A stretch of 62,820 nucleotides of DNA from Chloroflexota bacterium (GCA_003228105.1 QGNN01000004.1:1-62820); one strand, 5' to 3'; counted from the stretch's first letter, positions 1 to 62,820 are shown. Numbers and translations: made by a program. Notes: generated by a model from the sequence alone, not told the origin.

Positions 1-35
1 CTTGATAATGAGCCGAACCTGAAAGATGATAATAA

Positions 36-950
36 CTAGAAAATTGCTATCGGGTTTGCGGGTGAACCTGTTCCACCTTGAACATAAAGTGGATTCAGAC
101 TTAGCATAAATTCGTACCTTTCCTCTTCAGTACAAACGTTCGAAAGAGACTCTAGATACGCGTTGTCGATAAGTGCTACTCCGTAGGCAAATATCACGCC
201 GTGGACAGTCCAAGGGATTTTGTATTCATTGGGTGAGGCGTCCATCATATCCCAGCCCAAGATAGCTATGTTATTGTTTTTGACAAACGGTAGGCATGAA
301 GCGTGAAGACCGGGTCTTCCATCTGGGGTACCCCATCTACCATTATTGTCGGCAGCATATTTGTCTCGCCCACTATATACGAACACGGCATCCCCAGATT
401 TTATCTCCACATTTTGCTCTGTAGCGATGTCTTCCAATTCCCATCCATGGACCGGTTCTCTTAGTGTTACATATGGTTTGTTTCTATGTTTAGGTACATC
501 TAGTAATATTCCGCGCGTTAAGATTCCATCTTTCCATTCGTCGATGGTACCAAAATTCGCACCGCCAAATTTAATGACATCATCAGGGGTTTTACCTTCC
601 CACATTCCATTCTTATCCCAAACGTGGCATAAAGCATCTATATGAGTCGTAGCAGTGCCATGATAAAAAACACCGTAGTAATCCATTGCCGCCCCACCCT
701 CAAATGGTCTTTCCTCCTTGTACATATAATGTTGGGCAGGTCTGGGATTATCTCCTGCAGGGGTTACCGGTAACGGTCTACTTAAAGATACTGGTCTACC
801 AATTTTAGCTAGCGACACGGCTTCTAAACGTTTCTTATCCGTTATCAAGTTCATGGCCCCAGCGGAACTTTTATCGCCCCATCTACCCCAGTTTGTATCT
901 TTCAGATAAGAATCGACCTCTGATTTAGAAGGTATATTTCTCCCTGTCAT
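36..950 (-). CDS. cyclase family (kynurenine formamidase-like) metal-dependent hydrolase
   Basis: NWGRWG N-terminus, H-x-x-x-x-x-H-I-D-A-L-C-H metal motif, RGILLD, C-terminal GGTGSPANPIAIF. Confidence 0.85.
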   Translation of the reverse strand: MTGRNIPSKSEVDSYLKDTNWGRWGDKSSAGAMNLITDKKRLEAVSLAKIGRPVSLSRPLPVTPAGDNPRPAQHYMYKEERPFEGGAAMDYYGVFYHGTATTHIDALCHVWDKNGMWEGKTPDDVIKFGGANFGTIDEWKDGILTRGILLDVPKHRNKPYVTLREPVHGWELEDIATEQNVEIKSGDAVFVYSGRDKYAADNNGRWGTPDGRPGLHASCLPFVKNNNIAILGWDMMDASPNEYKIPWTVHGVIFAYGVALIDNAYLESLSNVCTEEERYEFMLSLNPLYVQGGTGSPANPIAIF

Positions 951-996
951 TGCTGCGGATCCCTTTTTCGATTTGCTTTATGCAACTGAAATGTCA

Positions 997-1890
997 TTAG
1001 TCCGCTATGGTTACACCTGCCATGTCCTCCATAAAATTAGCAATAGCAGAGTGATCAGAATTGCCTTTGCCATCGTTAATAAGGGACCCTAGTATTTGCT
1101 GTACCATGGAGGTCACCATCAAAGGAACGCCGACATCTTTTCCTGTTAGTATGGCATTGTGTAGATCTTTCTGATGGAGAACTACCCTAAAGCCAGGATC
1201 GAAATTTCCTTCTAGCATCATTGGGCCTTTTGTATTCATTACGGTGCTTCCTGCCAACCCTCCCTTGATAGCTTCAAATACAACCTTAGGATCAATGCCA
1301 GATTTTTTCGCTAATACAAGTGCTTCCCCTAAAGCCGCGATATTTCCAGCGACTATAATTTGGTTTGCCAATTTTGTAGTGTTTCCTGCCCCGTACCCTC
1401 CGCAAAGAACTATGCTGCCGGACATTGCAGTTAGCATGTCATAATTCTTTTCAAAGATATCTTTTTCACCGCCTACCATAACCGCGAGTGTTCCTTCAAT
1501 AGCTCCTGTTTCACCACCACTTACTGGAGCATCTAAGAAATTCACACCTGCAATGTCGCAAGCTTGTCCTATCTTTTTTGAGGACGCCGGAGCAATCGAA
1601 CTCATATCGATCACAGTATCGCCCTTTGAGGCCCCTTCTAATACACCACCTGGTCCCAGAATCGCAGCCTCTGATTGAGGAGAGTCAGGGACCATTGTTA
1701 TGATTATGGGAGTTTTAGATGCTACTTCAGCTGCGGAAGACGCAGGGGTAGCACCTTCAGTGGCCATTTCTTCGACTGATTCAGCGACTATGTCATAAAC
1801 AGTCACAGAGTAGTCTGCTTTTATTAAGTTTTTTACCATGGGCTTTCCCATGATTCCTAATCCAACAAAACCTATTTCACCTCGTGTCAT
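997..1890 (-). CDS. garR: 2-hydroxy-3-oxopropionate (tartronate semialdehyde) reductase, beta-hydroxyacid dehydrogenase family
   Basis: [13 protein letters not shown] Rossmann motif, [22 protein letters not shown]. Start moved to the ATG at 1890, which has a GAAGGAG RBS. Confidence 0.8.
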
Positions 1891-2141
1891 TTTTGACGAC
1901 TCCTTCTGTATAGTTGGTTCCTCTAAAATCAGAGACAAACGCGTGTCTTTAAATTTGCTGTCCTTTGTTTTCACGGACACCCCCAATTATAGACTTAGAT
2001 GGCACTCGGTCAACATTAGGTTGGGGAATGGATACTGTTCACAATATATGCCCTTGCTTTATAACTGCAAATAATGGTTCTCTGTTACTATTCCGAGGTA
2101 ATTTTAATCATTGATTAATTAACAAAAACGAGAGACAAAAA

Positions 2142-2834
2142 ATGTCTAAAGCAACCCAAAATGAAGTTGATGCTGTTGCTGGTATGCAAACCTGCGCCGT
2201 GTCTAATGCTATTGAAAATTTAAATATCAGATCGAGAACCGATGGGTTCATGACTCCTGATATAAAAAGTATGTTTCCAGATATGGGGTCTATGGCGGGT
2301 TTCGCAGTTACCGCGGTTATTAAAGCCTCCACTCCGCCTTCAGACAATATGAATTATTCTCGAGTGGAATGGGTGGATGAGATATTTAAGATTCCAGGCC
2401 CAAGAGTTATTGTAATGAAATATTTAGATCACCCATTTGTAATCGGATCTTTTTGGGGTGAAGTGCAAAGCGCTATACACAGTTCTTTAAATTGTGTGGG
2501 AGTTGTGATTGATGGAGGGGTAAGAGATTTGGATGAAATGCAGGAGATGAGGTTTAATGCCTTTGCAAGTACAGCATTGGCTTCTAGAGCGAATGTACAT
2601 TTGGTTGAAGCTAACATACCGGTTACGGTAGGAGGAGTTACTGTCAATCCTGGTGATTTGTTGCTTGGGGATAAGCATGGAGTGATTAGTATTCCCAAAG
2701 ATATAGTTAAGGATTTGCCGGCCGCAATAGCTAAAGTAGAGGCAGGTGAAAAAGAGATTATAGATGTTTGCAAATTCCAAGATTTTTCCCCTGAAAAGCT
2801 TAAAGATATACTTCGGGAAAGGTATGGTGGTTAG
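2142..2834 (+). CDS. RraA family / HMG aldolase-like protein
   Basis: WGEV, DGGVRD and VNPGDLLLGDKHGV motifs. Confidence 0.8.
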   Translation: MSKATQNEVDAVAGMQTCAVSNAIENLNIRSRTDGFMTPDIKSMFPDMGSMAGFAVTAVIKASTPPSDNMNYSRVEWVDEIFKIPGPRVIVMKYLDHPFVIGSFWGEVQSAIHSSLNCVGVVIDGGVRDLDEMQEMRFNAFASTALASRANVHLVEANIPVTVGGVTVNPGDLLLGDKHGVISIPKDIVKDLPAAIAKVEAGEKEIIDVCKFQDFSPEKLKDILRERYGG

Positions 2835-2858
2835 TTAAATTAATTGAAGGGAGATTTT

Positions 2859-3839
2859 ATGACTTCAACAAAAGTAGTATTCCTGACTGATATAGGGGAA
2901 AGTTTAATACATGAGGTGGTCTCTTATAGTCCTTCTGATTTTGAAATTGTGATTTTGGATAAGTCCACTACGGAAGAACAACGCATAAATGAGGTTCGTG
3001 ACGCAGATTTCCTGTTATGTTATAGACAAAATCCTTCAGATGCTGTTATCGAGGCTTTGGAAAAATGTCGGCTTGTACAACTTTTGCAAGCTGGATATGA
3101 CAGCATGAACCTTGACCTTCTTTCAGAGTTAGAAATTCCTTGCGCTAATAACGGAGGAGCTAACTCATGGGCAGTTGCTGATCAAGCAGTGCTTTTGATG
3201 TTGGCGATATACAAAAGACTTTTAGAAAGTGATAAATCAACTAAGGCAGGCCGTTGGGCTGCACCAATAACTGGTGAAAACACTTTTGAGATGGCTAACA
3301 AGAAGGTCGGGATTTTGGGTATCGGTAATATAGGCAAACAGGTGGCTAAAAGGGTTCAGGGGTTTGACGCTGAAGTTCAATATTTTGATATTTACCCACT
3401 TGATTACAAAACCGCAACGGAATTAAATCTCACTTATGTAAGCCTGGATGAACTTTTCGAAACTTCAGATATATTTACCTGCCATACCCCTCTTACAAGT
3501 AACACTAGGCATATTGTTAATTCGGATTCCCTTCACACCATGAAATCTACGGCTATTTTGATCAATACTTCTCGGGGGCCTGTGGTGGATGAAAAAGCTT
3601 TGATTAATGCTTTGAAGCAAGGGACTATCGCAGCGGCGGGATTAGACGTTTTTGAAAAAGAGCCGGTGGACCCACAAAATCCCCTACTAAGGATGGGTAA
3701 TGTTGTTGCCACGCCCCACATGGCTGGTACAACCTGGGACACATGGGCAAGAAGAGCTAAATTTGCTTTTGGGAATATGGAGAGGGTAAGACAGGGAGAG
3801 GCTCCACAGGCAGTGGTTAGAAATTTCGATTCCAGCTGA
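2859..3839 (+). CDS. D-isomer-specific 2-hydroxyacid dehydrogenase
   Basis: GILGIGNIG, INTSRGPVVDE, AGLDVFEKEP, TPHMAG. ATG at 2859 follows GAAGGGAG. Confidence 0.88.
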   Translation: MTSTKVVFLTDIGESLIHEVVSYSPSDFEIVILDKSTTEEQRINEVRDADFLLCYRQNPSDAVIEALEKCRLVQLLQAGYDSMNLDLLSELEIPCANNGGANSWAVADQAVLLMLAIYKRLLESDKSTKAGRWAAPITGENTFEMANKKVGILGIGNIGKQVAKRVQGFDAEVQYFDIYPLDYKTATELNLTYVSLDELFETSDIFTCHTPLTSNTRHIVNSDSLHTMKSTAILINTSRGPVVDEKALINALKQGTIAAAGLDVFEKEPVDPQNPLLRMGNVVATPHMAGTTWDTWARRAKFAFGNMERVRQGEAPQAVVRNFDSS

Positions 3840-3861
3840 ACCAATTCGGTTAGAGGATAAA

Positions 3862-4923
3862 ATGATGGGACAGGCTGTGAGACTCCGACTCGAAAAGAAC
3901 GAGGAAAGTTTGAACCTTCATGCCTGCCGCTCAGCCAATTCTCGAGGTAGGAAGAAAAGAGAAAGTGCTAGCCCAATAAGGACCGAATTTCAAAGGGACC
4001 GTGATCGAATACTTCATTCCAAGGCATTTCGAAGAATGAAGCATAAGACTCAAGTTTTTATATCACCCGTAGGCGATCATTTTGTTACTAGACTCACCCA
4101 CACTTTGGAGGTTGCTCAGATCGCTAGAACTATAGCCAGGGCTTTGAATTTAAATGAAGACTTAACAGAGGCAATAGGTTTGGGTCATGATATGGGCCAT
4201 ACTCCCTTTGGCCACATAGGGGAAGATGAATTAGGTAAATTGAGCCCTTTGGGATTTAGGCATAATATCCAGAGTGTCCGACTTGTGGAGAAATTAGAAA
4301 AAAATGGCAAAGGATTAAATCTCACAGAGGAGGTAAAGGAGGGGATACTTCATCATTCGAAACCCAAAGGGGATTTTATGTCCCCAACCCTGGTTGAAGG
4401 TATTGGCCTTGAGGCCCAGGTGATAAGGATTTCTGATGCCATTGCATATCTAAACCATGATTTAGGTGATGCTTTTAGGGCTGGGGTTTTAACGGAAGTT
4501 GACTTGCCTCATGAAACCAAGGAGTTTTTAGGGAGAAGACACTCTGAACGGGTGGATCGCATGGTTATGGACATAGTTTGTACCTCTAGTAGTTTATTGG
4601 AAGATACCTCATTAACTTCCCGTCCAATAATTTCGATGAGCAGATCAATGCGAGATGCTACAAATGATCTTCGTGATTTTATGTTTGAGAGGGTATATAT
4701 GCCCGTAGATTCGGGTCCAGAAGGTAAATCTGCGAGGTTGATCATTAATGTTCTTTACGAGGCATTGAATAATAACCATGATCTAATTCCAAATGAATTT
4801 TTAGAAATAGGGGAGACCATTGATCATGCAATTGTGGATTATATTTCTGGGATGACTGATGGCTTTGCGATTCGGATTGCGGAGTCACTATCCCCTGGAG
4901 TTGGACATGTTTTCGCGAGTTAA
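3862..4923 (+). CDS. dgt: deoxyguanosinetriphosphate triphosphohydrolase (dGTPase-like)
   Basis: FQRDRDRILHSKAFRR..KTQVF, RLTHTLEVAQIAR, HDMGHTPFGH, DYISGMTD; upstream of dnaG. Confidence 0.93.
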   Translation: MMGQAVRLRLEKNEESLNLHACRSANSRGRKKRESASPIRTEFQRDRDRILHSKAFRRMKHKTQVFISPVGDHFVTRLTHTLEVAQIARTIARALNLNEDLTEAIGLGHDMGHTPFGHIGEDELGKLSPLGFRHNIQSVRLVEKLEKNGKGLNLTEEVKEGILHHSKPKGDFMSPTLVEGIGLEAQVIRISDAIAYLNHDLGDAFRAGVLTEVDLPHETKEFLGRRHSERVDRMVMDIVCTSSSLLEDTSLTSRPIISMSRSMRDATNDLRDFMFERVYMPVDSGPEGKSARLIINVLYEALNNNHDLIPNEFLEIGETIDHAIVDYISGMTDGFAIRIAESLSPGVGHVFAS

Positions 4924-4935
4924 ATTAATAACTAT

Positions 4936-4944
4936 TGTTATAAT
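4936..4944 (+). promoter_or_regulatory. extended -10 promoter (TGnTATAAT), probably giving a leaderless transcript
   Basis: TGTTATAAT ends 6 nt before the ATG at 4951, and no SD is present. Confidence 0.6.
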
Positions 4945-4950
4945 CCCAAA

Positions 4951-5217
4951 ATGACTGAAGCGACTAATTCCATCGATAGATTAAAAACCAGATTGGTTTT
5001 TAGGAATATTGACCATATACAAGAACATTTAGAAGCCATGCAAAGAGACCCGCATGGTTTGGAGTACAGACCCTGGAAACTTGAGGTGGATAACATATGG
5101 AAAAAAATATTTTCGGATATAAACGAGATGTCGGAGGAGGCCCAGAAGATGGTTCTGGATTCAATGAAGGAGATATGGGTTAGTTATATTACTCATTACG
5201 GTGCTGTTGAAAGTTAA
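4951..5217 (+). CDS. hypothetical protein (88 aa, predicted helical)
   Basis: ORF fills the gap, co-oriented with the operon, own promoter; no recognised motif. Confidence 0.75.
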   Translation: MTEATNSIDRLKTRLVFRNIDHIQEHLEAMQRDPHGLEYRPWKLEVDNIWKKIFSDINEMSEEAQKMVLDSMKEIWVSYITHYGAVES

Positions 5218-5237
5218 ATCAGAAGGAGTGTTTCGGA

Positions 5238-5579
5238 ATGTCATTGAGTTTTAACCCTAACTTGGACCAAGCTAGGAGGCGTTCTGAATTAGCACATAGA
5301 GTCTTGGTTAAACTGAAAACCTTGGGTTTATCTGATGATCAGGATGGTGCACTCGCTACATTGTGCACCGACATAGGAGATTTGTGGAGTTCTCAGTTGG
5401 TTTTTCTTGAAATTCTTAATAGATTTTTGGAAAAATCGGATAATTGGGATTCCATTGGAGATGATTTGGTTGATATGTTGTCCAACGTAGAACATATCTC
5501 GTGGCATATAGATAGCTTAAAAAAACCACTGGAAACACTCGCCCAATATTCATATTCCGAATCAAAAAATACCCAATAG
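5238..5579 (+). CDS. hypothetical protein (113 aa, predicted helical)
   Basis: Strong RBS AGAAGGAG; ends 8 nt before dnaG. Confidence 0.8.
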   Translation: MSLSFNPNLDQARRRSELAHRVLVKLKTLGLSDDQDGALATLCTDIGDLWSSQLVFLEILNRFLEKSDNWDSIGDDLVDMLSNVEHISWHIDSLKKPLETLAQYSYSESKNTQ

Positions 5580-5587
5580 TATTTATT

Positions 5588-7381
5588 ATGAGTGAAATAG
5601 ACGAAATAAAATCAAGACTAGATGTCGTTGATATTGTGTCTGAAAAGGTTCAGTTACAGCGTGCAGGCAGGAATTATAAAGCTAACTGTCCTTTTCATAG
5701 TGAGAAAACCCCATCTTTCATAGTGGACCCAGGGAGGCAATCTTGGAGATGTTTCGGATCATGTGGTGTCGGAGGAGACATTTTTAGCTTTGTTATGAAG
5801 ACTGAAAATATGGAGTTTTCTGATGCTTTAAGAATGCTTGCTCAGCGCACCGGAGTTGAACTACGCGGATATAAAAAGAACGAATCAAAGGACTCTTATT
5901 TTGAGATCAATAAGATAGCCTTGGATTTTTATAAAGATGCTCTTTTGACGGATGAAGCCCACTCTGCACGTATCTATCTTAAGTCAAGAGGTGTAGATCA
6001 AGCCTCGATTGAAAACTTCGGGCTTGGCTACAGTCCTCGAGGTCGAGATTCCCTTAAGTCTCACCTATTGTTCCATGATGTGGATCTGGGAAACGCGGTT
6101 GAATGCGGGTTATTAAATAAATTTGAGGATGGAACCACCAGAGATTTCTTCTGGGGCCGGTTGATGTTCCCAATATTTGATAGGTCAGGAAGGCCGGCTG
6201 GGTTTGGGGCGCGTTCTATGGACGACTCAATGCCGAAGTACATAAATACCGCAGCTACCCCAGTATTTGACAAAAGAAGCACTTTGTATGGGTTCCATAT
6301 GGCTAGAGAGGCGATTAGAGATAGTGATATAGGTGTAATTGTTGAAGGTTATATGGACGTAATTGCGGCCCATGAATATGGCTATAAAAATGTGGTGGCA
6401 AGTATGGGAACAGCTTTGACTGCAGAGCAAGTCAGTCAGCTTAAAAACTTGGCTTCTACCTTTGTATTGGCTCTTGATCAAGATGTGGCGGGTCAAGAAG
6501 CTACCTTACGAAGTTTGGAATCCGCCTGGCAAATCTTTGGAGATTCTAGTAAAAGGTCGCGCGACCCTTTGTTTGCGGGAAACCCGACAAAAATTAATGT
6601 TGTTTCATTGCCGGAGGGGAAAGACCCAGATGAATTTATTCGTTCAGAAGGGTCTGATTGGGAAATGGTTGTAAATGAAGCCTTACCACTTATGGAATAT
6701 CTAATTCCAGTTGTGTCAGGGCGATTTGATTTAGATGGTCCGGGTGGTAAGGGCCGGGTAGTTGAATCTCTTGCTCCGATTCTTAGGTTATTAGATCCCT
6801 TTGATCGTGAAAAATATATTGGTATGTTATCGGAACAATTATCTACATCAGCCGATACTGTAAAAACTGCCTTAAAGCAGGTTCGAAGAGGATTCAATCA
6901 AAGGGATCGCAATGTTAGAGAAAATCAATACGAAAAATTTGAAGACCGAAAGCCAGTACATAACAACTACAAACTTGATGAATATACGTTGTCACTGATA
7001 ATCAACCGACCAGAATTGAAAGAGGTTGCCGTTGAATTAAACGCAGAGTGTTTTGCCAGGACTGAGGATAGAGAAATTTATCTTAGATGGTTAAACCTTG
7101 ACCCAAATGAATCTCTAATTAAATTATTGGACCCAGTTCTTGAGGAAAGGTTTTCCAGCATACAAAGTTATACTATGATTCCTTCAAGTAATGCAGATAC
7201 ATTGATAGATTTTGATACGTGTACCAAAAGACTGGAAAGAAGAAGATTGCAGCTTTATAGAGCGGACCTAATTCAATCGCAAGACACTGATTCTCCTCCT
7301 ACAATCGACCTTCAAAATGAACTAGGTGGTTTGGATAGGCAAATATTGGAGACTTATAAAGGGGATAAAGAGGGGAATTGA
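5588..7381 (+). CDS. dnaG: DNA primase
   Basis: CPFH..KTPSF..CFGSC zinc finger, KYINT, TOPRIM VEGYMDV and DQDVAG. Confidence 0.97.
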   Translation: MSEIDEIKSRLDVVDIVSEKVQLQRAGRNYKANCPFHSEKTPSFIVDPGRQSWRCFGSCGVGGDIFSFVMKTENMEFSDALRMLAQRTGVELRGYKKNESKDSYFEINKIALDFYKDALLTDEAHSARIYLKSRGVDQASIENFGLGYSPRGRDSLKSHLLFHDVDLGNAVECGLLNKFEDGTTRDFFWGRLMFPIFDRSGRPAGFGARSMDDSMPKYINTAATPVFDKRSTLYGFHMAREAIRDSDIGVIVEGYMDVIAAHEYGYKNVVASMGTALTAEQVSQLKNLASTFVLALDQDVAGQEATLRSLESAWQIFGDSSKRSRDPLFAGNPTKINVVSLPEGKDPDEFIRSEGSDWEMVVNEALPLMEYLIPVVSGRFDLDGPGGKGRVVESLAPILRLLDPFDREKYIGMLSEQLSTSADTVKTALKQVRRGFNQRDRNVRENQYEKFEDRKPVHNNYKLDEYTLSLIINRPELKEVAVELNAECFARTEDREIYLRWLNLDPNESLIKLLDPVLEERFSSIQSYTMIPSSNADTLIDFDTCTKRLERRRLQLYRADLIQSQDTDSPPTIDLQNELGGLDRQILETYKGDKEGN

Positions 7382-7391
7382 GCGGTATTTT

Positions 7392-7400
7392 TGGTAAAAT
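7392..7400 (+). promoter_or_regulatory. possible extended -10 promoter for rpoD
   Basis: TGGTAAAAT in the dnaG-rpoD intergenic region. Confidence 0.4.
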
Positions 7401-7471
7401 GTATCCTGACAATGTATTGGGATAACCTGAAATTTTTTTAACCTGCGGTAACATTTGGAAAGGAGAAGGGA

Positions 7472-9079
7472 ATGACTACTGATGGAATTCAGCATGTGGG
7501 AGGAGAGGCAGATCTTATAGATGGTGCTTTGAGAGGAAGTCGATCAAAAGAGGATGGATATAGGGCTGATGAGGAAGAGCAGGAAGAACAGGATGATTTA
7601 CGAGAAGATGAGGACGATGATGAGGACGATGATGAGGATTCAACAGTTCTTGAACTGGGTATGGATGCACGTTCGGCACGACGAGATGTGGAGGAGGATG
7701 ACGACGCCCCCCCATCCCTTGAAGATTTGAAAGCTAAGGCTGCTCGTGAATGGGAAAAAGAAATTGGAAGTACAGACATAATTGATGATCCTGTCCGTAT
7801 GTACCTTAGGGAAATAGGTCGGGTTGATCTTTTGAAGGCCCCTCAAGAAAGAGATTTGGCTCGAAAATTTGAAGGTAAACGATTTGTAGAAAATAAAGAA
7901 GTGACTTTGTCTTTAGAAGAGAACATCTTACCAAAAGCAAGAGATATCGTCGTAGATATGCTTAAGACTGTTGTTGCTAGTGAAGATATCATAAAGGCAA
8001 TTCTTACCTCAAAAGAGGTTGCGTATGACGGAACATTGCCTGATTTAATGGCGAACCCAGACGTTAGAGAAGCCATTGATGGTATTTTTCAGGATGAGCT
8101 ACTCGAACAAATTTCTGCGATTCTGTCGGAATTGAAAGATCAAGATCCACCTGAGACTGATGTATTGAAGGAGATGATCAAACAGGCTTCGATAAATACT
8201 AGATTGCTACCTGACGATATATTCAAAGTAATTGATGGTAGACCTACAATGGATCAATTAAGGGAAATAGTTGCTGATGATTCCATTGTGGATAAGATGC
8301 AGCCATACGAACTTCTGTTTAGACAGCATATGGAACGTATAAAACAAAGAGGTGATGATGCTCAACAGCACCTTTCAGAAGCCAATCTGAGATTGGTAGT
8401 GAGTGTGGCAAAAAAATATATTGGCCGTGGAATGTCCCTTCTTGATCTGATACAGGAAGGAAATATAGGACTTATTAGAGCTGTAGAGAAATTTGATTAC
8501 AGGAAAGGTTACAAATTCAGCACATATGCTACTTGGTGGATTAGACAAGCCATCACTCGCGCGATTGCGGATCAAGCTCGGACCATACGTATTCCAGTAC
8601 ATATGGTGGAAACTATAAATAAATTACTTCGGGTAACAAGAAGATTAGTTCAAGAGTATGGGAGAGAACCGACCAGTGAAGAAATCGGTCGCGAAATGGA
8701 GATTGCTCCAGATAAGGTTAGGGAGATACTAAAAATATCTCAGGAACCTGTTTCATTAGAAACACCTATTGGAGAAGAAGAGGATAGCCATTTGGGTGAT
8801 TTTATTCCTGATACGGCAGCCTTAGCGCCAGTAGAGGCAGCCTCTTACCAGCTTCTTCGAGAACAGGTTATTGATGTGCTGGACACCCTTAATGACAGAG
8901 AAGCAAGAGTTTTGGAACTTAGATTTGGGTTGGAAGATGGTAGAAGTAGAACTCTTGAAGAAGTTGGTAAGGACTTCGGTGTAACTAGGGAGAGAATTCG
9001 ACAAATAGAAGCAAAAGCCCTTCGTAAACTGCGCCATCCTAATAGATCCAAAAAACTGAGAGATTTTCTAGAAAACTAA
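7472..9079 (+). CDS. rpoD: RNA polymerase primary sigma factor
   Basis: [11 protein letters not shown] (1.2), [28 protein letters not shown] (2), [16 protein letters not shown] (4.2). Confidence 0.98.
7607..7638 (+). repeat. 12-bp tandem repeat (GATGAGGACGAT, about 2.7 copies) in the acidic RpoD N-terminus
   Basis: Directly visible; encodes DEDD repeats. Confidence 0.7.
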
Positions 9080-10210
9080 ATGTCGCTTGGGACAACTAAG
9101 GCTAACACTGACACCCATTCCCACGTGGTAAATAACCGCGATGACGCCCCAACTGTTGCGGTGATAAAGACAAGTCCTGCAACTGTGGCTACTGATATTG
9201 GGTCCGCTATGCGCCTTGCAAAATACAATTCTCAATTGGCGCCCGATGTTGCTACCCTTTTAAAAATAAACATATCATGGCAGCACTATTACCCTGCCTG
9301 CTCTACCTCTCCTTGGCAATTAGATGGAGTTATAAAAACGCTAAAGGAAGATGGATTTAAAGATTTAATTCCCACTCACAATGGAACTGTTGTAGTGGAT
9401 GCCCGGGAGGGTGAAGTTAACAACAAGCATGATGTGGTTGTGAGGCGGCATGGCTTGGAAAGTGTACATCTTGAAGATGTTGAGTGGGTGCCTCTCCATT
9501 TTTCGGACGATTTTCTAGTTTTGGACCAAATTTATCCTGATGGCATAAATATACCTAAATTTCTGATTGATAAGAATGTGATTCATCTTCCAACTATGAA
9601 AACTCATGTTTTTACTACTATTACGGGAGCGATGAAGAATGCATTTGGAGGATTACTAAATTTCCAAAGACACTGGACTCACTCTGTAATACATGAAACC
9701 TTGGTTGATTTATTGAGGATACAAAAAAAAATTCATCCAGGTATTTTTGCTTTAATGGACGGTACTTTTGCGGGTTCGGGGCCAGGACCTCGGGCCATGC
9801 AATGGCATGAAAAAAACGTTTTATTAGCAGGGTCTGACCAAGTTGCTGTGGATGCAGTTGCTGCGAAAATGATGGGATTTGATCCTATGGACATAGATTT
9901 TATTAGGATAGCGGATGAACAAGGACTTGGGTGTGGCCAAATCTCTAAAATAAACATTGTTGGAGAAGATATATCTGGTGTGAATTGGGAATTTCAAAGT
10001 GGAAATACGTTAGCCAGTAAAGGTCAAAAAATGATTTATTGGGGGAATTTGAAACCACTTGAAAACATGTTATTGAGGTCCAAATTAACCCCTTTAGCCT
10101 ATCTCGCTTCCAATATATATCACAATGAATATTGGTTGCGATTCAAGGGAAAAAAACGTATAAACACAGCGATGAAGACCCAATGGGGGCGCCATTTCTT
10201 AGATTTTTAA
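9080..10210 (+). CDS. DUF362 domain-containing protein
   Basis: LLKIN, LPTMKTH, TGAMKNAFG, DG..G.GP and DQVAVDAVAAKMMGFDP motifs. Confidence 0.8.
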   Translation: MSLGTTKANTDTHSHVVNNRDDAPTVAVIKTSPATVATDIGSAMRLAKYNSQLAPDVATLLKINISWQHYYPACSTSPWQLDGVIKTLKEDGFKDLIPTHNGTVVVDAREGEVNNKHDVVVRRHGLESVHLEDVEWVPLHFSDDFLVLDQIYPDGINIPKFLIDKNVIHLPTMKTHVFTTITGAMKNAFGGLLNFQRHWTHSVIHETLVDLLRIQKKIHPGIFALMDGTFAGSGPGPRAMQWHEKNVLLAGSDQVAVDAVAAKMMGFDPMDIDFIRIADEQGLGCGQISKINIVGEDISGVNWEFQSGNTLASKGQKMIYWGNLKPLENMLLRSKLTPLAYLASNIYHNEYWLRFKGKKRINTAMKTQWGRHFLDF

Positions 10211-10252
10211 CCCAGTTAAAACGCCTGGGTATACTATCTATCCTGACCCGTC

Positions 10253-10891
10253 CTAAGATTCTTTAGCTTCTTCACCGGCGACCTTGACTTCAGTCTCATC
10301 ACCTTCCCCGCCTTCAGACTCTATCCTCTCTACTCTCGGAGCTACAACGGTAGCCACCATTTCCGATGCTTCGTTGATCACATTTACTCCTTCATCCACC
10401 TCTATGTCGCTAACATAGAAATTTATTTCAAAGTCCACCAATAATTCGGCTTGCAAAGTAATCGTCTTCGGTATTTCCAGAGGTAGGGCTTCTACCGTTA
10501 GCGCCAGTAGCGGTTGCAGTAGGGTGCCTCCCATCGTTCGTACTGCTGGAGAGGTGCCTACGACAGATATAGGTACTTGCGCCCGCACTGATTTTCCAAC
10601 TTGTACTTTCATAAAATCTACATGTAAAATTTTATTGGTTACAGGATGATACTGTACCTCTCTTATGAAGCAGAGGTTGTCTTGATCTCCTTCATCCACA
10701 TTGACAGTAACCGGTATGTTGGTACCGGCATCAGTTATAACACGGTCTAGAATTTTTGAATCGCATTGAAGGGGACTGGATTCTATTTCTGGACCATACA
10801 TATGAATGGGGGTTACCCCATTGTTTCTGAGTTCAGATACTTTTTTCCCAGTAACTTCTCTTTTATTTACACTTAAATTCAGATTATCCAC
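10253..10891 (-). CDS. rplY: 50S ribosomal protein L25/Ctc
   Basis: R..TGKK..LR..G..P..YG, EVQYHPV..ILHVDF, long Ctc-type C-terminal domain; GTG start with AGGAG RBS. Confidence 0.93.
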   Translation of the reverse strand: MDNLNLSVNKREVTGKKVSELRNNGVTPIHMYGPEIESSPLQCDSKILDRVITDAGTNIPVTVNVDEGDQDNLCFIREVQYHPVTNKILHVDFMKVQVGKSVRAQVPISVVGTSPAVRTMGGTLLQPLLALTVEALPLEIPKTITLQAELLVDFEINFYVSDIEVDEGVNVINEASEMVATVVAPRVERIESEGGEGDETEVKVAGEEAKES

Positions 10892-11004
10892 CTGGAAAAG
10901 CTCCTGTATTAACGTAGTCGCAGTAAAAAGCCTAATGTTTTAAATTATTTGTAACCTATAAATTTTAGCATAGGAAAAGTTTCTCATCATTCCCTGTATG
11001 TTGT

Positions 11005-12165
11005 TTAGCTAAATAACTCTCTGATTCTTTCTGCAACCAGCTCCTCTTCACCAACCTTAAGTCCAAACATGTGGATTGCTATATAGTCGTCACCTTCTCT
11101 TGCCCTAGTCCATACGGGTGGATCCCCTTTCTTTAAAGTGTCTACTATTTCCTGGAGTGTCATTCCTGCTTGTTCTTCATCTATTCTTAATTCAACACCG
11201 AAAGGCTGATGCCCAATGATGTTATTTATCATTCCAGAGGTAATGGCGGGTGTGTCTGAAAGAATATCTATGACCTTCTGACTTCTGGTTTCAATCTCTA
11301 TGAGCCTTTCTTCATGATTTATTGTCATCCAGTTTCTTACCGCAGCAACAACACCCACCATTTCTTGTCTATCTACCTTATGGGGCCTGCCTATCCCTCT
11401 TACACGGCGCCCTTCATATCCCACAAATGATTGTTTAGAGATTTTGCGAATCATATCTTCCGTACCTAGAGCTAGGCCGGTGGATTGTGAAGCGCCCATA
11501 TATTTAGCGGCTATACATTGAAAATCTGCACCCATTTTAACGTATTTGCCAAATAAGTCTAAAGGATATATTTGACCAGCTGCATCAACTAAAACAGGGA
11601 GTTTATTTTGGTGAGCTATTCGTATAGTTTCCTCAAGTGTCAACGCATTTGGGTCATGCTCTTGCTCCACCATATAAAAGTGTACGGCCGCTGTATTTTC
11701 GTTTATAGCCTTTTCCAAATCTTGAGAGGTAGTGCCGTCGTCCGAACCAAATTCCACTAATTTTGCGCCAGAAGCTTCCAAACATCTGTCATACCAATAT
11801 CGCTGTCTTTTTTGGATAAGAATCTGGTTTTTCATTCCGGTGGTATCCGGCAATTGTTCTATTAATTCGTCATTATCGCCAGCCATGACTGCAGCAGCAG
11901 CTAAAGTCAAAGCTGAACCCGCACCTGAGGTTATGTAAGCAGCTGGAATACCTATCATTTCTGCTACCGCCGATCCTGCTTTTTCTTCCAATTCCATTAA
12001 CGGAATATAAGAGTCTCCAGCTAGAGCCATTGCTTCCCTAACTTCAGGAATCGGTGTTGATCCACCCAGCATTGTCACACTACCAATCGCATTTATAATT
12101 GGAGTCGCACCGAGTTCTTTATATATGTCCCCTAAATTTCCTGATGTCATTATGGACCTCCGCAT
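11005..12165 (-). CDS. SelA-like / DgaE-family PLP-dependent enzyme
   Basis: PIINAIGSVTMLGGS, VLVDAA, PLP lysine in AAKYMG, KVDRQEMVG. Confidence 0.8.
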   Translation of the reverse strand: MRRSIMTSGNLGDIYKELGATPIINAIGSVTMLGGSTPIPEVREAMALAGDSYIPLMELEEKAGSAVAEMIGIPAAYITSGAGSALTLAAAAVMAGDNDELIEQLPDTTGMKNQILIQKRQRYWYDRCLEASGAKLVEFGSDDGTTSQDLEKAINENTAAVHFYMVEQEHDPNALTLEETIRIAHQNKLPVLVDAAGQIYPLDLFGKYVKMGADFQCIAAKYMGASQSTGLALGTEDMIRKISKQSFVGYEGRRVRGIGRPHKVDRQEMVGVVAAVRNWMTINHEERLIEIETRSQKVIDILSDTPAITSGMINNIIGHQPFGVELRIDEEQAGMTLQEIVDTLKKGDPPVWTRAREGDDYIAIHMFGLKVGEEELVAERIRELFS

Positions 12166-12221
12166 ATGAGATTTGATTTTCTTCTGTATTTAAGTCGTAT
12201 GTTATGTTGAAATTTATTAGC

Positions 12222-13343
12222 CTAAAAAATTGAAATTCCTAATAGATAGCCGGCACCATAGGTGAAGGTGGCGGCTAATGTGCCCGCCAAAAGCATCCTG
12301 GTTGCACCAAGGAGTATGTTTTTACCACTCGCTACTGAAACAATTCCTCCGACAATGAATAAGGCCGATGAGCTAAATATCGCACTAAGGACAATAGATA
12401 TGTTACCTGAAGAAAAAAGAATTGGGATTATCGGTATCAACGCACCTAGTGCGAAAGCTAACAAACTACTAATTGCAGCTAACCATGGAGACCCTAAGTC
12501 CTGCGGGTTGAGCCCCAATTCCTCTCTAGCCATCGTGTTTAATTCACGGTTTGGATCAGCCATCAGTGCAGACGCTATTACTTTTGCTTGGCTTTCCTCC
12601 ATGCCTTTTGCTCTGTATATCAGTACTAATTCTTCCTCTTCCCCCTTAGGCCACTCTTCCAATTCTGCCCGTTCAATATTTATTTGATGTTCGTATATGT
12701 CTTTCTGCGACCGAACAGAAATATATTCTCCAGTAGCCATTGATAAGCTACCAGCAATGAGGGCCGCTACACCTGCTAAAATAATAAAATCAGCATTTTC
12801 CGATGCTGTTGTCCCACCTGCCACACCCATCATCAAGCAAAAATTAGACACTAACCCATCGTTTATGCCTAAAATAGCCGCTCTTATACCGCCACTGTTC
12901 CCATGAGTGTGCCATATTTCCTGGATTTTTTGGTTGTCAGGGTTTCCCATTGCCATTTTTGACAGTATTCGGGCATGGTCTTTCTCTTCTTCTATAAGTT
13001 CTTGACCTTCGACTTCGTGCACCTATGCTTCGATCTCTTTGGATTCAATCCTTGCCAGCCAGGGTAATATTTTTTGTGGCCCGAATAAATAGCAAACCAT
13101 TCGTATATAGATAAGTTTTGGAGTGTAGGTATGAAGAGTCACATCACCAATGGGATTACCTAGTTTTTCTGACCAATGCCGAGCATGTTTTACTTCAGAC
13201 TGAGAAAGTTGTTCAAAAATCTCAGATTTCTCAGGATCGACTTCAAATTGAGCAAGCATTTTATACATTGATGCAGCCTCAATTTCTGACCGCAAATACC
13301 CCTTGTAACGATTAGCATTGGATTTGGAAAGGACGGTGGACAT
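12222..13343 (-). pseudogene. rubrerythrin-like + VIT1/CCC1 fusion (MbfA-like iron exporter) interrupted by an in-frame TAG at 13023-13025
   Basis: ORFs 13023..13343 and 12222..13022 are in the same frame, separated only by TAG. E-x6-Y..ExxH diiron motifs span the stop; VIT1 motifs GINDGLVS and SMATGEYISV follow. Confidence 0.75.
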
Positions 13344-13347
13344 TCCG

Positions 13348-14199
13348 TTATTTTTTTAGTACTTTGTTTCTTATTGATTTCAACCGATTAATATTCTCTT
13401 CATCAGGCCCATCCCCATCGAATCCTGGAACTTCCAGGAAAAATGGGACCTGAGAAAATGCCGGGTTTCCGAGTATGACTTCGAAGCCTTCTTCACCAAT
13501 GTAACCTTCGCCAATATTTTCATGTCTATCTACTCCAGACCCGAATTCTACTTTGGCGTCGTTAGCGTGCACAGCTACCAGTCGCTCCAACCCGATTTTA
13601 GAGTCAAATTCCTCCATAATCGAATTGATAGTGTCATCAGAGGCTATGTTATAGCCTGCTGCATAGCAGTGTTCCGTGTCTAAGCATACTTTAAGATTAG
13701 GATGATTCACTGCTTTTATGATGGTGCCAATTTCCTCAAAAGAGGAGCCAATATGAGATCCCATACCTGCGCTATTTTCTATGCATAACCATGTGTCACT
13801 TGGAGACTTTTCTAGAACCTCAACAAGGCATTTCACGGCTTGATCTAGTATTGTGTTGAAACCTTTTCCCTTATGGCTTCCTCCGTGAAATATAACTCCT
13901 TCTGCACCAATTTTCCCGGCAGTAATCATGTTATTTGTCAGGGATTCGATTGATTTTCCGAGTTGATTTTCATCTCCTCCTATATTTACCAAATAACTAC
14001 CATGTATATAGCATGGTCCTATGCCAGTTTCCGCACCTTTTTTCTTAAAAAGAGCAATTTCCTCTTCCTTAGGAAAATTGAATTTCCAGGCCCTAGGAGA
14101 TGATGCAAATATTTGTATAGCTTCTGCGCCGATTGCTTGAGCCCTATCTATGGATTTACTGAGTCCACCCGAGGTGGATACATGCGCACCTAATTTCAT
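13348..14199 (-). CDS. nfo: endonuclease IV (AP endonuclease)
   Basis: LGAHVS, HGSYLVN, FHGGS, IENSAG, CLDTEH, HAND, DRHENIGEG, LEVP. Confidence 0.95.
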   Translation of the reverse strand: MKLGAHVSTSGGLSKSIDRAQAIGAEAIQIFASSPRAWKFNFPKEEEIALFKKKGAETGIGPCYIHGSYLVNIGGDENQLGKSIESLTNNMITAGKIGAEGVIFHGGSHKGKGFNTILDQAVKCLVEVLEKSPSDTWLCIENSAGMGSHIGSSFEEIGTIIKAVNHPNLKVCLDTEHCYAAGYNIASDDTINSIMEEFDSKIGLERLVAVHANDAKVEFGSGVDRHENIGEGYIGEEGFEVILGNPAFSQVPFFLEVPGFDGDGPDEENINRLKSIRNKVLKK

Positions 14200-14343
14200 G
14201 TTGATTTCCCGTTTGATTCACTCTTTTATTCCAGTTTATCATGGGTAAGCGAGCCTGGTTCAATAGAACTATGATCGACAGTAAGTATTGCCTATAATTA
14301 AGCTTCATTGAATAAAAAAACGCGCGCAATTGGAGAGAAGTCT

Positions 14344-15219
14344 ATGCCAGTCAATACGGTAGCAATTATGAGTCCTGGCGATATGGGCCATGCAGTTGGG
14401 AAAGTTTTGTCCGAAAGTGGCTTGGATGTTATTACCTGCACTGAGGGCCGAAGTCTTAGAACTCGCAAATTGGCCGAAGCCGCTGGATTCAGAAAAGTTG
14501 CTGGTTTGTCAGACTTAGTGAGTCAAGCTGATCTAATTTTGTCCATTATGGTTCCCTCTAGGGCGATGGATTTTGCTAAGGTAATAGCTCCACATATGAA
14601 TTCCACTACCAGCCCCACCTTTTATGCTGATTGCAACGCAGTATCTCCACAAACCTCACAAAGTATCTCAGAGGTAATAAATAATTCTGGGGGCGTATTT
14701 ATTGACGGAGGAATAATTGGGGGGGCCCCGACGAAGGGTGATACTCCAAGGTTTTATGTTTCTGGTCCTGATGCAGCAGTTGTGATGGAATTGGATGGTA
14801 AAGGGATAACTGTCAAAGTAATAGGGGATCAAATTGGACAAGCATCAGGTATAAAAATGTGTTACGCAGCTTTGACTAAAGGGACTCATACCCTCCATGT
14901 AGCTTTGCTTACCGCTGCTAATAAAATGGGGCTAACTGAGGACCTTAGAAATGAGTTTGAATTCAGTCAAAAATCGCACCTCAATGCAATGGAGACAGGA
15001 ATTTCAAGACTACCAGCCAATGCGCATAGGTGGATAGGTGAAATGGAGGAGATCGCATCCACTTTTGAGCATTTAGGCGTTACCCCAAATTTCCATAAGG
15101 GCGCTGCTGAAGTCTATAAAATGCTTAATGCCACTCCCTTTGCTGAGGAAACCCCCGAAACCATCGATAATGACAGAACTACATGGGACACTATAGAGGC
15201 TGTATCTAATTTAGATTAA
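14344..15219 (+). CDS. NAD(P)-dependent oxidoreductase (6PGD/HIBADH-like, DUF1932 C-terminus)
   Basis: SPGDMG, DCNAVSP, KMCYAALTKG, AHRWIGEMEEIA; ATG at 14344 after GGAGAG. Confidence 0.8.
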   Translation: MPVNTVAIMSPGDMGHAVGKVLSESGLDVITCTEGRSLRTRKLAEAAGFRKVAGLSDLVSQADLILSIMVPSRAMDFAKVIAPHMNSTTSPTFYADCNAVSPQTSQSISEVINNSGGVFIDGGIIGGAPTKGDTPRFYVSGPDAAVVMELDGKGITVKVIGDQIGQASGIKMCYAALTKGTHTLHVALLTAANKMGLTEDLRNEFEFSQKSHLNAMETGISRLPANAHRWIGEMEEIASTFEHLGVTPNFHKGAAEVYKMLNATPFAEETPETIDNDRTTWDTIEAVSNLD

Positions 15220-15243
15220 TAAAGATATTAAAGACATGAATCT

Positions 15244-16272
15244 ATGAAAGGTCTGATATTAAAAGAACCTGGTCAGAGTCCGGATATACGGGTACTTGAT
15301 CTTCCTGAACCAACTTTAATCCCTAACGGAGTCATTATAAAAGTTGCTGCTGCTGGGCTTTGCCATCATGACATATCTGTGATGGATGGCACTTTAAGAA
15401 GAGGCACTAAAGGTGATGTCATATTAGGGCATGAAATATCTGGCACAGTGGTTGATATCGGTAGTGAAATCAAGAGATTTTGTTTAGGAGACCAAGTGGT
15501 CACTACCCTCACAGCGTCATGTGGAGAATGCGAAACCTGTGTTAGTGGAGATGATTATAGATGTGAATTTGGGCTGGGATATGGTCATGGTATTGATGGG
15601 GGATTCGCTGAGTACATCTTAATTCAAGAAAAAAACTTGGTGAACGTGGGCGATTTGGATTTGATTCAAAGCGCGCTCTTATCCTGTCCTATTGGTGTTT
15701 GTATAAAAGCTCTTTTTGATAGAGGTTCTTTGGGAATGGATGACTCATGCGTAGTTTTTGGGTCCGGAGGTGGTTTAGGTATTCATGCCCTTCAGGTGGC
15801 ACAAACTTATACAACTAATGTTATCGGCTTCACATCCTCTCCAAACAAATTGGAAGAGATTAGTAAGTATGAAGTTTCCCCAACATTTTTACTTGATGGA
15901 TCCTTAGATCCCACTGATTTAGTAATGGCTCTCACTGAAGATAAAGGAGCTGATGTCATTTTTAATTCTGTCGGATCAAAATTCCTGGAAAGTTCAGTTA
16001 ATTCTATAAGCCATGGTGGTAGGGTTTTGATGATGGGTGAACTATTAGGAGGAAAGGGCTCATTTAACATATCCGATTTGTTGTTTAAAAACGGAAGTGT
16101 TATTGGTTCTACGGGAGCTGGCAAGCCACATATACAATCTGCGATAAATATGGTCAATGATGGGAATGTAGTTCCGGGGGTCGGTGGGATGTTTCCTTTG
16201 CAGGATATCAAAGAGGCTTTTCATCTCATGAAAAATAAAGCCAGTGTCGGTAGATTGGTTTTAATTCCATAA
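15244..16272 (+). CDS. zinc-binding alcohol dehydrogenase (MDR family)
   Basis: LCHHD, GHEISG, CGECETC..C structural Zn site, GSGGGLG. Confidence 0.88.
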   Translation: MKGLILKEPGQSPDIRVLDLPEPTLIPNGVIIKVAAAGLCHHDISVMDGTLRRGTKGDVILGHEISGTVVDIGSEIKRFCLGDQVVTTLTASCGECETCVSGDDYRCEFGLGYGHGIDGGFAEYILIQEKNLVNVGDLDLIQSALLSCPIGVCIKALFDRGSLGMDDSCVVFGSGGGLGIHALQVAQTYTTNVIGFTSSPNKLEEISKYEVSPTFLLDGSLDPTDLVMALTEDKGADVIFNSVGSKFLESSVNSISHGGRVLMMGELLGGKGSFNISDLLFKNGSVIGSTGAGKPHIQSAINMVNDGNVVPGVGGMFPLQDIKEAFHLMKNKASVGRLVLIP

Positions 16273-16285
16273 AAGACATACCTGA

Positions 16286-17218
16286 TCAAGAGGATATCAA
16301 TTTCCCTATTGTTTTTTGGTCCCAGGAAACTAATACTTGAGTAGCAATTGCTATGGAACTGTAAGTCCCTGCAATTACTCCTATGATTAGAACATACAAA
16401 AATTCCCGTATGGTGGCTCCACCGAATAGCAAAAGGGCTAATAAGGTGACCAACAGAGTGAAACTTGTATTGAGTGATCTGCCCATCGTTTCTGAGATGC
16501 TAAGATTTACCACTTCTGGGAAGGGCCTATTGGTATAGGTCATTACATTTTCTCTGATTTTATCAAACACTACGATGGTGTCATTGACGCTGTATCCTAT
16601 TACTGTCAGGAGAGCTATTAGGAACATAGTGTTTACTTCTGTATCTAGGAAATATCCTAATATTGCAAAAATACCCACCACGATTAATGTGTCGTGTAGC
16701 AAAGCAACAATCGCTGCTAACCCATACCTAATAGGTCGAGGGACTTTCCTGAATGCCCACCAAACATAGAAAAAAATCCCTATTGTTGCAGCCAAAACTG
16801 CCCAGCAGGCATTGATTACCGTTTCCTGTGCAATCACAGCTGAAACTAGATCAAAACTAAGCAACGTATTAGTTTGCTCCGGCGAATATTGATCGTTTAG
16901 GGTAGCTACTAAGACATCTTTTTCTGTTTCATCAAGGGTTTTGGTGCGTAAGAAAAAAAGATCGTATCTTTCGTCGTCAATAGTTGAATTACCCAAATTT
17001 TGTACCGTAGATTCGGGATATCCAATAGCTTGCAATTTTTCCCTAATAGCTTTTTGATTGGCACCGGCACCTTCCGGAAATTGCATTGTAATACTAGACC
17101 CGCCCGTGAAATCAATGCCTGGGTTAAGCCCTGGAGCTAGAATCAAAAAGACTACTCCAGGCAATATGACTAGCAATGATAGTAGAAAGAACCATGGCCT
17201 TCGTTCTGAAAAATTCAA
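16286..17218 (-). CDS. secF: protein translocase subunit SecF
   Basis: GIDFTGG, ALLHD, IGYSVNDTIVVFDKIRE. Confidence 0.96.
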   Translation of the reverse strand: MNFSERRPWFFLLSLLVILPGVVFLILAPGLNPGIDFTGGSSITMQFPEGAGANQKAIREKLQAIGYPESTVQNLGNSTIDDERYDLFFLRTKTLDETEKDVLVATLNDQYSPEQTNTLLSFDLVSAVIAQETVINACWAVLAATIGIFFYVWWAFRKVPRPIRYGLAAIVALLHDTLIVVGIFAILGYFLDTEVNTMFLIALLTVIGYSVNDTIVVFDKIRENVMTYTNRPFPEVVNLSISETMGRSLNTSFTLLVTLLALLLFGGATIREFLYVLIIGVIAGTYSSIAIATQVLVSWDQKTIGKLISS

Positions 17219-17239
17219 TTTTGATCTCCTAACAAATGA

Positions 17240-19072
17240 TCAATTCTGGACATGGTCTTCAATTTCTCCACCGCCAGTAGGGATAAACAAACGCACATTT
17301 CTAGAAACGGGTGTTAGTGCTATCACTCTCATTAGGGTTCTACTTACTGTAATAGCAGTAAACATGCTAACTGCAACCCCAACTGCTAAAGTTACGGCGA
17401 AGCCCTGAACAATGGTCGCACCTAATTGATCCGAAAACCAGTACAAAATCGCACAGGTAATTAATGTTGACACATTTCCGTCTCTTATCGCAGGCCAAGC
17501 CCTGTTAAAGCCTATGTTTATTGAGGACAGCATCGTGCGCCCCGTTCTCAATTCATCTTTCATTCTTTCAAAAATTAGTATGTTCGCGTCAACTGCCATC
17601 CCAATGGACAGGATTGCAGCCGCCACCCCTGACAAAGTTAAGGTGAGAGGCAACATTTTGAATATCGCTAAAACTATCATTGCGTAAATTGTTAGAGATA
17701 AAGACGCTATTAAGCCTGGCACTCTGTAATACAGAATCATGAAAAATAGCACTAGAGATAGACCTGCTATTCCCGCTATGACACTTTTCCTCAAAGAATC
17801 AGCTCCCAGCATGGCATCAACATCTCTTTCCTGAATCAATTGAATGGGTACGGGCAAACGACCTGATTCCAGTAACAGAGCCAAATCTTTAACCCTTTCC
17901 AGCGTGAAATCTCCGCCCTGTATTATTGCTGTACCTGCTGTGATTGGAGAATTCACTACCGGGGCGATCAATTCTTTTCCATCTAGAATTATAGCTATCT
18001 GGTCTCTGACCCCAGAAGATTGCTGTTTGGCGTAGATTTCTGTCGTGAGCTCTCCAAACGCTTTCGTTCCTCTCTCATTAAATTCAATGTTTACTATCGG
18101 AGCGCCAGAGGCTTGATGCTGGCTAGGGTAGGCGTTTTCCAAATCGTCTCCGGAAAGTCCTATATCCTCATCAATAGACCCTTCGCTTATTTCAAAGGAG
18201 ATAGTGGGGTCCGTCCCAATTTTTATATTTGCATCTTCCACACTTAGGGTGCTTTTCGAACCATCAGATGATGACGGCAAAGCAATAATAAACTTATTAA
18301 CAACCAATTCAGATTCGCCCCGTATTTCGGTCCTAACGGGGTACATGTTTAATCCGAGAGTGTTGTACCTAAGTTGTTCTTGGCCTTTGATATTGATGCC
18401 AAGCCTTGCTGGAGGGATTAGCGTACCTGTTTGTGCTAACGACATAGATTTGTTAGCTGATGTAATAAGTGTCTGGAATACCTCGTTAAATTTCACAAAC
18501 CCCTCTGCAGTAAACTCCACTACCAGAGCCTCTGCTGTTTCAATGGGGTCTGAAGAAACCTCGTTATTTCGCTCCTCATCAGTAATGAAGGTTCCGTCAG
18601 ACTGAACTTCCTCTGCCTTGAGGGAAACAATGTCATCGTCTGTGATATTTTCAACAGCCTTCGGTGGAACGTCGGTAGTTCTATGTTTAAATTCTAGCCT
18701 GGCTGTTTCTCCAATTAATGCTTTTGCCCTACCAGGATCTTTTATTCCAGGTAACTGTATAAGTAATCTGTCTTCCCCCAGTATCTGGATAATCGGTTCG
18801 CCGAGACCAGAGGCATTTACTCTGCGTTCAATGGTGCGTGAAAGGGATTTCATTTGATCTTCAGTGATCCCTTCCGGCCCTCCAGTTTCAGGGTTGATAG
18901 CCTGGTATATGAGGTGACTTCCACCTTGTAAATCCAGACCAAGGGTGAGACCTAGTAAATCATCAGAACCTCGTTCTAAATTATTTAATCTCACCTTTTG
19001 GACACCCAAAATTGTTCCGCAAATTGCTGTAATTATCACAATTGTTATAAGTATCCGAGCATTCCTACGCAA
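17240..19072 (-). CDS. secD: protein translocase subunit SecD
   Basis: LGLDLQGG, RRVNASG, IQLPG, IGMAVDANILIFER. Confidence 0.96.
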   Translation of the reverse strand: MRRNARILITIVIITAICGTILGVQKVRLNNLERGSDDLLGLTLGLDLQGGSHLIYQAINPETGGPEGITEDQMKSLSRTIERRVNASGLGEPIIQILGEDRLLIQLPGIKDPGRAKALIGETARLEFKHRTTDVPPKAVENITDDDIVSLKAEEVQSDGTFITDEERNNEVSSDPIETAEALVVEFTAEGFVKFNEVFQTLITSANKSMSLAQTGTLIPPARLGINIKGQEQLRYNTLGLNMYPVRTEIRGESELVVNKFIIALPSSSDGSKSTLSVEDANIKIGTDPTISFEISEGSIDEDIGLSGDDLENAYPSQHQASGAPIVNIEFNERGTKAFGELTTEIYAKQQSSGVRDQIAIILDGKELIAPVVNSPITAGTAIIQGGDFTLERVKDLALLLESGRLPVPIQLIQERDVDAMLGADSLRKSVIAGIAGLSLVLFFMILYYRVPGLIASLSLTIYAMIVLAIFKMLPLTLTLSGVAAAILSIGMAVDANILIFERMKDELRTGRTMLSSINIGFNRAWPAIRDGNVSTLITCAILYWFSDQLGATIVQGFAVTLAVGVAVSMFTAITVSRTLMRVIALTPVSRNVRLFIPTGGGEIEDHVQN

Positions 19073-20585
19073 TATATTCTCCAGAATTGATTCGATGCCT
19101 TATTAGTTCTAGTGCTTCGTCCTTATTAGAAACTAACCCCTCCATACGAGCTTCTTCAATCTCTTTTATTAAAGTACCGATTAAAGGCCCAGATTTAAGA
19201 CTCAACCTAACCATTATATCGCGTCCTGACAAAAGCTTATCCTGATTTACAGCCTTTTTATAGGAAGATTCACTTTCTAGGATAATACCTATCTTGCTAC
19301 AGTGATCTATCCATTCTTTTTTGGTGAGGTTAGGACCCTTGGTAGCTATGTAATCAGCCATGTTCAGATAAAGTATGTCTAATGAAGCGCCATCAGTGTC
19401 TTTGTAGTATTTCCTTATGGCTTTAGCGGTTGGTTCCTGGCCTAAGTTTGATATTTGGCTTGGCCTCAAGTGATTTTCTATTTGGCTCTTCACTAGCTCG
19501 ATCCCTGCATTGCTGAATTTCAGGCGTTTCAATATTGTATACGCCATTTCTGCGCCCAACTTATCGTGTTTTAGAAATCGTGTTTTACCATCTGGCTCAA
19601 TTGTTTTCGTATTTGGTTTGGCTATGTCATGCAAAAGACAGGATAGTTTTAGGAATGTAGATCTATTGTGACCATCTGAGAAACTCTGATCGAAATAATC
19701 TCGGTGTAGATAGTCTGCTGGAATAAAGGATTGTACGAATTTAGGGTAAGGGCCAACATTGATTTCTTCACCATTCACTATATTTTCTGCTTGCCCAGCT
19801 GTTTGTACCATATGTTCTAAAACATTCCAGTGGTGGTGAGGGGTTTGTGACGTTTTTCTAGAGGCTTCCAGCTCTGGTACGACATTGGTCAAAATCCCTA
19901 AATCGTCCATTCTTGTTATGTTTTGGGTAGATTTTTTTATGGATAGTATTTTCATAAATTCGTCTCGTATGCGTTCCGGAGAGGCTTTAAGTATCAGAGG
20001 GCTACTTGTTCTAATTTGAGCCTCTGTGACCTCATCAATTCTTAAATGATATTGAGCTGCTATCCTCGCGGCTCGTAAAATTCTCAAAGGGTCCTCTTTG
20101 AAAACTTGATTGGTGGTCATTCTCAGTACACTATCGAAAAGGTCCTTTATACCTCTATGTTCGTCTATGATTTTAGATATTTCATATTGTGGCCCACCAG
20201 AATTAAATTCGATATCATTTATATCTAATGCTAAGGCGTTAATAGTGAAATCGCGTTTGGAAATATCGGGAGAGATTCCATTTTTAGCAGAGGCTATATC
20301 AATCTGTATATCGATTCCCGAGACTGATGCAATTACCCTACTAATATCTCTTGATTTATCCAGCTGGAAACATTTGCCATTCATAATAGTGGCTGCTTTT
20401 TTGGCCACGGCTAAAGCACTCCCAACCACAGCGATATCTATGTCTGGATTGCTTGCACCAAGAATTGAATCCCTCAATACTCCCCCAACTAGATAGGATT
20501 TCACAGGGATTTGGTTCATGACTTCAGCAATGTGATTGACTTGGGATGGTAATCGATAATAACTGGATGCTGAAGAATTCATCAT
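19065..20585 (-). CDS. cca: tRNA nucleotidyltransferase (CCA-adding/poly(A) polymerase family) with HD domain
   Basis: VGGVLRD..DIDI, RDFTINA, EDPLRILRAAR, LLHDIAKP. Confidence 0.85.
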   Translation of the reverse strand: MMNSSASSYYRLPSQVNHIAEVMNQIPVKSYLVGGVLRDSILGASNPDIDIAVVGSALAVAKKAATIMNGKCFQLDKSRDISRVIASVSGIDIQIDIASAKNGISPDISKRDFTINALALDINDIEFNSGGPQYEISKIIDEHRGIKDLFDSVLRMTTNQVFKEDPLRILRAARIAAQYHLRIDEVTEAQIRTSSPLILKASPERIRDEFMKILSIKKSTQNITRMDDLGILTNVVPELEASRKTSQTPHHHWNVLEHMVQTAGQAENIVNGEEINVGPYPKFVQSFIPADYLHRDYFDQSFSDGHNRSTFLKLSCLLHDIAKPNTKTIEPDGKTRFLKHDKLGAEMAYTILKRLKFSNAGIELVKSQIENHLRPSQISNLGQEPTAKAIRKYYKDTDGASLDILYLNMADYIATKGPNLTKKEWIDHCSKIGIILESESSYKKAVNQDKLLSGRDIMVRLSLKSGPLIGTLIKEIEEARMEGLVSNKDEALELIRHRINSGEYIA

Positions 20586-20592
20586 AAATGGT

Positions 20593-21132
20593 CTAATCTA
20601 TTTTAAGAGAAGTTGGGATTTCGGCAGATTTGACATCCTGTTCCGCTAACCCTTCGTCCTCTTGTGTGACGGTGTATAGGTTACGGTGTTCTGTTAGATG
20701 GTCTGAATATAGGATTCCATTTAAGTGATCTACCTCATGTTCTAGGGCTTGTGAGAGCAGATTTTCTGCTTCAAATTTAACCACGTGGTTTGTATGGTCC
20801 AAACCTTGGAATTTTATCCAGACTGAACGGTTGATAATACCTCTATAGCCAGGAAGGCTTAGGCATCCTTCTTCTACTTCCCTTGAGCCTGATGTTTTTA
20901 TGATCGCGGGATTGAAATATATTCTTGACTCTTCTTCATCAGGCATCTGCAGTACTATGATTCTCCAGAGTTCTCCGACCTGATTTGCTGCGAGCCCTAC
21001 ACCGCCGGCCTCCCTCATGGTGTCGACCATGTCATAGGCGAGGGTAAGTTCTTTCTTCGTATTTGACCTAACCCTTTTTGCTTTTTTTCTTAGTATCGGG
21101 TGAGGAACCTCAAGAATAGGTAATATTGACAA
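20593..21132 (-). CDS. def: peptide deformylase
   Basis: GVGLAANQVG, EGCLS, HEVDHLNG. Confidence 0.96.
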   Translation of the reverse strand: MSILPILEVPHPILRKKAKRVRSNTKKELTLAYDMVDTMREAGGVGLAANQVGELWRIIVLQMPDEEESRIYFNPAIIKTSGSREVEEGCLSLPGYRGIINRSVWIKFQGLDHTNHVVKFEAENLLSQALEHEVDHLNGILYSDHLTEHRNLYTVTQEDEGLAEQDVKSAEIPTSLKID

Positions 21133-21207
21133 GAATTTTTCTCCAACTCACTGATTCAATTCATCGATGGTGTTTGATCAGTTATAACTCATATATTAAA
21201 TCAAAAC

Positions 21208-22473
21208 TTATTTCCTGTCCCAATAGCCTTCCTCATATTCATCTGATCTCAAATGATCCTCAGAATCGTGGCTATTTGCCTTATATCTCAACCACCCTAT
21301 TCCGGAAAACAAAAGACCTATCAAGAAAGTCATTGATAATATTAACGAAGTTCCAAAACTACCAATATCAACATTCACTCTATTTTCGAACCGGCCCGAG
21401 AGGCTATCTAACCAATCCGATTGAATTTTTTGTAAATTTAACTTGTATGTTGAGAAAATCGCATCTTCGATCGGCTGGCCTGAATCTAGATGGGTTATTA
21501 GATGCCTTATTTTGTTGTCTCCGTACTCAGAAAACAAGTAGGCCACAAAAGATTCAGAAATCAAATAAAACAATCTCACCTCAGAAGGTTTTCCCGGGAC
21601 GGTTTCCATACTGCGAATATCAAAGATTTGGCCAGATGAATATGCTTGCAGCATTTTTCCCGTTGTCTGGTGGTTGCTCTCAAAGTGCATAGCAATACCT
21701 TCATTAAGCCAAGCCGGCAACCTTGTTGTGGGGGATTTCAATGATTGATCCAATAGCAGGTGGGTGCTTTCATGGATTATCCCGGCTCTAGACAAACCAG
21801 TAACAATGAAAGTGTCGTAATTTGAGAAAGCAAACCCGCCGTAAAGTTCTTCCTTACTTGCTGCGGCACTTATTCTTGGAAATGCTTCATCTGATTCCTG
21901 TCGGTTATTTAAAATAACTCCGGTGATTGGCAGGGGATTAGGTATATTTAATAATTCCGTTAAATGTGAATTCGATTCATTCACATCTTCAATCAAAGAG
22001 TTGATATCGTCCTCATTGTTGTCATGCCAAATCAAAGTCATTTTTTTTGATTTAGTGGATTTCCAATTGATTGATGGGTCCAGGTAGTGGAATTTGATTT
22101 TGGGGGACTGGTACTTTTTGCCTTGGATTGAAGTTAACTCAAACAAATATGTGATTTGCGTCCCCGGTGGAATGTAATGGGGCCCACTGGTTTCTAAGGT
22201 AACTTCTAACTGGATTTTGCCCCCTGAGGCAGGGTCAGCATACTTATAAGATAAAATCTTCGAGCTATTATAGAAATATTCTAACCGAACTTCTAAGAGA
22301 TCTTCATCAGAAAAACCAGATAGGTAAAACTGCACTTTATTGGGATACTCTATTTGGTGATATATGTTGGGTTCGTTAAACCATTCATCAGGTGTTGAGG
22401 CAGACAGTGGTGTTTGGCTCAACCAAAAGAAGCAGCACAACCCTGCCAGCAATACACAAGTAATTAATCTCAA
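21208..22473 (-). CDS. secreted, membrane-anchored peptidase MA-family (gluzincin-like) metalloprotein
   Basis: Signal peptide, HESTH followed by PAWLNEGIA, C-terminal TM helix. Confidence 0.75.
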   Translation of the reverse strand: MRLITCVLLAGLCCFFWLSQTPLSASTPDEWFNEPNIYHQIEYPNKVQFYLSGFSDEDLLEVRLEYFYNSSKILSYKYADPASGGKIQLEVTLETSGPHYIPPGTQITYLFELTSIQGKKYQSPKIKFHYLDPSINWKSTKSKKMTLIWHDNNEDDINSLIEDVNESNSHLTELLNIPNPLPITGVILNNRQESDEAFPRISAAASKEELYGGFAFSNYDTFIVTGLSRAGIIHESTHLLLDQSLKSPTTRLPAWLNEGIAMHFESNHQTTGKMLQAYSSGQIFDIRSMETVPGKPSEVRLFYLISESFVAYLFSEYGDNKIRHLITHLDSGQPIEDAIFSTYKLNLQKIQSDWLDSLSGRFENRVNVDIGSFGTSLILSMTFLIGLLFSGIGWLRYKANSHDSEDHLRSDEYEEGYWDRK

Positions 22474-22508
22474 AAAATCCCTAATGGTTTTAACGAAATC
22501 TTTTACTC

Positions 22509-23162
22509 CTATATGCCAACAATTTTTATAGAAGAATGTGTATTATAAATTTTATTTATATTTATTAAGAATGCAGTAAGCTGTTCTACGTATTTAGCGT
22601 TTTGTAAGTTACCACCATCTATGCTTCTAACACCCGGAATACGTTCCCCAAGCATCATAACCTGCTCTTTTGCTGACTGATTGTTAGAACATACAATAAC
22701 GTCGCATTCCAGGTCTTGGGAAGGTATTAGAAGATCCTCAGCACTCGCATTTTGGAAAGCCCCTACGACTAAGGACTCAGGCAATAATAGCTGAGCCTGC
22801 TCTGCTGCTGATCCTTCCTCTACCGTTATTGCTGAAATAGATCCTTTTTTAAATGACAATGGTGCCACTACATCGACTACTATTTTTCCCTTCAAGTTAT
22901 GTTTCAAGTTTTCCAAGGTAGCTTTGTGGCCGGCATAGGGAGTACATATAACTGATATATCTGAAGCAACTGCGGCTTCCTCATTGGTACCGCCTGCTAC
23001 CATATTACTTCCAATTTCCGTGAATTGTGAACGGATTTCCTCTGCAGCCTCGGCACCTCTTTGTTTTTGTCTTGATCCTATGAAAACACTGAGTCCACTT
23101 ATGGCGAACCGCAACGCCAGACCTCTGCCTTCTGGTCCCGTTCCTCCTATAAATCCTAGCAT
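22509..23162 (-). CDS. npdG: NADPH-dependent F420 reductase
   Basis: GGTGPEGRGLA, IGSR, GSAAE, VGAFQN, INKIY. Confidence 0.9.
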   Translation of the reverse strand: MLGFIGGTGPEGRGLALRFAISGLSVFIGSRQKQRGAEAAEEIRSQFTEIGSNMVAGGTNEEAAVASDISVICTPYAGHKATLENLKHNLKGKIVVDVVAPLSFKKGSISAITVEEGSAAEQAQLLLPESLVVGAFQNASAEDLLIPSQDLECDVIVCSNNQSAKEQVMMLGERIPGVRSIDGGNLQNAKYVEQLTAFLININKIYNTHSSIKIVGI

Positions 23163-23225
23163 CTAGCCACCTGTCCTTACGAAATTTATCGGAATTGTTA
23201 ACATTATGTGTAGCATTTTCCAGGC

Positions 23226-23672
23226 TTATAGTTGTTCGGGTTTGGACCATATTGTTTTGTAGGATGTTCCATTTACTGCGTCTGCTAGCTCCCTGTGCTC
23301 TAGATTTCGGAGTTTTTCTAAAATCTCATTGGCAGAAACACTTGGATCAATGAAGCTTGCCTTTTCTAATTTCTTAACAATCACACTCCAAATCCCACTA
23401 TCGACCAGTGTTTCTAAATATCTTATCCATGGGATCAGGACCATTTTTTCAGGATCGTTAAATCCTGGCCTTAGTTGTTCCATGCTTCGAATCCTTTCTC
23501 TTGGGCTTCTAACCATTTCCGTTAAGATCAGAGCGGGGCCGTCGGTTTCATTGGAACGTATATCGATTAGGACAGTTTTCCCAAAATATGGAAAAAACAG
23601 TGATACGACATCCGCTTCTAGAAGGGTGTTTTTTATTTCCTCGATATCGTCTTGAAAATTATTTCCATTCAC
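23226..23672 (-). CDS. hypothetical protein (148 aa)
   Basis: Co-oriented ORF filling the etfA-npdG gap. Confidence 0.75.
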   Translation of the reverse strand: MNGNNFQDDIEEIKNTLLEADVVSLFFPYFGKTVLIDIRSNETDGPALILTEMVRSPRERIRSMEQLRPGFNDPEKMVLIPWIRYLETLVDSGIWSVIVKKLEKASFIDPSVSANEILEKLRNLEHRELADAVNGTSYKTIWSKPEQL

Positions 23673-23729
23673 AAGCTTTTGCCAGATTTAAGATTCCAGT
23701 ATTCAAACAGATCTAAATGTTAATTGTTG

Positions 23730-24719
23730 CTAAGACTCAAGTAATTCTCTTGCTGTTTCAGTGAAGGCCGGCAATACTTTCTCCCAATCGCCTACCACCC
23801 CAAAGCTCGCTTCTTTAAAAATATTGGCATCACCGTCTTTATTTATTGCTACTATATTTTTGGATGAAGAGCAACCAGCCATATGCTGACTAGCGCCAGA
23901 TATGCCGACTGTTATGTAAACGTCAGGTGTGACAGTTTTCCCTGTTAATCCAATTTGGTAAGAGTGGTCTAACCAACCGGCATCGCAGACCGCCCTAGAA
24001 GCTCCGACGGCACCGTTGAAAATCTTAGCTAATTCCTCAAGTTGCGAGAAGGGTGCTGGGCCACCTAGCCCACGTCCCATTCCTACTATCACTGCTGCAT
24101 CTTCAAGGCGAACCCCTTCAGATTCCTCTTTGACTGTTTCAACCAATTTAGATTTAATATCAGAGTCATCCAACGATAATTCGAACTCAATCACCTCTCC
24201 ACTCCTTGAAGAGTCGGGTTCCAGTGCTTCGAATGCTTTCAATCTCATAATGACGACCTGAGGGTCCTTATCTGCAAAAGTAAACTTAGCCATGGCATTT
24301 CCACCATAGACGGGTCTGGTGGCTGTGACTCTTCCAGAATCACCGTCTACAGAAACATCCATGCAGTCCTGAGCGATTCCGGACCCAAGCCTATATGCCA
24401 ACCTTGGCCCTACAGCCCGCCCAATAGGTGTTTTAGAGGTGATAACCACTGTAGGTTCAGCATTAATGCATATTTTGTGTAGAGCTGCCAAGTAGGCATC
24501 TGCCACACCTTTTTGGATAGCATCATCGTTGGCTAGATATACCTTGTCAGCACCCAATGAGATCAATTGAGAAGCTAAATCTTGATTGCCTCCAATTAAA
24601 GCTGCAGAGACGACGTTGCCTGTATCGGCCGCTAATTTCTTTCCGGCTGATATCAGCTCGCCGGCCGTTGAGTGCAGGCCGTCACCGTCTATTTCGGCAA
24701 ATATGATTATTTCTGACAT
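23730..24719 (-). CDS. etfA: electron transfer flavoprotein alpha subunit
   Basis: RPVYGG, VGASRAVCD, QIGLTGK, GISGASQH. Confidence 0.95.
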   Translation of the reverse strand: MSEIIIFAEIDGDGLHSTAGELISAGKKLAADTGNVVSAALIGGNQDLASQLISLGADKVYLANDDAIQKGVADAYLAALHKICINAEPTVVITSKTPIGRAVGPRLAYRLGSGIAQDCMDVSVDGDSGRVTATRPVYGGNAMAKFTFADKDPQVVIMRLKAFEALEPDSSRSGEVIEFELSLDDSDIKSKLVETVKEESEGVRLEDAAVIVGMGRGLGGPAPFSQLEELAKIFNGAVGASRAVCDAGWLDHSYQIGLTGKTVTPDVYITVGISGASQHMAGCSSSKNIVAINKDGDANIFKEASFGVVGDWEKVLPAFTETARELLES

Positions 24720-24757
24720 AGTAGGAACTCCGTGTTAATTATGAAAAATCCTGATAG

Positions 24758-25558
24758 TTATATTATTTTCTCTTCGCGTAGTTTAAGTGCTAGTAATCTT
24801 CCAGAGTCAGCGTCATCTTCCCCTTCTATAATTTCACATTGCCTATTGCTAGCAGGTATGAAAAGTTCAGATAGGGTCAAAACTGGAGATACATCTGACT
24901 CCGAGAGATCTAGGTCATTCAAAGTCCATGTTTCGGGGCTCTTTCTGCTTGCTTGCATGATTCCCCTTAAGGTGGGGTATCTTGGTTCACCTATTTCATT
25001 ACTGACCGTAATGAGACATGGTAAAGGGGCCTCAAACACGTCATATCCGTCTGAACGGGAGCTAGCTACAGTGACGGTTCCGTCACCCAGGTCTATGCTT
25101 CTAGCCTCTGATAGGCAGGCCATTCCTAGCATTTCTGAAATTCCCAGAGGTACGTGAGCATTGTCCCAATCCGATGCTTGTTGTCCGCAAATGACAATAT
25201 CTACCGTTCCTATTTTCTCAATAGCCTTTGAAAGTACAGTTGCAGTACCTAACGCATCCAGATTTTCAGCAGCTGGGTCTTGAATTAGAATCATCTGGTC
25301 AGCACCCATGGATAGGGGTTTTTTCATAACATCCATCACAAAATTGTTTCCTAAGGATATTATGGTGATAGTGGCATCACCAGCCGCCTCTTTTATTTTC
25401 AAAGCCGCTTCTACCGCGTTTTCACAGAAACCGTTAACTACAGGTGGAATGCCCTGGGCTGGGAGAACTCTCTTAGCTGCCTCATCAACGTGAAAGGCAG
25501 ATAGTGGGGTTTCTGGATCCATTACCTGTTTGGCACAGACAATGATGTTTAAAGACAT
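24758..25558 (-). CDS. etfB: electron transfer flavoprotein beta subunit
   Basis: IVCAKQV.DP, AVEAAL, GQQASD, PRYPTLRGIM. Confidence 0.95.
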   Translation of the reverse strand: MSLNIIVCAKQVMDPETPLSAFHVDEAAKRVLPAQGIPPVVNGFCENAVEAALKIKEAAGDATITIISLGNNFVMDVMKKPLSMGADQMILIQDPAAENLDALGTATVLSKAIEKIGTVDIVICGQQASDWDNAHVPLGISEMLGMACLSEARSIDLGDGTVTVASSRSDGYDVFEAPLPCLITVSNEIGEPRYPTLRGIMQASRKSPETWTLNDLDLSESDVSPVLTLSELFIPASNRQCEIIEGEDDADSGRLLALKLREEKII

Positions 25559-25951
25559 GGCTTACTCCAAATTATCAAGATCAAATTATTTGTCTAATGT
25601 GATTATACGTAGCCCTTACTGAAAGAGCCAAACTGACCCAATATCGCGACACTTAAAAATTAAGGCTCAATTTTAGTTGTATTTCAGATTTCACCCTCAA
25701 AATTTTTGTGCTTGTAAATACAAAAGGGAAGGAACAAAAAAATAGGTTAAGAAAATAGAATCCAATTTTTTCCTATATCACACCACAAATCCATTCAATT
25801 AAAACAAAATTAAACAAAAATTTAGATACAAACACTTGACTTTTTTTATATAAGTATAAGAAAATACCTAACAATAATTTAGAAACATGTTGAAACAGAT
25901 GATTCCCTCTGCCTGTTTTAACAAAAAATCTGGAGACCCAACTAAATAGCA

Positions 25952-25979
25952 GCATGTATTAGTTTTTAGAAATACATGC
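25952..25979 (+). promoter_or_regulatory. 9-bp inverted repeat just upstream of the RBS of the Zn-ribbon gene
   Basis: GCATGTATT-N10-AATACATGC. Confidence 0.45.
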
Positions 25980-25997
25980 CGATGAGAGGTATTAAAT

Positions 25998-26489
25998 ATG
26001 GTGATACAAACAACTAACCCTTTTGCTCCCGCAAAACCAAGAGTCCCTCTTGTACCGAGAAGATTGCAACCCGTACCTGATCCTGTCGAGATAGCAAAAC
26101 AAAATAAGACTCACTGTCCTAAATGTACCTCCTTGTTGCGTGTAAATTATCAGGATGCAGAATGTCTTAATTGTGGTTTTGTAGACTACGATTACGTTCC
26201 CCCTGAACAAGAGAAAAAAGGGAATACTCTAATAGGCACTGGAACCCGGTACGTGATCCGCTATATGGGTGAGTTTGACGCTCTCGGTGATGTTGTGACC
26301 CATGTTAAAGTTTATCGGGTTAGGAACCGAGTAATGTATGGTGTCAGTTGTCCGTTTTGTGGGTCTGGCATGGCTCAATCTTCACTTTCAGGGAAACGTA
26401 GGGAAGTTAGGGAAGAGAGATACAAATGTAATTCGGGTCACAGAGTGTCTTTATGTCCTAATGGTAAAGGCGACATCGGATGGAAATAG
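25998..26489 (+). CDS. hypothetical double zinc-ribbon protein
   Basis: CPKC-x12-CLNC and CPFC-x22-CxxxH; GAGAGG RBS; terminator-like hairpin downstream. Confidence 0.8.
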   Translation: MVIQTTNPFAPAKPRVPLVPRRLQPVPDPVEIAKQNKTHCPKCTSLLRVNYQDAECLNCGFVDYDYVPPEQEKKGNTLIGTGTRYVIRYMGEFDALGDVVTHVKVYRVRNRVMYGVSCPFCGSGMAQSSLSGKRREVREERYKCNSGHRVSLCPNGKGDIGWK

Positions 26490-26511
26490 AGTAACTATTT
26501 TTCAATAATCG

Positions 26512-26547
26512 AAAAAGCCCCCCCCGTTTCAAGGGAAGGCTTTTTTT
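26512..26547 (+). terminator. probable intrinsic terminator (imperfect stem)
   Basis: AAAAAGCCCCCCCC-loop-GGGAAGGC followed by T7. Confidence 0.6.
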
Positions 26548-26599
26548 GTTGATATAGTTGGATAAGATTTTCCAATAATTTAATGCTCCATGTTTGGTT

Positions 26600-27463
26600 A
26601 TGAAATCTGTTTTAGAAGCCATTAATGAAAAAGGGCAAAAACCTTTTTTTATATGTGATTTTTCTCCTCCTAAAGGAGGAAATCCAGATTTACTATTAGA
26701 ATCCTATGACCTTAATCCTGATATGTTTATGGTGGCTTATGCTCCTGGTAAATCAGTCAGGCTGAATCCTATATTTGCCGCGGATTGGATTTACTCAAAA
26801 ACGAAGATTCCATCTATTTTCACCGTCTCCACCCGAGATATGAATAAAAGTGCGATGCAGAGTCTCTTATTAGGAGCTGAATTGATGGGACTACCCAATG
26901 TTTTAATAGTCAAAGGGGATAAACTCACTGCTGAGGATATGTATTTACAAACTGAAGTGAACGACTTCATTCCTACGGAACTGGTATCAGCTGTAAAAAG
27001 AATGAATGAACGCCGCGATTTTCGAGGGAATGAATTAACTTACCCGACGCGATTTTGCATTGGCGCGGCTCTGGATCTTTCGAGAGATTGGGAAAAAGAA
27101 TCTCATTTGACTAAGTTAAAAATAACTAGAGGCTGCAATTTTATTGTTTCACAACCAACTTTCGATCCTGAATTGCCCTCTAAATTCCTTTCTTTTTATG
27201 AAAATACAATTGGAGAGAAATTGAAAATTCCGGTTATCTGGGGTATTCAGATGGTAGAAAAAGATACTATTTCCTTTGCGAATGTTCCGAGATGGGTGCA
27301 CCAAAACCTGGAAGAAGGAGGCTCTTCATATGAAATTACAATCGATTTGGTAAAAAGATACTTAGAGCTTGGTATTGGTACCTTTTATCTTATCCCAACA
27401 ATCTTTAAAGGTGGGAGAAGAGATTATTTGTCAGCACAGGCGGTGATAGAAGATATTGAATAA
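26600..27463 (+). CDS. methylenetetrahydrofolate reductase family protein (divergent)
   Basis: DFSPPK, RDMN..QSLLLGA..G..NVLIVKGD, FIVSQP.FD. Confidence 0.75.
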   Translation: MKSVLEAINEKGQKPFFICDFSPPKGGNPDLLLESYDLNPDMFMVAYAPGKSVRLNPIFAADWIYSKTKIPSIFTVSTRDMNKSAMQSLLLGAELMGLPNVLIVKGDKLTAEDMYLQTEVNDFIPTELVSAVKRMNERRDFRGNELTYPTRFCIGAALDLSRDWEKESHLTKLKITRGCNFIVSQPTFDPELPSKFLSFYENTIGEKLKIPVIWGIQMVEKDTISFANVPRWVHQNLEEGGSSYEITIDLVKRYLELGIGTFYLIPTIFKGGRRDYLSAQAVIEDIE

Positions 27464-27523
27464 TCTATTCTTTTATGAATGTTGCTATACTTATATTAGG
27501 AGCATTAGTTAGACGAAACGTCG

Positions 27524-27552
27524 TTGACCTTCACCCTACCTCATTTTATAAT
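27524..27552 (+). promoter_or_regulatory. sigma70-type promoter for the microprotein pair
   Basis: TTGACC-17 nt-TATAAT. Confidence 0.75.
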
Positions 27553-27590
27553 TCGGCCTTGTTATCTATATTACTAAAGAGGTGAACATT

Positions 27591-27707
27591 TTGGCTAACG
27601 AGACAGGTAAGCGTTATTCTTGTGGAAAATGTGGATCAGAATTTGTTGTCACAAGAGGTGCAGATGGCACTGTTTCTTGTTGTGGCGAGCCGATGTCTCA
27701 AAAGTAG
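27591..27707 (+). CDS. desulforedoxin-like microprotein A (38 aa)
   Basis: Manually translated: MANETGKRYSCGKCGSEFVVTRGADGTVSCCGEPMSQK; CxxC-x15-CC-GEPM; GAGGTG RBS with TTG start. Confidence 0.85.
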   Translation: MANETGKRYSCGKCGSEFVVTRGADGTVSCCGEPMSQK

Positions 27708-27751
27708 TGAATTATCTGCTTATAAATATATAATTTTGAGGGATTTGATAA

Positions 27752-27895
27752 ATGTCTAATCAACTTGGTAGGCGATACCAATGCGACGGGTGTGGAACCA
27801 CTGTTCTATGTACTAAAGCCGGGGAAGGGATTATTCAATGTTGTGATCTAGATTTGGAGCTTCAACAACCTAGAAAACTGCCTTCATCAGACTGA
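27752..27895 (+). CDS. desulforedoxin-like microprotein B (47 aa)
   Basis: Manually translated: MSNQLGRRYQCDGCGTTVLCTKAGEGIIQCCDLDLELQQPRKLPSSD; CxxC-x15-CC; GAGG RBS. Confidence 0.85.
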   Translation: MSNQLGRRYQCDGCGTTVLCTKAGEGIIQCCDLDLELQQPRKLPSSD

Positions 27896-27937
27896 TTATT
27901 AGTTTTACGTCCTAGTAGGCGGATCTTAATTCACCTG

Positions 27938-28822
27938 TTACCCGACAGGAAATTTTTTTGAGTAGGCAGCACTGTGTTGTTCGTCTGCATGGTATGAGCT
28001 TCTAACCAGTGGTCCAGACGCCACATGTTTAAATCCCATTTCCATTCCGATTTTCCCCAATTCTGTAAATTCTTCCGGCGTATACCATTTCGAGATAGGA
28101 GCATGCTTTTGGGAAGGTCTTAGGTATTGCCCGATTGTAAGTAGGTCGCATCTATGTTGGAGCAAGTCCTTCATAGTACTTATAATCTCTGTTTTCGTTT
28201 CTCCAAGGCCTACCATCATTCCTGACTTGGTAACCCCACCTGGCATTAAGTCCTTAACTTTGTCCAACAATCGCAAAGACAGTTCATAGTTGCCTTTGGC
28301 GCGTACTCTGGGGAATATTCTTTTTACGGTTTCTATATTGTGATTGAAGGTTTCTGGATTTGCGTCGGTCACAACTTTTAATGATTTCCAATCACCCTGG
28401 AAATCGGGTGTTAAAACCTCAACCTTACATGTGGGGACTTTTTTCTTTATTTGCTTAATGCATTGAGCAAATATGAATGATCCTCCATCTGGTAAATCAT
28501 CTCGGTTCACTGAGGTAATAACTGCATACTTCAGGCCAAGAATTTTTACAGTGTTGGCTAATCTTTTCGGCTCCTCAAGGTCGAGATTGATCGGGCGTCC
28601 TGTGGTTACAGCACAATATGTACACGCTCTGGTACAAATGTCTCCTAATATCATGAAAGTAGCTGTTTCTTTTTCCCAACATTCCCCTATATTGGGACAC
28701 CTAGCTTCTTCGCAAACCGTATGAAGACCTTGAGTTTTAATTAAATTTTGCAAGTTAGAATAGTTTTGTCCACTAGGCATCTTGACTTTAAGCCACGCGG
28801 GTAACCGTCTTTCGGTACTCAT
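27938..28822 (-). CDS. lipA: lipoyl synthase
   Basis: CEEARCPNIGEC, CTRACTYC, VRSSY. Confidence 0.97.
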   Translation of the reverse strand: MSTERRLPAWLKVKMPSGQNYSNLQNLIKTQGLHTVCEEARCPNIGECWEKETATFMILGDICTRACTYCAVTTGRPINLDLEEPKRLANTVKILGLKYAVITSVNRDDLPDGGSFIFAQCIKQIKKKVPTCKVEVLTPDFQGDWKSLKVVTDANPETFNHNIETVKRIFPRVRAKGNYELSLRLLDKVKDLMPGGVTKSGMMVGLGETKTEIISTMKDLLQHRCDLLTIGQYLRPSQKHAPISKWYTPEEFTELGKIGMEMGFKHVASGPLVRSSYHADEQHSAAYSKKFPVG

Positions 28823-28966
28823 TGATGGGAGACTCCACTATTTCATTAACCGTCCTACATACATAGATTCATGATAGCAGACGTAACTGAAAATCACTTT
28901 ATGCCCTTTACAGTTTTGGTGTTTCAAGAGACTATCAAATCACAAATATAAATCGTTGAGGGTTGA

Positions 28967-30208
28967 ATGGTTGATTCAGATAGATTAGTAACGTACGACG
29001 GAGATCCTTTGAGAGATCTTGATCTTCAAAAGGAATTTGCAAAATTACGGCTTCTTTCAATGGGAGTCTTTGGGGACACTGTAGCCGATTTTGAAGACGG
29101 ACCCATTCAAGTTTTTGGAGGCATCGTTGGTGAAGTTGTGAAGGCTCGTATTTATAGGTACAAGAGGCGCGGTAAAAACAAGATCCATGCAATGGTCTCT
29201 GAAGTCATAGAAGCCTCTCCTCACCGAGTCAATAATCCTTGTCCTTATTTTGGCCCATGCAGTGGATGCCAGTGGCAGCATGTATCCTATGATCATCAGC
29301 TGGAACTGAAAAGAGATATGGTTAGGCGTTTTTTTGCAGACTATGCCTCTCTTTCCAATATGCATGTGTCTAAAACCCATGCAGCTCCAGATGATTTAAA
29401 TTATCGCAATCATGCCAGATTTACTGTTCGATTTGGAGGCCAGCTTGGATTTTCCAACCGGATAACCAGAAGATTCGTCAGAATTGATGAATGTATGTTG
29501 ATGGATTCGAAAATCAACGGCTTTTTATCCCAGTTGCAAGACAATGCTTCAGAGACGACCAATTTATCTATAAGAGTTGGTACTAATACTGGAGATTATC
29601 TAGTTCAGCCTGAATTATCGGAAGCAGACATAGATTTTCAAACAGGACAAAAATGGTATGTAGAAAATATGTTGAATAGGGAATTTAGGGTTGCATCTCC
29701 ATCCTTTTTCCAAGTAAACACCAAACAAGCGGAGTTCATGATAAATCTTGTTAGAGATAAATTAAGGCTAAACGGGAACGAAACCCTTGTTGATGCATAC
29801 GCCGGGGTTGGTGTTTTTGCCTCATTATTATCGAACAAAGTAAGAAAAGTGATTGCAGTGGAAGAGTCTCAAGCCGCTGTTAAAGATGCATTGTTTGGGT
29901 TAAACGACTTGGATAATGTTCATTATATTCAGGGTAAAACCGAAGAGGTATTGGAAGAATTAAAAGAGGAAATAGATGTAATTATTTTGGACCCACCAAG
30001 AACTGGATGCCATCCACAAGCGGTAGCTTCGGTTATTTCCTCCAAGGCAAATAAAATTGCTTATGTGTCTTGTGATCCAGCTTCTTTAGCCCGAGATTTG
30101 GATATTCTGGTACAAGGAGGGTATCAAATCGACAGCGTAGACCCTATAGATATGTTTCCTCAGACATACCATACTGAGTGTGTTACCACTTTGTCTCTGA
30201 ATAATTAA
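28967..30208 (+). CDS. rlmD: 23S rRNA (uracil-C5)-methyltransferase, RlmD/TrmA family
   Basis: CPYFGPCSGCQWQH, SFFQVN, LDPPR, YVSCDP, DMFPQTYHTE. Confidence 0.85.
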   Translation: MVDSDRLVTYDGDPLRDLDLQKEFAKLRLLSMGVFGDTVADFEDGPIQVFGGIVGEVVKARIYRYKRRGKNKIHAMVSEVIEASPHRVNNPCPYFGPCSGCQWQHVSYDHQLELKRDMVRRFFADYASLSNMHVSKTHAAPDDLNYRNHARFTVRFGGQLGFSNRITRRFVRIDECMLMDSKINGFLSQLQDNASETTNLSIRVGTNTGDYLVQPELSEADIDFQTGQKWYVENMLNREFRVASPSFFQVNTKQAEFMINLVRDKLRLNGNETLVDAYAGVGVFASLLSNKVRKVIAVEESQAAVKDALFGLNDLDNVHYIQGKTEEVLEELKEEIDVIILDPPRTGCHPQAVASVISSKANKIAYVSCDPASLARDLDILVQGGYQIDSVDPIDMFPQTYHTECVTTLSLNN

Positions 30209-30254
30209 GCCGTAATAAATTCTTGTAATTTGATTTCCTATAGGCCTATATCGA

Positions 30255-30965
30255 ATGGACAGCTTTCACATGGAAAAGAGAAATAATCAGGGAAAGGTAA
30301 TTTTGTTTGCAACTTCGTCTCCAAGAAGAAAGGAGATGTTGCGCCAATTTGGGTTGGATTTTGGGTTTGTCGATCCTATTGGAGATGAAAGAAATAAGCA
30401 TGAAAATGAACCTCCGATCCAATATGTGCAATCTTTGGCAATACAAAAGGCTAGAAGTGTATTCGGAAAGGTGCCAAAAGATTCAATAGTTTTGGCGGCT
30501 GACACGGTTGTGGTGTTTGGGGATCGAGTGATAGGTAAGCCGGTAAATAGAATTGAGGCGTTAGAAACTTTAAAAAATTTATCTGACACCCATCATCATG
30601 TGATAACTGCAATCTGTGTGTACGATGTGGCCAACGATGTATATCTTGAAGAAGCGGTTACGACAAAAGTGTATATGAGGGATTATGGCGATAGCGAAAT
30701 AAAGTCATACGTGGAAACAGGAGACCCAATGGATAAAGCCGGGTCATATGCTATTCAAAGTGACTCTTTCCATCCGGTTGAGGCGATAGAAGGATGTTAT
30801 TTTTCAGTTGTTGGTCTTCCTATCTGTACTTTGTTGAGAATTTTGACTCAATTGAAATTAAAAACAATAATTGATGTTGAAAAACACAAGAAAGATTTCT
30901 CAAAATGTACAGAGTGCTTAATGATGGCACCCCTAAATAGATTTCAAATAATTACGGAGTTGTGA
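30255..30965 (+). CDS. maf: Maf family nucleoside triphosphate pyrophosphatase
   Basis: SSPRR, AADTVV, GKP, DKAGSY, VVGLP. Confidence 0.93.
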   Translation: MDSFHMEKRNNQGKVILFATSSPRRKEMLRQFGLDFGFVDPIGDERNKHENEPPIQYVQSLAIQKARSVFGKVPKDSIVLAADTVVVFGDRVIGKPVNRIEALETLKNLSDTHHHVITAICVYDVANDVYLEEAVTTKVYMRDYGDSEIKSYVETGDPMDKAGSYAIQSDSFHPVEAIEGCYFSVVGLPICTLLRILTQLKLKTIIDVEKHKKDFSKCTECLMMAPLNRFQIITEL

Positions 30966-30969
30966 AGGC

Positions 30970-31344
30970 ATGCTGGGAATGGGAAGCATGGAAATTTTGG
31001 TGATATTGTTAATCTCTTTTCTGTTGCTGGGCCCACAAAAAATGATTTCTGGAGCACGAATGTTGGGGGATTTGATCTCAGAGGCTAAGAGATTTGCGGA
31101 AAAAATTCCTCATATGGATGTGGATAATTCTGCCACCACTAGCTATAGCAATATCCATGAATCCAAACCTGACGGCAATAGCTCAGAAGCCGATCTGGGC
31201 CGAAATGTAGCACCTCCTATAGCTTTTCAATCTAGGAGAAAAAAAATTCTCACATTTGAACCTCCAGAACCGCTGGGTGATAAGGAGACAAACAACAATA
31301 AAACAGGCACTGAGGATGAATCTGATAAAAGCCCAGGTAGGTGA
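30970..31344 (+). CDS. tatB: twin-arginine translocase TatB-like subunit
   Basis: MEILVIL..LLGPQK TM and hinge, long polar tail, directly upstream of tatC. Confidence 0.75.
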   Translation: MLGMGSMEILVILLISFLLLGPQKMISGARMLGDLISEAKRFAEKIPHMDVDNSATTSYSNIHESKPDGNSSEADLGRNVAPPIAFQSRRKKILTFEPPEPLGDKETNNNKTGTEDESDKSPGR

Positions 31345-31350
31345 TGTCTA

Positions 31351-32103
31351 TTGACTGACGATTCACAGTCTTTAGGGGCTCACCTCGATGAACTTCGAAG
31401 GCGTCTCACATGGTCCGCAGTTGTTGTTGTAACCTGCACAGTGGTTGCTTTTATATTTCATCAGCAAATACTTCGTTTGTTGATGGAACCGGCTAATGGA
31501 TTTCCGGGGGTGCCTAACCAAAAGCCTGTATATACGGACCTGACCGAGTTTATAGGTATAGCCATGAAGGCGTCGCTCCTTGCAGGTATCTTTACCTCAT
31601 TGCCTTTTCTTTTATGGCAGCTAGCAATGTTTGTTTCACCAGGGCTTAATCCCACCGAAAAAAAATATTTATACATATTGATGCCTGTTAGCATCATCGT
31701 TTTTCTGCTTGGTGCTGGATTTGGATATTTTGTGTTGTTTCCACCGGCAGTTAAATTTCTTATTACTTTCGGTAGTGATGTGGCTACTCCGATGATTAGG
31801 ATTGGCAATTATGTGAGTCTGATGCTCTCCCTTTTATTCTGGATGGGGGTGATATTTGAGCTACCTATCGTATTGTTTTTCCTATCTAGGATTGGCGTAG
31901 TTCAACCAGCGTTTCTATCGAGGAACCGGAAATGGGCGATTGTACTCGCATTTGTATTAGGGGCTCTAATCACACCTACCTTGGATCCTATAAACCAGAC
32001 CTTGGTAGCGATTCCGATCCTAGTGTTGTACGAGGTAGGTATAATTTTGTCCAAAATAGGGGTGAAAATAAGAGATAGGGAATCTACAGGTGATTTTGAA
32101 TAA
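31351..32103 (+). CDS. tatC: twin-arginine translocase subunit TatC
   Basis: HLDELRRRL, SPGL..E, FELP, ITPTLDP, LYE. Confidence 0.96.
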   Translation: MTDDSQSLGAHLDELRRRLTWSAVVVVTCTVVAFIFHQQILRLLMEPANGFPGVPNQKPVYTDLTEFIGIAMKASLLAGIFTSLPFLLWQLAMFVSPGLNPTEKKYLYILMPVSIIVFLLGAGFGYFVLFPPAVKFLITFGSDVATPMIRIGNYVSLMLSLLFWMGVIFELPIVLFFLSRIGVVQPAFLSRNRKWAIVLAFVLGALITPTLDPINQTLVAIPILVLYEVGIILSKIGVKIRDRESTGDFE

Positions 32104-32195
32104 AACTGGAGGCAATGGTAACTTGTAATTCAGTTACATTTGATCTTATATTGTCTGAATGCATTAAATTTTTGCATCACAGTGGGAAACTCAGA

Positions 32196-32369
32196 TCAAT
32201 CCGTTTTAGTTGCCGAATCGTCTTCGGCGATATCTTTTTGGGTGGATCTGAATTCCTTGAGGGCTTTTCCCATAGCTCCTCCAATTTCAGGTAACCTACC
32301 TACACCAAATATTATTAGTACAACCACCAAAACGATTATTAGTTCCATGGGGCCAAATCTGAAAGGCAT
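32196..32369 (-). CDS. tatA: twin-arginine translocase subunit TatA (57 aa, not in ORF track)
   Basis: Manually translated: MPFRFGPMELIIVLVVVLIIFGVGRLPEIGGAMGKALKEFRSTQKDIAEDDSATKTD; GAGAGG RBS. Confidence 0.93.
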   Translation of the reverse strand: MPFRFGPMELIIVLVVVLIIFGVGRLPEIGGAMGKALKEFRSTQKDIAEDDSATKTD

Positions 32370-32600
32370 TATTTCCTCTCCACATTATGAATGAATTGTG
32401 TCAGTATCAACGCCTTCAATTCTATCAAATACTGTAATAATGGCCACAAGTGATTTGAGGGGGGTAAATACGAGCTAAATACGTATTGAGCCTATTGCCT
32501 TTGTAGCAAACATCAAAGTACAATTTTACTCTTGTGATTTGCCCTTGAACTATTTTATTCTCAGATCAACTAACTTAGAAAACATGTCGAGACACGGAAA

Positions 32601-32945
32601 ATGGATGCTCATAATCTAATACCAGTAGAAAAAAACCCAAAAATCGAAGAGTTTAGTTCTGGAGATACAGTTGTCGTTAACGTGAGGGTGGTTGAGGGGG
32701 AAAGGGTTAGGACTCAGGCCTTTGAAGGTGTTGTTCTGAGGGTCAGAGGAAATGGGAGAGGAGAGACGTTCACAGTCCGTAGGATTACCAATCAAGTCGG
32801 TGTAGAACGAACTTTCCTTAAGTGCTCTCCAAATGTTGAATCTGTCAAGGTCACAAGAAAGGGGAAAGTCAGAAGGGCTAGACTGTATTACTTGAGAGGC
32901 CTATCTGGCAGGGCTGCCAGAATTAAAGAAGATAGAAGGCGTTGA
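32601..32945 (+). CDS. rplS: 50S ribosomal protein L19
   Basis: [33 protein letters not shown]. Confidence 0.97.
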
Positions 32946-33024
32946 ATTTATAAATCAAAACCTCAGGTTTCGATCTTTTGTAATTGTATACTTCGGGACA
33001 AATGACCTTAGTTAGGTAACGGGG

Positions 33025-35502
33025 TTGAGTCTTTTGAAATTTGTCGAAGTAGCAGTAGATTCACCAGGTTCTGGAAATAGAACCTTTACTTACTCGATCC
33101 CTGCAGGGCTCAACTTAGAACTAGGCCACTCTGTAATTGTGCCTTTTGGTAAGCAGACCAAACAGGGGATAATTTTCGGGGCTTCAGACACATCTAACTT
33201 GGATTCAGTTCGTGATGTATTAGAACTCACAGACAGTAACTCTTTAATTGACCCAACCCGATTGGAGTTAGCCCGTTGGATCAGCCAACAATATTTTTGC
33301 ACTTTATTTCAAGCCTGTTCCCTAATGCTTCCGCCTGGCGCAAGAAAGCGTAAATATGTCTGGTTGTCTGTTGCTAGCGGAGTAGAGATATCGGAACTGA
33401 AATTCAGTGAATTCCAAATCTTAATTCTCAAATATTTATCGTCCAGAAACTCTGCACAATTAGAGAAGGTCATTGCCCATTTCGGAGAAAGAGCACGGCG
33501 GTCAATTAGCCGGCTTATTGAAAAACAGGTAGTGGTTCCGACTGTAAAAGAATCCTCAGTGAAAGTTCGGGTGAAATATGAAAAGTTAGGTAAGATAACC
33601 AAATCCGGTAAGGCAGCTTTAATGGCGGGGGAACTACAAAAAGCTCCGAAGCAATTGGTCGCCTTAACTTACTTATCTAAAGACGAAAAAATAATATGTA
33701 AAATAGCTACACTGAGGAGCAAATTCGGTTCTTCTTCTATCAATTCATTAATAGCCAAGGGTTATTTACACCAAGAGCAATTCGAAGTTGTGAGGGATCC
33801 TCTCAACGGTAAGCTGTATACACCTGCTCAACCGGTTAATCTTTCGGATTCACAAACTTACGCTTTAAAACAAATATATGAATTGATAGAGAAGCCTTCG
33901 ATTAAAACTAGAGCCGTACTTCTTCATGGTGTTACTGGTAGTGGTAAGACTGAAGTGTATCTGGAAGCCGTGTCCTTTTGTATTTCCCGAGGGAAAAACT
34001 CTTTGGTGCTTGTTCCAGAAATTGCGTTGACTCCCCAAACCATAGAACGATTTTCTTCCAGGTTTCCAGGAAAAATAGCAGTTCTGCATAGCGGACTGTC
34101 AGTAGGGGAACGGTTTGACCAGTGGAGAAAGATCAAAGCCAATGAATATCAGGTTGTGGTTGGATCAAGAAGCTCCATATTTGCCCCTTTGAATAACTTG
34201 GGGTTGATCATAATTGACGAGGAGCATGAATGGACTTATAAACAGAATGAGGGGGTGCCTAGGTATCATGCTAGAGATGTTGCGATGCAATTAGCAGGGT
34301 TAACATCAGCCGCTGTGATTTTAGGGTCAGCCTCCCCAGATATCGAATCCTACCTGCGAGCCAAGCGAGGAAGATATCGGTTGGTAGAGTTAAATCAAAG
34401 ATATAGGCCTACTGTAAATGGCACCTCAGGTAGAGATGGGAGGTTGCTTGCTGAGGTCAATATTGTGGATATGAGGGTTGAGTTAAAGAGTGGTAACGAT
34501 GACATTTTCAGCAGGCAATTAATAGCAGAGTTAGAAAGCACTATCAATAACGGGAATCAAGCTATTCTTTTTATAAACAGAAGAGGATTCTCTTCCTTTG
34601 TCCAATGCAATAGTTGTGGGTACGTGGCCAAGTGTAGAAATTGTGATGTGTCACTCACATTTCATGCCGAGTCCCAATTGTTAATTTGCCACTACTGTGC
34701 CCAAAAGAGAAGGAATATTGAAAACTGTCTAGAGTGCGGCAGCGATTCTATTGGAAGGTATGGTGTGGGTACTCAACTTGTTACTGAAAAACTTAATAAA
34801 TTGTACCCCGATGTAGTTATTGATAGATGGGACAGTGATGCCATAACCAGGCATTCTCACTATGGGGAGCTTTTGGATAGGTTCAGATCAGGACAATCTC
34901 AAATTGTTGTTGGCACGCAGTTAATATCAAAAGGGCATCATTTGCCTAATGTGACGTTAGTAGGCGTTGTATCGGCTGATGTCGGGCTTGGGTTGCCGGA
35001 TTTCAGAGCATCGGAGCGAGTATTTCAAACTTTGTGCCAAGTGGCTGGTAGAGCAGGGAGGGGGGTGGAGGATGGCAAAGTTATTATTCAAACATATCAG
35101 CCAGACCATTACGCCATAAAAACTGCTGCTACGCAGAATTACGAGTCTTTTTTTGATATAGAATCTAAGAATAGGCGCAACCATGTGCAGCCGCCATATA
35201 GCAAAATAATTAGATTGCTTAGGCAAGATGTAGATGACATTTCTGGGCAGAGAGAGGCTAAACAGCTAGCTAAGCTACTGGGAGAACAAAAACAGGTATG
35301 GGGATTGTCTGATACCGAAATTCTTGGTCCCACCCAAGCTTTTCCGAGTCGAGTTAGAGGTCGATACAGATGGCAACTTATATTAAGAGGCCCAAACCCT
35401 CGAACTTTGCTGGAAACAATAAGCCTACCCGGTGTTTCTGACGAACGTAGGTCTATGAAAAGAGGATGGGTATTGGACGTGGATTCTTATCTGTCAATCT
35501 AG
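33025..35502 (+). CDS. priA: primosomal protein N' (replication restart helicase)
   Basis: GVTGSGKTEVY, DEEH, Cys-rich CxxC cluster, QVAGRAGR. Confidence 0.96.
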   Translation: MSLLKFVEVAVDSPGSGNRTFTYSIPAGLNLELGHSVIVPFGKQTKQGIIFGASDTSNLDSVRDVLELTDSNSLIDPTRLELARWISQQYFCTLFQACSLMLPPGARKRKYVWLSVASGVEISELKFSEFQILILKYLSSRNSAQLEKVIAHFGERARRSISRLIEKQVVVPTVKESSVKVRVKYEKLGKITKSGKAALMAGELQKAPKQLVALTYLSKDEKIICKIATLRSKFGSSSINSLIAKGYLHQEQFEVVRDPLNGKLYTPAQPVNLSDSQTYALKQIYELIEKPSIKTRAVLLHGVTGSGKTEVYLEAVSFCISRGKNSLVLVPEIALTPQTIERFSSRFPGKIAVLHSGLSVGERFDQWRKIKANEYQVVVGSRSSIFAPLNNLGLIIIDEEHEWTYKQNEGVPRYHARDVAMQLAGLTSAAVILGSASPDIESYLRAKRGRYRLVELNQRYRPTVNGTSGRDGRLLAEVNIVDMRVELKSGNDDIFSRQLIAELESTINNGNQAILFINRRGFSSFVQCNSCGYVAKCRNCDVSLTFHAESQLLICHYCAQKRRNIENCLECGSDSIGRYGVGTQLVTEKLNKLYPDVVIDRWDSDAITRHSHYGELLDRFRSGQSQIVVGTQLISKGHHLPNVTLVGVVSADVGLGLPDFRASERVFQTLCQVAGRAGRGVEDGKVIIQTYQPDHYAIKTAATQNYESFFDIESKNRRNHVQPPYSKIIRLLRQDVDDISGQREAKQLAKLLGEQKQVWGLSDTEILGPTQAFPSRVRGRYRWQLILRGPNPRTLLETISLPGVSDERRSMKRGWVLDVDSYLSI

Positions 35503-35555
35503 TTACTTTGGATGGTATTGTTGGGGTCTAAATTAAGTAATCTGACTGAACTGCT

Positions 35556-35564
35556 TGTTATAAT
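35556..35564 (+). promoter_or_regulatory. extended -10 promoter for prfB
   Basis: TGTTATAAT about 55 nt upstream of the prfB ATG. Confidence 0.5.
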
Positions 35565-35618
35565 TAGCTTCTAGCGCTCACATATGCTTTTCAAGAACTG
35601 TGTGGAGAGGAACCCCCG

Positions 35619-36720
35619 ATGCAAGAATTGAAAACCGCTTTATTCGATCTGAGAGAAAAGGTTTCTGACCTACTGGTGCGTCTTTGACCTTCCTTCAAAG
35701 GAACGAAAAATAAAAGAATTGGAAGAAGAATCGATAGTTCCAAATTTTTGGGAAGATTCTACTAATGCCCAATCCAAAATGAAAACCTTGGCAACATTAA
35801 ATAATCAGGTTGCTGTGTGGAAAGGGATTCAAAAACAGATAGTGACGAATCTGGAATTGCTGGAACTGGCAAATTTAGAGAACGATTCAAGCTTTTTGGA
35901 TGAGATTCGCCTGGAAACCGGTCAAATAGAAAAAAACGTCGAAGAGGAAGAATTTACACTTACCCTCTCAGGTGAACACGATCAACGCGATGCCATATTA
36001 GCCTTGCATGCGGGGGCAGGAGGTGTTGATTCTCAAGATTGGGCTTCTATGCTAACCCGTATGTATACCAGATGGTGCGATCGGAAAGGGTTTGGTTGTG
36101 AAATTTTAGATGTTTCTCACGGAGAAGAATCTGGTATAAAAAGTGTGGTGGTACAAATAACTGGCGACTATGCATATGGTCATCTCAAAGCGGAAAAAGG
36201 AGTTCATAGACTCGTTCGGATTTCCCCATTTGATAGCGACCATGCTAGGCATACTTCATTCGTTCTCGCTGAAGTTATCCCAAAAATGGATGAAAGCGCA
36301 GGCGTCGAAATTAATACAGATGATTTGAGGGTGGATGTATTTAGAGCTGGAGGCCATGGTGGACAAAATGTTCAGAAAAACTCAACAGCTATACGAATAA
36401 CTCATGACCCCACCGGGATAGTTGTAACATGTCAAAATGAAAGATCCCAACACCAAAACAGAGAAATAGCTATGGGAATATTAGCTTCTCGCTTGGCAGA
36501 GCTAGAAAGAAAGAGAAAAGATAAAGAAATATCGGATTTGAAAGGGGATCATGTTTCTGCCGAGTGGGGTAACCAAATTCGTAGTTATGTATTGCATCCT
36601 TATCAGATGGTTAAGGATCACCGAACCAATGTGGAGACTTCTGCCACAGATGAAGTTTTAGACGGCAATTTGGACGTTTTCATAAAAGCTTATTTAGCCT
36701 TTCAAATGGGTTCTGACTAA
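35619..36720 (+). CDS. prfB: peptide chain release factor 2 (programmed +1 frameshift)
   Basis: ORF1 MQELKTALFDLREKVSDLLVRL ends in CTT TGA C (35682-35688); the +1 frame continues DLPSKERK.. into the SPF and GGQ motifs. Confidence 0.96.
35682..35688 (+). other. RF2 +1 ribosomal frameshift site CTT-TGA-C
   Basis: Canonical RF2 slippery site joining the two reading frames. Confidence 0.93.
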
Positions 36721-36854
36721 CGCTTTAACTGCTCCGAGGTTCATGTAAGGTGATAATACCTAAGTGGAATTGCCGTTGTTAATATTTAAGAAAGATTACT
36801 ATTATTAAAGAGATCTGTTTTTTTGCTTAAGACTAAATTGCTTTTGGGGTACAT

Positions 36855-38576
36855 ATGATTAACCGTTTTTCACTCGTTTTTTCAATGGTGATACTTTTGA
36901 TTGGATCAGTCGCTTGTGGTCAGACTGTAATCGGAAAGGCTGTTGGTGATTCTGGAAACTCAGAACCAACCACTGAATCCTCTAACGTGGCTGAATCGAT
37001 ACGAGAATCCACCATGGAGAAAAGTGCGTATGCGAAAACCGAAGTCAAAACTTTAGCTGATGTTTCCGAAGCACCAGTTGGTGTATTTAATCGCCTTTGG
37101 TCTGATCCTCCAACATTGGACCCTCACCTCACTTCAGATACTACTTCTGCAGGCGTTGTCGTGGAAATATTTGGTGGTTTAGTCGGATTTGATACCAACT
37201 TACGATTAATTCCCGATCTCGCTGATAGCTGGGATATTTCAATTGACGGTCTTACTTATACTTTCAAAATCCGTGATGATGCTGTGTTTCACGATGGTAC
37301 TAAAGTGACAGCACATGATTTTAAATGGTCTTTGGAGCGTGCAGTAAACCCAGACACCGCTTCCCCTACGGCCAAAACATATCTAGGCGACATAGTAGGA
37401 GTAATTGATGTGTTGGAAGGTAAAAATTCTCAAATAAGTGGTGTCAAAGCGATTGACGACAGGACATTACAAATAGAGATAGATTCTCCAAAGGCATATT
37501 TTTTAGCTAAACTCACCTACCCGACGGCATACGTTGTTGACAGGAATAATGTATCGGCAGGAGGTCTTAACTGGACCGATAGCGCTAATGGGACTGGGCC
37601 ATTTAAATTGTCCGATTACAAAATTGGAGAAAGGATCATATTGGAGCGAAATGACCTGTACCATCTCGATAAAGCCAAACTAGCAAAAATACAGATGAAT
37701 TTGGCTGGTGGGTCCTCAATGGCTATGTATGAAAATGATGAGATTGATATTACCGGAGTTGGGCTTTTTGATCTGGAGAGGATTAAGGATCCAGTTGATC
37801 CACTTAATAGGGATCTGGTTGTTGCCGACCCTGGATATTCAGTTAACTACATAGGATTTAATGTACAAGAACCTCCTTTCGATGACTCTAAATTTCGCCG
37901 TGCGTTAAACCATGCGATAGATAAGGAATTAATTGCAAAGGAAGTATATTCAGATTTGGTGGTTCCTGCGTACGGAATATTACCACCTGGCTTCCCTGGG
38001 TTCAATGAACGCCTGGAGGGTCTTCGCCACGATCCTGTTTTAGCAAAAAAACTTTTGTCCGAATCAAAATATGCTGACCCGGCTAATAGGCCTAGGATTG
38101 TAATAACTATCCCTGGTACAGGGGGTACTCCTGGATTAGATCTAGAGGTAATAATAAATATGTGGCTGGAAACTTTGGGTGTTGAAGTAGAGCTACAGCA
38201 AGTTGAATGGGCTACCTACCTCAAAGATTTAGATGAGGAAAAATTCCAAGCTTTTGGTGGTTTGGGGTGGGAGGCTGATTACCCTGACCCCCAAGATTTC
38301 TTGGACATATTATTTCATTCGAAAAGTGAAAATAACCACGGCTTATATTCTAGTCAGAAGGTCGATATTTTGCTCCAGGATGCTAGGATTGAAACAGACT
38401 TGGTGAAGCGAATAGACCTTTACCAAGAGGCAGAGGAAATTATTGTTAATGATGCTGCTTGGGTTCCTTTGTGGTTTGCAGGAGAACGGCACGTTCTAAT
38501 AAAGCCGTACGTGAAAGGGTATGAGCTGACCCCAATGACAATATCAAAGATGCGATATGTTTATATACAAGATTAA
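36855..38576 (+). CDS. peptide/nickel ABC transporter substrate-binding lipoprotein (OppA/DppA family)
   Basis: Lipobox SVAC, TLDP, PDLA.SW, FHDG..VTA.D, GTGPF, W.ADYPDP. Confidence 0.92.
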   Translation: MINRFSLVFSMVILLIGSVACGQTVIGKAVGDSGNSEPTTESSNVAESIRESTMEKSAYAKTEVKTLADVSEAPVGVFNRLWSDPPTLDPHLTSDTTSAGVVVEIFGGLVGFDTNLRLIPDLADSWDISIDGLTYTFKIRDDAVFHDGTKVTAHDFKWSLERAVNPDTASPTAKTYLGDIVGVIDVLEGKNSQISGVKAIDDRTLQIEIDSPKAYFLAKLTYPTAYVVDRNNVSAGGLNWTDSANGTGPFKLSDYKIGERIILERNDLYHLDKAKLAKIQMNLAGGSSMAMYENDEIDITGVGLFDLERIKDPVDPLNRDLVVADPGYSVNYIGFNVQEPPFDDSKFRRALNHAIDKELIAKEVYSDLVVPAYGILPPGFPGFNERLEGLRHDPVLAKKLLSESKYADPANRPRIVITIPGTGGTPGLDLEVIINMWLETLGVEVELQQVEWATYLKDLDEEKFQAFGGLGWEADYPDPQDFLDILFHSKSENNHGLYSSQKVDILLQDARIETDLVKRIDLYQEAEEIIVNDAAWVPLWFAGERHVLIKPYVKGYELTPMTISKMRYVYIQD

Positions 38577-38600
38577 GTTTGTCATCAATTGTAGGTAAAT

Positions 38601-38640
38601 TATTCGCTATCCTCTGATGTCATTTATGCTATAGCGAATA
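38601..38640 (+). other. intergenic stem-loop after the substrate-binding protein gene
   Basis: Perfect 10-bp inverted repeat TATTCGCTAT-N20-ATAGCGAATA with no U-tract. Confidence 0.55.
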
Positions 38641-38660
38641 CAGAATAAGTTTAGAGGCAT

Positions 38661-39590
38661 ATGGGGATATATATAACTAGAAGGTTGCTATGGTTGCCTA
38701 CATTATTATTGATGGTATCGGCAGTCACCTTCGTTCTCGGAACCTATGGGCCTGGTGACCCAGTAAGGGTGATGCTGGGGACTAGGTATGACGAGGCGAC
38801 TGCCGAAAGAATAAGATCTTCACTGGGGCTGGATCGACCAGTGATAGTCCAGTACGCTGACTACGTATCGGGGGCAATTAGGGGAGACTTTGGGGAGAGC
38901 CTTAGATATCGAGGTCGATCAGTAGGCTCATTACTGGCTTCAAAAATGTGGGTTTCTTTCCAAGTTAACCTCGCTGCCATGTTTGTTAGTTTGTCCATCG
39001 GGTTACCTTTGGGGTTTTGGATAGCCCATAAACAAGGTACCTGGGTAGATCCTGCTGCTGTTTCACTTACTTTGGTTCTAATGTCCGTACCAATTATGGT
39101 AAGCATTCCTATAGTTTTGTGGGGCTTATGTTTGAAACTGAGTCTGGTGCCATGTTCTGGATGGGGAGGATTTTTTGACCTGAGGATTATAGTTCCTGCT
39201 ATCACAATGGGAATTCCTGGAGTCGCCGGACTTGCTCGTTTGATGCGGACTAGTACCTTGGATGTATTTGGCCAAGATTTCATTAGAACCGCAAGGGCTA
39301 AAGGTTTAAGTGAAAGATATATTGATGTGAGACATGTTTTGAGGAATGCAATCATTCCCGTCGTAACTATACTGTCATTTTCTTTAGCTGGTATGTTGAC
39401 CACCGGGTTCATAACTGAAAGATTACTTGGGATACCAGGGGTAGGAGATTTTGCTATTCAGGCTATTTTTAACAGGGACTATCCGGTAATAATGGCATTC
39501 ACTCTTATACTTTCAACTGCTTTTGTAGTTGCTAATTTGCTAGCTGACATCGCATACTCTCTAATTGATCCACGCATAAGGCTCTCATAG
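38661..39590 (+). CDS. peptide ABC transporter permease (OppB/DppB)
   Basis: PGDP, GDFGES, RTARAKGL, RDYPV, DPRIR. Confidence 0.92.
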   Translation: MGIYITRRLLWLPTLLLMVSAVTFVLGTYGPGDPVRVMLGTRYDEATAERIRSSLGLDRPVIVQYADYVSGAIRGDFGESLRYRGRSVGSLLASKMWVSFQVNLAAMFVSLSIGLPLGFWIAHKQGTWVDPAAVSLTLVLMSVPIMVSIPIVLWGLCLKLSLVPCSGWGGFFDLRIIVPAITMGIPGVAGLARLMRTSTLDVFGQDFIRTARAKGLSERYIDVRHVLRNAIIPVVTILSFSLAGMLTTGFITERLLGIPGVGDFAIQAIFNRDYPVIMAFTLILSTAFVVANLLADIAYSLIDPRIRLS

Positions 39591-40528
39591 TGGATACATC
39601 CATTAGTAATAAAGGTCATTTGTCCCGAGCTTTCACGAGGCTTTGGCATAAAAAACTAGCAGTGGTATGTCTGATTGTTATCATGATCATTTATTTCTTG
39701 GGTATATTTGCGCCCTGGGTAGCACCTTATGGATATAACGAGCAGGATTACGAATCAATCAGAGAAGCTCCCACAATGCAACATATAGCTGGGACTGATC
39801 TGAAAGGTAGAGACGTTTTTTCTAGGGCCCTTTGGGGGATACAAAACACGGTGATAATAACCTTGGTAACGATCCTCACAGGAGGATTGCTGATAGGAGT
39901 ATCCCTTGGATTGATTTCTGGATATTATGGAGGTAAAGTTGACTCATTAATAATGAGAATAGGCGAGCTTTTTGCTTCTTTTCCAGACATCTTGCTAGTT
40001 ATTTTATTAGCTGCTACTTTAAGGCCAAGAATCTTAGGTTTTGTTCGTTGGATCGAAGATAACACAGTGTTAGACGGGATAGTGAAATCTGGAATAGCTG
40101 ACTATTTAGTAATCTCGTTGGCTTTAGTTTCGTTTAGCTGGGTTGGGATGGCCCGCTTAGTCCGGGGGCAAGTTTTGTCTCTAAAGAGTTCACAATATGT
40201 TGAAGCGGCTCAGGCAACGGGAGCCTCAACTTCACGGATTTTATTTATTCATCTCCTACCCAATGCCATAGGCCCCATCGTAGTTATGGTCTCAATGGGC
40301 ATGGGCACCCTGATCGGAACAGAGATTATCTTAAGTTGGCTTGGTTTGGGTATACAGCCACCGAGACCTAGTTTAGGAACGATGCTATTGGAAGCAGGTA
40401 GTATTAGTGCGTTTCGAGTCGTTCCGTGGATGTTAATCGCTCCCGGGGTTGTAGCTTGGTCATTAGTTCTGTGTTGGAATTTGTTTGGCGATGCTATGAG
40501 TGATGTGTTAAATCCCAGCACTAGGTGA
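39590..40528 (+). CDS. peptide ABC transporter permease (OppC/DppC)
   Basis: GTD..GRD, YVEAA.ATGAS EAA loop, LGLGIQPP. Confidence 0.92.
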   Translation: MDTSISNKGHLSRAFTRLWHKKLAVVCLIVIMIIYFLGIFAPWVAPYGYNEQDYESIREAPTMQHIAGTDLKGRDVFSRALWGIQNTVIITLVTILTGGLLIGVSLGLISGYYGGKVDSLIMRIGELFASFPDILLVILLAATLRPRILGFVRWIEDNTVLDGIVKSGIADYLVISLALVSFSWVGMARLVRGQVLSLKSSQYVEAAQATGASTSRILFIHLLPNAIGPIVVMVSMGMGTLIGTEIILSWLGLGIQPPRPSLGTMLLEAGSISAFRVVPWMLIAPGVVAWSLVLCWNLFGDAMSDVLNPSTR

Positions 40529-40557
40529 ATATGATAAATTGTTAAATTAAGTGAGAT

Positions 40558-41430
40558 ATGAAAGTCCATTTAGTAGACGGAACATATGAATTATTTCGAT
40601 CCCATTTTGGGCAACCTGAGAGATTAGCACCTGACGGAATGCATGTTTCAGCCATCAGAGGGTTGATAATGACCTTGATATCTTTACTACATCAACCTGA
40701 AGTTACTCACGTAGCAGTTGCCTTTGACAGTTCAATTAAGTCTTTTAGAAATGAGTTGCTACCAACTTACAAGGATGGGTCGGACACCCCTTTAGAGTTG
40801 AAAATGCAATTTCCATTAGCTGAGAGGGTAGTAAATGCGCTTGGTATAGTGTCATGGCCTATGCATGATTATGAAGCCGACGATGCATTGGCCACAGCGG
40901 CATTACTCTATTCAAAGCAGGACACAGTGCAGCAGGTAATCATTTGTTCACCCGACAAGGATTTATGTCAAATGGTTTCTGGAGATCAAATCGTATGTCT
41001 AGACAGGAAAAATAATTTTGTCCTGGACGAATCCGGTGTTCTTGAAAAATTTGGTATTTTACCGATATCAATACCCGATTATTTGGGACTGGTTGGCGAC
41101 ACTGCAGATAATATTCCTGGTATTCCAAGATGGGGCGCGAAATCTAGTTCTACTCTTCTTAACCGGTATATTCACATAGAGGACATACCAAATACTTATG
41201 AACTTTGGGATGTCTCTGTAAGGGGAGCGGCAGCTCTAAGTTTGAGCCTTGAAGATAATAGGGAGAAAGCTCGCCTATACCGGGAAATCGCTACAGTTCG
41301 TACTGATTTGGAAATTACTGAAACCCTTAAAGAGTTAGAATGGCTAGGGGCTTCAAAGAATCTTTTTCCATCTTTGTGCCGTGAATTGGGTTTGGGTAAT
41401 TTATCAAACCGGCCTCAAAAATGGCAGTAG
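40558..41430 (+). CDS. stand-alone 5'-3' exonuclease / flap endonuclease
   Basis: LVDG, YEADD, SPDKD, LVGDTADNIPGIPRWG H3TH motif. Confidence 0.9.
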   Translation: MKVHLVDGTYELFRSHFGQPERLAPDGMHVSAIRGLIMTLISLLHQPEVTHVAVAFDSSIKSFRNELLPTYKDGSDTPLELKMQFPLAERVVNALGIVSWPMHDYEADDALATAALLYSKQDTVQQVIICSPDKDLCQMVSGDQIVCLDRKNNFVLDESGVLEKFGILPISIPDYLGLVGDTADNIPGIPRWGAKSSSTLLNRYIHIEDIPNTYELWDVSVRGAAALSLSLEDNREKARLYREIATVRTDLEITETLKELEWLGASKNLFPSLCRELGLGNLSNRPQKWQ

Positions 41431-41450
41431 GATCAAGGTTAATTTACTGA

Positions 41451-42650
41451 CTAATTTTTAGACAAATATTTATTGTATAACTGGTAACCAATCAAGACTG
41501 CCGCGATTGATATATACCCGTAGGTGAATAACATGCGTTGATCAGTTTCGGTAAATGGTAGGTGTGCTAGGAACATTACTAATAAGATAACTCCTGATTT
41601 CCACCCAATAACTCGGGGCAAAACCAATATTATTCCCAGTAGAGATACAGCAGCCGTTAATAAGAATTCCACGGATTGCATATTATTCAACGGGAAGCTT
41701 AATAATTCTCCAGCAGATAGACTGAAAATCCCGACCATGCTGCCAACTAACAAAGTGAGTTGATTGACTTCAGCAGATATTAAAGTTGTTAATCCTGCGA
41801 CTGGATTTGCTCTCAGGCTAAATAGGACAGCTATTATTATTTCAGGCGATTCTGAGGCTAATGGGGCAATCCATTGTATCAAGAGGAAGTCGCTAATACC
41901 AAGATTACGGCCCGTATCGATAAGGGAATGAACGAACGGTTCTGCTGCGACGAGTATAACAAAGGCCGAATAAGCGAAGAGCCCTAACACAATCAGTCTC
42001 CTCACCACCTTAGATTGCTCTCCTATCGCTAGAGAGGGGCCCATTAATTCCGGCTCCTCTGACTCTTTGGTTGAACTTAACCAAAGATAAACCACGTACA
42101 GGGCAATCAAGGCAGCAGCAACTATCAGATGTACCTGCTGCATAAAAAATATTAAAAAAGTAACAGCAGTTGCGATGGATAGCATTAATATTTCAAGCCC
42201 CATAGTATTTGCCATGTTTAATGAGGACCTTCTCTTGATCCAGAATATTAGGATCACGGCAGACCAACCAAGCCCAATTAGTAGGCGGTTTGCGCCAGTC
42301 ACATTGGCTGCCACCCTTTCCATTTCTGGCGTTACTATGGCACTAGCAGTGTCATATGATTGGCCAGCGTCCCAAGCTAGCACAGCTTCCACAGCATACT
42401 CGGGAAGAATTGCGATCAAGGCTAGTATTGCAATGGCAAAAGATGCGGATATATCTAACTGTGCAGCCTCTGCAGCCCAAGAAATTAAGAATGCGGCTCC
42501 CACAATACCCATTCCAAAAAGGAATACGTCCAAAATTGGGTGGAAATGCAGACCCCCAAAAACCATCGTAACCGATGGAACCCCCAGGCACGCGAAACCT
42601 GCGAGTAGAATCCAGGATACTGAATGACTATTGTGATCAGTCACAATCAC
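41451..42650 (-). CDS. sodium/calcium (cation) antiporter, CaCA family
   Basis: Multiple TM segments with alpha-repeats AILPEYAV..ANVTGANR and PLASESPE. Confidence 0.82.
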   Translation of the reverse strand: MIVTDHNSHSVSWILLAGFACLGVPSVTMVFGGLHFHPILDVFLFGMGIVGAAFLISWAAEAAQLDISASFAIAILALIAILPEYAVEAVLAWDAGQSYDTASAIVTPEMERVAANVTGANRLLIGLGWSAVILIFWIKRRSSLNMANTMGLEILMLSIATAVTFLIFFMQQVHLIVAAALIALYVVYLWLSSTKESEEPELMGPSLAIGEQSKVVRRLIVLGLFAYSAFVILVAAEPFVHSLIDTGRNLGISDFLLIQWIAPLASESPEIIIAVLFSLRANPVAGLTTLISAEVNQLTLLVGSMVGIFSLSAGELLSFPLNNMQSVEFLLTAAVSLLGIILVLPRVIGWKSGVILLVMFLAHLPFTETDQRMLFTYGYISIAAVLIGYQLYNKYLSKN

Positions 42651-42882
42651 TTTGTTGCCTCCACATTATTTTATAAATCACACCTATTGTCCAAACTATG
42701 CGCCTGCTCAATGATTTCATCGTGCAACAGGGCAAAATCTAAGCATATTATATTTCCTACTGTTGATTATTCATAGTTATTCAACTAGAATTCTACGGTT
42801 GGACGGGGAGTGACTGCGGTTAGGTTCATACCCTCTTGTTTGGAAGGTTATTTTAAAGTGATGAATTAGGCACGGAAATGAC

Positions 42883-42911
42883 TTGACATCCCTTGGGGTG
42901 GTGCATACCAT
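42883..42911 (+). promoter_or_regulatory. sigma70-type promoter for the collagen-like gene
   Basis: TTGACA-17 nt-TACCAT. Confidence 0.6.
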
Positions 42912-43021
42912 AAAACTGTTCATTCACCGTTGCTAGAGCTTGCTGCTGTTTTGCTGCTTGTTCTTCCAGCGTATAAGTTTGTACTAAAATTCGTTCCTTT
43001 ATCAGATAAGAAGGGGGTCAA

Positions 43022-43873
43022 ATGGGAAAGCTAATTAGCCTTCAGGCGTTGTCAACAGCCCTGGTTTTCTCAGTATTGTTATTTGTATTATCCGCATGTG
43101 CACCAGGTGCTGCCGGTCAACCTGGCCTTCCAGGTAACCCTGGTAGTGCTGGAGTGAATGGTTCTCAGGGACCGCAAGGAGAGCCTGGCCTTCCAGGTTT
43201 GCCTGGCAACCCTGGCCAAGGTGGTGCTCCTGGTCTTCAAGGACCAGCAGGCCCGGATGGTTCTGACGCTGCGGCGCCAGGAGGCAACATAACTGTTAGT
43301 AAACAGAAGATGTCAATGTCTGAGAAATTTAGTGTTGCTGGTTCAGGGTTTCAACCAAATGAACCAGTTGTGATACAGCTTAGAATCGACTCAACTTTAT
43401 CACCAATTATTGGTGATGGAAGAGGTTCTCAAGTAACTGCTAATGGTGCAGGAGCCTTTGAAATATCTTTTGACTTTATGTCTGAAGAGGGAGCTATTAT
43501 AAGCAGAGCGGGTGGCCCTTCCTCTGTGTTCGCGCAGGGTGGAAGTGGTAGCAAAGCAAGTGCCCCTATTACAATAGTGTCAGTGTCTTCTCCAGCTGGG
43601 TCCGTATCGGCTAGCTTGGCAGCGACACCTGCAGAGGCTGGCGGTACTTCCGTTGTTTACGGCGCAGGATTTTCAGCTGGTGAAATGATTAGCATCATCG
43701 GTGTTGGTGCAGCCGGCGGAGTTGATAAGATATTGGCAGGAGGAGAAGCAAATGCTTCAGGTGCCTTCCAAATTGACATTAAGGCCACGCTGGACGCTGG
43801 TCTCTATACACTTGTTGCTATAGGTTCCTCTAATTCAGAAGCCACCGCTCCGTTATTAGTAGTTGATAAATAA
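43022..43873 (+). CDS. collagen-like lipoprotein with two repeated beta-rich C-terminal domains
   Basis: Lipobox LSAC, 18 uninterrupted G-X-Y triplets, two GxGFxxxE...ANxxGAF repeats. Confidence 0.85.
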
Positions 43874-43932
43874 ATAACCTCATTTCCTAACTGAATTTCA
43901 TATTTGGTTGGATAATGTAGGAGTTAGCGGAT

Positions 43933-43968
43933 AAAAGGCTCTCAAACTTAACTGTTTGGGAGCCTTTT
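43933..43968 (+). terminator. intrinsic (bidirectional-looking) terminator
   Basis: AAAAGGCTCTCAAAC-loop-GTTTGGGAGCCTTTT; a degenerate copy lies near 44333-44366. Confidence 0.75.
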
Positions 43969-44053
43969 AAATTTCACGTATATGAAATCCTTACAATCGG
44001 GGATGAATCAATTCTCTGAATTTGAATGTTAGAAGTACTTAACGAAAAGTTGG

Positions 44054-44271
44054 TTACGGCGCAGGATGTTTAGCTAGTGAAATGGTTAGCATCATCTGTG
44101 CTGGTGCAGCCGGCGGAGTTGATAATGATATTGGCTGGAGGAGAAGCAAATGCTTCAGGTGCCTTCCAAATTGACGTTAAGGCCACTCTGGACGCTGGGT
44201 CTCTGCACTTGTTGGTAAAGGTTCCTCTAATCCAGAAGCCGCCGCCCCCGTTATTACTAGCTAATAGATAA
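44054..44271 (+). pseudogene. frameshifted duplicate of the last domain of the collagen-like gene
   Basis: Retains [24 protein letters not shown] but has indels relative to copy 1 and no proper start. Confidence 0.75.
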
Positions 44272-44650
44272 GCAACCTCATTGCCTAACAGAATTTTATA
44301 TTTGGTTGGATAATGTAGGAGTTAGCGGATATAAGGCTTCCAAACTTGACTATTTGGGAGCCTTTTAAATTTCATGTATATGAAATCCTTACAATCGGAG
44401 ATGAATCAATTCTTTGAATTTGAATGTTAGAAGTTCCTAACGAAAATAGGCTCAGTAACTATTATTATAGGCTAGACTTATGTTAACAAAGTCTTGGGTG
44501 TGATAGAGAGTATTAGATATTTCAAATTATAGGACAAGTTGAGTCTGTCTTGGACACTAACAGTCGATTTGTAGGATGCTCACGATATCATGGAACAATC
44601 GGCGGTATAGTCACTGTAAAACGTGGTTATGTTTTGTTTTCTTAAGCCTA

Positions 44651-45907
44651 TTAGATTTTAAGGATCTTTATTTCCCTAAGTCTTCTACCTACTGTAGAAA
44701 TCACTTCAATCGATAGATTGTTGTAGGAAAACTTATCTCCAGGACTCGGAATTTTTCCAAGTTCATGTAAAACGAATCCTCCAATAGTGTCAAACCCTTC
44801 ACCTTCAAAAGAAGCTCCGATAGAAAGAGTGATGTCATCGATTGCTATACTAGCGTCCATGTAGAATTCATTTTTTTCTACCTCCCTTATTCCTAGTTCC
44901 CGTGTATCAAATTCGTCATGAAGTTCTCCCACGATTTCCTCGACTAAGTCTTCCACTGTAACGAGACCTGATACCCCACCGTATTCGTCTATCACTATAG
45001 CCATCTGCATTCGTTTGTCTTGAAAGTCGGTTAACAAAAACTCTAGTGTTTTTGATTCAGGTATAAACAACACTGGACGAAGGAATTTTCCCAATTCAAC
45101 ATCAACATTTGATTTCGCAGATCTTATTTGACCTAGGATGTCCATTGAGTGTGCTATACCTTCAATTTGGTCCGTTTCATTTCTGTATATTGGTATTTTG
45201 CTATGGCCTTCCCTGATCATTATGTCCACCACATCATTTATAGAGGTTGATATATCCACAGTGATCATATCTACTCTGGGAATCATAATTTCCCTCACAA
45301 CTGTTTTATCTAATTGGAAGACACCCCGTATCATTCGGACTTCATGTTCTTCGAGAGGCTCACCTTCGTCGTCCATTTGCATCGCAATATTACTGTTTTC
45401 ACTGATAGCTGATGGATTTTCCTCAACAGTACTTATTTCTATTAGACGTTCTTGAGAACGTGTGATTGGTCTCAGAGTTGTACCAATGAAGATAACTAAC
45501 CTATAGATTCGAACCGCGATTCTAGGCCCACTGTGCCGTCCAGCCACCTTTGCTATTGTTTCTAACACCCCTAGAACTATAAGGGTGGATATGGCTATGA
45601 GACTTATTCGTCCGAAATCATAGGATGTAAGTTGATTCTCAGAGGGTTGATAAAAAATGAAATAGCAATTTATCACTGCTGATGCTAGAGATATCGTTTT
45701 TATGATTGAAAATGCTGAATTTGACTGGTCAGTCTTACGGAAAAGGTCCTCTAATTTCTCTAATCCGGACCTTTCTTCACTTCGCCATATGAATATGGAT
45801 TCTCTGGTAACAGTACCAATTACATGTTGTATAAAGCTTATTAATGTGAAAAGTGTGATCGAAACTATAACGGTTAAACTTGATAAATCACTTATATCAG
45901 TGTCCAA
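44651..45907 (-). CDS. hemolysin/CNNM family protein (TM + CBS pair + CorC/HlyC)
   Basis: VREIMIPR, HSKIP, VIDEYGG..GLVTVEDLVEEIVGE, DTIGG. Confidence 0.9.
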   Translation of the reverse strand: MDTDISDLSSLTVIVSITLFTLISFIQHVIGTVTRESIFIWRSEERSGLEKLEDLFRKTDQSNSAFSIIKTISLASAVINCYFIFYQPSENQLTSYDFGRISLIAISTLIVLGVLETIAKVAGRHSGPRIAVRIYRLVIFIGTTLRPITRSQERLIEISTVEENPSAISENSNIAMQMDDEGEPLEEHEVRMIRGVFQLDKTVVREIMIPRVDMITVDISTSINDVVDIMIREGHSKIPIYRNETDQIEGIAHSMDILGQIRSAKSNVDVELGKFLRPVLFIPESKTLEFLLTDFQDKRMQMAIVIDEYGGVSGLVTVEDLVEEIVGELHDEFDTRELGIREVEKNEFYMDASIAIDDITLSIGASFEGEGFDTIGGFVLHELGKIPSPGDKFSYNNLSIEVISTVGRRLREIKILKI

Positions 45908-45919
45908 TTTGGCTTGGGT

Positions 45920-47266
45920 CTATGAAGACCTATCCTCCTTTAAAATCCGAGCTGGGGAACCGACTCCTTTTGCAAAATCAGGGATATCCTTTGTGACTAT
46001 TGATCCTGCCCCTGTGATAGATTGTTTCCCGATGGTCACTGGGGCGACCAGCTTTGTATCAGATCCAATGAAGGCGTTGTCCTTTATAGTGGTTCTACTT
46101 TTTTGTTCACCATCGTAGTTACAGGTTATAGTCCCTGCCCCTATATTAACATTGGAACCTATATCTGAGTCCCCAAGATAGCAATGGTGACCTGATTTTG
46201 TACCGCGACCTAATGTACTGTTTTTTATTTCCACGTAATTACCTATACTAACATCCTCGTTTAGGATAGACCCCTCTTTAATATGGCTATATGGCCCGAT
46301 TGATACGTTATCATGAATCATGGCGGATGCGATGGTTGAGGACCTGATTACACAAGAGGCCCCAATAGAACTATTGGTAATTTCGCAATTTGGACCTATT
46401 TCGCAATTTGAAGAAATATTGGTACTTCCTCTGATATGAGTGTTCGGAAAAATTACGGTGTCAGGGCCAACCAATACTTCCAGGTCAATGTATGTCGTAT
46501 CAGGATCTATAATTTTTACTCCAGTCTCCATTAGGCTCTCACAAGTTGCGGTTCTCAATATTTTTTCGGCTTTTGCCAAATCTGATTTATTGTTCACTCC
46601 CATTATTTCTTGATAATCCGTACTAATGGATTCAATAGTCAAGTTTATACTTTCAGCAAAAAGTATCAGATCTGTGAGGAAAAACTCCCCAGATTTGGAC
46701 GGCTTTAGAGATTCCAAAGCTGCCCATAGCCATGAAGTTTTGAAACAATAGGCCCCTGCATTGATTTCATTGATAAGTAGTTGCGCTCCATTGGCTTCGG
46801 ATTCTTCTACTACGTTAGTCACTTTCCCTTTAGCATTTCGAACTATACGGCCGAAGTCTCTAGGATCGGGGACTCTTCCGGTTAGTAAGGTAAGGTCGGC
46901 CTTCGATGATTTGTGCTGTTTCATAAGGTCGGAGAGAGTTTCTGTTTTAATCAAAGGCATATCGCCATTTATAACAAGGATATTCTCAATGTTGGACACC
47001 GTCTGCCTACATTGCAATAAAGCGTGTCCGCTTCCTATTGGGTGTTTTTGGACCGCAATAGCTATATTTTCTTCGAAAGTTTCTTTGAATGATTCATGAG
47101 AAGGTGGTACAACAGCAATGATATCGTGTATTCCAGCCTTGGTTATTGAATCCATAACTAGCGTTATCATTGGTTTTCCAGACAGCTTATGAAGCACCTT
47201 CGGTAGACTGGATTTCATCCTAGTCCCCGCCCCGGCTGCTAATATAATCGCTTTGAAGTCAGGCAT
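45920..47266 (-). CDS. glmU: bifunctional UDP-GlcNAc pyrophosphorylase / glucosamine-1-phosphate acetyltransferase
   Basis: ILAAGAGTRMKS..PKVLH, hexapeptide repeats, GAGTITCNYDG; exact start uncertain. Confidence 0.95.
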   Translation of the reverse strand: MPDFKAIILAAGAGTRMKSSLPKVLHKLSGKPMITLVMDSITKAGIHDIIAVVPPSHESFKETFEENIAIAVQKHPIGSGHALLQCRQTVSNIENILVINGDMPLIKTETLSDLMKQHKSSKADLTLLTGRVPDPRDFGRIVRNAKGKVTNVVEESEANGAQLLINEINAGAYCFKTSWLWAALESLKPSKSGEFFLTDLILFAESINLTIESISTDYQEIMGVNNKSDLAKAEKILRTATCESLMETGVKIIDPDTTYIDLEVLVGPDTVIFPNTHIRGSTNISSNCEIGPNCEITNSSIGASCVIRSSTIASAMIHDNVSIGPYSHIKEGSILNEDVSIGNYVEIKNSTLGRGTKSGHHCYLGDSDIGSNVNIGAGTITCNYDGEQKSRTTIKDNAFIGSDTKLVAPVTIGKQSITGAGSIVTKDIPDFAKGVGSPARILKEDRSS

Positions 47267-47335
47267 TATGTTCATTAAAGTCAATTTGATTAACCAGTAT
47301 TTCACCAACTGAAAAAATACATAATTATTACAAGT

Positions 47336-48088
47336 CTACTGAGCTGTAATTCCTCCATCTATGACCAATTCAGAGCCTGTCATATATGAAGATTCATCAG
47401 AGGCTAGGAATAAGACACCCATAGCGACGTCTTCTATAGTTCCTATGCGTCCCAAAGGTATCTTAGATATGGAGTTTTGTCTTCCCTCCGGAGTGGATAT
47501 ATTATCTGCGATCATATCTGTGTCTATGGGGCCAGGGTGAACAGAATTAGCTCTTATGTTATCTGAAGCATGCTGTATTGCGGTGAATTTAGTAAAAAGT
47601 CTAACCCCACCCTTTGATGCACCATAGGCTCCGCCTCCTTGGTTTCCCACTAGTCCAGCGGTAGAAGAGATGTTGATAATTGAACCACCTCCGGAATGGC
47701 GCATTTCCGGAATAGAATATTTAGTGCCCAGAAAAACCCCTTTGAGGTTCACTGCCATTATTAAGTCAAATTCCTCATTTGAGGCTTCTTCAATTGGTAT
47801 CCTACTGTATATCCCAGCATTATTTACCAGTATCGTTAAACTCTGATATTTTTCGATGGTGCTTTTGATACAATCTTTCCAACTGGTGGGAGAGGTCACA
47901 TCTAGATATATTCCGACAGCCTCACCTCCTGATCCCATTATATTTCGGGCATTTGATTGGCATGACTCTAGGTCTATATCTGCCAATACAACTTTGGCAC
48001 CTTCTTTTGCAAAAAGAGCTGCCTCAAAGGCTCCCTGCCCTTTTGCCGCTCCAGAAATTATTGCCACCTTGTTTTCCAGTCTTCCCAT
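47336..48088 (-). CDS. short-chain dehydrogenase/reductase (classical SDR)
   Basis: [27 protein letters not shown]. Confidence 0.93.
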
Positions 48089-48189
48089 GATGCTATACCT
48101 CTATGGTAGATTGCTATTAGGTATTCTATCTCAGTAGGGGTCTTTATATCATCTGAATCTTGTAATTCCGGTATACTCAGCGATATCAA

Positions 48190-48218
48190 TTGACAGAACA
48201 AGTGTTCTGTTCTAAAAT
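48190..48218 (+). promoter_or_regulatory. sigma70 promoter with a LexA-type SOS box in the spacer
   Basis: TTGACA-17 nt-TAAAAT; spacer contains GAAC-AAGT-GTTC within the palindrome ACAGAACA-AG-TGTTCTGT. Confidence 0.75.
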
Positions 48219-48251
48219 GTTCTAAATTAGCTTATCCTACAAGGTACTTAT

Positions 48252-48503
48252 ATGAATCAATCGTTACAGTTGACTTTATCTCTGACCAATGAAGCCGGCC
48301 GCTATTCTACTTTTCAAAATGGCCTCAATATAGACAGTGGCCAAGAGGTTTTGTATCTTGGCAATGTTAGTGGTGGACCAATTACCGGTAGCAGGGGGAT
48401 AGTGAAAAAACTTTATGCTAATAAGGCTGTTGTAGATATGGGACAGGTAGGGACGTGGAATGTCCCATATTATTTTTTGGCTGATACAACCAAAGTTGCT
48501 TAA
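48252..48503 (+). CDS. hypothetical 83-aa protein (possibly small beta-barrel), candidate SOS gene
   Basis: AAGGT RBS, own promoter, Gly/Val-rich beta-strand pattern. Confidence 0.72.
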   Translation: MNQSLQLTLSLTNEAGRYSTFQNGLNIDSGQEVLYLGNVSGGPITGSRGIVKKLYANKAVVDMGQVGTWNVPYYFLADTTKVA

Positions 48504-49387
48504 TTAAAAAAACCTTCTTTTAGATGACTAGAAATTGTGGATGCGACCAGCATAGGTTTTTGAAGCGGCACATCATGGATGCTATGTTCTAGCCATACTG
48601 TTTCGAATTTAGCTATGTTTTTTTCTGCCTGAACTATCAAATTTTTCCGAAGTGTTTGTCTGGAAGTTTCATCATCATTCAACCTCGCTGGCATGTTGAG
48701 TACCGGGCATTTTACTGAGGAAAATAAGGAAGAAGGCCGATGATCCCAGAAAGCTTCTACCACTTTCAAGTGATTACTTCTCTTAAATCGAGGTGTTATG
48801 GTCCCGTCCGGAATTTCTTGAAAGTTTGCCATAACAATATTAATTAGATCGTTCTGAAGGGAAAGGCTATCTCGCTCCCCCCAGTCTCTTTTTGCAATTC
48901 GTTGTTTAAAAAATTCTTGCGTTAAGTTGCTGAATAAAGGAGGAGCCATATCCACAAGGGCTTTTTCCAAAGAGTTACCTGGTATGGAAGATATTTCGAT
49001 TAAACCTCCATCGACAAGACAAAGACCGCTTATCATTTCAGGGTGATGTGCTGCAAAATTCAATGCAACACTACCTCCCCATGAATGGCCAACCAACAAT
49101 GGATTATCAATTTGATTGGCTTCTAGGAAGAAATGTAAATCATTCGTGACCGTCTCGAAATCGTATCCCTGATTTGGTTTAGAAGATAATCCATGGCCTC
49201 TTTGATCTATAGCTTTCACTGAATTGGTTTCTGCTAAAAGTGGGCCAACTAGATCCCAGATTCTACAATTTGATGCTAGCCCATGAATTAATACGATATT
49301 TCTGCCTTGACCGCCCCAGTCACGGCAATTAATCGATATTGGTCCGACATTTATTAAATGCTGCTTTGGGCTTTTTTGATTATTTAT
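48500..49387 (-). CDS. alpha/beta fold hydrolase
   Basis: GHSWGG nucleophile, DQRGHG, C-terminal His. The open frame extends upstream of the track's 49219 start to include LIHGLAS; putative ATA start at 49387. Confidence 0.85.
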   Translation of the reverse strand: MNNQKSPKQHLINVGPISINCRDWGGQGRNIVLIHGLASNCRIWDLVGPLLAETNSVKAIDQRGHGLSSKPNQGYDFETVTNDLHFFLEANQIDNPLLVGHSWGGSVALNFAAHHPEMISGLCLVDGGLIEISSIPGNSLEKALVDMAPPLFSNLTQEFFKQRIAKRDWGERDSLSLQNDLINIVMANFQEIPDGTITPRFKRSNHLKVVEAFWDHRPSSLFSSVKCPVLNMPARLNDDETSRQTLRKNLIVQAEKNIAKFETVWLEHSIHDVPLQKPMLVASTISSHLKEGFFN

Positions 49388-49734
49388 TACATAACTCCCG
49401 GTATTGAACTATGCCATTGAGCATGTTCCAAAAACTCTTTGGATGTTTTGTAAATGAATTTAGATTCATTTACAATTCTAACAATAAAACCTTGTTGAAG
49501 AAGGTTAATTCTTATTTGAACATGGTCGACAGAAAACAAGTTTCTGTCTTTTATACCTTCGTGGATCTCATCTTCCGAATATTCCGCACCTTCAGCAAAA
49601 GCCAGCATTATGAAATGAAGTGCAACCAATTTTTCCTTTAGATCGGTTGGAAAATCGGGGAGCATCGCAATGTCATTTGTCCAACGATCGAAAAGCGTTC
49701 GATAGTAGTCCGGGTCTATTGATAAATGCGGCAC
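49387..49734 (-). CDS. DUF2087-like small protein
   Basis: YSEDEI...DHVQIRINLLQQGFIVR resembles the DUF2087 pattern. Confidence 0.55.
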   Translation of the reverse strand: MPHLSIDPDYYRTLFDRWTNDIAMLPDFPTDLKEKLVALHFIMLAFAEGAEYSEDEIHEGIKDRNLFSVDHVQIRINLLQQGFIVRIVNESKFIYKTSKEFLEHAQWHSSIPGVM

Positions 49735-49769
49735 TTATTGGATATCCGCCATTATGAGTCTTCTTATTC

Positions 49770-50654
49770 TTATTCTTGTTCCTGTCCACTGGACTGACTT
49801 TTTAGGAAATTTTCAATTTCCTTCACCATATCCGTTCCAGTTGGCATCTCAATTTGCGAACTTTTTGCTTCATCATATTGGTGTTCTAGGCGAGATACGT
49901 ATGAGCTGACATCAGGTTGTTTTGCGATCGCATTGGAGATTTCCTCCCTGAATGCTTGCCCAGCTAAATCTAGTTCACTCATATCTAAGTCAATGTCCAC
50001 AAGGCTTTTAAGCCGCTCGAGCAAGGCGAAACTAGTTACAGGGTTTGGAGAAGTTTGAACATAATGAGGGCAGTGGCCCCAAATATTTGCATGAGGGATA
50101 TGATTTCTCGCACATGCTTCAGCGAAAGCAGAATGGATTCCGGTGGGTCCTTGATAACCAGAATTTCTTATTCCCAGCCATCTCGCCTTTTTACTTAGTT
50201 CCTTACTACTGGCCCTGCCGGTTATTTTAACTTCCCTAGTGTGCGGCACCGTGTCTAGCAAGGCGCCTAACGATATAATTAACTCAACTCCAGATAATTT
50301 CGCTACCTCTAGGACTGTATCAGAAAAAGTTCTCCATTTAAGGTTTGGTTCGGTTCCCACATACATTAGGATCCCATTGTCTGGATTTTCTTCAGGAACG
50401 TAGCTGTAGAATTCGTTTGCAGGCCACTTTATGATCCGGTTTTTCTGTCTGTTAATACGAGTTTGGGGTCGGTTGACCGTGAAGTCATAATAATTTTCAG
50501 GATCTATCTCAGCAATCTTTTTACTTGGGAGTTTTCGTACCATGTATCTTATTGCTCTGGTGGCTGCCTCGGCAGCATCTGGCCATCCTGCGAAAGCTAC
50601 CACCATAGTAGAAAGCTTTGTGTTGGGGGTATCGTGAACGATCAAGCCGTCCAT
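49770..50654 (-). CDS. PAC2 family (proteasome assembly chaperone-like) protein
   Basis: AFAGWPDAAEAAT, YYDFTVNRP, EPNLKW, LGALL..VPHTR, YQGPTGI, PHY. Confidence 0.88.
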   Translation of the reverse strand: MDGLIVHDTPNTKLSTMVVAFAGWPDAAEAATRAIRYMVRKLPSKKIAEIDPENYYDFTVNRPQTRINRQKNRIIKWPANEFYSYVPEENPDNGILMYVGTEPNLKWRTFSDTVLEVAKLSGVELIISLGALLDTVPHTREVKITGRASSKELSKKARWLGIRNSGYQGPTGIHSAFAEACARNHIPHANIWGHCPHYVQTSPNPVTSFALLERLKSLVDIDLDMSELDLAGQAFREEISNAIAKQPDVSSYVSRLEHQYDEAKSSQIEMPTGTDMVKEIENFLKSQSSGQEQE

Positions 50655-50822
50655 ATGCTGCTCCGTTGCTGCTGAATTTATCCGAGTTTAACACTTTACA
50701 CCATATAATCCAACAGGTTTTTTTAAATGCCTTGATATTGTACTTAAGACAAGTGGTCTAATTAATTTAGGGTACAATTGAGACCTAAAAGGCTAAGACT
50801 TTTCAAGAGGTTTCCACACCAT

Positions 50823-51953
50823 ATGACATTATTATTACATTCATGGGAATTTGTAAGATATGACGTAACTAAAAACACCTCCTGGTATTTTGTTTGTATT
50901 AAAGATTCTTCTGGGCGAGATACTCATGTTGAGTTCACTAAAGACATTGAATCTGATGAGGTGGGAAGGTTGATACATGAAATGCTTAATAAATTTAGAT
51001 CAGAAGAGCTGCCAAGAGAAAAATCGCTGGAAAAAAGCCTAGGATTGTCACAGCCAGTAGAAAATGGCTCCGCCATGGCAGCGGCCATAAGTTCGGTTCG
51101 GAGTGCAATTAGTCAATTGCGTTCTATGGAAAGAAGTTTACCTTTATGTGAATACATGAGCGGAAAACCTCCTGGATTTATTGATTTATATGCCAACATT
51201 AATAGGGGACTATTTTCAACCGATCGATTACCCAATGATTTTGCAAAAGCGGCTTATAAAGCTGTGCACAGAGGGTTCAAAGTGATCAAATGCGCCCCGT
51301 TTGATGAGGTCACCCACCCCAATCCTCGAGATATAAATGGTGTTGTCAAGAACGGATTAAGCAGGCTTTCAGCCGTCAGGGAAAGTGTTGGAGCGGACGT
51401 GGAAATTCTCGTTGATTGCCATGGTAGATTTGAAGAATCATCATCTAAGATTGTAGCCGCTCTAGTCCAACCGATAGGGATTGGTTGGTTTGAAGAACCT
51501 TTGGATCCGATCAATTATCCTGAACGTTTAGCTTGTATTTCTAAAGAAATAGCCATCCCATTAGCAGGAGGTGAATCCGGGTACGGAGAAGAATTCTTCG
51601 ATTCCCTTGCCCAACTTGGGTCAGTCCAAACCGTCATGCCAGATATTAAATACTGTGGTGGTGTTCAGGAAGCTGTTCGAATCGCTAATAACGCTCACGA
51701 TAACGGTATAAATTTCTCCCCTCATTGTCCGTCCGGACCAATATCTCTTCTCGCCTCAGCCCATGTTTGCGCGTCATTAAATAAAAAGGTATTACTGGAA
51801 CATGCGATAGAAGAAATTGACTACAGGCATGAATTGTTATCTCCACATGAGATTGTACGGAATGGCCGTATTGAGATGCCGACGGGTATTGGGTTAGGGG
51901 CTTCCCTATCAAAGACGGCTCTCAAAAAATATGGTGAATACTTTTCATTCTAG
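50823..51953 (+). CDS. enolase superfamily, mandelate racemase/galactonate dehydratase-like enzyme
   Basis: KCAPF, DCHGRF, WFEEP, GGE, MPDIKYCGG, PHCPSGP, LEH; start uncertain (50778 TTG or 50823 ATG). Confidence 0.85.
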   Translation: MTLLLHSWEFVRYDVTKNTSWYFVCIKDSSGRDTHVEFTKDIESDEVGRLIHEMLNKFRSEELPREKSLEKSLGLSQPVENGSAMAAAISSVRSAISQLRSMERSLPLCEYMSGKPPGFIDLYANINRGLFSTDRLPNDFAKAAYKAVHRGFKVIKCAPFDEVTHPNPRDINGVVKNGLSRLSAVRESVGADVEILVDCHGRFEESSSKIVAALVQPIGIGWFEEPLDPINYPERLACISKEIAIPLAGGESGYGEEFFDSLAQLGSVQTVMPDIKYCGGVQEAVRIANNAHDNGINFSPHCPSGPISLLASAHVCASLNKKVLLEHAIEEIDYRHELLSPHEIVRNGRIEMPTGIGLGASLSKTALKKYGEYFSF

Positions 51954-51970
51954 CGTCAGTGATAACGGGG

Positions 51971-53329
51971 TTATTTTTCAGCCAGCATGTCATAAGCCAA
52001 ATGTAGCATGACTTTCGCTCCACTGACTAGGCTTTTGATTCCTATAGATTCATCTGTCCCATGGGCTTTACTGAGCATCGGATCGTCGTCTGGGTGAGAC
52101 CCTGTAAATCCGTAAGTAGTTACCCCTAAGGGCCTGGTAAACCTAGAATCCGTGAATCCAGTGCTAATAGCCGGAACAAACTGCACGTCCTCTCGGTCTA
52201 CAGCTTTTTTAGTAGCCTCACGCAAGCTGGTCATGAGCTCGGTTTCAAATGGAGATGAATTAGGAACAGCCATATAATCTATGGAATATTCCACTCCAGG
52301 TATCCCATCTAATATTTTATCCAGCCCATCTCTGAGGTAATCGTCGCTCTGGTGGGGTAACGTTCTCACGTCACAAGTGAGCCTAATTTGTTCCGGTACA
52401 CTATTTGATTTAATTCCTCCATTAATCATAGTTGGAGTTATTGTCATTCTTGATAAAGCACGAAGCATGGATGCGAACCTTGGGTTCTCTTCTTCTTGCT
52501 CTTTAATAATTTCATCTACGTTATCGGATGACGGTTTGTGTTCGATCGCGAATGTGGACAAATGTTCAAACAGGCTGGTGGAAGTATCTCTTTCTGCCTC
52601 GTATTCTTCTAGTCTATTAAGGACTTGAGACAATCTAAAAAGGGCGTTTGTTCCTTGCCATGGAACCGACGCATGTGAACTAACCCCTTTCACATCTATT
52701 TCGATTTGTAATCGGCCTTTTTCGCCGACCCCTAAAACATATGTTAATGACCCTGCAGCCTCAATAGGGGATCCTCCTCCCTCGTTAACAGCGAATGGGG
52801 CCTGTAATTTCTCTGGGTAGTTTTCTGCCAACCATCCAAATCCATATCTTCCTCCATGCTCTTCATCAGCACCTGAAATTAAGGATAACCCGTCTTTTAA
52901 AACCACTCCATTTTGCTTTAACACCTTCATGGCCATCAATTGTGCCGAAAGGAGACCTTTGCAATCTGAGGCCCCCCGGCCGTAGATTCGACCCTGATGT
53001 ATCTCTGCACTGAATGGAGGAAAGGTCCATTTATCCTCGTCTTCCACGGGCACAACATCTGTGTGCGACATGAATAAAAGGCCAAGATCGCCAGAAGTCC
53101 CATCGATGTTGGCAATAATATTCCCTCTGTTCGGTGATGATTCTAAGATTTCAGATTCTATCCCTGCTTTAGATAGCCAGCCTGATATGTATTTGCATAC
53201 TGGAGTTTCGTCGCCTGTAGGCATAAACCCAGTATTAACTGACGGAATTCGAACTAAAGCCTGTTCTAAGGCTATAAGATCTTCTTCTAAATCATCGATT
53301 TGCTTAAGCATTTGATCAAGGTTTGTCAT
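51971..53329 (-). CDS. M20/M25/M40 family metallo-hydrolase
   Basis: SHTDVVP, GRGASDCK, DEEHGG, HGTDE. Confidence 0.9.
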   Translation of the reverse strand: MTNLDQMLKQIDDLEEDLIALEQALVRIPSVNTGFMPTGDETPVCKYISGWLSKAGIESEILESSPNRGNIIANIDGTSGDLGLLFMSHTDVVPVEDEDKWTFPPFSAEIHQGRIYGRGASDCKGLLSAQLMAMKVLKQNGVVLKDGLSLISGADEEHGGRYGFGWLAENYPEKLQAPFAVNEGGGSPIEAAGSLTYVLGVGEKGRLQIEIDVKGVSSHASVPWQGTNALFRLSQVLNRLEEYEAERDTSTSLFEHLSTFAIEHKPSSDNVDEIIKEQEEENPRFASMLRALSRMTITPTMINGGIKSNSVPEQIRLTCDVRTLPHQSDDYLRDGLDKILDGIPGVEYSIDYMAVPNSSPFETELMTSLREATKKAVDREDVQFVPAISTGFTDSRFTRPLGVTTYGFTGSHPDDDPMLSKAHGTDESIGIKSLVSGAKVMLHLAYDMLAEK

Positions 53330-53352
53330 TTTGTCACCTACACACAGTATTT

Positions 53353-53889
53353 TTATATTGTCGTTTCTAGAGCCAATAAAAGTGCGATGCTCTTGGCGTC
53401 TTGTATTTCTCCCAACCTTATGAGTTTTTGTATTCTTCTAACAGGTATTTTTTCAACTGAAATATCTTCGTCGAAATCTTGGGGCAGCCTTTTCTCTACT
53501 AAATCTTGAGCTAAATAGCCATAAATGTATTCATCCGTAAAACCGGGGCTTGTCCAGAATCCAAATAATAGCCTAAGATTTCGTGAAGTGTATCCTACCT
53601 CTTCTTGGAGCTCACGGATGGCGGCTATTTCCGGTTCTTCTCCGATTTCTATAATTCCAGCCGGCACTTCCAAAAGGTCACTTTTTGCTGGGTGTCTATA
53701 TTGTCGGACAAGAAGTACATTATTCTCCGAATCCACCGGAACAATAGCGACGGCCGGTCTGTGTTCGACGACCTCTCTAGAGGCTTTGACCCCGGTTTTT
53801 AGCAGCACATTATCAAGTTTCACATTTATAATACTACCCTGATAAATTCTCTTACTGTCTATGGTTCGGTCAAGATCAACATTTTCCAT
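53353..53889 (-). CDS. nudF: NUDIX hydrolase (ADP-ribose pyrophosphatase-like)
   Basis: QYRH, PAG..E....AAIRELQEEVG Nudix box, SPGF.DE; start moved to the ATG at 53889. Confidence 0.8.
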   Translation of the reverse strand: MENVDLDRTIDSKRIYQGSIINVKLDNVLLKTGVKASREVVEHRPAVAIVPVDSENNVLLVRQYRHPAKSDLLEVPAGIIEIGEEPEIAAIRELQEEVGYTSRNLRLLFGFWTSPGFTDEYIYGYLAQDLVEKRLPQDFDEDISVEKIPVRRIQKLIRLGEIQDAKSIALLLALETTI

Positions 53890-53896
53890 ATTTTGC

Positions 53897-54796
53897 CTAC
53901 TCCCCCGGATCTTCCGGTGGACGTTGTGATCTGTATGCGAGGCCAAGCCGCATATTCAAGGCGGTATAAAAGAAATCTGGTTTTTCTGAACGTAAGAACC
54001 TGGCATTATAGGGACTTTTCTTTACTATAACCTTTTCTCCTGGGTCCACATCTGAATCGACAAATCCATCTGCGCTGATCGATGCCAAATAATTCTTGGA
54101 AGCCTGAAGCTCAACGGTTGATTTTGGGTGGAGTACCAGAGCATCCCGAAGGCCTGTATGTGCTGCAACCGGTTGCAATATCATCATTTGAGCTTCAGGA
54201 AAAACTATGGGCCCTCCAGCCGAAAGGGCATATCCTGTGCTTCCAGTCGCAGTAGATACAATTACAGCATCAGCTCTGTAGTTGGTTAAATGGACATGGT
54301 TTACAGAAGCTTCAAGTTCTACCAGTCTGGAGACTTTTCTGCTTCCAACTGTGATGTCATTTAAGGCATGAACGGATAGTCTGGGGTCCCCACCTTCTGT
54401 AGGAATTACATCAGCTTGCAGCATCATTCGTTTTTCAGTTCTTATACCGTTATCGATGCCTTTTCCCGATTGGTAATTTATGTATTTGGGAAGTGCTGAA
54501 ATGGCCTCTTCTGGTGCTAATTCCGCTATAAACCCCACCTTCCCCATTTTTATGCCAACGACAGGGAGCTCATAAGGACTTATTACTCTTACAGATCTTA
54601 ATATGGTTCCGTCACCGCCTACCACAATAACCAAGCTCGTTTCTTTTAGTTTTTCTGAGTACTCAGAAAAACTTCCTGCTGAACTTAACCATGAAACATT
54701 TGCTATTCCTAATGAATCTATGATTTCTTTAGCCTTGACCTCTGTGGCAGGCATTTGAGAGTTGTATATGAAGGCAATCAATTTATTTTTTGACAT
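53897..54796 (-). CDS. nadK: NAD kinase
   Basis: GGDGT, LND, TATGSTGYALSAGGP. Confidence 0.93.
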   Translation of the reverse strand: MSKNKLIAFIYNSQMPATEVKAKEIIDSLGIANVSWLSSAGSFSEYSEKLKETSLVIVVGGDGTILRSVRVISPYELPVVGIKMGKVGFIAELAPEEAISALPKYINYQSGKGIDNGIRTEKRMMLQADVIPTEGGDPRLSVHALNDITVGSRKVSRLVELEASVNHVHLTNYRADAVIVSTATGSTGYALSAGGPIVFPEAQMMILQPVAAHTGLRDALVLHPKSTVELQASKNYLASISADGFVDSDVDPGEKVIVKKSPYNARFLRSEKPDFFYTALNMRLGLAYRSQRPPEDPGE

Positions 54797-54865
54797 GAGC
54801 CCAACAGATATATAAGTGTTTATCGGTTTTTAAGTATCTATAGTATAAATACTAACTTATTTGGG

Positions 54866-56335
54866 TTAACCGATTAGGGTGTTTATAGCATCACGAGCTA
54901 ATTCGATAATAGGTTTCGGGAAAAAACCAAAAAAAACAGTACCGGAAATAGCTATGACAGATGCGGAGAGTACTCCCAAACTCGGATGTATTTTATGTGT
55001 TTCATCTGGGCTATCTATGAACATAGTCTTAACTATTCTTAGGTAATAATAGGCCGATACAACGCTATTAACGACCCCAACAATGGCTAGCCAGGTAAGA
55101 TTGGTTTCAACGGCTGCTCCAAATAGATAGATTTTTGCCATAAATCCTATTGTAGGTGGTATTCCGATGAGAGATATCATTGAAACAGTCATTATTACTG
55201 CTAGGGTCGGGGATTTTTTAATAAGACCGGCAAAAGAGTCGATCGAATCATCACCAGAATCTTCTGAGACTGCCGTTATCACCGCAAACGCTGCGAGGTT
55301 AGTAAACGTGTATCCAGCCAGGTATACAAGGATTCCAACGGGTCCTGAGGTGTTCAGCGTTGTGTTGCCTGCCATCGCCGCTAACCCCACCATGATATAG
55401 CCTGCCTGAGCTATGGTACTGTAGGCTAACATTCTCTTGATGTTGTTTTGTTTTATAGCTATTAGGTTTCCAACAGACATTGAAATCGCGCTCAAAACTG
55501 CCATCATGCTGGCCCAGTCGGAAGACAGGGTCTCATTTTCAAAAACTGTATATAGGATTCTAAGAATTATGGCGAATCCTGCTGCCTTGCTGGCTACAGA
55601 AAGAAACCCCGTTATGGGGGTGGGGGCGCCTTCATAAACATCTGGAGCCCACATTTGAAATGGGACTGCAGAAATTTTGAATCCGAACCCGGCTGTTATC
55701 AAAATCACACTGAATAAAAGAATCCCGTTATCTGTTACCTGTCCTGAGGTGGAAAGGTGATTTGCTATTACAGTTCCTATTTCGGATAAATAGGTAGTGC
55801 CAGTGAATCCATAAATTAGCACCATTCCGTAGAGAAGAACCGCAGAGCTAACTGCGCTCAATATGAGGAATTTAACACCGGATTCAGCCGATTTCTTCTC
55901 CCTTATAAATGCTGCTAGTGCTGCTGTAGGAAGAGCAGTCAATTCCAAGGCAATGTATATAGTGATCAATTCTATGGCTGATGTTAGTAGCATCATTCCA
56001 GTGGCTGATAAAAGAATGAGTGAATAGTACTCGCCTTGATGTTTGTCGAATCTTTTCGCATAGGTCGTGGACGAGAGGATTACTAACCCTGTCGCAAGGA
56101 TAATGACATATTTGAAAAATACGCTGAAATCATCTACTTTGACGGTTCCATTGAATCCAATGCTCGGATTATCTCGCACCATAATACAAAAACATAACGG
56201 TGCTAATAAGCCGATTAGAGACAGTGGAGCCAAAAGTTTTTTGTTAGATGAAAACAAATCCACAATTATTATTATGCTAGCTAATAAGGCCATGCTAATT
56301 TCGGGGGCTATCAAAATTATGTCAGCGTAATTCAT
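54866..56335 (-). CDS. nuoN: NADH-quinone oxidoreductase subunit N
   Basis: FKISAVPFQMWAPDVYEGAP, KRMLAYS; operon order. Confidence 0.95.
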   Translation of the reverse strand: MNYADIILIAPEISMALLASIIIIVDLFSSNKKLLAPLSLIGLLAPLCFCIMVRDNPSIGFNGTVKVDDFSVFFKYVIILATGLVILSSTTYAKRFDKHQGEYYSLILLSATGMMLLTSAIELITIYIALELTALPTAALAAFIREKKSAESGVKFLILSAVSSAVLLYGMVLIYGFTGTTYLSEIGTVIANHLSTSGQVTDNGILLFSVILITAGFGFKISAVPFQMWAPDVYEGAPTPITGFLSVASKAAGFAIILRILYTVFENETLSSDWASMMAVLSAISMSVGNLIAIKQNNIKRMLAYSTIAQAGYIMVGLAAMAGNTTLNTSGPVGILVYLAGYTFTNLAAFAVITAVSEDSGDDSIDSFAGLIKKSPTLAVIMTVSMISLIGIPPTIGFMAKIYLFGAAVETNLTWLAIVGVVNSVVSAYYYLRIVKTMFIDSPDETHKIHPSLGVLSASVIAISGTVFFGFFPKPIIELARDAINTLIG

Positions 56336-57813
56336 TAATTAGTTCCCGTCATATTTAGCATTTGTGTTATGCCTTCGGTGAAAACATCAGACACAAATGC
56401 TGGATATATACCTATACCTATTATTGAAGTGATAAGTAGTGCTATAGGGATGACTTGCACCGCAGTAGCATCACCAATTTGTTCGAACCGTTCTCTTTCA
56501 GGTCCAAACATGGATCTTTGAATCATCCATAGTATGTATGCAGCCGTCAGTACTAATCCGAAGGCAGCTATTATCGTCGCTAATTTAAAGGCTGGGAAAG
56601 CTCCTAGGAAGATAGTTACCTCTGATACAAAGCCGCTTGTTCCTGGTAGTCCCAAAGATGCTAACCCCGCAACTACAAGCGATACTGTGAAAACTGGCAT
56701 TCTACGGGCCAAACCTCCTAGGTCTGGTATGTGTCTAGTGTGAGTCCTCTCATAGATAAATCCTATTGTTAAAAATAAAAGTCCCGTGATAGTTCCATGG
56801 GTAAACATTTGCAAGGCGGCACCTGTCAATGCAAGAGAGGTGATTCCACCGCCAAAAGCTGACAGGCCTAATAAAACGAAACCCATGTGGCTGACACTAC
56901 TATATGCAATGAGCCTCTTGAGATCTGTTTGTCGTATTGTTATTGCTGCACCATAGATAATATTTATTACCCCTAATAGGGCCAATACCCAAGCGTATTT
57001 TTCAAGCTGGTCAGGGAACATGCCCGCAGATACTCGTAAAAGCCCATAGCCACCCATTTTTAAAAGTACTCCTGCCAACATTACGCTTGCAGCAGTCGGG
57101 GCGTCGGTATGAGCATCGGGTAGCCAGGTATGTAAAGGGAATACTGGTAGTTTTACCGCAAAGCCTATGCTCATGAATAAGAAGAGCAATCCAACAGGCA
57201 TTATTAAGTTCGAGGATGGGAGTGATTCAGATATCTTAGTCATATCGAAGGTGCCAGTACCTGCGAATATAACCAAAATTCCAATTAGCATGAAAGCGCT
57301 TCCAAGAATAGTAAAAATTAAAAACTTCATGGCGGAGTATTCTTTTCTTCCGGTACCCCAAATGGATATTAAGAAGAACATTGGAATCAACTCTAGCTCC
57401 CAAAAAAGGAAAAAAAGCAAGAAATCCATTGAGGTAAATACCCCTATTACCGCCCCTTGTAGCAAGAGGAGCCACATGAAATGTTCTTTAGTTCTTTCAG
57501 TTATGTTCCATGATGCGAAGATTGCGACGATTCCTAACAGCCCTGTAAGCAAAATGAGTGGTGCACTTATTCCATCGACAGATAGGAAATATTGAACTGG
57601 AAATGATTCAGGGAACCATGAAGTTATTTTTTCAGAAAAATCGTACCCATTTTGTCTATGGGCAATGAAAATGTAGCCTGTGACTACCAGTTCAAGTGCT
57701 GAGGCTATAACCGCGAATCCACGGGCCGTTTTCCCAGTCAAAAAAACAGCCACAATCACCGCTGAGATAAACGGCAAAAAGATGGCTATGCTTAGTATTC
57801 CAGGTATTTCCAC
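56335..57813 (-). CDS. nuoM: NADH-quinone oxidoreductase subunit M
   Basis: VKLPVFPLHTWLPDAH, LLKMG, AYSSVSHMG. Confidence 0.95.
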   Translation of the reverse strand: MEIPGILSIAIFLPFISAVIVAVFLTGKTARGFAVIASALELVVTGYIFIAHRQNGYDFSEKITSWFPESFPVQYFLSVDGISAPLILLTGLLGIVAIFASWNITERTKEHFMWLLLLQGAVIGVFTSMDFLLFFLFWELELIPMFFLISIWGTGRKEYSAMKFLIFTILGSAFMLIGILVIFAGTGTFDMTKISESLPSSNLIMPVGLLFLFMSIGFAVKLPVFPLHTWLPDAHTDAPTAASVMLAGVLLKMGGYGLLRVSAGMFPDQLEKYAWVLALLGVINIIYGAAITIRQTDLKRLIAYSSVSHMGFVLLGLSAFGGGITSLALTGAALQMFTHGTITGLLFLTIGFIYERTHTRHIPDLGGLARRMPVFTVSLVVAGLASLGLPGTSGFVSEVTIFLGAFPAFKLATIIAAFGLVLTAAYILWMIQRSMFGPERERFEQIGDATAVQVIPIALLITSIIGIGIYPAFVSDVFTEGITQMLNMTGTN

Positions 57814-57825
57814 AGATTCTCCTAA

Positions 57826-59856
57826 TTACATTCCAAATATATATACAGCGGCTATGATGACTATTCCAACTGATGTGACAGTCGCGTACATTTGGGTTTG
57901 GCCAGTTTGCAATTCTCTTATCAGACTACCGAAATTAATACCAATCCACCCCACAATATTCACGGTACGGTCTACTATGTTTCGATCGATCCAGTCAGAG
58001 GTCTGTGCTATTCCGCGATAATAAATTCTGCCGGTTATGAATTTTTCATATACTTCATCGACATAATATTTGTTTAGAAATAGGGTATATATAGGGTCGG
58101 TAACTCTGCCCATCGTTGCTGGGGACAAATAAGGATTCCGCTTATACATTGCCCATGCTAGAAGTATTCCCAGTAGGGCAATCAACGAGGAAATAATGGC
58201 CAGTAATGGGTCAAAAGCTGGAGGGGGAGGCAAGTGCAGGCTGTGCTCCAATTTATGTGTGAACCAGTGGGCAGGGATACTTCCAAAGTCTTTTATAGGG
58301 TTCACTAGAAACCCTATAATCACAGCTGGGATTGCGAGTATGATCATGGGTAAAACCATAGGGAATGGTGATTCGGCAAGATGGACCGGCCCATGGGCTT
58401 GAGCTTCAGGATCCTTATCTGAGCCTCCCCGAAAATCACCTTCAAATGTCATAAATAGGGCCCTAAACATATAAAAGGCCGTCATGAATACCGCAATAAG
58501 TGCTAATACGAATCCCATCATACTTACGCTTAGCAAATCTCCATGCTTGAAGGCATTCAAAAGGATTTCATCTTTACTCCAGAACCCTGCTAGCGGGAAT
58601 ATGCCTGCAAGACTCAGACTTCCAATGAGGAATGTAATATAGGTTATTGGCATTTTGCTTCGTAATCCACCCATATAACGCATATCAAACGTCCCAGTTG
58701 CGTGATTGACACTACCAGACCCTAAAAATAAAAGCGCCTTGAAGAAAGCATGAGTAAATAGGTGGAAGATAGCCGGTCCGTATGCACCAACCCCGAGGGC
58801 CAGCATCATGTAGCCCAATTGGCTAACAGTCGAATAGGCGAGTACTCTCTTTATGTCGTTGGAAACTAGTCCCATTGTTGCCGCGAATATGGCTGTAACC
58901 CCTCCAATGATGGTTACTACCATCATTGCGTCTGGGGAAGCTTCAAAAATCGGAAAGAACCGAGCTACTAAGAAAACTCCAGCCGTAACCATAGTTGCTG
59001 CGTGAATGAGAGCACTTACTGGAGTAGGTCCTTCCATGGCATCAGGTAGCCATGTGTGAAGGGGGAATTGGCCTGATTTGCCTATAGCACCAACGAACAT
59101 TCCCAACGCTATTAAAGTCAGCGCCCCTGCGGTGATTACTCCTGCGTCGACAAGTCCAGGTAGGTTGGCATTGATGACTGAAATCTCTAAATAATTGACA
59201 CTTTCTGTAAACGTTTTGAAGAATAAATACATTAAAGCAATAAGAAATCCAAAGTCTCCCACTCTGGTGACAATGAATGCTTTTTTCGCCGCCGCCGCTG
59301 CCGCCGGTCTATGAAACCAGAACCCAATTAGGAGGTATGAACATAGCCCGACCAATTCCCAAAACACGAACAGTTGAACCACATTCGCTGCCATAACTAG
59401 GCCAAGCATGGATGCTGTAAACAAAGACATGTAAGCAAAATATCTAGCATATACAGGGTTACCTAATTCCTCGGGACCGTGATGCTCGGCATTTTCTGAT
59501 CCATGGTTTGGAGGTTTCATGTATCCCATGGAATATATTTGGACCATTAGGCTCACGCCTGTAACTACCACAAGCATCACTGCAGTTAAAGGGTCCATTA
59601 GAATTCCGACAGTGAAATGAAAATTCCCAATTTCTAACCAGGAATTAGGTTCTGACACTAGGTTATGATTACTGTTTGTCGCGACCTCAAAGAATGTTAG
59701 TAGAGATAAAATGAATGAAATGCCAATTGAAACAATAGCAATTGGACCTGATATATATGAATAGGAATTAAAAAACGGGCGTACAAGAAGAGCCAAAACA
59801 CAGAACGAGGCTAAAGGAATAAAAAATATTGCCCAGATTAGTTGCTCGTTAATCAT
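57826..59856 (-). CDS. nuoL: NADH-quinone oxidoreductase subunit L
   Basis: GKSGQFPLHTWLPDAMEGPTPVSALIHAATMV, HAFFKALLF. Confidence 0.96.
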   Translation of the reverse strand: MINEQLIWAIFFIPLASFCVLALLVRPFFNSYSYISGPIAIVSIGISFILSLLTFFEVATNSNHNLVSEPNSWLEIGNFHFTVGILMDPLTAVMLVVVTGVSLMVQIYSMGYMKPPNHGSENAEHHGPEELGNPVYARYFAYMSLFTASMLGLVMAANVVQLFVFWELVGLCSYLLIGFWFHRPAAAAAAKKAFIVTRVGDFGFLIALMYLFFKTFTESVNYLEISVINANLPGLVDAGVITAGALTLIALGMFVGAIGKSGQFPLHTWLPDAMEGPTPVSALIHAATMVTAGVFLVARFFPIFEASPDAMMVVTIIGGVTAIFAATMGLVSNDIKRVLAYSTVSQLGYMMLALGVGAYGPAIFHLFTHAFFKALLFLGSGSVNHATGTFDMRYMGGLRSKMPITYITFLIGSLSLAGIFPLAGFWSKDEILLNAFKHGDLLSVSMMGFVLALIAVFMTAFYMFRALFMTFEGDFRGGSDKDPEAQAHGPVHLAESPFPMVLPMIILAIPAVIIGFLVNPIKDFGSIPAHWFTHKLEHSLHLPPPPAFDPLLAIISSLIALLGILLAWAMYKRNPYLSPATMGRVTDPIYTLFLNKYYVDEVYEKFITGRIYYRGIAQTSDWIDRNIVDRTVNIVGWIGINFGSLIRELQTGQTQMYATVTSVGIVIIAAVYIFGM

Positions 59857-59859
59857 AAT

Positions 59860-60054
59860 TTAAAGTTTCCTAAGTATTTCATCAGCTACGTGTTCCCGTC
59901 CTTTAGGCACGTATATTTTGAAACCGATATTTTCCGCCCACGAGGTAATATCCCCGTCAGGAAGTATTTTGGTAGGAAGTCCTTCCGACTCGAAGGTGTC
60001 TTTCCACATTTCTGCGGTCACCAAATTAGGAGCGTATTTGTATTCTATCCACAT
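59860..60054 (-). CDS. small DUF2007-like protein inside the nuo operon
   Basis: Fills the nuoK-nuoL gap with 5- and 3-nt spacers; A....AE.....LESEG.P...IYVP....A.EIL-like pattern. Confidence 0.75.
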   Translation of the reverse strand: MWIEYKYAPNLVTAEMWKDTFESEGLPTKILPDGDITSWAENIGFKIYVPKGREHVADEILRKL

Positions 60055-60059
60055 AAAAT

Positions 60060-60401
60060 CTATCTACTCAGTTCCTTTGCATCAGTTATCAAAACTGATT
60101 GTCTGGTTCGATAAATCGCAATGATTATTGCCAGACCAAGGGCTACCTCGGCAGCAGCCACAGTGATGATAAATACCGTAAATACATGTCCTGTAAGTAA
60201 AAATCTAGAGGCAGCTTCAAAAGTGTCAGGCACTGTGTATGGGACTGTGTATCTTGATAAAGCAACTGCAGTGACATTGACCCCGTTGAACATTATTTCT
60301 AAAGACATTAAAACTGCTATCGCATGTTTTTTAGAAAGCACGCCGTATAAGCCAATTCCGAACAATATAGCGCCAAGTATCAAAAATCTTTCAAGTGTCA
60401 T
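60060..60401 (-). CDS. nuoK: NADH-quinone oxidoreductase subunit K
   Basis: LMSLEIMFN, VAAAEVALGLAI. Confidence 0.95.
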   Translation of the reverse strand: MTLERFLILGAILFGIGLYGVLSKKHAIAVLMSLEIMFNGVNVTAVALSRYTVPYTVPDTFEAASRFLLTGHVFTVFIITVAAAEVALGLAIIIAIYRTRQSVLITDAKELSR

Positions 60402-60950
60402 TTATCGATCCCTCACCAAGGCTAGCGCACCCAGTGCCGCAGCAAGTAGTAGAACAGATACCATTTCAAAAGCTAGCACAAAATCGGTTAATAACATTTT
60501 GGCTAAGTAGGGGATTGATTCCTTGAAAAATACTGTCGCGGCCACTTTCTGCTGTTCAGCATCTAAGTTTTCACTTATCAGCCTCCCATTCCAGTCTGTA
60601 TCTTGCGTGATAACGTAATATGCAAACAGGATGAATATTATTGCCACGATAGCAACTGGAACTCTGAAACTGTGGGATGGATTTCCCTCTTCAAGATCTC
60701 GGGTCATTAATATTGCGAATATTATAAGAACCGATATAGCTCCCACATAGACCATAAGTTGAACCCCAGCCAAGAATTCTGCTCCTAGTAGAATAAACAA
60801 CCCTGCCACTCCCAATAATGTAACGATCAGGAAAAGTGCAGATCTGAATAAATCTTGAATTTGGACGACCGCAATTGCCGAGATGAGAGTGCAGACAGAT
60901 AGAATCCAGAATGCCAATTCTATGGCAAATGGTTCTGTAGTCAGAGTCAT
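60402..60950 (-). CDS. nuoJ: NADH-quinone oxidoreductase subunit J
   Basis: AEFLAGVQLMVYVGAI, FE..SVLLL; ATGA overlap with the nuoI stop. Confidence 0.93.
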   Translation of the reverse strand: MTLTTEPFAIELAFWILSVCTLISAIAVVQIQDLFRSALFLIVTLLGVAGLFILLGAEFLAGVQLMVYVGAISVLIIFAILMTRDLEEGNPSHSFRVPVAIVAIIFILFAYYVITQDTDWNGRLISENLDAEQQKVAATVFFKESIPYLAKMLLTDFVLAFEMVSVLLLAAALGALALVRDR

Positions 60951-61618
60951 CTTTTGGCCCACCTCTTACTTTGGTCTTCTAGAGACGGTTTCTCATGTCT
61001 CCCAACCTCCTCCCAGTCAGCTGTAGATCCCTTAATTGGATCATGTCCCCGGTTCGTCAATTGCGGTCTGAACCAGGTGCTTGGCTTCTTTTCAGCCGAT
61101 TTGAGTTGGTCGATATTAATTACTAAATCACTTCTTCGGTATTTTCCCTCTTCAAATCCACTGCCCATATGGAGCGCATCATAGGGGCAAGCTTCAACAC
61201 ATAAACCGCAAAACATGCATCGACCTATGTCTATATAAAACACATCTATATCGTAACTTTGGCCTTCTTGTTGATTTACACCGCTAGTTCCAGTGACAAT
61301 TTTTATTATTCCTAAAGGGCAATACTTGGCACAACTTGCGCATCCTGTACATCTACTATCGTACCAGGCAAATTCTTCTCCCCTGAAATTGGCATGCTGA
61401 GGCATGCGATCGGTTATTGTTTCAAGTCCCAGCAGGGATCTTAAAGTTTTTAATGGATGGGTTGCTATGAAAGATACTGGATTTTGGTTATCCACTTTGG
61501 CAAGGTCAAATGGACTAGCTCTTCTATTGGGGTATTGAACTATATTAAATTGTCGGCTTGGGGACACAAAATTTTTCATAGTCACTCCAAGTCCCTTGAA
61601 CAAACCTAATCCATACAT
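60947..61618 (-). CDS. nuoI: NADH-quinone oxidoreductase subunit I
   Basis: CTGCASCAKYCP and CMFCGLCVEACP 2x[4Fe-4S] motifs; position between nuoH and nuoJ. Confidence 0.92.
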   Translation of the reverse strand: MYGLGLFKGLGVTMKNFVSPSRQFNIVQYPNRRASPFDLAKVDNQNPVSFIATHPLKTLRSLLGLETITDRMPQHANFRGEEFAWYDSRCTGCASCAKYCPLGIIKIVTGTSGVNQQEGQSYDIDVFYIDIGRCMFCGLCVEACPYDALHMGSGFEEGKYRRSDLVINIDQLKSAEKKPSTWFRPQLTNRGHDPIKGSTADWEEVGRHEKPSLEDQSKRWAKR

Positions 61619-61619
61619 T

Positions 61620-62801
61620 TTAGCTTTCCTTTATGCCCATATTTGCTAGTGGAGACGGTGTGGGTTCTGGTCTAGTATATTTTTTCCTTCCAACAACATT
61701 CGCCATTATCAAAATAATGGCTATCGTTATAATCCAGTTAATGGCGCCAATAATGAGCATGTACTCTGGGGTGAGCGATACAGAGTCACTGGCTAGTCCT
61801 CCAAATTGGTCGGCAAGGCTGAATTCCAACGCCACCAAAAATATATTAAACAAACCTAGTCCAAATAATGTTTTCCAGGCAAAGCCCATAATTTGATCTA
61901 TTCGTAATCTAGGCCAAGTAGACCTAAACCACAAAAGAACAAATATTATAATGAACATCTTCAGGGCGAACCATACACCGCCAGGTAAAAAGTCGAACCC
62001 CTGAGAGCCACCTAAGAACAGAGTCGTTACTACTGCAGCAGTAACTAGTGGGGCCATAAATTCCGCCAGAAACAAAACAGCGAACTTTATACCGCTGTAT
62101 TCAGTGTTATATCCGGAGCCCAATTCCGATTCGGCTTCAATTTGATCAAAGGGAGTCCGACTCATTTCTGCTGTGGATGCTGCCATGAATACAAAAAAGC
62201 CCATGGGCATTACTAAAATAAACCAGACGGATTGGCTGCTGACTATCTCGGTCATTGCTAAAGATCCTGAAAGTATAAGTACACTGGTAATACCGAGTGC
62301 CATCGGTATCTCGTAACTTATTAGCATCGCTGCGCCCCGCATTGAACCTAAAATGGCATATTTGTTGCGAGACGCCCAGCCAGCCATGAATATAGCGATT
62401 GAGTTAACTGAGGTCACACCAACGATAAAGAGAATTCCAATATTAAGGTTGCTTAAAAAAGCGTCTTCATGGAGGAAGGTTCCAAATGGGATCACGATCA
62501 TGATCATTAATGTGGGGGCCAATAGTGCGATAGGAGCTAAGGTGAAGACGGGTTTGTCCGCTTCATCTGGTATCGTATCTTCTTTCATTATCAATTTGAG
62601 AACATCGGCAAATGGTTGGAGCATTCCGAAAGGCCCATTTCTGTTGGGTCCTCGTCTGACCTGGAATCTAGCTATCATTCTTCGTTCGAACCAAGTGTAA
62701 AAGGCTGTTGCCATCACCATCACGTTAATTATCAGAAACGAGATCGATATTCCGGCTAATAGGGTAGCTAACCATTTGAAAGATTCTCCAAATCCTATCA
62801 A
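61620..62801 (-). CDS. nuoH: NADH-quinone oxidoreductase subunit H (5' end may extend beyond the window)
   Basis: ERR..ARFQ.R.GPNR.GPFG.LQPFAD, SYEIP, RTPFD..EAESEL, PRLRIDQ. Confidence 0.95.
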   Translation of the reverse strand: MIGFGESFKWLATLLAGISISFLIINVMVMATAFYTWFERRMIARFQVRRGPNRNGPFGMLQPFADVLKLIMKEDTIPDEADKPVFTLAPIALLAPTLMIMIVIPFGTFLHEDAFLSNLNIGILFIVGVTSVNSIAIFMAGWASRNKYAILGSMRGAAMLISYEIPMALGITSVLILSGSLAMTEIVSSQSVWFILVMPMGFFVFMAASTAEMSRTPFDQIEAESELGSGYNTEYSGIKFAVLFLAEFMAPLVTAAVVTTLFLGGSQGFDFLPGGVWFALKMFIIIFVLLWFRSTWPRLRIDQIMGFAWKTLFGLGLFNIFLVALEFSLADQFGGLASDSVSLTPEYMLIIGAINWIITIAIILIMANVVGRKKYTRPEPTPSPLANMGIKES

Positions 62802-62820
62802 TTCGATTAAGCCAGCGAAA

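What the first reader, a model, noticed from the sequence alone, without database searches (positions are those of the whole stretch)
27524..27895. Hidden two-gene operon of paralogous desulforedoxin-like microproteins
Seen: two ORFs below the track cut-off (38 and 47 aa), each with an SD, behind a near-consensus TTGACC-17-TATAAT promoter. Both share the register G-[KR]-R-Y-x-C11-x2-C14-G-x14-C30-C31. B has an extra Cys (LCTKAG) and a C-terminal PRKLPSSD tail. Known: desulforedoxin (and the superoxide reductase N-domain) uses CxxC...CC to bind one Fe and forms a homodimer. No SOR catalytic domain or rubrerythrin partner is adjacent; the neighbours are lipA (convergent) and a MetF-like gene. 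Inference: a heterodimeric Fe/Zn micro-carrier or sensor whose tail docks a partner. From memory, and unverified, similar GKRY..LCTKAG..LPSSD sequences occur as uncharacterised two-domain proteins in other bacteria. This is the best candidate for an undescribed system here.
Basis: partly seen in the sequence, partly recalled or inferred. Interest (0 to 1): 0.78.

Follow-up and report, generated by a model that had tools for sequence, protein, structure and literature searches.

The report
Paired desulforedoxin-like mini-proteins with tail
Two tiny, overlooked genes of a marine SAR202 bacterium encode the two halves of a widespread, unstudied metal-knuckle mini-protein that travels with one fatty-acid-activating enzyme and one hydrolase, so it is probably a helper of those enzymes and not a free electron carrier.

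Summary
ORF A (27591-27707, 38 aa) and ORF B (27752-27895, 47 aa) are real genes under purifying selection, behind a promoter, SD and TTG start that are invariant in 11 of 11 relatives, and they are present in seawater RNA libraries. A passes Pfam Desulfoferrod_N; B falls just below the cut-off. Both belong to a large unnamed sub-family (660 50%-identity clusters). Its hallmarks are G-[KR]-R-Y before the first Cys, a [VC]-T-[KR]-x-G hairpin, and in B a fixed 12-residue tail ending in an invariant Asp. A sits directly upstream of B in 79 of 80 Dehalococcoidia loci and 71 of 80 metagenome loci. Fused A-B proteins exist, and several lineages have lost all four cysteines but keep the motifs and the tail. 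In 401 Chloroflexota genomes, one FadD-like ligase orthogroup (21 genomes) and one YtcJ-like Amidohydro_3 orthogroup (19 genomes) occur only in the 27 genomes that carry B, often as ligase-A-B-amidohydrolase. My best reading is a heterodimeric, largely non-redox accessory partner of that module that docks through the tail. No binding test could be run. Other agents of this scan noted the same family on other DNA. My literature searches found nothing in print.

The parts
27524..27552 (+). Sigma-70-type promoter, TTGACC (27524-27529), 17-nt spacer, TATAAT (27547-27552)
   Evidence: Consensus scan gives 11 of 12 matches. Both hexamers are invariant in 11 of 11 aligned relatives amid diverged flanks. 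Function is inferred; transcript starts are not shown.
27578..27585 (+). Shine-Dalgarno AGAGGTGA of gene A
   Evidence: Sequence. Invariant in 11 of 11 relatives.
27591..27707 (+). Gene A: 38-aa desulforedoxin-fold protein with TTG start (CxxC...CC, GKRY, VTRG)
   Evidence: PF06397 31.9 bits against a cut-off of 23. The TTG start is conserved. Synonymous to non-synonymous codon differences are 148 to 32. Alignment A4 of 25 sequences.
27738..27743 (+). Shine-Dalgarno GAGGGA of gene B
   Evidence: Sequence. Similar purine-rich boxes lie upstream of B in relatives.
27752..27895 (+). Gene B: 47-aa desulforedoxin-like paralogue with LCTKAG and a 12-residue tail ending PRKLPSSD
   Evidence: PF06397 18.8 bits, below the cut-off of 23. 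A profile of B relatives hits desulforedoxin 1cfw in the same register, E 0.0014. 35 close homologues were found, 27 of them exactly 47 aa. The tail and terminal Asp are invariant. Synonymous to non-synonymous codon differences are 238 to 79.
27934..27959 (+). Terminator-like hairpin plus T-run between the convergent B and lipA genes
   Evidence: Pattern scan only. It overlaps the last codons of lipA. Function is not shown.
26594..27463 (+). Upstream neighbour, MTHFR-like gene (context only, not part of the unit)
   Evidence: PF02219 66 bits. It lies upstream on the same strand in 27 of 80 Dehalococcoidia loci only.
27938..28822 (-). Downstream convergent neighbour lipA (context only)
   Evidence: TIGR00510 400.5 bits. 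It is the convergent neighbour in 36 of 80 Dehalococcoidia loci.

Best explanation
A and B are co-transcribed genes whose products pair into a heterodimer that copies the desulforedoxin homodimer. Each half is a desulforedoxin-fold knuckle whose Cys4 site mainly holds the fold together. The pair is a member of a large, unnamed family occurring as split pairs, fused A-B proteins and N-extended B forms. Its conserved business end is a basic surface (G-K-R-Y and T-K/R-x-G in both halves) plus B's fixed-length tail ending in small-small-Asp-COOH. I propose that the pair is a non-catalytic accessory or adaptor subunit of an acyl-CoA-forming catabolic module. That module consists of a FadD-like ANL ligase, usually preceded by a crotonase, and a YtcJ-like Amidohydro_3 hydrolase; in some lineages a class I or class III CoA-transferase takes the ligase's place. 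B's tail would dock into one of these enzymes. Shown here: the genes are real, the fold is predicted, the pairing is implied by fusion, the cysteines are dispensable, and the pair co-occurs with and lies next to the ligase and the hydrolase. Inferred: physical binding, which enzyme is contacted, and what the contact does.
For: Real genes: see the codon statistics, the invariant promoter, SD and start, and contigs of four seawater metatranscriptome runs from four studies that cover A-B at 99% identity or more. Fold: the AlphaFold2 model of fused relative P0044 has pLDDT 91.2 and pTM 0.79, and one domain superposes on desulforedoxin 1dxg_A with TM 0.97 and rmsd 0.5 A over 36 residues. Pairing: A lies directly upstream of B in 17 of 17 loci, 79 of 80 loci and 71 of 80 loci. 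In relatives, 31 of the 33 genomes with a match have two matches. The A stop overlaps the B start in L122 and L123. Fused A-B proteins of 80-110 aa are common. Not primarily redox: fully Cys-less fused or split forms keep the motifs and tail (P0037-39, P0223/4/6; loci L128-L132). Link to the module, adjacency: the order ligase-A-B-Amidohydro_3 on one strand with 8-16 nt gaps occurs in L119-L124, and a ligase followed by fused A-B occurs in L126. Divergent or convergent versions occur in L142, L146, L167 and L194. Link to the module, co-occurrence: in 401 Chloroflexota genomes, the ligase orthologue (425 bits or more; the next best hit is 342) is found in 21 genomes, all among the 27 that carry B. 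The Amidohydro_3 orthologue (E<=1e-40) is found in 19, all among the same 27. None of the 374 genomes lacking B has either. In 12 of the 21, including this genome (ligase on contig C31), the ligase is not adjacent to the pair. Internal control: paralogous ligases (300-342 bits) sit in 11 genomes, only 2 of which carry B. Within-family contrasts: in f43 only 1 of 17 genomes has B, and that genome alone has both enzymes. In f23 the 3 B-carrying genomes of 5 are the 3 with the hydrolase. In 41 close relatives the table for pair and ligase is 30 with both, 3 with pair only, 1 with ligase only and 7 with neither. Other architectures also place A-B next to a carboxylate-to-CoA enzyme: CoA_trans A/B-A-B-NMO, A-B-CoA_transf_3(-Amidohydro_3), and A-B-thiolase x2. 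Overall, 33 of 89 loci have a CoA-activating enzyme within 4 kb.
Against: In this window the pair stands alone behind its own promoter, and about half of the metagenome loci show only a housekeeping-type context (UPF0047 upstream in 16, convergent folE in 27 of 89). Six B-carrying genomes lack the ligase orthologue, eight lack the operon-type hydrolase, and one (G292) lacks both. The own genome has only a distant Amidohydro_3 (26-33% identity). Related genomes are not independent, so the co-occurrence counts overstate the case. These organisms are rich in acyl-CoA genes, which raises the base rate of adjacency. Most family members do keep the four cysteines, so a redox or metal role in those lineages is not excluded.
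Confidence: 0.5

Rival explanations
1. The pair is a classical small electron carrier. A and B each bind Fe in a distorted Fe(Cys)4 centre like desulforedoxin or rubredoxin, and they shuttle electrons to an oxidoreductase of the pathway. The tandem rubredoxins AlkF/AlkG beside the acyl-CoA synthetase AlkK are a comparable arrangement (recalled, not checked here).
For: A passes PF06397. The CxxC...CC register is identical to solved desulforedoxin and the fold match is near-perfect. An FMN-dependent NMO-family gene follows B in 7 loci directly and lies within 4 kb in 10 of 89. One relative (P0146) has a B-type domain fused to an SOR-like C-terminus.
Against: Cys-less members keep all the other family hallmarks. 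The second Cys of the CC pair in B is often His, Asp or Asn. No oxidoreductase is a consistent neighbour. The enzymes that track the pair, a ligase and an amidohydrolase, are not redox enzymes. No SOR domain was found in the own genome. The invariant tail has no role in this model.
Confidence: 0.15
2. B is a protein-borne carboxylate carrier or substrate. Its flexible small-small-Asp C-terminus enters the active site of the ANL ligase (or of a CoA-transferase) and is adenylated, CoA-thioesterified or amide-linked to a metabolite. The Amidohydro_3 later cleaves the adduct. This would be analogous to LysW with LysX and LysK, or to ubiquitin-like C-terminal activation.
For: The terminal Asp is invariant, it is preceded by S/A/G-S/A/G, and the tail has a fixed length of 12 residues. 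All three enzyme classes found directly beside A-B convert a carboxylate into a CoA thioester. Both a ligase and an amide hydrolase co-occur strictly with B. The ligase keeps all ANL core motifs.
Against: No ANL enzyme is known to me to activate a protein C-terminus (recalled). A crotonase usually precedes the ligase, which fits ordinary acyl-CoA chemistry. The ligase scores as an ordinary FadD/PRK06187 member. There is no chemical evidence of any adduct.
Confidence: 0.12
3. The pair is a metallochaperone or metal sensor that loads or monitors the binuclear metal site of the Amidohydro_3 hydrolase.
For: B lies directly upstream of the hydrolase with 8-13 nt gaps in L122 and L123. All 5 genomes whose B is fully Cys-less lack the operon-type hydrolase.
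Against: Cys4 knuckles bind metal too tightly for delivery (general knowledge). The link to the ligase persists without the hydrolase and without cysteines. G235 has a degenerate site yet gives a partial hydrolase hit.
Confidence: 0.06
4. The pair is a small nucleic-acid-binding regulator of the catabolic module, or has some other function unrelated to the module.
For: The basic GKRY and TK motifs are conserved in both halves. The pair has its own strong promoter here. GreA or rpsT are neighbours in some loci.
Against: Both proteins are near neutral overall (from the sequences; A has pI 7.65). The pair sits in the middle of enzyme operons with very short gaps. There is no DNA-binding family match.
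Confidence: 0.07

Closest known systems
Desulforedoxin (Dx) of Desulfovibrio gigas (PDB 1dxg, 1cfw; Pfam PF06397)
   Same: The proteins share a size of about 36-38 aa, the CxxC...CC register and the predicted fold (rmsd 0.5 A over 36 residues for a relative). Both work as a two-subunit assembly.
   Different: Here two diverged paralogues form a heterodimer, or are fused, in place of a homodimer. The family adds GKRY and T-K/R-x-G motifs and a 12-residue tail on B that Dx lacks (alignment). The cysteines are dispensable in some lineages. The carriers are aerobic marine and soil heterotrophs, not sulfate reducers. The family is linked to a ligase and a hydrolase, not to redox enzymes.
N-terminal centre-I domain of 2Fe superoxide reductase (desulfoferrodoxin; PDB 1dfx, 1vzg)
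   Same: B matches TIGR00320 beyond the knuckle into the linker (residues 8-41). One relative (P0146) joins a B-type domain to an SOR-like continuation.
   Different: B has no catalytic domain, and none was found in the own genome (PF01880). B ends after a 12-residue tail.
LysW / amino-group carrier proteins (Thermus, Sulfolobus); name and mechanism recalled, papers seen only as a search listing
   Same: Both are tiny zinc-ribbon proteins with a conserved acidic C-terminal tail. Both are encoded with a ligase and an amide-cleaving hydrolase.
   Different: The fold family differs (PF21344 not matched above its cut-off). The terminal residue is Asp, not Glu. The neighbouring ligase belongs to the ANL family, not ATP-grasp. 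No adduct has been shown.
Small obligate enzyme partners: MbtH-like proteins of adenylation domains, AtzG of AtzE, DUF35/ChsH2 zinc-ribbon partners of thiolase-like enzymes (all recalled)
   Same: These are very small, often unannotated proteins encoded inside enzyme operons and needed as non-catalytic subunits. MbtH-like proteins bind ANL-type adenylating enzymes.
   Different: There is no sequence or fold relation. Locus L135 has its own DUF35 gene beside A-B, so A-B does not replace it. Binding of A-B to any enzyme is untested.
Amide-to-acid-to-CoA catabolic logic, e.g. piperine pathway PipM (amidohydrolase) plus PipU (acyl-CoA synthetase) and beta-oxidation-like enzymes (PMC12753220; passages read)
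   Same: Both combine a metal amidohydrolase, a FadD-like ligase and crotonase-type enzymes in one cluster.
   Different: The passages I read mention no small desulforedoxin-like genes. The supplementary gene table was not seen. The substrate of the module described here is unknown.

Membership tests
Desulforedoxin / Pfam PF06397 Desulfoferrod_N | Score above the curated Pfam gathering threshold (23 bits) | tested here: met
   A scores 31.9 bits. B scores 18.8 bits, below the cut-off, so B is a member only by profile and register (E 0.0014 to 1cfw).
Desulforedoxin / Pfam PF06397 Desulfoferrod_N | Four Cys ligands in the register C-x2-C ... C-C | tested here: met
   Present in the window's A and B. 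Across the wider sub-family this is not universal: position 31 of B is C, H, D or N, and some lineages have no Cys at all.
Desulforedoxin / Pfam PF06397 Desulfoferrod_N | Desulforedoxin fold | tested here: met
   Tested on relatives, not on the window proteins themselves. The fused P0044 model gives TM 0.97 and rmsd 0.5 A to 1dxg_A. The N-extended B model gives Z 4.2 and rmsd 0.6 A over 36 residues to 1cfw_A. Foldseek E-values are not significant because the domain is so small.
Desulforedoxin / Pfam PF06397 Desulfoferrod_N | Homodimer of identical subunits | tested here: inconclusive
   Strict A-B tandem order and fused A-B forms argue for a heterodimer. No complex prediction or experiment could be run.
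Desulforedoxin / Pfam PF06397 Desulfoferrod_N | Binds one Fe per subunit and is redox active | not testable with these tools
   This needs metal analysis, UV-vis and EPR.
2Fe superoxide reductase (desulfoferrodoxin) | C-terminal catalytic domain PF01880 with the His4Cys iron site | tested here: not met
   B ends 12 residues after the knuckle. PF01880 was not found in the own genome at E<=0.1, completeness 88.7%.
LysW-type amino-group carrier protein | LysW zinc-ribbon domain (PF21344) and a C-terminal Glu tail with an adjacent ATP-grasp ligase | tested here: not met
   PF21344 gives only a sub-threshold hit in one fused relative (16.1 bits against a cut-off of 27). The terminal residue is Asp. 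The neighbouring ligase is AMP-binding/ANL.
DUF35 / ChsH2 zinc-ribbon partners of thiolase-like enzymes | PF12172 zinc ribbon plus PF01796 OB fold | tested here: not met
   A and B match neither family. A separate DUF35 gene lies beside the pair in L135.

The most novel reading that the evidence does not exclude
B is a new kind of protein-borne carboxylate carrier. Its invariant small-small-Asp C-terminus would be threaded into an ANL ligase (or a CoA-transferase) and activated as an adenylate, CoA thioester or amide. Pathway enzymes would then work on the tethered group, and the YtcJ-like amidohydrolase would release it. That would be an ANL-driven counterpart of LysW or of ubiquitin-like C-terminal chemistry, spread over several bacterial phyla.
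Probability: 0.12. Interest if true: 0.9.

Novelty: new variant of a known kind. Interest (0 to 1): 0.68.

Why it matters
The pair is missed by gene callers and length cut-offs. Where it is called, it is labelled 'desulfoferrodoxin', 'hypothetical' or something wrong (S27E, RpoP, streptomycin kinase). Yet it is near-universal in SAR202 and other Dehalococcoidia, which are abundant in the ocean, and it occurs in records labelled Acidobacteria. ESM Atlas look-alike clusters, which are unaligned leads only, are labelled Actinomycetota, Planctomycetota and others. If it is an obligate partner of one FadD-like ligase and one orphan YtcJ-like amidohydrolase, it defines a conserved catabolic module of unknown substrate in organisms credited with degrading recalcitrant marine organic matter. 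It would also explain why such enzymes may misbehave when expressed alone. The repeated loss of all cysteines with retention of the tail is a clean natural experiment showing that a 'redox' fold has been recruited for another job. The carrier reading, if true, would be new enzymology.

Tried and rejected
1. Complex prediction never ran.

A narrower alignment, A6, worked.

4. UPF0047, the commonest upstream neighbour in metagenome loci, is rejected as a partner. It is present in 37 of 41 relatives, including six of the genomes that lack the pair, and in 10 of 14 control genomes.

5. An SOR partner is rejected.

6. A functional link to the local MetF-like gene or to lipA is rejected. These are neighbours in 27 and 36 of 80 loci only, and not beyond the family.

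7. The N-terminal extension of the N-extended B forms has no Pfam match. It also has no convincing fold match: the best non-Dx hit has Z 3.4.

8. The metatranscriptome contigs cannot give transcript ends. Three contigs begin at 27407-27431, upstream of the predicted -35 box, but a neighbouring contig abuts there, so I draw no conclusion.

9. The Foldseek pdb search gave no hit at E<=0.001. I rely on TM-score and rmsd for the 36-residue domain.

10. A precomputed label PF26435 on P0205 could not be reproduced or identified with the local Pfam copy.

11. The naive Fisher tests are not quoted as probabilities, because related genomes are not independent.

Full report
**What is in the window.** The stretch 27524-27959 holds a compact two-gene unit on the + strand.
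- A TTGACC-17-TATAAT promoter lies at 27524-27552, 11 of 12 matches.
- The SD AGAGGTGA (27578-27585) precedes ORF A, which starts at TTG 27591 and ends at stop 27707 (38 aa).
- The SD GAGGGA (27738-27743) precedes ORF B, 27752-27895 (47 aa).
- A terminator-like hairpin with a T-run lies at 27934-27959 and overlaps the end of the convergent lipA (lipA by TIGR00510, 400.5 bits).
- The upstream gene is MTHFR-like (PF02219, 66 bits).
- Both small proteins carry G-[KR]-R-Y-x-C-x2-C-G-x14-C-C. B adds LCTKAG and the end PRKLPSSD.

**Are they genes?** Yes.
- Against 14 relatives, codon differences are 148 synonymous to 32 non-synonymous in A and 238 to 79 in B.
- Of the base differences, 168 of 218 (A) and 266 of 370 (B) fall at third positions. 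The pattern collapses in the two shifted frames. These comparisons share the window as reference and are not independent.
- In an alignment of 11 relatives the -35 box, the -10 box, the SD and the TTG start are invariant while the surrounding spacer has diverged.
- Contigs from four seawater metatranscriptome runs (four studies) cover A-B at 99% identity or more. RNA libraries can contain DNA, and contigs do not show transcript ends, so this is consistent with transcription but does not prove it.

**What family?**
- A passes Pfam Desulfoferrod_N (31.9 bits against a cut-off of 23). B falls short (18.8 bits).
- A profile of B relatives aligns in register with solved desulforedoxin (1cfw, E 0.0014).
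- An AlphaFold2 model of a fused relative (P0044; pLDDT 91.2, pTM 0.79) superposes one domain on 1dxg_A with TM 0.97 and rmsd 0.5 A over 36 residues. Foldseek E-values are not significant for so small a domain.
- No SOR catalytic domain was found in the genome.
- The organism is a marine SAR202/Dehalococcoidia MAG, judged from the record titles of its closest relatives.

**A distinct sub-family, always paired.**
- B has 35 close homologues, 27 of them exactly 47 aa.
- A profile search finds 660 cluster representatives at E<=0.001 and 141 at E<=1e-10.
- A profile of fused forms finds 1488 clusters at 90% identity.
- Invariant or nearly invariant positions are G6, R8, C11, C14, L19, C30, M35, P44, S45 and the terminal D47. 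The tail has a fixed length.
- A shares GKRY and V-T-[KR]-G-G. Classical desulforedoxin has neither motif (alignment).
- A lies directly upstream of B in 17 of 17 loci, in 79 of 80 Dehalococcoidia loci with gaps of 12-149 nt, and in 71 of 80 metagenome loci. Of the other 9 metagenome loci, 4 show only B and 5 only A, two of those at a contig end.
- In L122 and L123 the A stop overlaps the B start.
- Forms with an unrelated N-terminal domain in place of A also exist.

The tandem order and the fusions together make a desulforedoxin-like heterodimer the natural reading.

**The cysteines are dispensable.**
- Several lineages have replaced all four ligands while keeping GKRY, the TK hairpin and the tail. 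These include G420 in the window's own order and G412, G332, G388 and G268 in its class.
- In many B proteins the second Cys of the CC pair is His, Asp or Asn.
- G235 has lost only the CxxC.

The conserved function therefore cannot be electron transfer or metal handling. The metal most likely staples the fold, as in the Cys-plus and Cys-minus forms of some ribosomal proteins (recalled).

**Context.**
- The local neighbours are lineage synteny: lipA is the convergent neighbour in 36 of 80 loci and the MTHFR-like gene lies upstream in 27 of 80.
- In other Chloroflexota classes the pair sits inside [crotonase]-AMP-binding ligase-A-B-Amidohydro_3-[SDR] with 8-16 nt gaps (L119-L124). In L126 a fused A-B follows the ligase.
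- Other architectures are crotonase-CoA_trans A/B-A-B-NMO, A-B-CoA_transf_3(-Amidohydro_3), and A-B-thiolase x2-DUF35.
- Over 89 loci, 33 have a carboxylate-to-CoA enzyme within 4 kb. By type: AMP-binding 14, class I CoA-transferase 14, class III 16, Amidohydro_3 14.
- A housekeeping-type context is also common: convergent folE in 27 loci and UPF0047 upstream in 16.
- UPF0047 shows no phyletic link to the pair.

**Phyletic test.** In an even sample of 401 Chloroflexota genomes, 27 carry B with its tail.
- The ligase orthogroup (query L122; 425 bits or more; the next best hit is 342) is present in 21 genomes, all of which carry B.
- The operon-type Amidohydro_3 (E<=1e-40) is present in 19 genomes, all of which carry B.
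- None of the 374 genomes without B has either enzyme.
- Five of the six B-carrying genomes that lack the ligase have the hydrolase. Only G292 has neither.
- In 12 of the 21 ligase-carrying genomes the ligase is on another contig or more than 15 kb away. This genome is one of them: its ligase is at C31:16525-18078, 45% identical, and passes PRK06187 with 523.7 bits against a cut-off of 476.
- As an internal control, paralogous ligases (300-342 bits) occur in 11 genomes, only two of which carry B.
- Within-family contrasts agree. In f43, 1 of 17 genomes has B, and it alone has both enzymes. In f23, the three B-carrying genomes of five are the three with the hydrolase. In f19, the pattern is 1 of 2 for both B and the ligase.
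- Among 41 close relatives, the table for pair and ligase is 30 with both, 3 with pair only, 1 with ligase only and 7 with neither. The three genomes with the pair but no ligase are 56-86% complete. The one with the ligase but no pair is an 82%-complete assembly in 280 contigs.
- For the hydrolase, with a looser query, the table is 29, 4, 3 and 5.

Related genomes are not independent, so these counts overstate the significance. Even so, the pattern spans 19 families.

**Mechanism.** My best reading (0.5) is that A and B form a desulforedoxin-fold heterodimer that serves as a non-catalytic partner of the ligase/hydrolase module, or of CoA-transferases in lineages without the ligase. B's tail would be the docking element and the basic GKRY/TK surface a second contact. 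The ligase itself looks canonical: all ANL core motifs are conserved, and its nearest solved relatives are FadD5, feruloyl-CoA synthetase and FadD13. The hydrolase is nearest to two uncharacterised YtcJ-like structures (3icj, 3igh). The substrate is unknown. An amide-to-acid-to-CoA logic such as the piperine pathway (PMC12753220; passages read) is a plausible template.

The rivals are:
- a rubredoxin-like electron carrier (0.15)
- a protein-borne carboxylate carrier whose terminal Asp is activated (0.12; the boldest reading not excluded)
- a metallochaperone for the hydrolase (0.06)
- a regulator or some other function (0.07)

One tentative observation favours some metal-hydrolase connection. 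All five genomes whose B is fully Cys-less lack the operon-type hydrolase. The sample is small, and G235 partly breaks the pattern.

**What is known.**
- My searches for desulforedoxin with Chloroflexi (0 papers) and 'desulforedoxin-like' (2 papers, both on Clostridioides difficile) found no description of this family.
- Searches for desulforedoxin with SAR202/Dehalococcoidia terms (no listed paper holds 'desulforedoxin') and with acyl-CoA synthetase/amidohydrolase (none listed holds it) also found none.
- Subscription journals and supplements were not searched.
- Pfam and NCBIfam have no model for the tail-bearing family or for the Cys-less forms.

**Earlier notes of this scan.** After my own analysis I looked these up. 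At least seven follow-ups on other genomes describe the same paired family beside acyl-CoA ligases. They are unchecked AI notes, not independent evidence. They agree with my reading, except that one called the Amidohydro_3 adjacency accidental, which my counts contradict.

**Verdict.** The finding is a real, conserved, expressed-looking mini-operon and a member of a widespread, unpublished variant of the desulforedoxin fold. Its most likely role is as a tail-docking helper of an acyl-CoA ligase/amidohydrolase module. Binding and chemistry remain untested.

Noticed in passing
window 25998-26489 (+): A 163-aa protein with several CxxC zinc-ribbon-like motifs (only weak Pfam and NCBIfam hits, such as DZR_2 and TFS-like) is conserved just upstream of the MTHFR-like gene in 10 of 17 loci compared. 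Its function is unknown.
   Followed up: partly
window 26594-27463 (+): The 'MetF-like' gene matches PF02219 at only 66 bits and falls far below the NCBIfam equivalog cut-offs, so it may be a non-canonical MTHFR-like enzyme. It is syntenic with the pair only within the SAR202 family.
   Followed up: partly
proteins P0072, P0087, P0090, P0100, P0113, P0140, P0142, P0150, P0157, P0178, P0181 (alignment A7): In about 104-118-aa forms the A half is replaced by an unrelated helix-hairpin-helix N-terminal domain (conserved P-x-G-F-R-W...IGG...Y.RD.LI.EIE.G). It is confidently modelled (pLDDT 88.7) but has no Pfam match and no convincing PDB fold match.
   Followed up: partly
protein P0146: A B-type knuckle (GKRY, LCNK) continues into an SOR-like segment (EKHLPVIE...). 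This suggests that one clade of B is closely related to the N-domain of a 2Fe superoxide reductase.
   Followed up: no
loci L128-L132 and L127 (G412, G420, G332, G388, G268, G235): All five genomes whose B is fully Cys-less carry the ligase orthologue but lack the operon-type Amidohydro_3. G235, with a half-degenerate site, gives only a partial hydrolase hit. This may hint that the metal site matters for the hydrolase link.
   Followed up: partly
L134 and L135 (genome G118): One genome carries two A-B pairs in different operons. One follows the CoA-transferase A/B subunits. The other precedes two thiolase-domain genes, a DUF35 gene and MmgE/PrpD.
   Followed up: partly
L219 (own genome, contig C31 10500-24000): The own ligase orthologue lies divergent to greA and is followed by an enolase-superfamily (MR_MLE, galactonate-dehydratase-like) gene. 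GreA is also the upstream neighbour of A-B in four metagenome loci, which may be a remnant of an ancestral greA-ligase-A-B arrangement.
   Followed up: no
protein P0205: The precomputed Pfam labels of one Acidobacteria fused form include PF26435.2. The local Pfam copy did not report it and I could not identify it.
   Followed up: partly
name column: Members of the family carry wrong automatic names in public sources (ribosomal protein S27E, RpoP, streptomycin 6-kinase, Trm1).
   Followed up: no
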